Shown one piece after another: positions 1-64,000 of a stretch of 64,000 nucleotides of DNA. The position numbers and the translations under genes are program-made. Below the pieces are notes generated by a model that was not told the DNA's origin, searched no databases, and worked only from the letters and a program-made list of their open reading frames with translations. The DNA comes from Sminthopsis crassicaudata (Eukaryota): positions 260,050,937 through 260,114,936 of the forward strand of contig NC_133617.1 in the NCBI RefSeq assembly GCF_048593235.1. Reading direction: 5' to 3'. Numbering within the stretch: the stretch's first letter is position 1; every line of letters begins with the position of its first letter.

Positions 1-471
1 GAGCAAAAGTGGTGAGATTCGGTAGACAATCCAGAACAGTGAATTTCTTAAGCAGTGAACTGAGTCATCTCGTGGATTGTAACATCACAGAAAACGAGAT
101 GACTTTCAACTTTTGGGCTGAAGAGTCTAAAGTACTTTTTTTTTTTTTTTTTTTTTTCATTTCCAGAAGATATTTCACGAGCAAGAAGGAAAAAAAAAAA
201 AAAGCCCACTTTTCTTGAGATCAGTGTTAAAGTTGTTTGGGCAAGGTGAAGGAACAGGTTGGGTTTGTGAGGCATAGACTCACCGGATCTCTAATTAAGA
301 CTGAGTTAAGACGAAGTATTAAACCACACACATGCACAACCCTTTTACCCCTCCTCTTCTAGGTCCCCTCCCACCATAATGTACTTTTATCTCCTTTCCG
401 GAGTAGGTCTCGAATATAGGATTTAAAAATGCATTTTTTTTCCAATCTCAAATTTCGGGTCTCGGAATATC

Positions 472-474
<3 letters not shown>

Positions 475-521
<47 letters not shown>
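475..521. repeat. Poly(T) tract, 47 nt
   Basis: Direct reading. Confidence 0.95.
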
Positions 522-523
<2 letters not shown>

Positions 524-1570
524 TTAAGTCATTTATTTTAACAAACGCATTCATATTTAAATACAGCCAAAAACAAAGGATAGCAGACTTAGGCTGCTAG
601 TCTGACTACTGAAAACCACCCAGAGTGCTAAAGTTAGTTTGTAATAACTGTAGTCCAAACAAAGCTGTCCTTACCCAAATAAGGCCCTCTGATCTCCTGT
701 TTACACCTAGACATTTCCAGATAAGCAATGGATTTATTAGCAGTCGGGAGTAAATTTTGAAAATTCAAGCTTAGGCCCATAAAATTCACATCTTTTACCC
801 AGTTTTCAGATACAAAAGGGAAGGTTTGCCTTATTTATTAGACACGGGAGAAATAGTTTGAAAACATGAATTTACATATAAAAACATTTGAAACAATTTT
901 CATGGCACAAAGGTTTCTCTGCTGGCAAAGGGGCATGAAATAGTCTAACAATTTGAAACAATTTCCCCCCCGAGTTTTGAATAACTTAGGCGCTAAATAT
1001 ATGTGTATCTTATTGGGTTGGAAGAGAAAGATTGAAGTAGACAAAATATTAATTTTTATTTTTTAGTAAAAGTGCTTATGAATCAACGTGGAAAAAGTCG
1101 AAGTGAAGCAACAAAAACTAAATTTGGAGAATCTTTATTTATTTAATTTTGTGCGAGACTTTATTGAGGTCCGACTAAGAACCATTTAAGAAGATACCTA
1201 TTAATGCCTCGAAGAAGAGAATGAATACTTCCTGCAGTCGGTCAAATAGATCATTTTGAACTTTACTTAAAAGAAAAATACGAGTAGTTTTGTATTCTCA
1301 TTAAAAAAAAACAAAAACAAAAACAAAGAAACAGCTGAGGAGTTTTTGTCCAACAGCACTAGCATTTAAAGGGAAAAAAAAAAAAGTATTTCCAAGAGGG
1401 AACCTTTGAAAATTTTGCCGCTTGTGCAATCAATCCCACAACAGCGAAGTCTGAGGTTCCGATTTTCCGGTGCCTGGAAGTCTGGTTCCTTCCAGTCTTC
1501 ACCTGCTCAGGTAAAGCCTGAGCCGCAGCAGCCGTAGCTCTCTGCGGGGAGGTGGCCCAGGCCTTGGTCT

Positions 1571-1883
1571 GGGAGGGGCGTCTGACACCTCGTGGGAGCC
1601 GCCCCGCCCCCGGAGCCTCATTGGTTGAGTGAGTGTAGAAAGGGGAGCTGCTGCGGAGAGAGCGCTCGTACTTGCCCAGTTAGTTTGGGAGCGTTTGTTC
1701 CCCAGTTGTCTTGGACCTGGCAGTGGAGGCTGGGAGTCAGGGCATCTCAATAGACTGACCAATTCCTGTTGGCTACCGCGCTCTCCTCCCACCTTGGACC
1801 CGCCACTGAGGGAACCTTCGGGTCCCGACTGAGGGTGTGGGGACGGGGCGGGGTGCGAAGCACAAGGTCTGGGCAGGAGAGCC
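1571..1883 (+). promoter_or_regulatory. Copy 1 proximal promoter / 5' UTR in a CpG island
   Basis: CpG/GC-rich (about 1400-2230); GC box GCCCCGCCC 1601-1609; reverse CCAAT (ATTGG) 1620-1624; TGTAGAAAGGGGAGC 1634-1648; all shared with copy 2. TSS not determinable. Confidence 0.7.
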
Positions 1884-2217
1884 ATGAGCAGCCCGGACGC
1901 GGGGTATGCCAGTGACGACCAGAGCCAAACTAGGTGCGCACTGCCCATGATGATGGCCGGGATGGGCTCCTGCCCGTGGGCAGAGTCTCTGAGTCCCCTG
2001 GGGGAGATGAAGGTCAAGAACGAGTCCGGTGCAGGTGCAGGTGCAGGGAACGGGGGCAGCGCGACTGCTGCAGCTGCTGGGGCTGCGGGCCGTAGCAAAG
2101 GGGAGTCCCGCATCCGGCGGCCCATGAACGCATTCATGGTGTGGGCCAAGGACGAGCGCAAGCGGCTGGCACAGCAGAACCCGGACCTGCACAACGCCGA
2201 GCTGAGCAAAATGCTGG
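1884..2217 (+). CDS. SOX17: SOX17 copy 1 (canonical orthologue), coding exon 1: N-terminus and first half of HMG box
   Basis: gccATG start; translates [15 protein letters not shown]...[36 protein letters not shown]; phase-1 donor G|GTGAGT at 2217/2218, the conserved SoxF HMG intron position. Confidence 0.97.
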
Positions 2218-2904
2218 GTGAGTTGGCATTTTAAAGGAGCAGCAGGAGCCTCTTACTGTCTGTTTCAGTCGTGGTGATCTTCAGTTCCCAAGTGGGGACC
2301 TTAAAGTTCCAAAATAAAATTCTGTGTTTTGTGAGACTACACTTCCTCCTTGCTTTGCTTTTTCCATGCTTTTCTTCCTTCTCCACTTCCCTACCTACCC
2401 CCACCCCCGCCCTAATTGCCTATCCCCCTCTAAACTGATCTTCCTGGTATTGTCACCCTTTTGCATCGCTATTCCCGACTGGCCTTATTACAGAACTCTT
2501 TGAGAGAGGCTACTTTCCGGCGAATCTTTGGAGAGTATAGTTTTTGCTCCCTCTCCTAGACTGGAAGAAAAAACTTCCTTCCACGTACTCCTGGGCAGCT
2601 AGACGGGAGAATTAAAAGAGGAAAAGGGAAAGGATACTGTGTTGTAAACAGAAAGGGCGGAAGGGATTGAATTAAGACGCTTGTCGGAGATTAAAAATTT
2701 TAAGTGTTTTTCTAATAAAAGTAGTTCTCTCTTGGAGTGAAGGATTTTACCTTTCATCCTAGATGCCGCAATGTTTTTTTTTGTTTTTGTTTTTTGTGTG
2801 TGCCATTTTTATTAACGGACTTATTGTAAGGTTTGAGAAAGATCTGTTAGCGGGTGGAGAATGACCAAGTCTGTTCCCTCTTGTTTTTTCCCTTGTCCAC
2901 ATAG

Positions 2905-3806
2905 GGAAGTCTTGGAAGGCGTTATCTCTGGCTGAGAAGAGGCCCTTTGTGGAGGAGGCCGAGCGGCTGCGCGTGCAGCATATGCAAGACCACCCCAATT
3001 ACAAATACCGGCCTCGGAGGAGGAAGCAGGTGAAGAGGCTGAAGCGGGTGGAGAGTGGCTTCCTTCATAACCTCCCTGAGCAGCCGGGCTCGGGACTGGG
3101 TCCAGAGGGCAGAGTATGTGTGGAAAGCCTGGGACTGCCGTTCCATGAGCAGACCTACCACCATGGCCAGGGAGTGCTACCTCCTCAGATGGGACACTAC
3201 CGCGAGTGCCAGAGTTTAGGTCCAGCCTCTCAGTTTGACAGCTACAATTTGCCTACCCCGGAGGCTTCTCCTATGGATGGGATGGAGCCAGATGCAGCTT
3301 TCTTCACCTCCTCACTCCAAGGAGACTGCCAGCCAGGACCCTATAGCTATCCTGTAATCTCTGAGTATTCTGCACATCCTGACTCTCACTCAGGTCCTGT
3401 GCACCACAGACACATGCAGGAACCCCTGGCACACTCATTGCAGAGCTTGATGGGTCCCTCCAACCCTCTGCATATGTACTATGGTCCCATGGGCTCCCCC
3501 CAAGCTGGGAGCAGTGTCCGTGGTTTTCAGATGCAGCATCAGCCAGGATCTAGTCAGCCCTCTCCTCCTCCAGAAGCCTTGGTCTGCAGGGATGGCCTGG
3601 ACACCAGCCAACCTGCTGAGCTTCTTGCAGATGTGGACCGCACAGAATTTGAACAATATCTGCATTTTGTATGCAAACCAGAGTTGGGGCTAAACTACCA
3701 GGGACATGAATCTGGCCTTTCCCTACCTGACACTCATGGGGCCATTTCCTCTGTCGTGTCTGATGCCAGTTCTGCAGTATATTACTGCAACTATCCAGAT
3801 GGGTGA
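2905..3806 (+). CDS. SOX17: SOX17 copy 1, coding exon 2 (spliced protein 411 aa)
   Basis: Pyrimidine tract + AG at 2903-2904; in frame with exon 1 (G|[16 protein letters not shown]...[19 protein letters not shown]); SoxF motifs DRTEFEQYL (3636-3662) and [15 protein letters not shown]; TGA 3804-3806. Confidence 0.97.
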
Positions 3807-4184
3807 CACATCTACCACTCTCCTCCAGCCTGCGGGCCAGCAGCATAAACAGTGTTACACACTTCCTGCAGGAGCTAAGGAAATCCTTTCCCTCCCCCTG
3901 CCCCCCTTTCATTTCTGTGTTTTTTAAATTGAGAGCTGTCTTGGCACCTAATTTATGGTAATTTATTTGACTCTAATCTTAGCAATTTCCTAAAGAGGAA
4001 GTGGGGGTTTGGGGGGCTCATTCTGTCAGGATTTACTCTTAGTCTTGCCCCTAATTCTTGTTAAAATTGCCATTTGTAAATTGGACTTTACTTTTTCTGA
4101 GTAATGTGGAGTAAAATGCTAATCATACTATGAAAGTTCATGTTGTTTGATGAATTGGGGGGATGGTTTTTTATATGAATACTT

Positions 4185-4190
4185 AATAAA
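4185..4190 (+). terminator. Probable polyadenylation signal of copy 1
   Basis: AATAAA about 380 nt after the stop, followed by U/GU-rich sequence (ttttccagtgttg). Confidence 0.65.
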
Positions 4191-5105
4191 GCTTGAACTT
4201 TACTTTTCCAGTGTTGATTCCCAGAAATTTATGAATCATACTACTAATTTAAGTAGAATTGAAGGATTTCATGTTATTGATGAATATTCAGTACTCATTA
4301 AAGAGTGAGTATATGTATTAATATATGTTGTCTTCAGTAAGGATCTGTAAAATCTAGGGTATAGTATTAAATCAAACTGAAACTTTGTCAATTTGAGATG
4401 CTAAGAGTAAAAAAATCATTTCATGATCTGCTTATATTATGGAGACACTTTCCATAATAAATAACTGATACTAAGATAAAATGCTGCATAGCTAGAATTT
4501 GAGTCTGTCTTCACTTTAAGCCCCCAACTTTAAAAGTAAGAGGATAGTTTTTATTATTAATGAACTGATTCATGTTATGAGTGTTTAAGTAGATTCAATT
4601 TTTAGTTCATTTAAAGTAGCTTTAATATTAAAACTAATATGTACATTATCAATAAGTTGGCAGGCATTTATCAAGCTCCTATTGAGTATCAGGAGCTGAG
4701 TTACATATTCTACAGATAACAATTTTGTTTTATTCACCAGAGTGAATATCCAAGCATTCTGTGTGTTATACTCCCTGAAAATGCTGTTAAACCCAAATAA
4801 TTTAAACCATATTTTTTGTTACTAGAAAGTTTAAATTATGCCTAATTATTATTGACCAAAAATCCCTTTAATAATGTTTCTCATTTTCTATTTTGAATGT
4901 TATGTTATAGTAAGTTGAGCTTTTTCATCCAAACTTTTTTTTCTATATAGATTTGTAAAATTATTTTTAGCTTCTATCATTCTTTTATATGAAATGGCAA
5001 CAAAAAAATCATGGGAAGAACAGAACTAATATTGAACTAAGAAACTATGTGCAGTTAAGATCTGAACTGGGACAATAAATCCCCCATCGAGAAGGGTGAC
5101 TTGGC

Positions 5106-5298
5106 ATTGCAAAAAGCATTTTTTAGAGAAGGGTCTCACAACCAAATTGAATTCTGCTTCCTGTGTTCTTGAACTTACAACTTCGTTTCTATGGACTTGG
5201 GATTGCAAAAAGCATTTTTTAGAGAATGGTCTCACAACCAAATTGAATTCTGCTTCCGGTGTTCTTGAACTTACAGCTTCGTTTCTATGGAATTGGAA
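5106..5298. repeat. Direct tandem duplication, 2 x 96 bp
   Basis: TTGCAAAAAGC at 5107 and 5203; GTTTCTATGG at 5185 and 5281; few mismatches. Confidence 0.92.
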
Positions 5299-5360
5299 AC
5301 ATTTCAAATTTGATTTTAATCATTGGGAAAGATGGCTGATTGAGAAGAGACAAAAGAATA

Positions 5361-5506
5361 GGGGGGATTCAGGGCAGTGGATAGAACACTAGCCCTGAAG
5401 TCAGGGTCCCCCAGTTCAAATCTGGTCTCAGACACTTAACACATGACCCTAGAAATATTAAGTCATTTAACCCCAATTGCCTCAGCCAAAAAAATAAAAA
5501 TAAAAA
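5361..5506 (+). mobile_element. Marsupial CORE-SINE (WSINE/Mar-like) with A-rich tail
   Basis: gcagtggatagaacactagccctgaagtcagg...gttcaaatctggtctcagacac...ttaaccccaattgcctcagc + A tail. Confidence 0.8.
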
Positions 5507-6125
5507 TTGGGGGAGGAGTGTTGTGGATAAGTTAAAGAGTTCATGCTTTATTTGCTTCCATTGGTCTCATTCTGTGTAATAGTTGCTCTTCCCCTTGATG
5601 GTTCATATGGACACATATTGGGTAACTGCACTGTTCACTTAGATTTAGTCATTAGTGAATTTAGCCATTCAATTTTGTCCAGTATGCCACTATCAACACT
5701 AAGCTATCCCTATCTATTCTGGAGAGGTGGCAGATAAAATAAAGCTGAGAGAAAATGTGTCATAGTAAGGAGCAGTTGAGAGTTTTAAAGTTTAAGCAGA
5801 GAGGGAAGTATACACTGAAAAAACTGGCTCTGACTCTTTACCCCCAGGGATGGAAGTTAGAGACAATCTTATTAAAGAAATGACATTCTCCCTCCCCTCC
5901 CCTTTTTAACTAGGGAGAGGGATTGGGAAATGAACCTTAGGAAGGATCAGAGAGAAAAGAAAGGAATAAGCATTTATTTGTATCTTACCATGTATTGGAC
6001 ACTGTGTTAAGTATTTTTCATTTGATCACATAGAGGCATGCAAAAATTCTCTTTCTAGATCTTGGATAGTTTTATTTGAAAAATTATTCTTCATATGGGT
6101 TTAGCCTTATGAAAATCAGTTGAAT

Positions 6126-6275
6126 GGTACAGTGGATAAAGCACCAGCCCTGTAATCAGGAGGATCTGAGTTCAAATTTAGTTTCAGACGCTTAATACTG
6201 CCTAACTTGTATGTTCCTGAGTGAGTCACTTGACCTTAATTGCTTTCTCCCCCTATCCCCCTCCAAAAGAGAAGA
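6126..6275 (+). mobile_element. CORE-SINE
   Basis: cagtggataaagcaccagccctg...ctgagttcaaat...gtcacttgaccttaattgc. Confidence 0.7.
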
Positions 6276-7159
6276 AAACCAGTTGCTATAATTTTTTTTC
6301 TGTATACAGCAACCTAGAGATATTTAGAGGAATTAATATGCAAGAAGAAAGTTTTCACTTGGTAGGCTTAATTGACATTTGAAGGAATTCTTTTCTCTGG
6401 GGTTTATAAATTTATTTTAAAATATTTTGAGATATATTCTATATAATTGATTTCCTTTAAAATCTGATGTATTTTCTTTTTTGAATTTAAAAGTATTTTG
6501 AGAAGTGATCTATAGGTTTTAACAAATTGCCAAAAGGATCTGACAAAAAAAAAAAAAAAAAGGTTAAAAGGCTTTTATCGCGAACTTTACTAAAGGCATG
6601 CCCCTTCTTTTCTGGAGGAAAAGATATTAAAAGTTTGATTTCTAATGTCAAAGAGGTATGTAAGAAGCAAAGGAAGAAATCATTCCTCTCCAACTCACTC
6701 CCTTCATTTTTTTGTGTTTCCTGAATTATTTTTTCCCATTGCTTTGCAAGATCAGGAAATACAATATTTGCTTTAGTGTTCTACTATTTTGAAGGTAAGG
6801 AAAAATATAGTGCTGCTAATCCAAAACATGGTTACATTATTGTGTTTTGTTTTGTTGGAATAAGGACATTTACAGAGGAAAGAATGAACAGTAAATTCAG
6901 TAGACTGGTTTGGGAATTGCAAGTTATACTTACTCAGAATAAAAATGCTAAGTTATAATTATGACAAATAATGCAGAATTGAAAGTTAACCGTTCCTTCT
7001 GTGATTTGTGTAAGATTATTAAATGATTCCACAACACCTTCCCGTCCAAAGGGATGAAATTACTCAATGGATGTTAATTTTTAAGGAACATCTCTAAATC
7101 TGAATTGAGTAAATACTTTTGATTGAACTGACTTGGATTTCTATAGACATTTTAAATTC

Positions 7160-8150
7160 AATATATTCAAAACTGAATTTATTTCCTCCCTTACAAACTT
7201 TCCTAATATTATAACCAGAAACACCATACTCCCAGTCACCTGAGGTCACACCTAGTTCTTCACTTTTTCATCTCCCATATCCAACTGATTGCCAAGTCCT
7301 GTGGATTTTATTTTGACGATATCTTTTGAATATACCTCCTTCATAACACTGTCGTTACACTAGTGGGGGTCTTATTTACTCAAGCCTGGATCTTTATAAC
7401 AGCCTAGGGGTTGATTTCCCTGTCCCAAAAGTCTCTCCTCACTCCATTCCTCCTCTTTTCAAAGTGACCTTCCTAAAGCACAAAGTTGTCACCAGTCACA
7501 TATCTATTTAATAACTCTTGTGGCAACCTATTACCTCTAGAAAATATAAAATTCTTTGTCTCTTAAAGCTCTTCATAAAGCTTCTTCCTCTACTACACAT
7601 CCCAAAAATTTTAGTGAAGACATTTTTAGTGATGGAAAAATCACATTTTTTAAAAAATCAAGGTCAAGTTAAATGACTGGAGAAAACAAATTCAAAAGAA
7701 GTCAATTCAACAAACATTTATTAAGCATTTAATACATCTTGGGTGCTGTGGACACAAAGAAAGATTAAAGTTAAAAAGTCCCTGCTCTGAAGGAGATCAC
7801 AGTCTGGTAGAATAGATATAACATGCAAACAATTATGTACAAATATGTATATACAGAAATAATTAGAAAGAATCAACAGAAGGAAGGCAAAACCACAGAG
7901 AGATCTGGAAAGGCTTCTTATAGAGAAGGCGGTGTTTTGAAAGGAATTTACGGGAAAGTCAAGGAAGGCAAAAGATGGAGATGAGGAGGAAAAAAATTAC
8001 AGACATGGGAAAGAGCTAGTGAAAACACTTATAGTGAGGAATGAGAGTGCCCAGTGTCTCTAAAGCACAGAGCATTTGGAATGAAGGAAGGTTGGAAAAA
8101 CAAGAAGGTGCTAAGTTATAAAAAGGTTTAAAAGACAAAGTGTCATTAGC
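7160..8150. mobile_element. Degenerate L2-type LINE fragments (both orientations)
   Basis: L2 3'-end signature caacaaacatttattaagca...ccctgctctgaaggagatcacagtct at about 7710-7810 and purine-rich continuation. Confidence 0.55.
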
Positions 8151-8923
8151 AAAAATTGATAGGGAATGCAAAAAGTTAATGAAGGAATTTCTGTTAGAAC
8201 TATGAGGATAACATTTAATTTTTATTCAAATCTATATTGATAATCAGAATTTAAGATCAATGAGGTACAAATATGCAGAAAATTGACTAATTTTCCAATG
8301 AAATAAAAGACTGATTTCAGGAAAAAGAGTAAGAAATAAAAATAGTTGATGAAATCAGTGGCAATAACAGAAACAGACAGAAATAATATTTCAAAGGAAT
8401 TCAATTTAACTAATGAAAATGTTAAATTGAGAAGTTCTAAATTTCATGGCTGACAATTTTTGAAACCTTTATTCTCAAAAATGATTTGGAGAGTAATTTT
8501 AACATTCACAGAAATGCATAAAAAATTCCTATTTGAAAAAATTCAAAATGTGTTATTCATCAGATCTCCTCTGAACATCTCCTACTACAAAAATCCAAAA
8601 GAGGGATAAGAAAGTGGTAGAAAAAAAGTTTAGTTCAATCCACAGAAAAATCATCCCTTTCTCTCTTCAACCTGTTAAAAGGAAAGAAGTGCTTTTAATT
8701 AATTTCAACAAAAATTTATTCTCCATTGATGAAAAAGTGCTTTTTTCTATTTCTTTCTGAGTCCAGATTATAGAATAAAATGATCAAAATCTTCCCTCTG
8801 CTGCCGAGCTGTCAATTGGATGAAATTTAGGGCATACTGTTTTCAATTAAATTTTATTAAAATGATAATATTGTACTTACTCCACTGAAATGTTTAGATC
8901 ATTTCCAGGTAAAGAAGTTTATG

Positions 8924-9080
8924 TTCTATTTAACCCATATCACATTGCTTTCTATATTGGGGAAGGAGAAGATAAGGGAGAAAAAATTTGGAAACAAAGT
9001 TTTACAAAAATGAATGTTGAAAATTATCTTTACATGTATTTGGAAAAATAAAATATTTTTGAAATAAAATGAAATGAAAT
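8924..9080 (+). mobile_element. L1 3' UTR fragment
   Basis: gggagaaaaaatttggaaacaaagttttacaaaaatgaatgttgaaaattatctttacatgt, matching other L1 tails in the window. Confidence 0.65.
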
Positions 9081-10769
9081 AAATATAGAACACTTCAGCA
9101 TTTAATCCAGTGGTGTGAAAGGAAACCTGTGTTTGGAGCTGGAGTAGATTTGTGTTCAGATTCAACCTTTTAATTAATTGTGTGACCTTGAAGAAGCTTC
9201 TTGACCTTCAGTTTCCTTAAGTGCAAATGAGTAATTAATACTTTTACTACCTAACTCAGGATGTGCAAGAGTCAAATAGGTAGTAAATCTGGAAGCTCTT
9301 AGATACACTAAAACATTATGTAAATGCAAATTCTTAACTTAAAACTCCCATATTTTCATGAGCTACTTAAATGTAAATAAAAATATCCCCATTTCCTTAT
9401 AAATCCCACAAGTCATATTTATGTGTGGATGTATGTTTAAATTATAAAACTATTACCTATAATTACTATTTCAGATTTAGCAGATAAAGTATTCTTATTT
9501 TTTACATTTGTTATTTTATTTTTACTCAATTATATGCAAACAAAATTTCCTAAACTTTTTTTAATGTTGAGTTCCAGATTTTCTTTTTCTCCCTCTTCCC
9601 CTCCCCCCAAGAGTATTATTAAAAATAATTTTTTTTCTGGCTGTTGTATGATTGGTAAAAATACCAAATTATTCTTAGTATAAGGAAAGATTGTAAAAGC
9701 CCAAATTTTGTCCTGATTTCAGTAGTTGTGTGAACTTGGAGAAAATCAATCTATCTCTATGGGTCTGTTTCCTCTTTTGCAAAAAGAAAAAGTTGGACAA
9801 AATTATCTTTAAGGTTCCAACCAGATTTTTTTATTAGTAGGATTCAAATATACCATCTGAACAAATTGGCAAAAACAAAACATGAAAATTCTGCATTTTG
9901 AAATTAAGAATATTGAAAACATGCTCTTCCTTTTAAAAACCAAATTGTTTTGTTAATATAACAATAGCATTTTCAGGTGTGTATGTTGTTTTGTTAAGCT
10001 ACCTTGCTTATTTTACCTGGAATCCTGAATTTAATATTTGTTTGCTATCTCTTTTGGTAGTCAGTTTCCCCTTTCTCTTCTCTTCATATCAATTCAGGTT
10101 TCTAATTTCCCATTAGAAATGTACTGGCTTCTTACCCCCATTTCTGTCTGTTCTCTATTGGTTCTCTCTGCTCCCCTCACCCTCCTCCTGCCTTTTTTTT
10201 CTCCCATAGCCTCTCCTCTACTTAGTACGAGAGGTTCATGCTGAATTTAAGACTTAAGGAAAGTCAAAGCTTAGTGATGATCTTTTCCTGATTATTGCTG
10301 TCAAAGATTTTTTTTTTCCTTCTGAATTAAAGAACTTCTGCCCCACAGTGGTCATTCTGGTTTATCACTGAGCTCTCTGCCACTTATTCTCTTTCTTCAT
10401 ATGCTATGTATGCACTTTGAAAATCCAGGAAAACAACCTAACAAGTCCATCTTTATATTACTGTGCATTTTACAAACATTTCCTCTCTTACTTGTCCTAC
10501 TTATTTTCTTTAGCCAAAGTGTTGGCCAATCAACCCTCATTTTCTAGATATATCAGTTCTGGGCATTAGAACACATTTTCACTTCATTGATTTGGATCCT
10601 AGACTGAAGGAGCAGTCAACCCCCAAAACAAGAGTAGGTTGTTTGCCAGTGTTTGTTAGGGTGCCATTATTGTTTTTGTCTTTTCCTGAGGGTTGCAGAG
10701 GTATATGCCTGTCATTTTCCTTCTTAAAATTCATACATATACACACACATATATGTATTTAAAGGAAAA

Positions 10770-11098
10770 TTTTATTTTTATTTTTATTCATTTTTCCAAA
10801 TTATCCCCTCCCTCCCTCCACTCCCTCCCCCCATGGCAGGTAATCCCATACATTTTACATGTGTTACAATACTACCTAGATACAATATATGTGTGTAAAT
10901 ACCTTTTTCTTGTTGCACATTAATTATTAGCTTCCGAAGGTATAAGTAACCTGGGTAGATAGACAGTAGTGCTAACAATTTACATTCATTTCCCAGTGTT
11001 CCTTCTCTGGGTATAGTTATTTCTGTCCATCATTGATCAACTGGAAGTGAGTTGGATCTTCTTTATGTTGAAGATTTCCACTTCCATCAGAATACATC
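10770..11098 (-). mobile_element. L1 3' end
   Basis: Reverse complement of the L1 tail at about 34180-34480 (high similarity). Confidence 0.85.
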
Positions 11099-23900: not shown

Positions 23901-24669
23901 CTACCATTTTCAGTGTATTTATCTTATGTGTGCTGCTTTACGGATGTATGTTATTGACATTTATTTGTAATATCTTTGAGGGCAGCAAGAGGTTTTATCA
24001 CTTCCCTTACACCTCCCCTTTCCCTAGAGTTTAGCACAAAATAAGAGTTTAACAAATACTTGGCAGATTGATTTGATTGAAAGCTAGATCTATGGTTTAG
24101 ACACCTTAATCCTGGGATATGTGTTACTAAAGTTGCTTCACTGTCATACTATTATTGTTATTTCCCTACTTTATTTTGTTTCTAAAGGAAAGGAGAAAAG
24201 TAAAAAAGATGACTTTTAATGAGAATCTATTATTATAATCTCTTGAGGTCACAATTTTATGAACCCTATAAGGAAAAGGGGTGTGTGTGTCATTACAGGC
24301 TTTGTTGGATATCTTTTGGATATCACCAAATCATTCACCTGATGATATTGAAGGACATGTAAAGAAAGGACATAATAAAGGACAAGCCCCTCTTATAGAA
24401 GCCTAGGACTTGGTTGTCCTTACGGAAGTAGAGGTAGCAACAACTAACTATTCTACAAACAATAGCTTATAGTGAAGCTGCTTTAGATATGATTTTTTAA
24501 AAATGTCTTCATGATTAGTGATCCCAAAATGGAATGAAACTCTCACAATATACAGGGTGAAATACCTTTTGTTTTAGGGTATGCTATGAAAAGGGAGATT
24601 ATTATTCTGGTTCTACTGTTGGTCTTAGATTATCTCTGAAGTCCTAAAATAATAGTGTTGAAGGTCATC

Positions 24670-24840
24670 TAGTTCTCAGCTTTTTAAAATGATTCTCAAA
24701 TCCATATAAGGTCTTGTAACTGGAATGTGGGAGTTGCTAAATTATGATTTATTATCACTAAATGTTTGATTTGCATATTTATATAACTAGGGTCATGTAA
24801 AAATTTCTTGGGTGGAAAGAGTTTAAGAAACCTTGATCTT
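24670..24840. mobile_element. hAT-like MITE; related copies at about 40130-40340 and 49720-49895
   Basis: All three share aattatgatttattat...aaatgtttgatttg and the end aaagtttaagaa(a/g)cc(t/c)tg. Confidence 0.55.
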
Positions 24841-25016
24841 AGTCCCAAATCCTCATTCTTTAGAGGCGGAACTGCATCAGAATTTGACCAAGTTCTAGTT
24901 TGAATGCAGTGTTACTGATGTTAGAACAAGTGCTCTTTCTACTACTGCATATTAGCTATCTTCAATTTTGAGATTTGTGACTTCATAAGATTAATTTTGT
25001 TCATTAATGTTGGCAG

Positions 25017-25906
25017 GGAAGTCCTGGAAGGCGTTACCTCTGGCCGAGAAGAGGCCCTTTGTGGAGGAGGCCGAGCGGCTGCGGGTGCAGCACATGCAGG
25101 ACTACCCCAATTACAAATACCGGCCTAGGAGGAGGAAGCAGGTGAAGAGGCTGAAGCGGGTGGAGAGTGGCTTCCTTCACAACCTTCCTGAGCACCTGGG
25201 CTCAGGGCTGGATTCAGAGGGCAGAGTGTGTGTGGACAGCCTGGGAGTGCCGTTCCATGAGCAGACCTACCACCATGGCCAGGGAGTGCTACCTCCTCAG
25301 ATGGGACACTACCGTGAATGCCAGAGTTTAGGTCCGGCCTCTCAGTTTGACAGCTACAATTTGCCAACCCCGGAGGCTTCTCCTATGGATGGGATGGAAT
25401 CAGATGCAGCTTTCTTCACCTCCTCACTCCAAGGAGACTGCCAGCCAGGACCCTATAGCTATCCTGTAACCTCTGAGTACTATGTACATCCTGACTCTCC
25501 TCTAGGTCCTGTGCACCAGAAACACATGCAGGAACCCCTGGCACACTCATTGCAGAGCCTGATGGGTCCCTCCAACCCTCTGCATATGTATCGTGGTCCC
25601 CCAGGCTCCCCCCAAGCTGGGAGCAGTGTCCATGGTTTTCAGATGCTGCATCAGTCAGGATCTAGTCAGCCCTCTCCTCCTCCAGAGGCCCTGGCCTGCA
25701 GGGAAGGTCTGAGTGCCAGCCAACCTGCTGAGGTCCAACAGTCTGGAATCCACACAGAATTTGAACAGTATCTTCATCATTTATGCAAAGCAGAGTTGGG
25801 GCTTGTCTCTCCAGGTCCTGATGGTGACCATAACCCTTCAACTATTTCCTCTATCATGTCAGATGCTAGTTCTATAGTCTATTACCATAATTATGAAAAC
25901 ATATGA
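25017..25906 (+). CDS. SOX17: SOX17-like tandem paralogue (copy 2), coding exon 2 (spliced protein 406 aa)
   Basis: Acceptor ggcAG at 25015-25016 in the phase needed to join exon 15218-15548; uninterrupted frame [14 protein letters not shown]...TEFEQYL...[16 protein letters not shown]; TGA 25904-25906. Confidence 0.92.
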
Positions 25907-26107
25907 TGCTCTGTGTTCTTCACCGACTGAAGCCAATAATACAAAAGTTGTTGAAGTCTCTTTGCCAGTGAAGGCAAACTAAAGATGTACTGTGTCCCAA
26001 TTTTTTCCAGTTATGTGGGCATTCTTTTAGTTTTATTTAAACTTAAAGCCTTCACATTTCCTGTGGGTATTTGCTAAAGAAAATAATGATAAACCTATGA
26101 ATCATTT

Positions 26108-26412
26108 TTCTTTGTAAAACATTTACATTTCCAGCTACACTTTTTAGACCTTTTTGAATCTACAAATCAGAATAATTTTTTTTTCTCAAGGAAAAACCTT
26201 GTTTCTCAGGAAAGTTGTGAGATTATTTAGCCTGTTTAGTTTCAAAGGCTCTAGTTAAAATTCTTTGTAAAACATTTACATTTCCAACTATACTTTTTAG
26301 ACCTTATTGAATCTACAAATTAGAATAATTTTTTTTCTCAAGGAAAAACCTTGTTTCTCAGGAAAGTTGTAAGGTTATTTAGTCTGTTAAGTTTCAAAAG
26401 CTCTAGTTAAAA
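26108..26412. repeat. Direct tandem duplication, 2 x 152-153 bp, in copy 2 3' UTR
   Basis: CTTTGTAAAAC at 26110 and 26263; CTCTAGTTAAAA at 26249 and 26401. Confidence 0.92.
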
Positions 26413-26456
26413 GTGTTCTCTACCTCTAAAGAATATCACCAAAGAGGGAAAAAAAT

Positions 26457-26462
26457 AATAAA
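26457..26462 (+). terminator. Candidate polyadenylation signal of copy 2
   Basis: First AATAAA noticed after the stop (about 550 nt), with GU-rich ggttgtggtg downstream. Confidence 0.45.
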
Positions 26463-28529
26463 CTTGATGAAAGGTTGTGGTGATTATTGCTACATGAAGT
26501 TGAATAATAATCAAGGCTTTCTTATGCATATATTCATGAATGTAATCTTGCTTTTTATATCATCTGCATTTTAAAATAGATGTCCCTTACATTTCAAACA
26601 ATGTAAAAAAGACTTTGTCAATATAATCAATCAAGTCTGCTATCATATGCTGTTTCACATCCACAATCTCCTATAGAATCTGTCTTCCCATAACTTTCAT
26701 AATTTTATAAGATTTAGTTTTGCTCTTGTTTTTTTATTCTGCCATTAATTTTGTGATAGTCATTGTACACATTGTTTTTCTGATTCTATCAATTATGTTT
26801 TATTTTGCATTATTTCATAGAAGTCTTTTTATGGTTCTCTATTCTCCCTAATCATGATTTGTTACTTCAAAGTAATATTTCATTGTATTCATACACCACC
26901 ATTCCCTAGCTTATGGACTTCTATTTTTTTTTTAATTCTTTGCTACTACAAAAGTGTTTTATTGAAAGTAAATATGGAGCCATTTTTTCTATCCCTGGAC
27001 CTTCTTGGGGTATGTGATTTTTTTTTTTTGAGTAAATTCTTTCTATTGGACCTTGGTGTCCCATATAGGAGAATTTCCCTCGAAATAAGGTATTAAACTT
27101 GGCTCCGTTAGGATTAGAAGAGAATCTCTAGGCAGAATCTATGGCCTGTGTTATTACTGTTGAGAATCCCTGCTATGGTAATTCTTTAGGTTCAGTCTAG
27201 CAGAAGAATAGATTAGTAGCTTTAACTAGGGGGGACCATTTTGGAAAAGGGTCCTCTTCTGTCACTATTAGCAGCAACTGCTGACCAAATGACTTGAAAG
27301 AATAGACCACCCCAAGAACCCTGGAAGTGATTTTCCTCAATTACTTCTGTTTCCAAATCAGCCATCATTCCAAAAATCAGTCTGTCAAGATGTGGCCAAG
27401 CTATTTAAGACTTAGCAAAAGAAGGTTATCGCTATCACTAGATGTCCTTACCATTGTTAAATTGTCAATTAAAAAAAAAAAACACTAAGATTTTGTCAGT
27501 GAAAATAAAAAAGTTATATCATTTATTATTTTGTGTATCAACCCTTAAATATCAAAGGACTTTTAAAACTAGTTTGTAGCTGAAACTACCTTCTATTTGT
27601 ATTCCTAGAGCTCAGAGTACTATTTGAACATATGTAAGTGCTTAATAAGTAATTTTAAAAATTTCATTTGTGCAGCAGCTAAGGATCTACACAAGACATC
27701 CAGGGAAATACATATGTAGGATCAGTTAAAGTCAGTAATAAAATAGGATTATGGTACTCGCAATTTTTAGTCTTTCCTGGCCTTTTGTTTCTGTATACTA
27801 TGATAAATGGCACCAATGAACTGTTTTGTGTATACTAAGATTTTTTTTTTCTCCAGTGATGAATCCACCTCAGTAATTCTCCAATCAGGTGACAACTATT
27901 ATAGATAAGGTATTCTTGTTGGGTTCCTCTGCATCCTTTCCCTTTGATATACTTTCTAACACAATTCAATGACAAATATTAAATTCACTATGTATAAAGT
28001 AGGCAAGATAGATGGTTACATGGGCTAGAGCTTTGGGCCTAAAGTTGGGAAAGAGTCAAAATGTGCCCTCTGGCATTTACTAGTTATATGGCCACGGACA
28101 AATTACTTGAGCTTTAGTTTGCCTCAGTTTCCTCACTAGTAAAATATATTTTCTAGAGTTGTGATGATTGAATGAAAATAGTGTTTAGAGGCCATGTAAC
28201 ACAGGCCTTGGCACAGAGTTAAAAGTTTAATAATACTGGTTTCCTTTTCCCTTTCCCCACCTCAGGGTTTGGGGAGATGCTGTCTTGCCTGTTGGAGACT
28301 TAAGATTTATAGCTAAGAGGAATATAAAGGAGTATACAGAGTCATGCCCTCACAGAGTTTAGAATGTAATTGTGAAGAAGAAAAAAACTACATAGGCAAA
28401 ATGGGTCATGAAACAATTTTTGCTATGTTCACAGGAAATTTAAGTACTACACTTCAGAAGAGACACCTGAATTGAAGCAGTGGGAATCATGTGATTGAGT
28501 ATTAGAACTTCTTAGAATCACTTCTAGTG

Positions 28530-28745
28530 CATATATTCAATTGTGTCCACTTCATGACTCCATTTGGGATTTTCTTTGTAAAAATAGTGGAGTTATTTAT
28601 AGTTTTCCTTTGCAGGTCATTTAATAGCTGGGAAATTGAAGCAAACAGGGTTCAGGATTAAGTGACTTTCCCAGTGTCAAACAACTGAACTTTGAGTTCT
28701 CCTAACTTCAGGACCAATACTCTAATCATTGTGCCACCTAGCACT
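28530..28745 (-). mobile_element. Mar1-type SINE
   Basis: Reverse of CORE head plus RTE-like tail (caattgtgtcc...gactccatttgggattttct...gtgccacctag). Confidence 0.65.
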
Positions 28746-30139
28746 CCCAGAAATTTATACAATCCCCTAATTGTACTGATTAGGATACTCCATTTTCACT
28801 AGGTATCATCCATTCATCTCTGACTCATGGTTTCTTTGAGTATCAGATAAAATTCTACTTTTTGCAAGAAGCCTTACTTGATCTCCCTTAATATTATCTC
28901 TCTGAGATGATTGATCACCATTTTTATCCAGTAGTATTTTTTATACACAGTTGTCTGGATGTTGTATTCCTCCATTAAAGTGGAAGCTTTTTGAAGACAG
29001 GACTATTCTATCTTCCTTTGTGTCCTTTCCTTCCTTCTCCTTTATCCCTTAGAAGCACAGTACTTGTCACATAATAAGACCTTCAATAAATATTGACTTG
29101 ACCCAGAGAAGTGTTAAGCATCTTATTTGAGCTCACTCAGAATTTGAATCTTAAGTCCAATGACTTCAGAACCAATGCCTTTACACGTGCCAAGCTCCTT
29201 GGTAAAAGAAATTTATTTGAAACAATTCAGGACTTGTAAAAACAATGTAGTTTTGACAAATGGCTTAATGAAATCTAGGGAGTCATTTTGTTGGACTCAA
29301 AATAGCTTAAATTAAAATACTTTGATACAATAGAGAGCATGGTCTATGTTTAATATGCAGTTCAGTTCAAATGTCATTCATTGGTCATGTTATCTCTTGA
29401 ATAGCAAAGTTTGTGCATTAGTTTTAACATGCCACTTGAGTTAGCCAAGAAGTATTATGCTTGAAAAAAAAACACATTTCTTTAGACTTAAACAAAGTGG
29501 CTTTTGTAGAGTGAATAAAGCTATTCATACTTTGATAATCATTAAAAATGATCTATTATCTTTTTCAGCTAGTGCCTCACACTGCATTCCTAGTGATATT
29601 GCAGTGCACTAATATCCCAAGGTTTAAAATTTCAAAACAAACCTCTAATACTGTTTTCTTCATCTTTTAAATGTGAAATCATTTTGTATTTCCAAGTGGG
29701 CAGAATTTATATATGTCCCTATTGGAATTCCATCTTACCTCACTTTAGCTCTTTATTCTGGCCTGCAGTGGCCCTATAGATTTTGAATGTCATCCAAGAC
29801 ATTAAGCTATCTCTCTCAGGTATGAGCCATGTAAATCCTATAGGCACCCAGGCAACTTGGGCAATTTTTCCATGTCTGACAAAATATGAAGGCTATATAA
29901 GGACAAATAAAGTTGACGTTACTAAACATTCTTTTGAGTATTTTCAAATTCATTTAATTGTATTATATTTTCCTTGTGCAGAGTTGTTTTTTATTAGAGT
30001 TGTATTTTAGTAGAAGTAGTTAGCCCACATTAATCCACGGTTTCTACAAGGATATCTTTATGATTTGGTAGCTAGGTGGCGCATTCGGCCTGAAATCAGG
30101 AATACCTGAATTCAAAAGTGGACCTTAGTTAGACACAAG

Positions 30140-30335
30140 TCTCTTGGTGGCCATCCCTTCAGTTTCCAGTTTCTGGCCACTACAAAGAGGGCTGCCACAA
30201 ACATTTTTGCACATAGGGGTCTCTTTACCTTCTTCAATATCTCTTTGGGATATAAGCCCAGTAGTAGACACTGCTGGAACTGTGCATATCCACAGTTTGA
30301 TAACTTTGAGTATAGCTCCAAATTGTTCTCCAAAA
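30140..30335 (-). mobile_element. L1 ORF2 C-terminal fragment
   Basis: Translation LLLGLYPKEILKKVKRPLCAKMFVAALFVVARNWKLKG. Confidence 0.85.
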
Positions 30336-32699
30336 TGATTGGATCTGAAACTCCTTTGTTTTCTCCCCTTATTTGTAATATGGGGATGATAGTTATTGTA
30401 AATAAATAAATAAATGAATGAATATATGTGAAGCACTTTGAATAACTTAAGACTATACAAATGTTACCATTTTCTAAATTTTAAGTATTTTCTAAAATGT
30501 CAGTAAAATATAACTATATTCCTCCAATTTACCAACTTACCTGCTAGTTAGTCTGGCCTGACCTATTATTAATTAAACTGTGCTATCTCTTTGTGGTACC
30601 TCTTTTATTTTCCATAAGCTTTTAGATTTCCTTGAATACTTCACCAATTACATCATACATTTTTTAAGTACAGGAGAATGTGATTCATTTGGGTCTTGAC
30701 CCCAATGCCTGCATTTTAGATACTCCCTATTTAGTTAGTTTTAGGTATAAGTTCCTTGCTAGTGATTTTTGTTCTTTCATTTCCAGTTCGTTATCCTTGG
30801 CAAAGGTAACAAAAGCAACATAATGAATAAATATCTCTCTGCCTTTTGTAATTCAGTGAGTTTTGTTCCATTTGACCTTAACTTCTCCAAATTAGGATCG
30901 TTTTGAGTTCTAGCACTCTAGATATTATTTCACAATACCTTTTGTTTCTATCCTTTCTATAGATCTTTTCAAAATCTAATTTGATAAGTTGGCTATGCAT
31001 TCATATCAACTTCTTTGGACAAGTCACAGTTTTGACATGCTTATCATTGTATTTTTAGAATTTTATTCTCAGGAATTTCCCATTTTTCCTCAGCCAACTT
31101 ACCCAATGCAAATTACCTGCCATATCCATCCAGAAGCCATTCAGGGCTAGCAAAATGAATTACATGAGGTGCTCTCCCACAATCTTCCTGCTAAAGTCTT
31201 CCCTTTTTTTCTTCTATGTTCATCTAACTTCTACCATTTCCCCATTTCCACTTCCCTGTGAGGAAGAGAATTCCTGCTCCATTAGACTCAGGCTCACTTC
31301 AAGTCTTCCTATGGTTGTAGGCCAGGTTTTACTATCAGTTCTGCTGTTTCCTTACTTCCCTCCTATGTTGAATAGACATGGAGACTCATGCCAGTTGGGT
31401 GAGTCATCACCAGCTTACTAGGATAAGATGGAAAACCAGTAGACCGTCCCATTTTATTGCTACTACGCCTTCAAGGTCTCTTGAGTACTCATTTCTCTTT
31501 CCATACCCTTCAAATCGTGGGCAATACATTTAGCCTGTGTCTGCAGCCTAAGGATCTTCTGACCTTACTATCTGATCTGCCCAAAGCAACTTTAGAATTT
31601 CAATCAATTAATAAACATTTATCGAGCTTCTGATGTGTGTCAGGTATCGTACTAAGTGCTGACTATACAAAGAAAGACAATCTCTACTCTTGAATTTATA
31701 TTCTGATAGAGACAACATGCAAACATCTATATACAATTAAGGGGCTTCCTGTAAAAAAGCTTCCTGTAAAAGGTGGGTTTTTAGATGGATTGAAGGAAGC
31801 CAGGAGGAGTAGATGAAGGAGAGCATTTTAGGCTTACAGGGCAGCCTGTGAAAGCACCTGGACTAGTGATCTAGGAACAATAAGGAAGTCAGTGTCGCTG
31901 AATCACAATAATATTTGCATATTTGATTCTTGAAATAATAAAGAAGCACTGGATTTTACTGAGTATGGGGTGGCAAGGTCACACATGCAATTCCAGAAGA
32001 CTACTTTGATAGGTGAATGGAATATTGATCAAAATGAGGAGAGATGTGACTAGGAGACCAACCCAATAAGATATTGAAATATTTGGGATATCAGATGATG
32101 AAGATCTGCATCAGGGGAATCAGAGTTCAAAAATAGCCTCAGATACTTAAGACTTACCCGTGTGACCCTGGGTAAGTCACTTAACCCTAACTGCCTTGTC
32201 AAAAGGTAGGAAAAGTTAAGTAGGATGAGGATTGAGAAAAGGTCTTTGGATTTGGCAAATAAGAGATTGATTTCCAGGTCTTTTCATCTACCATACAGGT
32301 GAAACCTCTATATTTTCTTCCCAATTAAAGTGAATTCCCCAAAATCAAGAAGTAGTCCACCTTCTATTTGTGTCCCCAGAGCTTTGACACAGTCAGTGCT
32401 AAATAAATGCTTATTTTTTATTCATTCATAGACTTTTTGTCCTTTGTAAGATCTACTTTATCTTTTCTTTGAACCTTTTGAAGTCTCCTTATCCAGAGTC
32501 AATGTTATATTATATCCCAGCTTTCTAATCTTATCTATCACAAAATCTAGGAGAAATTGGTCATTTTTATTTGAATGCTTCCATCATTTCCACCCTAGCA
32601 ACTATTAACTTTTCAGTGAGGATCGCATCCAAAATGGTCTTTCCTTTTACTGGTTCCTTGACATTTTGAAGGATATATATATTTTTATTTTTAAGTTTT

Positions 32700-33404
32700 T
32701 TTTAATTTATTTTTTATTATAGCTTTTTATATACAAAGCATATGCATGGGTAATTTTTCAATATATCCCCTTGAAAAAACTTCTGTTTCAACTTTTCCTC
32801 TCCTTCCCTCCATCCCCTCTCCTAGGTGGCAATACAATATATGTATACATATTTATACAGTTTATCTTGTTGCACAAGAAAGATCAGATTTAGAAAGAGG
32901 GTAAAAATAACATGAGAAGAAAAAGCAAAAATGTAAGCAAATAATAACAGAAAGAGTGGAAATGTTATGTTGTGGTCCATACTCATTTCCCAGTGTTCTT
33001 TCTCTGGGTGTAGCTGCTTCTGTTCATTATAAATCAATTGGAACTGATTTGGATCCTCTCATTGTTGAAGAGAGCTATGTCCATCAAAATTGATCCTCAT
33101 ACAGTATTGTTGTTGAAGTGTATAATGATCTCCTGGTTCTGCTCATTTCACTCAGCATCAGTTCATGTACGTCTCTCCAGGCCTTTCTAAAATCATCCTG
33201 TTGGTCATTTCTTACAGAACAATAATATTCCATAATATTCATATACCACAATTTATTCAGCCAATCTCCAATTGATGGGAATCCACGTAGCTTCCAGTTT
33301 CTGGCCACCACAAAGAGGGCTGCCACAAACATTCTTGCACATACAGGTCCCTTTCCCTTTTTTAAGATCTCTTTGGGATACAAACACAGTAGCAACGCTG
33401 CTGT
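32700..33404 (-). mobile_element. L1 3' end (ORF2 C-terminus plus 3' UTR)
   Basis: LYPKEILKKGKGPVCARMFVAALFVVARNWKLRGFPSIGDWLNKLWYMNIMEYY plus T-rich tail at about 32700. Confidence 0.9.
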
Positions 33405-33475
33405 GATCCTCTCATTATTGAAGAGAGGATTATCCATCAGATGATTATCATGTTCATCAAAATTGATTATCATGT

Positions 33476-34551
33476 AAAGGTCTCATTTCCAAAATCTATA
33501 GAGAACTGACACTAATTTATAAGAAATCAAACCATTCTCCAATTGATAAATGGTCAAAGGATATGAACAGACAATTCTCAGATGATGAAATTGAAATTAT
33601 ATCCACTCATATGAAAGAGTGTTCCAAATCACTACTGATCAGAGAAATGCAAATTAAGACAACTCTGAGATACCGCTACACACCTGTCAGATTGGCTAAG
33701 ATGACAGGAACAAATAATGATGAATGTTGGAGGGGATGTGGGGAAACTGGGACACTGATGCATTGTTGGTGGAGTTGTGAAAGAATCCAACCATTCTGGA
33801 GAGCAATCTGGAACTATGCCCAAAAAGTTATCAAACTGTGCATACCCTTTGATTCAGCATTGCTGCTATCGGGCTTATATCCCAAAGAAATACTTAAGAT
33901 GGGAAAGGAATCTATATGTGCCAAAATGTTTGTGGCAGCTCTTTTTGTTGTAGCTAGAAACTGGAAGATGAATGGATGCCCATCAATTGGAGAATGGTTG
34001 GGTAAATTGTGGTATATGAAGGTTATGGAATATTATTGCTCTGTAAGAAATGACCAGCAGGAGGAATACAGAGAGGCTTGGAGAGACTTACATCAACTGA
34101 TGCTGAATGAAATGAATAGAACCAGAAGATCTCTGTACACTTCAATGCTGTATGAAGAGGTATTCTGATGGAAGTGGATATCTTCAACATAAAGAAGATC
34201 CAACTCACTTCCAGTTGATCAATGATGGACAGAAACAACTACACCCAGAGAAGGAACACTGGGAAGTGAATGTAAATTGTTAGCACTACTGTCTATCTAC
34301 CCAGGTTACTTATACCTTCGGAATCTAATACTTAATGTGCAACAAGAAAATGGTATTTACACACATGTATTGTATCTGGGTTATATTGTAACATATGTAA
34401 AATGTATGGAATTGCCTGTCATCGGGGGGAGGGAGTGGAGGGAGGGGGGGATAATTTGGAAGAATGAACATAAGGGATAATGTTATAAAAAAAATTACTC
34501 ATGCATATATACTGTCAAAAAATTATAATAAAGTGACTATGCTTTTTTTAA
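33476..34551 (+). mobile_element. 5'-truncated L1 (about 1.07 kb) inserted into an older minus-strand L1
   Basis: ORF 33563-34168 is the L1 ORF2 C-terminal domain (MQIKTTLRYRYTPVRLA...HCWWSC...IWNYA); candidate TSD aaaattgatt(at/gc)catgt at 33459-33475 and 34552-34568. Confidence 0.9.
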
Positions 34552-34965
34552 AAAATTGATTGCCATGTAGTATAGTTGTTGAAGTGTATAATGATCTCCT
34601 GGTTCTGCTCATTTCATTTAACATCAGTTCATGTAAGTCTCTCCAAGCCTCTCTGTATTCATCCTTCTAGTCATTTCTTATAGAACAATAATATTCCATA
34701 ACATTCATATACAACAATTTATTCAGCCATTCTCCAATCGGTGGGCATCCCTTCAATTTCCAGTTTCTAGCCACTATAAAAAGGGCTGCCACAAACATTT
34801 TTGTCTACACAGGTCCCTTTCCCTTCTTTAATACCTCTTTGGGATATAAGTCCAATAGAAACACTGCTGGATCAAAGGGTATACACAATTTGATAACTTT
34901 TTGAGTATAGTTCTCAATTGCTCTCCAGAATGGTTGGATCCGTTCACAACTCCACCAACAATGCA
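34552..34965 (-). mobile_element. L1 ORF2 3' fragment (continuation of 33405-33475)
   Basis: Highly similar to 33090-33400 on the same strand. Confidence 0.85.
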
Positions 34966-34989
34966 TGATCAGTTATTTTAAAGATTTCT

Positions 34990-35880
34990 TTCAGAAGGAT
35001 TCTGGGAAGATGGCAGAGGAGGTCAAAAAAATCTAAGCTCTCCTAATTTTCCCCAGAAACAAAACAAAATTGCACCTCAGAATGAACACAGGTAAAAAAC
35101 AAAGAAAAGTTGGGGCAGAATTGGGGTCCTTCTGGGACAACCCTTGAAGACTAGAAGAAGGAAGATTTAACTGGTGTGAAATGCAAACACCTGCAGGCTA
35201 GCTCCATAGAAACAGCAAGTGGGGACCCTTGAGGCTTACTGAGTTCAGAGGAAGTCTCAGTCCAAACCACAAGAACTTTTACCTGCCTTCAGCATCAGGG
35301 GAATCTGGAAGACTCAGTTATTAGGAATGCCAGGCCCAGATGTGCTGCAGATATATAGTGAGAAGAAACCACCATACCCAGTGATGTGGAGGTCGTGGGA
35401 CAGGGACATTGATGGCTGTTGGCACTTGCAGGAGAAGGAAGCTTTGGGTTTGGGGTTCCAGGTCAAAGGGGATAGCTGAAGTGAAGGTAGAGGCACTATG
35501 TCCCCATCCCAGGATTAGAGGTATTTACACTAATAGTTCTCATTTAAAAAAAAAACACACAGAAAAGGAGAAAGAACCTAACCATACATTTTCCATAGTA
35601 AATTTCCTATTTATAGGGAAGACAGATTTTCAGGGAACAGTGAAGTAAAAAAAAAGTGTCTTCTACCCCAAAGAGTCCCTTTAAAAGCCTACCTGCCAGA
35701 AAGAATTTATAGAACTCAAAAAAAAAAAAAAAAGCCATTAAAAATCAAATGAGAGAGATTGAAGAAAAACCTAAAAACATCTAAGAGAAACAAGAAGAAA
35801 TGAAAAAAAAAAGTTAATTAACAAGAAATGGAGATCCAGAGTCTTAAAGAAGGAAATAATTCTTTGGAAATTAGAATTAG
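34990..35880 (+). mobile_element. Degenerate L1 5' UTR / ORF1 remnant
   Basis: gggaagatggcagag start motif; A-rich coiled-coil-like ORF1 remnant (gaaataattctttggaaattagaatt). Confidence 0.55.
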
Positions 35881-36810
35881 TGGATTACTTGCTGTCTAAG
35901 GGAGGGGGCTGGGAGAAGGGAGGGAGAAAAATTTGTAACACAAGGTTTTACAAGGGTGAATGTTGAAAATTTTCTTTGCATTTATTTTGAAATTAAAATT
36001 CTATTTTGGAACTATGCTGAAAAAGTTATCAAACTGTGCATATCCTTTGATCTAGCAGTGTTACTACTGGACTTATATCCCAAAGGGATCTTAAATAAGG
36101 GACCCACATGTGAAAAATGTTTGTGGCAGCCCTTTCTGTAGAAGCTAGAAACTGGAAACTGAATGGAAGCCCATCAATTAGAGAGTGGCTGAATCAATTG
36201 TGGTATATGAATGTTATGGAATATTATTATTTTGTAAGAAATGACCAGGAGGATGATTTCAGAGAGGCCTGGAAAGACTTACATGAACTGATGCTAAGTG
36301 AAATGAGCAGAACTAAGAGATTATTATACACTTCAAGAACAATACTATATGAAGATCAATTCTGATGGGTGTGGCTCTCTTCAATAATGAGATGATTCAA
36401 ACCAATTCTAATTGTTCAATAATGAAAAGAATCAGCTACACTCAAGAGAGAACTATGGGAAATGAGTATGGACCACAACATAGCATTTCCACTCTTTCTG
36501 TTATTGTTTGTTTGCATTTTTGTTTTCCTTCTTGGGTTTTTTTTTTACTTTCTTTCTAGATCTGATTTTTCTTGTGCAGCAAGATAACTGTATAAATATG
36601 TGTACATATGTTATATTTAACATATACTTTAACATATTTAACATGCACTGAACTACCTGCCATCTAGGGAAGGGGGGTAGAGGGAGAGGAAAAGTTGAAA
36701 CAGAAGGTTTTGTAAGGGTCAATGTTGAAAAATTACCATGCATATGTTTTGTAACAAAAAGCTATAATAATAAAAATAAAATTAAAATGCTATTATTAAA
36801 GAAAAGAAAG
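35881..36810 (+). mobile_element. L1 3' tail fragment followed by an L1 ORF2 C-terminus plus 3' UTR
   Basis: MFVAALSVEARNWKLNGSPSIREWLNQLWYMNVMEYY...LYEDQF; tail taataaaaataaa. Confidence 0.88.
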
Positions 36811-37209
36811 AAAATTACAATTGGGTAAGGGGAAGCCAGTGAAGCTATGAGACCAAGAAATACCAAAACAAAATATAGAGAAATTATTCCATTTCGAGCA
36901 CTCTATGTTCCAGCCAAACAGGAGTTCTAGATAATCCCTATATTTGATATTTCATCTCTCATCCCTATTCTTTCAGATAAATTGTCTTTTCATTCTTGCC
37001 ATACCTGTGTTCCTATCTTTTAGAATGCTTGTTTTCCTGTGAGGCACATATTGTCTATGAAGCTTTCTTTGGTCCCATGAATATCAACTCTCTTCTTCCT
37101 CAAATTATCTTGTGACTATTTGGCTGTAAACATGTTGTATCAATTAATGATATGTAACTAATGATCGATGAGGAGATGCTATGTGGTGAGGTCTTTTTAG
37201 CAACAGAAA

Positions 37210-37413
37210 NNNNNNNNNNNNNNNNNNNNNNNNNNNNNNNNNNNNNNNNNNNNNNNNNNNNNNNNNNNNNNNNNNNNNNNNNNNNNNNNNNNNNNNNNNN
37301 NNNNNNNNNNNNNNNNNNNNNNNNNNNNNNNNNNNNNNNNNNNNNNNNNNNNNNNNNNNNNNNNNNNNNNNNNNNNNNNNNNNNNNNNNNNNNNNNNNNN
37401 NNNNNNNNNNNNN
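37210..37413. other. Assembly gap (204 N)
   Basis: N run; a minus-strand SINE (37414-37508) abuts it. Confidence 1.
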
Positions 37414-37519
37414 TAAGTGATTTGCCCAGGGTCATACAACCCAGAAGTGTTAAGTAAAATTTGACTTCAGGGCTGGTGTTCTATCCTCTGCACTACCTAG
37501 CTGCCCCTATATTTTAAAA

Positions 37520-37790
37520 ACAATAGCTTTTCATTTTCAAAATATAAGCAAAGATCATTTTCAACATTCATCCTTAAAAAACACTGTGTTCCCATTTTTT
37601 CCCTCCCTTCATCTCATTCCCTCCCCTAAACAGCAAGTAATACAATATATGTTAAGTGTGTGATTCTTCTATGCATAGTTCCATAATTATCATGCTGCAT
37701 AAGAAAAATCAGATCAAAAAGGAAAAAATAAGAAAGAAAACAAAAAGCAAGCAAACAATAACAAAAAGATGAAAATACTATGTTGTGATC
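37520..37790 (-). mobile_element. L1 3' UTR fragment
   Basis: Similar to 32740-32980. Confidence 0.75.
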
Positions 37791-38149
37791 CATGGAATTA
37801 CTAATTCTAAACTTTGTTAGAAGCCAGTGTTAAAACTGAGTCCAGGAGTAGGAAGGTAGAGTAGCAATGTTGGTGGTATTTCTAGCGTATTTTGGGATAG
37901 AATATCCCACCTTTCTGAGTCTTCAGACAATTAGTGATAGAGGACTAGCTAGGTAAGGTTGGTGATGTGAAAATCTTCTCTCCGCTTTCCAGGGCAATAT
38001 CCACCCTTATGTATTGTTAAGTGTAAGAAGAATAAGTAGATTTCACAAATGTAATGATGGCTCCTTTTTTCCCTGGGTCTTTGGTCTTTGAAGACTAATT
38101 TAACTTGATTTTACAGAAGAAACAAATTTATTTTTTTACTTTATTTTTT

Positions 38150-38565
38150 AAAATTAATTTTATAATTATAACTCTTTTTTTTGGCAGTATATAGTATATA
38201 TGCATGGGTAATTTTTTACAACATTATCCCTTGCACCCACTTCTGTTCTGAATTTTCCCCTCCTTCCCTCCACCCCTTCCCCTAGATGGCATGCAGTCCC
38301 ATACATGTTAAATATATTATAGTATATCCTAGATACAATATATGTATGTAGAACCAAATTTCTTGTTGCACGGTAAGAATTGGATTCAGAAGGTAAAAAT
38401 AACCTGGGAAGAAAAACAAAAATGCAAACAGTTTACACTCATTTCCCAATGTTCCTTCTCTGGGTGTAGCTGATTCTGTCCATCATTGATCTATTGGAAC
38501 TGAATTAGATCTTATCTTTGTTGAAGATATCCACTTCCATCAGAATACATCCTCATACAGTATAT
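38150..38565 (-). mobile_element. L1 3' end
   Basis: Similar to 10770-11098 and the reverse of 34180-34530. Confidence 0.85.
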
Positions 38566-39114
38566 TTGAGAAACAAAATTTGTTATAGATTCTGTAGAAT
38601 CATAAGATTTAGAGCCCAAAATAATTTTAGACCTCGTGTAATCAAACCCAATTCATCTATTGATTTTTAATATTCAGAGAAGTTGATTTGATAACACATT
38701 AAAGTCAAAATCAAAGATTTGTTGACTCCTGTAATTTTAACAGGGATGAATTTTTAGGAATGATATGGGGAGAAAGACCTCATTTGGAGGTTACATAAAA
38801 TAAGAAGTTAGAAATGGAATAAAAGTGTTGCACAGAAGTTTTGTTTTGTCAAGGTTAGCAGCTATATAGGGAAATGTAGCCTACAATTTTGTCTTTTTAC
38901 AAATGAATAAGCAGCGGGGAAATGACTTGCTCAGAGTGACAAGGCAGTAAGTAGCAAGGGCAAGATTTGAAACTGAGTCTTCTGACTCCATATATATTGT
39001 TCCCTCCACCTTTTTTTTTTTTTAACTGTACCTCATATGTAATTTTTTTTCAGTTATCCTATTATCCTCATTACCCAGTCTAATTCCTTCAATTTCTTCT
39101 TTTATCACTAAAGC

Positions 39115-39400
39115 TAACATTTCTAATACAATGTGGAATAATAATGGTCACAATAGTCAACATTGTTTCATCCCTGATCTTATTGGGAAGGCTTCTAGCT
39201 TATCCTCATTACATATAAAGCTTGCTGATGATTTTAGATAGATACTACTTATCATTTTAAGAAAAAAACTTGCATTTATTCCTATATTCTTCAGAATTTT
39301 TAATAGGAATGGGTACTATATTTTATCAAATGCCTTTTCTGCATCAATTGAGAAAATCATGATTTCTGTTAGTTTGGTTATTGATATGGCAGTTATCCTA
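39115..39400 (-). mobile_element. L1 ORF2 (RT-region) fragment
   Basis: ccctgatcttattgggaaggcttctagcttatcc...tcaaatgccttttctgcatcaattgag. Confidence 0.7.
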
Positions 39401-39509
39401 TTATCAATATTAAGTGAGGCTTATATAGGGGCATATAATATTTGCTGCTGTCCTGTGGAAATTCACATGGAAAGGAAATCACCTATATATGGGATATTTG
39501 AATATGTGG

Positions 39510-39510
<1 letters not shown>

Positions 39511-39556
<46 letters not shown>
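39511..39556. repeat. (AC)23 microsatellite
   Basis: Direct reading. Confidence 0.95.
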
Positions 39557-39558
<2 letters not shown>

Positions 39559-40898
39559 GATCCCTGTTTCAGCATGACTTTGTTCTGACTTAATTAAGGG
39601 TTAGAACACTACAGAACTTCTCTAGTAAAATCCATGGCTTGTCAAAAAAGATTAGCCTTATAGTTTAACATGAAAATCAAGAGGATGAAGGAGTTGAAGA
39701 ATACATATCATCCCATGTCATCCAGATTCTGACATACAAATAGATTAGCAGTCAATTGAATCAACTTATCATTACCTATATCTTGGCTAGGCAGTGAAGA
39801 AAGATCATGGATTATGCTTAAAACTTAAAAAAGAGAACTGGCATATGCATCTGGGAAAATGTGCATAAGTTTTTCAGTGATCTCAGCCTATTTTTTTTTT
39901 AGAGTAAAACTCTTTTAATGATGCTATGTATTTCCAAATCATGAAACACTATGGTCTGAAAAGAAATACAATTGTAGGTAATTCAATGAAAAGAACATAT
40001 GGGCTCCAAGATGGAACATATTAGCATTGATGACTTTCTAAGACTTAATCAAAGATGGATTTAAACAAGCAGTAAATAAAAGCATGTATTATGGAGAAAG
40101 AAAGAAGGTGTCCTGTGAGTTAGAGCCTAGCTTCTTAAATTGTGATTCTTTAACTGTGGGGTCTCATAACTGAATATGGAGGGATCACATAATTATGATT
40201 TATTATCAACAAATGTTTGATTTGTATATATATACATATATACCAGGAGTATACTTGCATATCTATGTGCCAGGGGCCATGTAAACATTTTTCCAGTGAA
40301 AAGGGGGTGTGATTGAAAAAAGTTTAAGAAACTTTGAGCTATAGCATTGTGCAACCTGAATATTGCATTGTATTCATGAATTATTAAAAGACTAAAAAGA
40401 AGCTTCCATTATTTAGGATAAATCCTTCTTGGAGGATTATAGAAGGAGAAAAAGGAGAATCTCATAGTCATATAGGTGGACCAGTTTGCATGAGTAAAAT
40501 CTAGGATCCATTAAATTATTAGAAACTAACATATCCAGAAATGCAAGTTCTCTCATAAATAGAAGGGACTTGTCCTTCAAGATGTGCTGAGTAAAGGAAG
40601 GGACATAATCAGGAGACACTAACTCTAGAAGGTTCTCTGAAGAAGCTAAATTTTGGAGTAAGTATCTTATACAGACTGGTGGAACAAGGTGCAGAAAAGT
40701 CAGGAGGCCCAGTGAGGTACCAATTGGCCAGGTAAAGAAGAACTAAAGGAGATAGGAATATTACCAGTCATTTAGTCAATTAACACTTATTACATATTGA
40801 CTGTGTGCCAGACACTGTGCTAAGTTCTGGGATTATAGGAAGAGTTAAAAAAAAAAAAACCCAAGACCTTCTACTCTCAAGGAGCTCACAGTCTAATG

Positions 40899-41085
40899 AA
40901 GGGGTTTTCAAACTGTGGTCCATGGGTGAGATGCCCGCTGAGGACGTTTATGTGGCCCACTGGGTTATGGCAAATGGGCTGAGGGGCGGAGACAGAGTGT
41001 GAGTTTTTGTTTTTACTATAGTCCGGCCTCCAACAGTCTGAGGGACAGTGAACTGGCTCCTATTTAAAAAGTTTGAGGACCACTG
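40899..41085. mobile_element. 187-bp hAT-Charlie MITE (OC1/OposCharlie-like) inserted in an L2 remnant (about 40760-41960)
   Basis: Imperfect TIRs aaggggttttcaaact / agtttgaggaccactg; flanks gtctaatg (40891-40898) and ctctaatg (41088-41095) resemble an 8-bp hAT TSD. Confidence 0.75.
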
Positions 41086-42165
41086 GGCTCTAATGAGTGA
41101 CATAACTATGCACACACAAAATATATACAGAATAAACTGAAATTGATCTAGAGAGGGAATTAGAATAAAGAGTGATTGGGAAACATTTCCTGTAGAAGAT
41201 GGAATTTTAAACCTTGATGGAAGCCAGGAGGCAGAGCTAAAGAGAGCATTCCAGGCATGAGGGGATAGTCAGAGAAAATGTCGAGTCAGGAAATGGAGTA
41301 TCTTGTTTGAGAAATAACAAGGAGGGTGGTGTCAACCGAGCTCATATATTTGGGGATAAAATGTCAGATTCGAGACTGGAAAGGCTGGGGGAGCAGGTTA
41401 TAAAGGGCTTTGAATGCTAGAGAATTTTGTGTTTAATCATGGAAGTGCTAGGTAGCCACTAGAGTTTATTGAACATTGGGGTGACATGGTCAAACAAGAG
41501 CTATAGGAAGATTACATTGACAGTTGATTGGAAGAAGGACTGAAGTGGGGAGAGTGGCAGAAAGAGGCAGAAAGATCAGTCAGCTGATTGTTGTTATAGT
41601 CCTGGAGAGAAATGAGTCTGCACCAGAGTAGTAGCAGTGTTACAGGAGAGAAGGGAGTATATGTCCTTTTTGGAGAAGTGAGTCAGCAGAAAGGTTAGGG
41701 CTGGATAAATAGATCTAAGAATAATCACAATAGAGATGATAATGAAATTTGTGGAGACTAATGAGATCATCAAATGAAATAGTTGAGAGGAAGAAGAGAA
41801 AAGGACTTGAGACAGAGTACTATGGTATATATACTTTTATCATTCTGTCCTAGATGAAAATCCAGGAAAAGACTGAGAAGGAACAGTTAAGTAGGCATAA
41901 GTAGAAACAGGAAAGAGTAGTGTCTCAAAAGACAAAAGAAAAGAATATATCAAGAAAAGAGAGAACCAAAAAGATTGTTCCATAAACATACATATACATA
42001 TATCCACACACATCATGTATAATATGTACTAAACACATTACAATCTATAATACATTGTGTGCATGTGTGTGTATTTGTGTGTATGTGGTTTGGGGAATAA
42101 TGACATATATACCTAAATATTATTTTCACCAATAGAATGCATGGTCTTTGAGGACAGGGTCTTTA

Positions 42166-44603
42166 TTTTTGTCTCTATATCATCAGCACCTAGCACAACT
42201 CTAGGAACATAGTATATAGTTGACTGATTGATTTAAAAGCACATGCATGTGCATGTGCACACATACATACAGAGTGTCTGACAGAGGAAGAGGAGACTGC
42301 TCTAGATAGACAAAAGTCATTTATTAAACATCTACTATGTGGTAGGTACTATGTTAAGCTTTGGGGATACAAAGATAAACTAATCCTTGACTTCAAGTAA
42401 CTTACATTTTAACTGGGAATGGCATATATCAAGGTATGGAAGCAAGAGCAAGCTAATCGTGTTGGAATAACAAATCTATTAGTTTGGTTGCAATCAAGGA
42501 AGAGATTAAACCTCATTGTTTTTTGGGGGGAACTTAAGTGAGGGACACCTCTTTAAAAAAAAACACATAAAACCCCACCCCAAAACAACTTGCCTACAAT
42601 GGTTTAAGAAAATAACAATTCAAAGAAATCTGAACATATTTCCATTCTTTTTCTTATCACACTAAAAATGCATTTCAGAGGGCATTTCTTGAAGTTACCA
42701 AGGGAATAAAGTTATTGTTCATACTGAGGGTGGCAGCTCTATTTACCCAGGGAGAATCTATTTAGAAACCTGCAATCTTGGGCTCTTTCCAAGGCATTGT
42801 AGAATTACTCCATGGTGTCTGATTTACTTTAAAGCTTCTTGTTATTGCCACTCAGAAACAAAATTTATCCTGCACACATCCTGTTTAAAACAGAATTTTC
42901 TTCACTGTTTGGCAGAGATAAAAAAAATACTAAAATATGCATTTCACCACGTATGGTTGCTTTTTAGTATGGGCTGAAAAGGTGAACTAGTATTTGGTGT
43001 TTTCTCAAATTAGGCCAATTATTGGACTAGGTACAAATCAAACTTTTATATAATTACAATTTAAATGAATTGTCACCATGTCTATTTTTTAAAATGATAT
43101 GTTAGGGATTTTTAAACACACAGATTGAAGGAAAATTTGATGTTTCAGGTTTCAAGCAAAACTTTGAAGTACTATATATACATATATTTAATGACATCAG
43201 AAAAATTAGTAGCCTAGTCACAGAGAATGGACAATGTGAATGGCATATTGGAATCCACAAAGGCTTCAAAAAACACAGAGAAGGCCTTCAATATGTTGGA
43301 TGGATTATCTTTGAAGAAATGAAGGAAGAACGTGGACTAGTATTACGTGGAATGTGAGAAGCAATGAGAGAATTTTAATTTGCATTGGTGGAAGAAGAAA
43401 CCAATGAGATAAATTCATTAAGGTGTTGAAAGTCTCTTCTTAAGCCACAAATCTTAACTTGGGAGTCAGTCAGCAAAACTGGGAAATATAAAGACTTATT
43501 GTCACAGTGTTGATATAGGTCATTTATGATATGTTTTTCTTCTGTTATTAGATAAAACTTTTCTGAATTTTTAAAACCTTCACATAGCTTTTTAGTTAGC
43601 TCATTAAATGTATTTAAATATCATAGGGGATAGAGTGATGGTATTGAAAAAGGAAGACATGATTTCAAATCCCACTGTGATGCTAACTAGTTGCAGTTAA
43701 TTTAGCAAAGATTATATATGTTAAACACTTTGCAAACTTTGTAATTCTATATAAAAGCTGCTTCTTATGTCTTCCCATGAAACATAGGCATTAACTAATA
43801 ACTGATATTCATATAATGCTATGAGATTTTCAAAACAACTTATATACATTAATTCTAATGATTTGTTGTATACAACAACTCTTTGAAGCAGGTAGCCTTA
43901 ATCTTATTATACCCGCTTAACATTTAAAAAGAAACTGATACTCAGGCAGATTACATAAATTGCCTATGGTCACATAACTCATAAGTGTCAGAGAGAGGAT
44001 TTCAGAGTTCTCTCTAAATTACAAAGACTCTTTCCACTCTTTCCACTATATGGTACTTCCCTAGGCATATTCTGAAACATTTATTAAAACATGTCTGTTA
44101 CAAATACTATCAACTTTCTTTATGTCTTCAAAATTTCACCTGAAAGTTTTCCATCTATGGACGGTAGATACAGAGGAAAGTCAGATACCAAAAGTGATTT
44201 TTTAAATAATTTAAAACATTTAGATTAAGAGCCAGATTTCTCTTGTGGAATTTTCATTCTTGGGATCTTACCTATCTTTCTTCTACACCCTTTGAAATTT
44301 GGTCTCTCAGGTCACAGTATCAGAACATACATGCCCAGCTTTCCTGTTCTCTATCACAAACACTAAACTACGGTGAAGTCAAGGATTAGTTTATCTTTGT
44401 ATTCCCAAAGCTTAACATAGTACCTACCACATAGTAGATGTTTAATAAATGACTTTTGTCTATCTAGAGCAGTCTCCTCTTGCTCTGTCAGATACTCTGT
44501 ATGTGTGTGTGCACATGCACATGCATGTGCTTTTAAATCAATCAGTCAACTATATACTATGTTCCTAGAGTTGTGTTAGGTGCTGATGATACAGAGACAA
44601 AAA
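42166..44603. repeat. Long inverted repeat: 230-bp arms at 42166-42395 and 44374-44603, 1978-bp spacer
   Basis: Manual reverse-complement alignment: 6 mismatches in 230 bp, no indels. Confidence 0.95.
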
Positions 44604-46253
44604 TTCTCATATTTTTGAAGTTATCATTCAATAAAATCATGAAATTATTTGTAGCTTTGCTCTAGGTAGAAAAAGAGAGCTTCAGCTGATGTCTAGATAA
44701 CTGAATCACCTATCTCTACTAAATAAGACATCTATGTCAGACTTGTACTTTTTCCAGAACTTCTCACCTTCTTTCTTCCAAGGCTAACAATAGATCATAT
44801 TCTGATGACAATAATATTTTTGTTTCACCTTCCATTAATCTTTACCCAAATGTTTTTGACCATGTTTCCCACTGATACCTGGATTTCCCCTATGTCTACC
44901 TAAATATGAAAGCTACTTGTCTCCATTTTTTTTAATCTATCCTATTTTTAAAAAACAAAGTTCCCTCTTTCAGAGTCTAATAATAATAAGTTGTTATATC
45001 CCATACCAAATCCAAAGAGAATATTAAAAAGGATATTCAGTTGAGTATATTGTAATGCTATGTATGATCAAAAGTTGATAGAGAACTAATAAGGCAACAA
45101 GTATTTGTTAAATGCTGACTGACTGTGTGCTAAGTTGCAGGAATTCAAATACAAGCAAATAAATTTGGGCCTTGCCTTCAAAGAGTTTAAATTCAAAATG
45201 GGGGGGGGCAACATAAAAAAGGGGAGAGATAAAGTTCCTACTTGGGGTCACAGTGGAATTGCAATAAAGTCAAAAGTATAGTTAGGAAGGCAATGAAGCA
45301 TGTTCATTAAGGTTCTGACTCTTGAAAAGAGACTGGAGAAGGAACTTACTAGAAGAAGGAAGAGACTGGGAAGGTGGAATAATATTACAAAAGAGGGAGC
45401 TGCTTCAAGTAATACCAAAAACTTAATCTTTATATGGCACTTTAAAAGCTTTGAAATGCTTTGTATACATTATTTCATCTGACTTTTCCAATATTCCTTT
45501 AAATTATCCAGTATAGGCATCATAATCCCCATTTTACAGATGAGAATAACTAGATATGAAGAACTTAAATGACTTTTATAGGTGGGATTTGAATTCAGTT
45601 TTTCCAGATACCGAATCTAGCATTTTATCCGCTGTACCAACTTATCTAATGAAATAGAAAAATGGAGAATAGTTTCAAAAGATAGTTTCAAAAGATCATC
45701 ATGAATTCGCTGAGATTGAAAAATATACATATACAGAGGATGGAAAGATAAGCAGATGATGGAGGATGAAAATCAAGAACTGCATGTGCTCATCATGTCA
45801 GTAACTCAGTAGTGCTAAAGATAACAAAGGATGAGACTGACAAAGGTAAAGACAACAAAAAAGCATTTTTTCCTTTTTTCCTTAAGGAAAAAAAGGATCA
45901 GCAAAGTGATAGGGATGATATAATAGGGGACAGAACTGCTCATCTTTCATATTGCTAAGGAGATTTGTGTTTAAACTAGAAAGAATAGGGAAAAGCTGAA
46001 TAAGGGACATGATACTCAAGATAAATGGAAAGAGAATTGGAGGGCACCAAGCTGCTCTTGACAAGATAAGTTACTAGTACTATATGAAATATATCTTTGG
46101 GGACAGAAAAAAACTAGATTTTTGAAATACTATTGTTGATTTTTAATAGATTGCTGAGAAAGGGAAAGGTAATGAGTTTGAAAAAAAACAGATTTTTATT
46201 TTTTATTTTTTAAAGAAAAGATAACAGAGTATGCAAACTATAGGTCAGTGAAC

Positions 46254-46410
46254 NNNNNNNNNNNNNNNNNNNNNNNNNNNNNNNNNNNNNNNNNNNNNNN
46301 NNNNNNNNNNNNNNNNNNNNNNNNNNNNNNNNNNNNNNNNNNNNNNNNNNNNNNNNNNNNNNNNNNNNNNNNNNNNNNNNNNNNNNNNNNNNNNNNNNNN
46401 NNNNNNNNNA
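46254..46410. other. Assembly gap (157 N)
   Basis: N run, within CR1/L3-like remnants. Confidence 1.
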
Positions 46411-47339
46411 GCAAAGGAAGTGGTTATCAAAAGCATGACTTCCTTAGGAACAGCTTGTGCTAGACTGATTCTCCCTCTTTATAAGGTTACTCATATGAGA
46501 GAGCACAAGAATATGATATAGTTCACTTGGACTGTGGCAAAGCATTTGATAAACTATTTCATGCTATTATAAATTTTGGAGATGGAGCCGTATAGGATAA
46601 GATATGGTATATGTATGTGATTTTGAACCGTGAAGTCATTAATGGTTCAATGTTTATTTGAAAGTTATAGCTCCAATGTTAGAAGGGATGTTCAAATCTC
46701 TTTATTTTACAAATGAGGAAATGGAAGCTCAGGAAATGAAATAACTTGTGTAAGGTTACAGAGTTGTATATGTCAGAAATGAGATTTGAACCAAATTCTG
46801 TTATTTATTTGAATGACCATCCTAAAGAAAAGAGATTAGATTTGGTCTTTATGGCCCCAGAGGGCTGAACTTGAGTGAAAATTTGCTAACAGATCATATG
46901 ATGCCAGGAAAAAAAAAACATTTAGAGTTTTAGAAAAAAAAACATTTAGAACAAAAGAATTGTGCAGCCTTAAGAGGTGATGGGGTTCCTTTTATTAGAA
47001 ATCTTCAAATAAAGGATGTGTGACCACTTTTGTTGCTGAAAACATTCTTTCACATGTCTGGATAGAACCAACTAGTTCCTGAGGTTGTTTCCAACTCTGG
47101 GATTCTTTCCTTTTGTGATTCAGTGTGCCATGTTTGGATGAATTAGCATGTAAGGGGTTAAATAGAGATGTAGGAATTGCTTAAATGCACCAGCTCTGTA
47201 GTTCATATAATATTCTTTGCACCCTGAGAGATACACTGTGAGAAAACAATTGCTTTTCCTGAAGTCAGCCTAAAAGAGTAGATGTATCTGAATTTCTTTT
47301 AGTATCTACTTTTAGTTTTATCATTTATAAACATTTCAC

Positions 47340-48194
47340 ACTCTTTCTAAATATCATCAGGCTGCTTGAACTTTATGTTTACAATTTGGAATCACAAGAG
47401 AGGAAGCTAGGAGCATAGTAAAAAGCTGTACAGCTTGTCTTCCTTTCCACACTCCTACACTCCCTCCAGGGAAGAATCCTTGTGGTTTGAGACCCAATGA
47501 AATATGGCAAATGGATGTGACCCATTATAAATCTTTTGGTCGTCTGTCTTTCATCCACGTGGTAGTAGATACCTTTTCAGGATTCACTTTTGCAGTGCCA
47601 ACAGCAAAAGAGACAGCCCAAGTGGTCACTGAATTCCTTATCCAAGCATTTGCAATTATAGGTGTGCCACAAGAAATAAAAACAGATAATGGACCTGCAT
47701 ATAATTTTAAACATTTTGAGCACTTCTGCGTGCAGTATAAGATATTACACATTACTGGAATACCTTTTAATCCGCAAGGTCAGGCAATAGTAGAGAGAAG
47801 AAACAGAGACATTAAGACACTCCTCCAAAAACAAAAGAAAGGGGGAGCCACAGATAGCCCTAGGGAACTTCTAAATTTAGTTCTCTATACCAGTAATTTT
47901 CTAATTTTGAACAAAGATGCACTGGCTTTGGCAGACAGGTTTTATAACCCACCGGAAGGGCAGTGTCCAGTGCGAGCAGCTCCACTGTCCTTAGATAATC
48001 ACCAGGTGATGTAGAGAGACCTAGAAAGTGGTGAATGGAAGGGACCAGATAGGTTAAGTGCCTGGGGGAGAGGGTTTGCTTGTATCTCTACAGATGGAGA
48101 AGGAATCAGATGGGTGCCAACGAGTCGTATTCACCTTGTCCATCGGAGAGAGACAGAAAAAGAGAAAGACTTCAAAACAAAGGAGAAAATCTAA
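47340..48194 (+). pseudogene. Class II (betaretrovirus-like) ERV integrase, disabled
   Basis: One frame: YHQAA*TLCLQFGITREEARSIVKSCTAC (HHCC), NPCGLRPNEIWQMD...KTDNG...IVERRN (D,D35E), QVM*RD...WKGPD...WGRGFAC; premature stops at 47367 and 48012. Confidence 0.92.
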
Positions 48195-48502
48195 GAAACA
48201 TCTGACATTGAAAGAGCATGGCTAATAAGAAGACTGTTAAAGAACTTTAAAACCAGCAGGAATCATTGGATTTCCTAACACAAGATGAGACTAATGCTCA
48301 ATGGACTTATGGACATTTATAAATTTTCAATTTATGATTATTTGATCATGTTATTTGTTACATACTTCTAGCATGTGTTATGTTACTATGTTACTATGTG
48401 TTTATATAATCTATGTAATTATGTGTAATGCCTCCCATATTGATGGATTTATGTTTCAAGGTCATGACCACCCTATGTTCTAAATCAAAAGAAAGGGGGA
48501 GA

Positions 48503-48902
48503 TGTTAGGTTCTTACTAAGTGCTAATGAGATAATGAGATATTAAGTTTTTACTAAGTGCTAAGTCGGTACTTAACAATTTTCTAGTTCCAGCCTTTCCT
48601 GGGAGTTTGACTTGTGAATTCCTGGGGAAGAGCTTGCGTGCTTAGGAGGAGCAAGTTCATTGGTTGAAGTACTTCTTCCCAGAAGCCCTTGCATTATCCC
48701 ACGCCCATTCTCTGGGAGGATAAAGAGGGCAGCTCTGGAAGAAAAAGTCAGTCTCTGCTCTAGACAGACTTGAGGCAGCTCTCTGCAGGAAGGGAAGTCG
48801 GCTCTCTATAGGAAGAAGAATCTGTCTGAGAGATTTGAGTTGACACAGCAGATCTCCTCCCAGAGAGCGATCGGCAGCTTCTGGAGACAACAGCACGTTA
48901 CA
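48503..48902 (+). mobile_element. 3' LTR (400 bp) of the same ERV
   Basis: Polypurine tract aaaagaaaggggga at 48487-48500, then TGTTA...TTACA termini. Confidence 0.8.
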
Positions 48903-51900
48903 TTTCATGCCATCACTAACTATTGGAACAATGATTTCCTCCTCTCCCTCCCCAAACTTCTTATTTGTTATGAGACATAGTACTTTAAGATCTGGTTTGG
49001 AATGGGAAAATAATCCTTTTTGAATATGACTGGAAAGCAGGATTTTGAAACTGGGTGATAAAGAGTTAGTTTCTTTATGGATTCGTAGAGCTATTAAAAA
49101 TAATGTAATAATCCATTGTTGGCTTTTGGTCTTCTTAATATTGACTCTAGTTAGCTAGCTCTATTATACCCTGCCATCTAAGTTTGAATCTCCTGTTCTT
49201 TTGTCCTCTTGCTGTTTATGCCTTGCCTGATCCCAAGCCTTGGCTATCCTACCATCTGTTTCTTAAGTGCTAAATCTAAATCTAGGAGTCTTTTTTCTGT
49301 TTTCATTCACACTGATCATGTTATAATACTTTCTATTGGACAATATGCCTTCTCTGGGTTTTCATAATGCTGTTTTCCCTTTGATCTGCTCCTATCTGTT
49401 TGTTATCTCTCAGCATCCTTTGTAGGTTCATCATCCTTGTCCTGTACCCTTATGTAGGAATAAACAAGGCTCTGTCCTGAACCTTTTTCTCTTCTCTTTC
49501 TATACCCTATAACTCTTGGTGGCCTCAATCTACAGTTGGTATGTGTCCTCCTTAGAGAAAAGATAAAGCTAGAATTCAGGAACCAAGAAGAAATGTGTTT
49601 TTAGTGAAGAGGGATATCTCTTCCTCTTAGAATTATAAGAAAGGTAACAGGTATAGCTAAAAAGTGATTCAGTAGGGGTGAAAGTGAGGTAATTTATATT
49701 TGATGTCCTCAATCTATATGATATAGAACAAAACTTATATGGGATGTAACTGAATGTGGAGATCACAAAATTACAATTTATTATTAGCAAATGTTTAATT
49801 TGCATACCTATTTTATATACCTATTTATATACATATATATAGGGTTCACTTGGGTGAAAAAGGATTGTAAGTGGAAAAAGTTTAAGAAGCCCTGATATAG
49901 GAGATCAGGTACAACCAAAGATAAAGGGAGGGAAAGTAAATGGAGAAGTCAGACATTTAGAGGAGAAGGTCTGGAACAATTTCTGAGCAGTCAATGATGG
50001 ATATATTTATGTGTTTTTAAGTAGCTATTAGATAAGTATGTTCCAAGTGCCCTGACAATGAATGCATGAAATCATCTTGAAAATGGAACTAAAATTCACT
50101 TTTAATGATCCCACCCGACTCTGGTTTATGGAAGATAGAATGTTTCACTTGGAGAATTTGTGTAGATAACTGTAGTTAGTATTTTAAATAATAAAAAGAC
50201 CTTTGGGAAAGAGGTATTCAAAATTTTACTACTTCTTTCTTTGCTTCCAGACAGAGAACTAAAATGTGTATTATTTTACTATTTTTTTCTTCAGTCATTT
50301 GTGTCAGTTAAGATTCTCTCTACCTAGTAAACAAACTTTGGATAAACTGGGTATTTGATAGCCTTTTCCCACCTATATATATCAGAACTGATGAACCTAG
50401 TTTTTAAATTTATTTTTATCACTAATTTTTAAAAGTGAGTTTCAAATTTTCTCCCACTTTGTAATCATTCCCTCCACCATTGTGAAGGCAAGAAATGTGA
50501 TATGAATTATACTTGTAAAATCATATGAAACATTTCCATATTAGTCATGTTGCAAAAAAGCAAGAAAAATAAAGAAAATGAAAATAAATTATGTTTCCAT
50601 TTATTTTTAGATTTTGTCAATTTTTTTTCTCTAGAGATATCATTTTTCATCATTTGTCTTTCAGAATAGCTAAAGCATTCATGTTGTTATTGCATATAAT
50701 GTTTTCCTGGTTCTTGATCCTAATTCTCTAAGACAGGTTTCTTTTACTTCTTAGCTGTGGGAGAAAGAGAGACTCTAGTTCTTTATTTATTCTATGATCA
50801 TTTGTGCTACAGAAATTGTTGCAACTGATGCAGCAACCAAAATTTCGGTACTCTTTTAAGTGGAAAGATGACTTTTTAGGAAACTTGTTGCCCCTATGTT
50901 TCAGGCTTGTTCTATGGGTACACAGAAAAATAGTGTGATGAGAGCCTGGCCCTTTCCATTCTTTTAGATCTTAGGTTTGTTTCCCTGCAGATAAATCTAT
51001 ATTAGTACTCTGGTTTTTATAAGAATTAGTACATTTAGTCATGGATCATGTAATTTAACTTACATCAAAAATGCATTTTTAGAAAGTGTTAAGGAAAATG
51101 TCCTTGAATCATTAGTTGAAAATGGAAGAGGCAATCAGAGGCAGGGTTTCATAGGATCAAAGGCTCTAAAACTAGAAAGGGCTTTAGTCTATCTAGTTTA
51201 GCTTTGTCATTTTTCACAAAAGGAAACTGAGGCCATAGAGAGGAAAGGACTTGCATCAAGTCCTATGAGTAACAGAGTCAAGATTTAAACATCATGCTTA
51301 AAAATTCAATTTCTCAATAATCAGTTGCTAATTGTTATTTAAGACAATCAGATCTGCTTTCTTGGATCATATTACTGGAAGAGACCTTAGATGTTATATT
51401 ATCTAGCACCTTATGAAACTGAAGGCTCATTAACTTCCACTGTTCTCATATTGCTTTCTGGAGCCACAAAGAATAAGTCTAGTCCTTTCCTCCCATGACA
51501 AGCTTTAAATTTTTGAAGTTACTATTGTGTCCACATAGCAAGTCTACAATAGAACTAGACTGGAGTCCAAGCTTCCTGTCTCACACCAATGTACCAATTT
51601 CTTCAGATGAGGCAGTGTGGTGGAGACACCTGCCAAGGGGAAAAGTGGCAATAAAATTGAAAGTTCTGGTGCTGATAGATGATAGGAAACTATGTCAGGT
51701 CTGCTTCTGCATGCCAAGGAGGAAACAGGTGAGAAGGCAGGCAAACTCCCTGACATCTCTCTATTCCTGGTAAGAACTAAATTCCTTTTAAACACAAATA
51801 CTTTCAAAATTCTCTAGCTTTAAACAGCATTACTTTAATTATACTACTTAAGATATCAACCATAATCTAATCAAACAATATGTCATGATACTGCTTTTTA

Positions 51901-52500
51901 AATGAAAATGGAGAAGATATTTCTAATTTTCCTATCCTTTATCTTTTGTAAAATAAGGGCAAACTTAGAGAGGAGCTCTGAAAAATTATGGACCTTTTAA
52001 ATTAATTGTTCATGGAATCTCCATCTATTCCACACTAACTTATTTATGTTATTTTTTTTCCCTCTTGAAGAGCAATATGCTATAGGGGAAAGATACTAGT
52101 CTCTGATTTTGTATTTCTCACTGATTAGTTCTGTGATCTAACTTATCCAGATCTTGATTTTTTCATTGAAAAAAAAAAACATTATTGGACTGGGTAACTC
52201 CTTTCTTGCTCTCTAATTCTGTGATTTTAGAGAAGAAGGCTGAGGATGACAGATATAGGTATTTTGATTATGAGATGGTGATAATAGCAATTATGAGACT
52301 GAAGAAGCAATTAATCACCCAGAATTTATTAAGCTCCTAAAGTGTGACAAGTGCCACAATAGGCTATGATGATATAAAGACAAAAATGAAACATCCTTGT
52401 CTTCAAAGAGCTTGCATTCTATCGAAGGACAAAGAAATATCCCTTAATATATGCATACATAATTTTGTACAAAAATACCTAAAATAAATATAAATTAAAA

Positions 52501-52640
52501 TTTTTTGAGGCAATGGGGGTTAAATGACTTGCTCAGAGTCACACAGCTAGGAAGTGGTAAATGTCTAAGGTCAGATTTGAACTGAGGTCCTACTGAATTC
52601 AGGATCAGTGCTCTATCCCCTGGGCCACCTCGCTGCCCCC
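52501..52640 (-). mobile_element. Marsupial CORE-SINE (WSINE-like)
   Basis: Reverse complement of the family at 5361-5506. Confidence 0.8.
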
Positions 52641-55600
52641 ACAAGTCAGATTTTTAAAGAGGAAGAATATTACATGAAGCAAGCACTCCCTATTCTTTTT
52701 GACAACCAAGGACTTTTCCAAATGGAAGCACACCATTGTTAAATCAAGAAAAGGACTTTTCTGATTCTCTCAGTTGTGAGGACTGACTTATTTTTATTTT
52801 TGCATGTATCTTGGTGCATGGTAGCTGTTTAATAAATAAATGTTTGTTGAGATTATTTAAATCAATTCTTTCCTGTCAAAAGGAAAGTTACTTCTCCTTT
52901 CCATTTCTCTTGGAATATGTATTATGGACTAAGAAGACCTAGGTGTTTTTGTAGCAGAACAGAGAGAGCAAATTTTGCCAAGCGAGTATTCCTTAGAAAA
53001 TCTAACCAATGTCCAACAGATCCAAGATTGAAAATTTTGATCCTTTCCACTTAATTCCAATGCCCTTTTCCTAATAGTCCTAGGCCAGGAGAACCTGTAT
53101 TGATTTGCATGGCTGTTAAAGAAAGACCACCTAAAATTGAAAACAATGATGCATTAAAGGTTCATTCTGCATTTCCTTGAGACTCAAACTTCTATTAACC
53201 CCAGTGGGAATTCTGAGTCTGGGATGAGAGAGGAAACATGGGCCCTTATAGAGTGCAGAGCTTCCTGTAAGGCTACCTGCTGTGCTTGGCTCTAGGCCTG
53301 CCTGGGAAATTGTGCCAAGACCGGAGATGGCTGTGAAATCATAAGGCCCCAGGGATATTTTCTCCTCCAAAAAAGCAGGGTGGGGAGCCTAGCTGCAATT
53401 TTATTGGAATACTTGGAGCAGACCACCAAACATGGTATCCATTCCTTTATGACCTTTTGGTTATAATCTTCTATGATCTTGGGTTCAGCAGGTATTCTGA
53501 AGAGGGAATAGTTAAACATTTAGAGGATTTAGAAAAAATATATTATTTAAATGAGAGATTCTTAATTTGAGGGCCACAAACATGTTTAAAAATATTTTAA
53601 AATTTTTTGTGCATTTAAAAATATTATTTTGAGAAAGTCTTCACCAACTTGACAAAGGGGTCTATGATACATAAAGCTTTTGAGTTAGATAGTCCATAAT
53701 AGGTGAATAATAAAGGAGAATTTTTTGTGTGTTTTCTGAACGTCTTGACCATTTAAAAATAAAATTGTTGGATCCCATTGAATTTGCTAAATAAAAATAA
53801 ACCTTAAAATTAGATAAATTTTAATTTGTTAAGAAATTACTAATTATATGTAATAATTTCTTCTCCTTCAAGGAGAGCAGCATGATTTCCAAAGTTGCTG
53901 GCAAATCTTATTATCTCCATTTTGGAGCTGAAGAGCTCCTGAGGCAACTGTTAAAAAATTAAGGCTCTGAAAGTTTCTTTCCATCAGATGGGTTTATATA
54001 TTTTCTGGAAAGATGCTGACTTTGTTTTTAGGCTAAGTAATGAATAGCAATATTATGGTATCTCTTATAAACAAAATGCTCTTAGGTTGTTTGGCTCTTC
54101 ATATTTCCTAATTTAGAATTGCCACAATATCCAGGAATTCTCATTTTCTGGTTCAGAATCAGAAATCTTTATGAGTTCTCATGATTCAGTTGAAAGTAAA
54201 AGGAAATGAGCTTCAGACGTTTTCCTTGAACACTCTGCTTGTGAGCAGGAAGTCCAACAGTGTCAACCGAAAACATGGGCATCGTCAGATCTGGGGAAAA
54301 AAATAAAAAAATAAAACCTGGGAGTCTAACAGATTCTCTGTCTTCTACTGTATGCTCTCCAACCTTCTTTAGAATTCCTTACTTAAAAGGCAAATTGATG
54401 AGAAGAAAGCCAAGAAATAGGTGAAAACGCAGTTAAAATGATGGAATTTCAGTACCAAATTTACATAGAAAGTAAACCTTCTCCAAAGAGCTATAATAAT
54501 CCTTTATCCAAATATAATTAACAATTATTGCTTTAGTACTTTAAAAGGGTGATAGAAGTGACAAGGATAGTATGGCTTAAAAAAATAAAGAGATTTAGCT
54601 TCTGGATATATTTTCTTCTATCTCTGACTTCTTATGTGACCTTAACACAAATAATTCCTCTATTCTTATCTCTAAAAAGGAATTCATTTTAGTATTTTAT
54701 AAAATTAAAGTAAAATAATACATTTGAAAAGTCTGTGATGCTTGGTTTGAAAATTTTATAAGGTTTAGGCAGTAGTATGTAAGTTTCAGTGATGGCATAT
54801 TCCTAGTGGAAAACCCACTCTGAAATAAATTTTTCAGACTCTTTTAAGCATATAGGGTGATGTTTCACTATTCTGTAACTATGATTTTTGTACTTTACTT
54901 CAGCTCTTGTACATCTAATAGATCTACTATGCTAATAGCCTAGTGGTAACCTGGGTTCTTAAAGGTCTTGCCAAATTGGAAGGGCTTTTAGCAATAGAGT
55001 TTTTAATCTGTCATTGGAGGACTGCTTTTGCTCAACTCAGAGAGGCTAATCATTAGAAGATTAGCCCCTGAATAATACATATTTTTTGGCCAAAGATACT
55101 CATGGAACCATATCCTAAAAAGACTAGAATGGGTTCTCCTTTGGTGGATGAAATTACAAATGTTGTTTTGAAGTTTTGTTCTTCATTTTTGAAAATGTTT
55201 ATTCATTCATGGGCTGACATTGCCTCTCAAAGATTTTGTCATGCTTTCAATGATCTCAAGCTGCTTCTATGATATTAAAATCCATTTCTTTGACATCAGT
55301 ATTTTTCCAGCGATATTGTGTGTTTGAGGATCATGAAACAAACATGAATTCTGAAGAATTAAATTATGAGTGACTCAAAAAGCAACGGAAAAATACCTGG
55401 CAGGCATGATAGGCATAAAGAGGCTACAACTTATTGTCAATGATGATTTGCAACAAAATATGCTATAAAAGACAGTATTTAGGAAAGGTGTCATTGGAAA
55501 GAGAACTGGGATGTTTAGTGAAAATAAAGAATAGCAGATGAACAGAAGAAGATTTCTATTAATTTTTCTAGGCAATGTCAAGGAGTGGATTGAGAACTGG

Positions 55601-57829
55601 CCTATGTGACAGGGAGAACTAGATTCAAATCCAACTTTTGAAACACCATTGATAAGGGATCCCAGACAAATCACTCCATTACTTTATCTCCTGAACAAGT
55701 CTCTAAAATGTTGGGTGCTGTTAAGCATTGATAGAGGAAGAAAAAGTTACTCAACAGAGGATCCTTTCAACAATGAAATTATAGGTCTAGTTAAAATAAA
55801 AACAAAAACCAAAAAAGAAGGAAAGAAAAAGAAAAGGAAAACTACTTCCTAGGATTACTGAAAGATTCAAATGAAATAAGATAACATGTAAAGTGCTTTG
55901 TGAACTTTAAAGTACTGAAAAGTTAGCTTTTATTTTTTGTCTAAAAGTTTATGAGAAAGAATAGGCAAGAATTGCACTGAAAAAGAAGGCATGGATAAAT
56001 TGCAATGTGAGATGTTAAAGAGGTTAAACCTATAGGTAAAATTATAGATCCTTAGCAATAATGAAAACTGTTCAGTCCTTAACACAGAGCATATTTATGG
56101 TTGTCTACCACAAAGAGAACTTATCCCTAAGATAACTATAAAGTAGGAAAAGAAATGGTCACTGTCTTGAACAAATTTACATTCATTTTAAGAATGACAG
56201 TGTGGTATAGTGGAGAGAGGGCTGTGTGATCACTGGCAATTCATAACCTCTCAGTGTTCCAGGCAAATCTCTAAGATGATAAGTGCCAGACAATTTGTCA
56301 GTCAGCATCATTGGAGTACGTTTCTATGCAGAATGGTCCTTGTATCAATTAAATAATGATAGATTTGAACAAAAATAAGAATAATATTTACATTTTATTA
56401 TTCTCCGATTCTCTAAAGTAGGCCATTTGATGACCTACTTTATCACATGATTGAAATTAATAATTTCTTCTTAGTCACTGTGCAATCCTGATTTTAATTG
56501 TAACAGATTCCTTTGGATATCATGATGCATTCCTTAGAAAGGAAGTTTAAAAGGACCTCTTTTTGCTAGATTGCTGACCTTGACCTCCTGGGGCAAAAAT
56601 TCCTGTTTTCCTATGTTTTTAAAGGAAACACGTTTCAGAAAAGCTCTCAATCCCTGTTACAGTGGGGTTTCTTAAAATCTGTTTGGAGAGACAACAATGG
56701 AATTCTGGGAAAGATCTGACATAAACCATTTTCATCCGATCTCTCATCAGAGAGAAGTGTTTGTTTATTTTGCTCCAGGCACCATATTCCTATGTATGTG
56801 CTATTATTAGATTCCTTTGAACTAGGAGAGTGCTATCTCATGGAGTTTGTTGCATTAGTAAAACTTTAAGATTGTTTTCCTGACACATATTCAAGAACAC
56901 ATGAAAAGGAGAAACACCTTTCTGTTGAAATTGATTTTAAAGACTTGCAGACCAACTTTCTAAATACACTGCACAAATAATGAAATTTGTTTATTTTACT
57001 GTGTCTTTCAAGTGTCTTTAGACAAAGAGACTGTAAAAGGAAATTTGACTGCATTTGACATCCAAGTAATTTATATTGCTTCTGGATCAAAGCAATAGAG
57101 AAAAGACTATTGTTACTTAGCTCCACTGTCCTGTCTCATTCTTCTTCTTTTCCATCTCTTGCTGAAGGTAAATGTGTGAGAAGAAAGGGAAGTATCAAAC
57201 CAACCTGGCACACAGATGAGGATGCATATTTCCTACATTTGATTGATGATGGTGGAATTAAGTAGGGAATGAAAGAATAAGGAAAGATTTTAAAGAAGCT
57301 ATAAAAGTAAAAGTAAAAAATGGGGGGAAAAGACAGATTCTATTACATTCAAAACTTGCTTATTTTGATATTGGTCTCCAAAGTAAAAAATTTAATCATT
57401 CAGAAAAGATAATTTGGTTATGGAATTCCAGTAAAATTCTTAATTTTTTCCAATACCTTTTTGGGGTAGGTGGGATGGGGATTAGATTTTTTTTGTTGAT
57501 ATAGGAGCTAGTGAGAAAACATTTTCTACCAATGTAGATCACAATTGTTCTGCCACTGAAAGTCATTTTTTGTCACTGAAAGTCTTACAGAGCTATCTGG
57601 AACACTGAAAAACTAAGGGACTTACCTAGGGTCACATAATATTTGGTTCAGATCAGATTTAAATCCTAACTTTGGGTCTGAGTTGCTATTAAATTCATCA
57701 TAATGGTTTTTCATTTAACAAAGAATAAGAGATAACTCACATTTCAATAGTACTTCAATAATATTGAGAACTTTACTAGGAACATATTATTTAATTTATT
57801 CTTCCTAATAATCCATTAAGGTAGGTATC

Positions 57830-58050
57830 AGGAGGTGATGCAGTGGATAGACTGTTGGACTTGGAGCCAGGAAGACCTGTATTCAAATTATGCGTCAGAA
57901 ACTTATGAGTTTTCTATCTATAGGCAACTCATTTAACATATTGCTGCCTCAGTTTCCTTATCTAAAAATCACACCTGCCTCCAAGGGTTATTGTGAGGAT
58001 CAAAGGAAACAATATTTGTAAAACATGTTATGCACTTTAAATCACTATAT
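57830..58050 (+). mobile_element. MIR-type SINE (similar MIRs at about 55590-55910 and 59490-59710)
   Basis: gcagtggatagactgttggacttggag...ttcaaat...gcctcagtttcct...gggttattgtgaggatcaaa. Confidence 0.7.
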
Positions 58051-61000
58051 AAATGTCTTCCTTATCATCCTCCTCCTCCTCATCTCCCTCCTTTTTCTCT
58101 TTTTCCTTTTCCCCTTCTTCCTCTTCCTCTTCCTCTTCCCATTTTCTAACTGAGGAAGCTGAGGTTCCAATGAGAGGCTAAATTGACTTGCCCAAAGGAA
58201 CACAATTTCCTCATCTATAAACAAGAATCTCTACATATGTAAACTGAAGCTCAAAGACTCTTCTCATTGGCAGAATTTGATTCTCATGAGAGAATCTTAA
58301 AAAGGATATATTTTCTGATATATTTCTGAGTTGTTATATATCCTGAAAAAGATATATTTTCTTTTTCATACAGAGTGGCTTCCCAGAAAAGAAAGAAAGG
58401 CTATAGAGGACACATGATTAAAACTACATATCTTTTCTCTCTTGAAACTAGCATCAAGAAGCTCTTCTCTCTTCTCTCAAACTCTACAATTCTTCTGCTC
58501 ATTGGAGGAACATTGAGTAATCAGTCTCCAACAAGGCAAGTCTTATGCAAATGGTGTTTTGTCTTCTTGTTACACATATACAAGGTGACTCAAAGGTTGC
58601 TGCAGTTTTAAACTTACTAAACCTTATACAGTGCTAAGATCTTTGGGACAAATCGTCCCAAATTGCTTGTACAAATAAATTATATCCATATGCCTATATT
58701 ATATGTACATATATAGGTATATACATACATGTGTGTTTATATTTATAGAACAGAACAACAAGAGATGTTACAAAGTAAGGTAGAATTGATCATATTTCAA
58801 ATAGATGGATAATGAGTACTTTGAGTCCAGATGGAAGGCTACAGCTTTGTAGCTTGTATTAGTAATGGATAGGATTAATGGATAGGATTTGTAAAAGTGG
58901 AGAGAAGAGATACCAGTGCAAGTAAAAGTGTATCAGAGATATCATGAGGTCTTTTCCAATTCCAAAGCTGATTCTGATTCTCTGAATGACTGGGATAAAT
59001 GATTTAACTTTTCTATATGAGAAGCAATGTTGCACAGAGGATGGAGTACATGAGATGGAATCAGGAGGAACTTGAGTTCAAATATCTTCTATGACTGTGT
59101 TTAAGCACTTGACCCCTAATTTCCTCATCTCTAAATGTAAATAACAATATTTATATTACTTATCTTCCAGAGTTGTGAAGTTAAAATGAGATAGGGTAGT
59201 ATTTACTACTTGAAAACTTTGCAGCATTATGTAGATGCCATTTGTTAATATACTGATGAAAATATAAATTATTACTATGAAAATGTTTTGAATTCTTAAG
59301 AAAAGTAATAAAACTATATTATAATTCACCAAATATATTTTAGGGACTTGGAGTTTTGGCACATATGAAGCCCAAATAGTTAAAACTACTGAGTTGGACT
59401 TTAGAAAATAATAATAGAAGAGATAGGAGGTACACAGGTGTGGAACATTGCATATATATTCAGATTTTTCAATATGTTTATTGGTTTAAGCAGGTAAATG
59501 TACAGGGATAGAGTGCTGGACTTGAAGTCAAGAAAATCTGAGTTCAAATCTAACCTCACAGACTTACAAGGTGTGTGATCTTGATTTCACTCTACTCTCA
59601 TCTATAAAATGAGAATAATAATAGTACTTATATTTCAGGGTTGTTATGGGATCAAATGAGATATTTGTTAAGTGCCTGGCATATGATAAATGCTTAGTAA
59701 ATATTTGTTTTTTCCTCTCTCATTTTTTCTTTTGAAAATATTCTTTTTGTATAGATTGGCTCCTTGAGAGAGATGAGGGGAAATTTAGGTGACATAAAAG
59801 ATATCAATTCCTTTTTGGGAGAGGCAATCAGGGTTAAGTATCTTACCCAGTGATAGTAAGTGTCTTTCTATAGATAATAAGAGTCTGAAACTGAATTAAC
59901 TCCAGGACCAATACTCTATCCATCCCACTCCCTATCAGTTCCTACAAAATTTACTTTTAAAACTATAGCAATAGATCAGGAGGAAGATGGTGATGGATAG
60001 TAGAATGGAGAGGGGGAATGATGAATTCTTTTAAAAAAGCATTTGTTGCATAGATATACAAAGTAGCAATGTCAAAGTCTCAGCTCCTGCATAATACAAA
60101 GTTCTAATGGTAGTCTAAGAAAATAAAATTCCTGTATTCTAGCAGTTTAAAGACTACATTGACTATTTTAAATTAAATATGACAGAGAAGAAGCATCTCC
60201 AAATAACGACAACAATACAATAGTGCCTCAAATATCTATGCTTGGCATTTGTCCAACATTTTTTCAAGGACTTGGAAGAAAAACTTATTTACAATATTTT
60301 AAAAAAAAAAGAAAATAAAAATTATGGAATTATTTAATATCTTACCTTATATTTGTATGACCTATCTTGTATGGTTGTTTTGAAGAAAGTGCTTTGTAAA
60401 TCTTAAAGTGCTATAGAAATGGAAGTTATTTCATCCAATATAGTTTTCAAAATTGTGATACAATTCAAATCAAATTAAGCCATTCTTTAATGAGATGAGA
60501 AAACTTAAAAATTGGAATTGGGGATAGGAATGTGTTTTATTCCTAATTGTTGGTGCTTCTATAGAAAATATATTTTTTCTTTCTTTTTTTTCCCCTTAAG
60601 TTCTCTGTAGTTCTGAAAGCTTTCTAAAATAATAAATTATAGACCAGGTTGCTGTTTACATAAGCAGAAGGAGTTCCTAAACTAAGATTTCTTATACTGC
60701 TAAAATTTCAGGCCCTTGACCTATCAACACACTGATGTATTCTTGCTGATGGACTTGAAAGCCCATCAAAGATGGACAAAAATGGCTTATTATATGCTTG
60801 AAAAAAATACTAGTACATGTTCTCCATAACCTTCTACATGGGCCTCAATAGATCTGCTCAACCATATGGTCTAATAATATAATTAGCACTTATATAATAT
60901 TTCATATTTTTGTAGTGATTTGTCCATATCTCATTTGGGCCTTACAACTTTGAGATAGGTTCTGCAATTATTTTAGCTCCATTTTGCTAAGTAAATGGAG

Positions 61001-64000
61001 ACCTAAACATGGTATAATTTCCATTATCATACTATCAGTAATTATAAAAGTGAAGATTTGAGCATAGATATTCCTGCCTGTAAAATAGAAGTCCTATAGT
61101 CAGGAAGACTTTAATGAAGATCCTAATAAACATCAGGAAGATTTCCTGGCTCTGAACAATCTACAACTATACACATCTGTACTGGAGGAATATAGCCTGG
61201 GTCCTCTTGCTCTTTTACACCTAATTCCAAGAATTCTCAAGAAGTTGGTTTGTGGCTTTTAAAGAGTTCATCAAAATTTTGATATAAAGTTTAACATATG
61301 CCATCTACCTTGATAGAAACAAGAATCTGACCTAGAAAAGTCTTAACTGCTTTGGGTCCATTTTAATTTTTGAGGAATGAAGATTAATTCTATCTCTCAG
61401 GGACCATTCTCTAGTACAGTCCTCAGAACTCCAGAAAATTAGCTGGACAGGGCAAGATCTTGAAAAAGAACATTTCTCTTGGGCTCATGCAAGCTTTTTG
61501 TGCCATGTTACTCATATGCTTCCTGATCAGTGTAAGTGATGGGTGATTTGTACACTTAGCAGTAGTTTTTTTTCTCAGTTTCCTCAACTATAAAACTTCC
61601 CAGTTAGTTGTTGAGAGGACCAAAAAGATATCTGGCACATAATAGGTTTTATATAAATGCTTATTCATTTCATTTACCTACATTTTATTATTTGAGACTC
61701 AAAACAATCCTTGTGATGTAGGCACTAATTTTTTTTTTTTACCACCCCTATATAACAGATGAGGAAAATAAGGCAAATAGAGGCTATATTACTTGCCTAG
61801 GATCACAGAGCTGGTAAGTGTATAAGGCAGGATATAAATCTTGATTTTTCAACATCAAAGTCTACTACTCTTTGCCAAGTTGGCTGCCTCTCAAACTCTT
61901 CTACTTAAGTCAGATTTATGGAAATATGTCATTTAGAAGATGATTCTCAGTATAGGGTTTATGATCTATAAATGTTTACCTAGAATACAAAAAAAATATG
62001 TTCAGCTTGTGAATATAAACAAAGAAGCAACCTTGGAACAAAGCAAATACTATAAAGGAATTAAAAAAAAAAACTAACAGCTTTCTATGCATTGCTGGGG
62101 GGCAGATTTTGCTAGTTTATCTAGGTAATTGGACTGCCAGGAAAATTGATCCTTAAAGTACACACACTGATGAGAAATCCTTACACCTTAGGGCAAAGAA
62201 AGAGGATCCCCTATAATTGGTGAGAAACTGGAAAGAAATAATATTGGCTGGTTCCCAGACCTTGTCATTGTGTTTTCACAACTAATAGCTCCAAAATTGT
62301 TGACTTTAACCTTTTTTTTTTTTTTTTCATCATTTAACCCATAAGGTTGGGTTTTTAGCTTTCAAATTCTATAAGTACTTTGCAGTGGTTAGCAAATCCT
62401 CACACCAAACAAACCAGCTGATTTCCAAAAGCACAAGGAATGGGGGAAGATGCTCAGCTCTCCCTAATTGGAATTACTTTTTAGAGGATGTTTCCTCATG
62501 GGATGTTTATTTATAACAGTCAGATAACCTCTCTCCAGGAAAACGAGATAATTGAAACATTTTCCAGGATTATGACAGCAGAAGCATATTTAGGACAGTT
62601 AGCAAAAGAGCCATGTACATCTACTATAGGAAACAATGAAAATAATCCACAAAAGATAGGATAAGAAGGCAGATCAACTGGGAATAAAGACAAAGTTTTT
62701 CTTTAATGAAATGAGATAGAAATATCTCAACCCAATTTAGTTTTTTATGTTTTAAATTCTGAAATATGACTTTTCTAGTGGCCTGTGGATTCTTATTTTC
62801 TACCCTAGGGAATTGCTATATACCCAAGATTTTAAAGAGCTTCACAAATTTAATGATTTTCCTGAAGTTACATTTTAGCACTTTAGCAGTTGCAGGTGCA
62901 CAATTTCTAGTCACCTAAAGTCATCATTTGGAGACTTGTAAATGTGATAAGAAATTGCAATTGGTTTTGTTTTTGAGGACAATTCAGTTTTTAAAGTCTC
63001 AGATTCTTCGAGTGAAATGAATTTTATATGAAATAACTTCATGTGCATTGGACTGAATGCACACAACAAATAGCCCTCCATTCAAAGTCAATTCTTTTCC
63101 TTTGACTATAGATTCACTGTGCTCTATATAAGCCACCATCATGCAATAAAATGAGGCTGGCCACACAGCATTCTTGTTTATCCTTACCTAGTAAGCATCT
63201 TTAATCTCTAATCCTAAATAAATCTTTATTTAACCAATCCAAACCTGCTGAGCCCTTTTCCTCAGGTATATAAATCCAGAGACTAGTGGAGCCAGTGAGA
63301 TCTCAGGTACTGGTGGGTTCCAGAAGTAAAATTCTCAGGGAGATTACTCTTAGGTGGTTTTGCTAATTAACATAAGACCAAAAATCCAGCCAGAGGACTG
63401 TCATCCTGGACAAACTGGGAGGTATAGTAAAGCATACAATACAACAACACATCCACCTTCCCTAATGAGGATGACACAGGGAAAACCTAAAGTGTGGTCA
63501 ATATCATGTAATTTTTTAAAATTACCCATTCATTTCCCAGAGTTGCCCTGTCAGCTGTCAATTCATTTATCTGGCATATGCTACAATTAATTTTTTTTTT
63601 TCATGAGCACAGCTGTTCTTAAGATTGAAAAAATGTATCCTCAAGAGTTGGGTTAATCCAATGGATGGATTATCAACTCAATACATATTTATATTATTAA
63701 CTTGTTTCTTTGGGATCCATGAACAGGGTATATGTATTCTTATTACAATTAAGGAGCTTTTTAAAAACTATTTGGGGTCTAATTAGAGAAGAAATCTTTT
63801 TTTGGGGAGATTGGAATTTGACTCAATCCCTAAGGGTTACTTAGTACTTGCCAATATACTGATTAGTTTTTTGAGCTTGAAGACAATTAGTAAAGCAGTT
63901 GAAGTTAACAGAATTAATAAGAATGTTCCAATAATGGATGGCAGGGCAGTAGAGAAAATAGCCACTAAGTATTACAAAAACAACCTATAACATATAATAG

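Follow-up and report, generated by a model that had tools for sequence, protein, structure and literature searches.

Concerted evolution of duplicated genes by interlocus gene conversion is classically represented by the primate fetal gamma-globin pair and the alpha-globin pair. Tandem sox17 paralogues are known from Xenopus (sox17 alpha/beta) and zebrafish (sox17/sox32), and pairs were also seen in Ascaphus and birds. Endoderm, hypoblast and germ line are specified with SOX17 as a key regulator, and dunnart and opossum are being developed as models for marsupial embryology and gene editing. The literature was searched for a marsupial SOX17 pair and no description was found. The window analysed here, a stretch of 64,000 nt from Sminthopsis crassicaudata, a dunnart with a fat tail (fat-tailed dunnart), contains two adjacent intact SOX17 genes, copy 1 and copy 2, both on the + strand. 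As judged from sequence comparisons, they very probably constitute an old tandem pair subject to recurrent, lineage-independent interlocus gene conversion that is confined to the coding exons, while tail, introns and flanks diverged freely.

The two dunnart genes and their mosaic divergence

Comparing the window with itself by BLAST yielded exactly two blocks of similarity, 1571-2226 versus 14907-15557 (84%) and 2903-3785 versus 25015-25885 (88%). The following features were defined:

1571-1883, + strand: copy 1 upstream homology block with GC box, inverted CCAAT box and 5'UTR, about 75% identity to 14907-15217
1884-2217, + strand: exon 1 of copy 1 (canonical SOX17), probably converted, from the ATG to the phase-1 donor; its translation is the start of P0126
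2218-2904, + strand: copy 1 intron, 687 nt, apparently not converted
2905-3592, + strand: exon 2 body of copy 1, probably converted, with the rest of the HMG box and Sox17_18_mid (Pfam: HMG_box and Sox17_18_mid)
3593-3806, + strand: C-terminal tail and stop of copy 1, apparently not converted; a canonical SOX17 tail whose conservation reaches turtle and ostrich
14907-15217, + strand: copy 2 upstream homology block, counterpart of 1571-1883
15218-15548, + strand: exon 1 of copy 2, probably converted; its translation is the start of P0133; dS to copy 1 is 0.136
15549-25016, + strand: intron of copy 2 (9468 nt), matching that of copy 1 in position and phase; old and orthologous across marsupials
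25017-25704, + strand: exon 2 body of copy 2, probably converted, with low divergence from copy 1 up to 25705
25705-25906, + strand: copy 2-specific C-terminal tail and stop, the tail being conserved throughout the marsupial copy 2 genes
25907-27500, + strand: copy 2 3' region without similarity to the copy 1 3'UTR, represented in contigs of three probable RNA runs

The whole of exon 2 comprises 2905-3806 in copy 1 and 25017-25906 in copy 2, and the introns differ 14-fold in length (9468 versus 687 nt). At the 5' side of the copy 1 upstream block, homology to copy 2 breaks off abruptly. The dunnart exons were analysed one by one with the split codon dropped, and P0126 (copy 1) and P0133 (copy 2), which match the exon translations exactly, were used as full-length proteins. 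In P0133, Pfam detected HMG_box with 88.7 bits (cut-off 25.4, residues 77-144) and Sox17_18_mid with 76.5 bits (cut-off 25, residues 209-259). A single phase-1 intron within the HMG box after ...SKMLG is present in both dunnart copies, devil, koala, manatee and green turtle. Judged by HMG box, central domain and intron position and phase, copy 2 can be assigned to SOX17/SoxF.

In the body, the two copies are about 92-95% identical. As described in the initial annotation, the first 45 coding nucleotides are identical and the HMG part of exon 1 differs only silently, with two synonymous and no non-synonymous differences in 37 codons; dN between the dunnart copies in the HMG box is 0-0.02. Similarity is indeed lost about 6 nt past the donors, gtgagttggcatt and gtgagtggggctc, identity being gone from the seventh intron base, and is likewise missing before the acceptor, where 26 of the final 40 intron columns differ. 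Exon 2 had been described as similar to about 3590/25700, and the density of differences jumps at 3593 (copy 1), equivalent to 25705 (copy 2), from 4-12 to 29-32 per 100 nt. The reported lack of 3' similarity was reproduced, 2 kb of 3' flank giving no BLAST match (word size 7, E<1e-3). The collapse of similarity noted for the last ~170 coding nucleotides is real as a jump in divergence, but the last ~200 coding nucleotides are still homologous, in frame and alignable. Residues common to both tails are TEFEQYLH and ISS.MSDASS.VYY.NY.

Between the dunnart copies, dS is 0.14-0.17 in the coding body (0.17 in the exon 2 body) and reaches 0.94 over the final 57 codons. Synonymous differences in tail versus body gave Fisher P values of 7e-7 (dunnart), 6e-6 and 2e-15. 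Applied to exon 2, a runs test of the Sawyer type, which is an implementation of our own distinct from the GENECONV program, yielded P=0.036 in the dunnart, 0.002 in the devil and <1e-4 in the koala. The clustering of differences between copy 1 and copy 2 is not due to chance.

Divergence across marsupials and the limits of the probable conversion

Both paralogues were found in all 11 marsupials checked, the dunnart and ten others, American and Australasian. The nucleotide analyses covered three marsupials (dunnart, devil and koala) and, for outgroup comparison, manatee and turtle; Monodelphis, Gracilinanus, Vombatus and Macrotis were compared at the protein level and by gene spans. Copy 2 spans 8.6-12.7 kb in seven other species, and copy 1 spans 1.8-2.0 kb in the five species read. 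A chimeric or mis-joined copy 2 was considered only since its exons are 9.5 kb apart, and no support for it was found. The same two-gene layout with the long copy 2 intron is present in independent assemblies (copy 2 spans in seven other marsupials, copy 1 in four of these), copy 2-specific sequence is contained in contigs of runs from six studies, and the runs of N are located elsewhere (37210-37413 and 46254-46409). Based on the independent assemblies and the contigs of the six studies, an assembly artefact was rejected and has next to no chance of being correct.

Orthologous introns and flanks of dunnart, devil and koala are alignable over 75-100% of their length with 70-87% identity, and orthologous introns still align across about 60 My. 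Of the paralogous introns and 3' flanks, 0% aligned in all three species, the koala included despite its body dS of 0.04-0.06. While the dunnart copy 1 intron aligned over 100% with the devil and 86% with the koala copy 1 introns, it aligned over 0% with any copy 2 intron; the dunnart copy 2 intron aligned over 96% and 86% with those of devil and koala, respectively. Intron or flank identity under sensitive alignment, which had been named initially as an argument against conversion, was thus not found between paralogous introns or 3' flanks.

Silent divergence of the body between paralogues amounts to 0.18-0.21 in the devil, similarly low values being found in dunnart and koala as given above, versus 0.29-0.42 between koala and dasyurids. 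For the tail, dS is 0.94-1.18 between paralogues versus 0.18-0.29 between orthologues. Comparing dS by partition, one of the checks proposed at the outset, revealed a gap of about six-fold, the tail exceeding the body. In the coding body, one site is fixed between paralogues, versus 46 separating both koala copies from all four dasyurid copies (exon 1, 0 and 15; exon 2 body, 1 and 31); in the tail, 44 sites are fixed between paralogues and none is shared by lineage. Separate trees, also proposed initially, clustered the body within species and the C-terminal ~60 codons by paralogue. In protein trees of 11 species, body sequences group according to species or family and tail sequences according to paralogue, the copy 2 tails forming one clade (100/100). 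By AU tests, a body tree with copy 2 as a single clade was rejected (7e-67), as were tail trees with the copies paired within species (6e-7 to 3e-50).

The low body dS (0.04-0.2) and the clustering of the body within species could be expected from a recent duplication, in the dunnart lineage or independently per lineage, followed by fast C-terminal evolution of one copy. Such a history does not agree with paralogous introns and 3' flanks that are unaligned next to orthologous ones at 70-87% identity, with a copy 2 intron that is 86% alignable between dunnart and koala, with a single copy 2 tail clade over 11 species, or with a tail in which dS, not dN alone, is raised six-fold. Recent or independent duplications were rejected by the intron and flank alignments, the trees and the AU tests, and are extremely improbable. 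An old duplicate without any conversion, in which very strong purifying selection acting on synonymous sites too preserves the similarity of the body, would fit the highly constrained HMG box with its very low dN. Constraint cannot yield the 46 koala versus dasyurid sites with just one fixed paralogue site, and orthologue dS of 0.3-0.4 in the same codons indicates that silent sites are free to change. Synonymous constraint without conversion was rejected by orthologue dS and site patterns; it is almost certainly not the explanation.

The divergence of the two genes is mosaic, body and tail are phylogenetically incongruent, and the homogenised sequence is confined to exons. Trees, dS and introns bear out the original proposal that gene conversion has homogenised the exons of an old tandem pair. 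The tandem duplication of SOX17 predates the radiation of living marsupials and left two genes that both stayed intact. By non-allelic (interlocus) conversion at the DNA level, one copy has very probably overwritten the other, repeatedly and independently per marsupial lineage. One converted block would reach from the ATG almost to the donor, the other from shortly after the acceptor to codon ~340, and the tracts would end where homology ends, at the unalignable intron on one side and at the 3593/25705 boundary on the other. Past this boundary, divergence of the last ~70 codons, 3'UTR and flanks reflects the whole time since the duplication, and the distinct copy 2 tail, probably kept by selection, may also block tract extension. 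Heteroduplex repair limited by heterology is the likely molecular mechanism, and conversion probably proceeded mainly from copy 1 to copy 2.

The koala copies share identical runs of 213 and 429 nt, yet seven differences remain within the initial 30 nt of exon 2 and three within the final 35 nt of exon 1. These margins of difference at the exon edges fit a homology-dependent DNA process. In three species, tracts end within 6-30 nt of donor and acceptor, and introns are never entered. Both observations would also be expected if a spliced SOX17 cDNA had served as repair template in RNA-mediated conversion. A cDNA runs through the exon junction, next to which conversion should be as easy as elsewhere, yet the koala differences cluster on both sides of it; 3'UTR and tail, though contained in the mRNA, were never converted, the koala 5'UTR is not homogenised, and the recipient still has its intron. 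A cDNA template is therefore considered very unlikely, and conversion at the DNA level is preferred. The last ~70 codons were left out of conversion in all but one lineage; in wombat copy 2, copy 1 sequence reaches about 20 codons further 3', so that the boundary appears movable. Among dasyurids, grouping by paralogue is already seen in the body, and few dunnart-specific shared sites were detected. Because of this grouping, conversion has apparently been rare in dasyurids since before the dunnart-devil split.

The promoter had initially been supposed to be periodically homogenised as well, which is contradicted by the 313-nt upstream block, as its dunnart, devil and koala sequences group by paralogue (94/94). 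Because of this grouping, the block appears unconverted since the koala-dasyurid split, and its identity of about 75% is explained by older conversion or selective constraint.

Tract ends nearly coincide with the ATG and both splice sites. Since the proximal 5'UTR is 84-91% identical between copies, the 5' tract end coincides with the ATG more sharply than homology limits require.

Tail, transcription and age of copy 2

The sequence EF(D/E)QYL is the C-terminal transactivation/beta-catenin motif. Relative to canonical SOX17, four codons are lost in the copy 2 tail, and residues are changed around this core and in the last ~45 residues, including HNPST…YYHNY(Q/E)NI. The predicted copy 2 proteins all keep the TEF(E/D)QYLH core, with neighbouring residues replaced. 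Among copy 2 orthologues, dN/dS of the tail is 0.3-0.4, indicating purifying selection. A search with the copy 2 tail revealed matches only in marsupials (18 candidates), but it needs shared five-residue words and is weak evidence for absence elsewhere. The divergent tail may reflect selection for a distinct transactivation end, and its function has probably diverged.

Contigs of three studies, which are probable RNA runs (X1-X3), extend from 25657 past 27500 with none in the adjacent intron, covering the copy 2 tail and at least 1.6 kb downstream. A DNA-like run, by contrast, covers the copy 2 intron next to the tail exon. These data suggest that copy 2 is transcribed, the RNA nature of the runs holding copy 2-specific sequence being a guess and the contigs giving neither strand, splice junction nor level.

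By comparative sequence evidence, the tandem duplication is placed before the radiation of living marsupials. Two American opossums (didelphids), South American Dromiciops and Australian species share the copy 2 tail and the long intron. Tail dS between paralogues (0.7-1.2) is comparable to marsupial-eutherian divergence (1.0-1.3), but dating is based on about 18-38 silent tail sites and is too rough to separate the options for the origin of copy 2. Descent from the sox17 duplicate of fish and frogs, a speculative suggestion of the initial annotation, is disfavoured by the maximum likelihood tail tree, which nests copy 2 in mammals (94/79) and amniotes (99/99); yet AU tests on the tail (61 columns, long branch) gave p=0.43 for copy 2 with the second Ascaphus paralogue and p=0.55 for a position outside canonical amniote SOX17, and fit a marsupial-stem, pre-therian or older origin alike. 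No monotreme SOX17 was present among the best 120 matches listed. Copy 2 could be a pre-therian or older paralogue lost by eutherians, its true age masked by conversion outside the tail, although this is regarded as rather unlikely. If so, conversion of the body would be tolerated or favoured, since both proteins need the same targets, and the tail and the private 9.5-kb intron would bear a marsupial-specific division of labour, e.g. hypoblast/endoderm versus another SOX17 role.

Comparison with known systems

The marsupials checked have a second, intact and conserved SOX17 gene with a different C-terminal end. Body-directed antibodies, probes, short RNA-seq reads and guide RNAs should match both genes, and only tail, 3'UTR and intron distinguish them. 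Orthology pipelines already mislabel the pair: for devil and Gracilinanus, NCBI lists copy 2 as 'SOX-17' and copy 1 as 'SOX-17-like', whereas for Monodelphis, Antechinus and Macrotis the two names are exchanged. The pair would provide a clean multi-lineage case of conversion restricted to coding exons through roughly all of crown-marsupial history, its boundary lying at the edge of a functional module.

Compared to canonical therian SOX17, copy 1 has the canonical tail, and both copies carry the domains HMG_box and Sox17_18_mid, a phase-1 intron within the HMG box and TEFEQYL as core, whereas copy 2 differs by its replaced tail, four codons shorter, and its intron of 9-11 kb. As in frogs, fish and birds, a second SoxF gene adjoins sox17 and retains HMG box and central domain; the copy 2 tail signature was found only in marsupials, and the maximum likelihood tail tree places it within mammals, although the AU tests did not reject other positions. 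Conversion is a textbook mechanism, here acting on a developmental gene. Like the globin pairs, marsupial SOX17 paralogues within a species are closer than orthologues over a bounded segment, while the flanks keep the older true age and the boundaries would be set by loss of homology and selection. In contrast to the globins, SOX17 is a master developmental transcription factor, and its conversion apparently proceeded in parallel in all sampled marsupial lineages from before the crown radiation onwards, affecting only coding sequence in two blocks parted by an unalignable intron of 14-fold different length and sparing the last ~70 codons in all lineages but one.

Two SOX17 genes in tandem

Two SOX17 genes are present in the window, arranged in tandem: the canonical gene (copy 1) and a second gene located 3' of it (copy 2).

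Features of the window
1884-2217, + strand: copy 1, exon 1 (whole gene, 411 codons)
687 nt, + strand: copy 1, intron, phase 1
2905-3806, + strand: copy 1, exon 2
15218-15548, + strand: copy 2, exon 1 (whole gene, 406 codons)
9468 nt, + strand: copy 2, intron, position and phase as in copy 1
25017-25906, + strand: copy 2, exon 2
37210-37413: run of N
46254-46409: run of N

The NCBI Sminthopsis crassicaudata proteins P0126 (XP_074134503.1; copy 1) and P0133 (XP_074134508.1; copy 2) match the translations exon for exon; the one residue left over at the junction is the glycine of the split codon. Each exon was analysed on its own, leaving this codon aside, and P0126 and P0133 were used as full-length products. 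Both show HMG_box and Sox17_18_mid above the Pfam cut-offs. Elsewhere in the window, 2.1 copies of a 96-nt unit (95% match) lie at 5098-5296, about 1.3 kb downstream of copy 1, and a 175-aa ORF at 47487-48014 (+ strand) scores 81 bits against Pfam rve, the integrase core domain of retroviruses and retrotransposons, and is probably left over from an LTR element or endogenous retrovirus.

Comparison of the first 8 kb with the remainder of the window revealed two blocks, 1571-2226 versus 14907-15557 (84%) and 2903-3785 versus 25015-25885 (88%), and apart from these only short, low-scoring repeat matches. The description in the initial annotation could be reproduced: the copies agree in all of the first 45 coding bases and differ at just two silent sites in the HMG part of exon 1; their donors read as quoted, with identity gone from intron base 7; similarity is absent before the acceptor, and the 3' flanks cannot be aligned. 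The abrupt rise of differences near the end of exon 2 was located at 3593/25705, separating a similar coding body from a C-terminal tail of about 70 codons. By the Nei-Gojobori method, dS is 0.136 in exon 1 and 0.16-0.25 in two parts of the exon-2 body, but 0.94 (dN 0.39) in the last 57 codons. Silent differences are in excess in the tail (Fisher P=7e-7), and a Sawyer-type runs test, in our own implementation, gave P=0.036. When only codons for the same amino acid were considered, Ks was 0.69-0.80 in the tail versus about 0.15 in the body, so the many replacements do not account for the high tail dS.

Body and tail across marsupials

A protein search with copy 2 exon 2 as query yielded, among the matches listed, pairs of 'SOX-17' and 'SOX-17-like' proteins from marsupials only. 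After a cluster look-up had filled in both paralogues, 11 species were represented: Monodelphis, Gracilinanus, Dromiciops, Macrotis, Sarcophilus, Antechinus, Sminthopsis, Phascolarctos, Vombatus, Trichosurus, and Notamacropus. The copy 2 proteins all carry one common tail signature, …[24 protein letters not shown]…HNPST.SS.MSDASS.VYYHNY(Q/E)NI, and lack four residues relative to the canonical SOX17 tail, which is found in all copy 1 proteins and is conserved to turtle and ostrich.

The initial annotation had proposed an old tandem pair homogenised by gene conversion, to be checked by separate trees. With 22 marsupial proteins and six outgroups, body (N-terminus to just before CRDGL) and tail gave opposite topologies, as expected from this proposal. 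In the body tree, the copies pair within species, or within Dasyuridae and within Vombatiformes, requiring nine changes of copy label; the tail tree groups by paralogue, with a copy 2 clade at 100/100. Forcing all copy 2 bodies together was 301 log-likelihood units worse (AU 7e-67), and forcing together the tails of one species was also rejected (AU 6e-7 to 3e-50).

Silent divergence (dS) of body and tail in dunnart, devil (Sarcophilus DNA entries L002, L003) and koala (Phascolarctos DNA entries L004, L005)
Dunnart paralogues: body 0.14-0.17; tail 0.94
Devil paralogues: body 0.18-0.21; tail 0.96
Koala paralogues: body 0.04-0.06; tail 1.18
Koala-dasyurid comparisons: body 0.29-0.42; tail 0.18-0.29 (orthologues)

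Among 1022 positions of the coding body, a single site is fixed between paralogues in all three species, while 46 sites set the two koala copies apart from all four dasyurid ones. For the tail, these numbers are 44 and 0.

Introns, 2-kb 5' flanks and 2-kb 3' flanks of the three species were compared by blastn with word size 7. Between orthologues, 75-100% of the length is alignable, with identities of 83-87% (dunnart-devil) and 70-76% (dasyurid-koala). Between paralogues, 0% of introns and 3' flanks is alignable in dunnart, devil and koala, in the latter although the exons differ at just 4-6% of silent sites. Identity comparable to that of the exons, which would have spoken for recent duplication, was thus not found there, and the pair is read as an old duplicate. 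Neither a recent duplication nor independent duplications can give alignable orthologous but unalignable paralogous introns and 3' flanks, and both are ruled out.

Both dunnart genes are annotated by NCBI under inconsistent names. The labels 'SOX-17' and 'SOX-17-like' swap between species (P0004, P0132 versus P0006, P0129, P0007), and in several species both copies are named 'like'. The homogenised body is plausibly the cause of this confusion.

Extent of the conversion tracts

The 3' tract limit lies at the same position in dunnart, devil and koala (3593 in copy 1, 25705 in copy 2), and about 9 codons further 3' in didelphids. In wombat copy 2 (P0122, Vombatus ursinus), residues around 340-360 are copy-1 sequence ([20 protein letters not shown]), up to DRTEF, where all other copy 2 proteins have their own residues; here the tract extended about 20 codons 3' into the otherwise protected tail. 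Devil copy 2 (exon 2, L002 21705-22576) has lost six codons (…LACREG…) at the very point where body meets tail and the tracts end.

Koala provides the freshest case: its copies are identical over 213 nt, starting at -13 and continuing into exon 1, and over 429 nt (3164-3592). Differences persist on either side of the intron, within the 3'-terminal 35 nt of exon 1 and the 30 nt at the start of exon 2. Such unconverted margins beside a non-homologous intron are expected from a homology-dependent DNA process and speak against a spliced cDNA as conversion template.

For most of the dasyurid body, the last homogenisation predates the separation of dunnart and devil. A few dunnart-only sites shared by both copies (for example T in HEQTYH and S in LQSLMG), at which the two copies of devil and of Antechinus differ from them, suggest that small tracts still arise in the dunnart lineage. 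Copy 2 has longer terminal branches than copy 1 in most species in the protein trees, and a higher body dN/dS between dunnart and devil orthologues (about 0.17 versus about 0.10), from which we infer that copy 1 has probably been the donor in most cases.

Homogenisation had been proposed for the promoter as well, which was not borne out. The 313 nt before the copy 1 ATG (1571-1883; counterpart 14907-15217) include a GC box, a CCAAT box and stretches of conserved 5'UTR, with about 75% identity between paralogues and an abrupt end of homology 5' of the block. In dunnart, devil and koala its sequences cluster by paralogue (94/94), in contrast to the exons, so no homogenisation of the block has taken place since koala and dasyurids separated. 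In its proximal 100 nt or so, dasyurid paralogues are 87-91% identical versus 79-84% to koala, a hint of an older tract there and nowhere else in the block. When manatee and turtle were added, both marsupial copies grouped together (94/95) on a long stem, with the manatee sequence barely alignable; this fits either a duplication on the marsupial stem or early conversion of the block.

Use and origin of the second copy

Copy 2 is intact in all 11 species, and its tail is under purifying selection (dN/dS koala versus dasyurids 0.3-0.4; copy 1, 0.04-0.08). Copy-2-specific sequence was found in sequencing runs from six studies. In three small runs from three studies, RNA by guess, contigs span 25657 to beyond 27500 and the intron at 24000-25016 is empty except for a 30-nt repeat, whereas a larger, DNA-like run covers it. 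One run contains copy-1-like and copy-2 contigs at 25285-25396 differing exactly at the four paralogue-specific sites. Since the kinds of run are guessed and the contigs carry neither strand nor junction, transcription of copy 2 is rated as probable only. A contig of 3871 nt from run X1 reaches about 30.2 kb in the window. If the small runs are RNA, a transcript would pass through the copy 2 tail and more than 4 kb beyond the stop codon, pointing to a 3'UTR of unusual length or to another, overlapping transcript. Just downstream of this stop codon, a 152-nt unit forms two tandem copies (26108-26412, 93% match), near which run contigs break.

The recorded genes span 8.6-12.7 kb for copy 2 (seven other species) and 1.8-2.0 kb for copy 1 (five species). 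As this holds for every species looked up, the long intron is as old as the pair; since both occur in didelphids and Australidelphians, the duplication is older than crown Marsupialia, roughly 80 My.

Tail Ks at same-amino-acid codons (under 40 silent sites; rough age estimate)
Marsupial paralogues: 0.69-0.80
Koala-dasyurid orthologues: 0.16-0.33
Marsupial copy 1 versus manatee: 0.96-0.98

By these values, the duplication is much older than the Australasian radiation, but not clearly older than the therian split. In a 40-taxon tail tree, copy 2 falls inside the mammals (94/79) and inside the amniotes (99/99*). A pre-therian origin, placement outside canonical amniote SOX17, and grouping with the second paralogue of the basal frog Ascaphus all withstood AU tests on the tail (p 0.40-0.70). 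A word-based search limited to the tail did not find the copy 2 signature outside marsupials. The speculation that copy 2 descends from the sox17 duplicate of fish and frogs is thus unsupported, though compatible with the AU results. Two SOX17-type genes per contig also occur in Ascaphus (P0091/P0119) and in the birds Pezoporus (P0048/P0049) and Ammospiza (P0065/P0068); the near-identical tails within each bird pair suggest recent duplicates, haplotypes or concerted evolution.

Full-text searches of the literature turned up no account of a pair of SOX17 genes in marsupials or of their concerted evolution. The case draws its interest mainly from the gene involved and from what the pair means in practice for developmental studies on marsupials. 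Conversion of one tandem duplicate by another is textbook knowledge, and the dunnart SOX17 pair is a further case of this known process.
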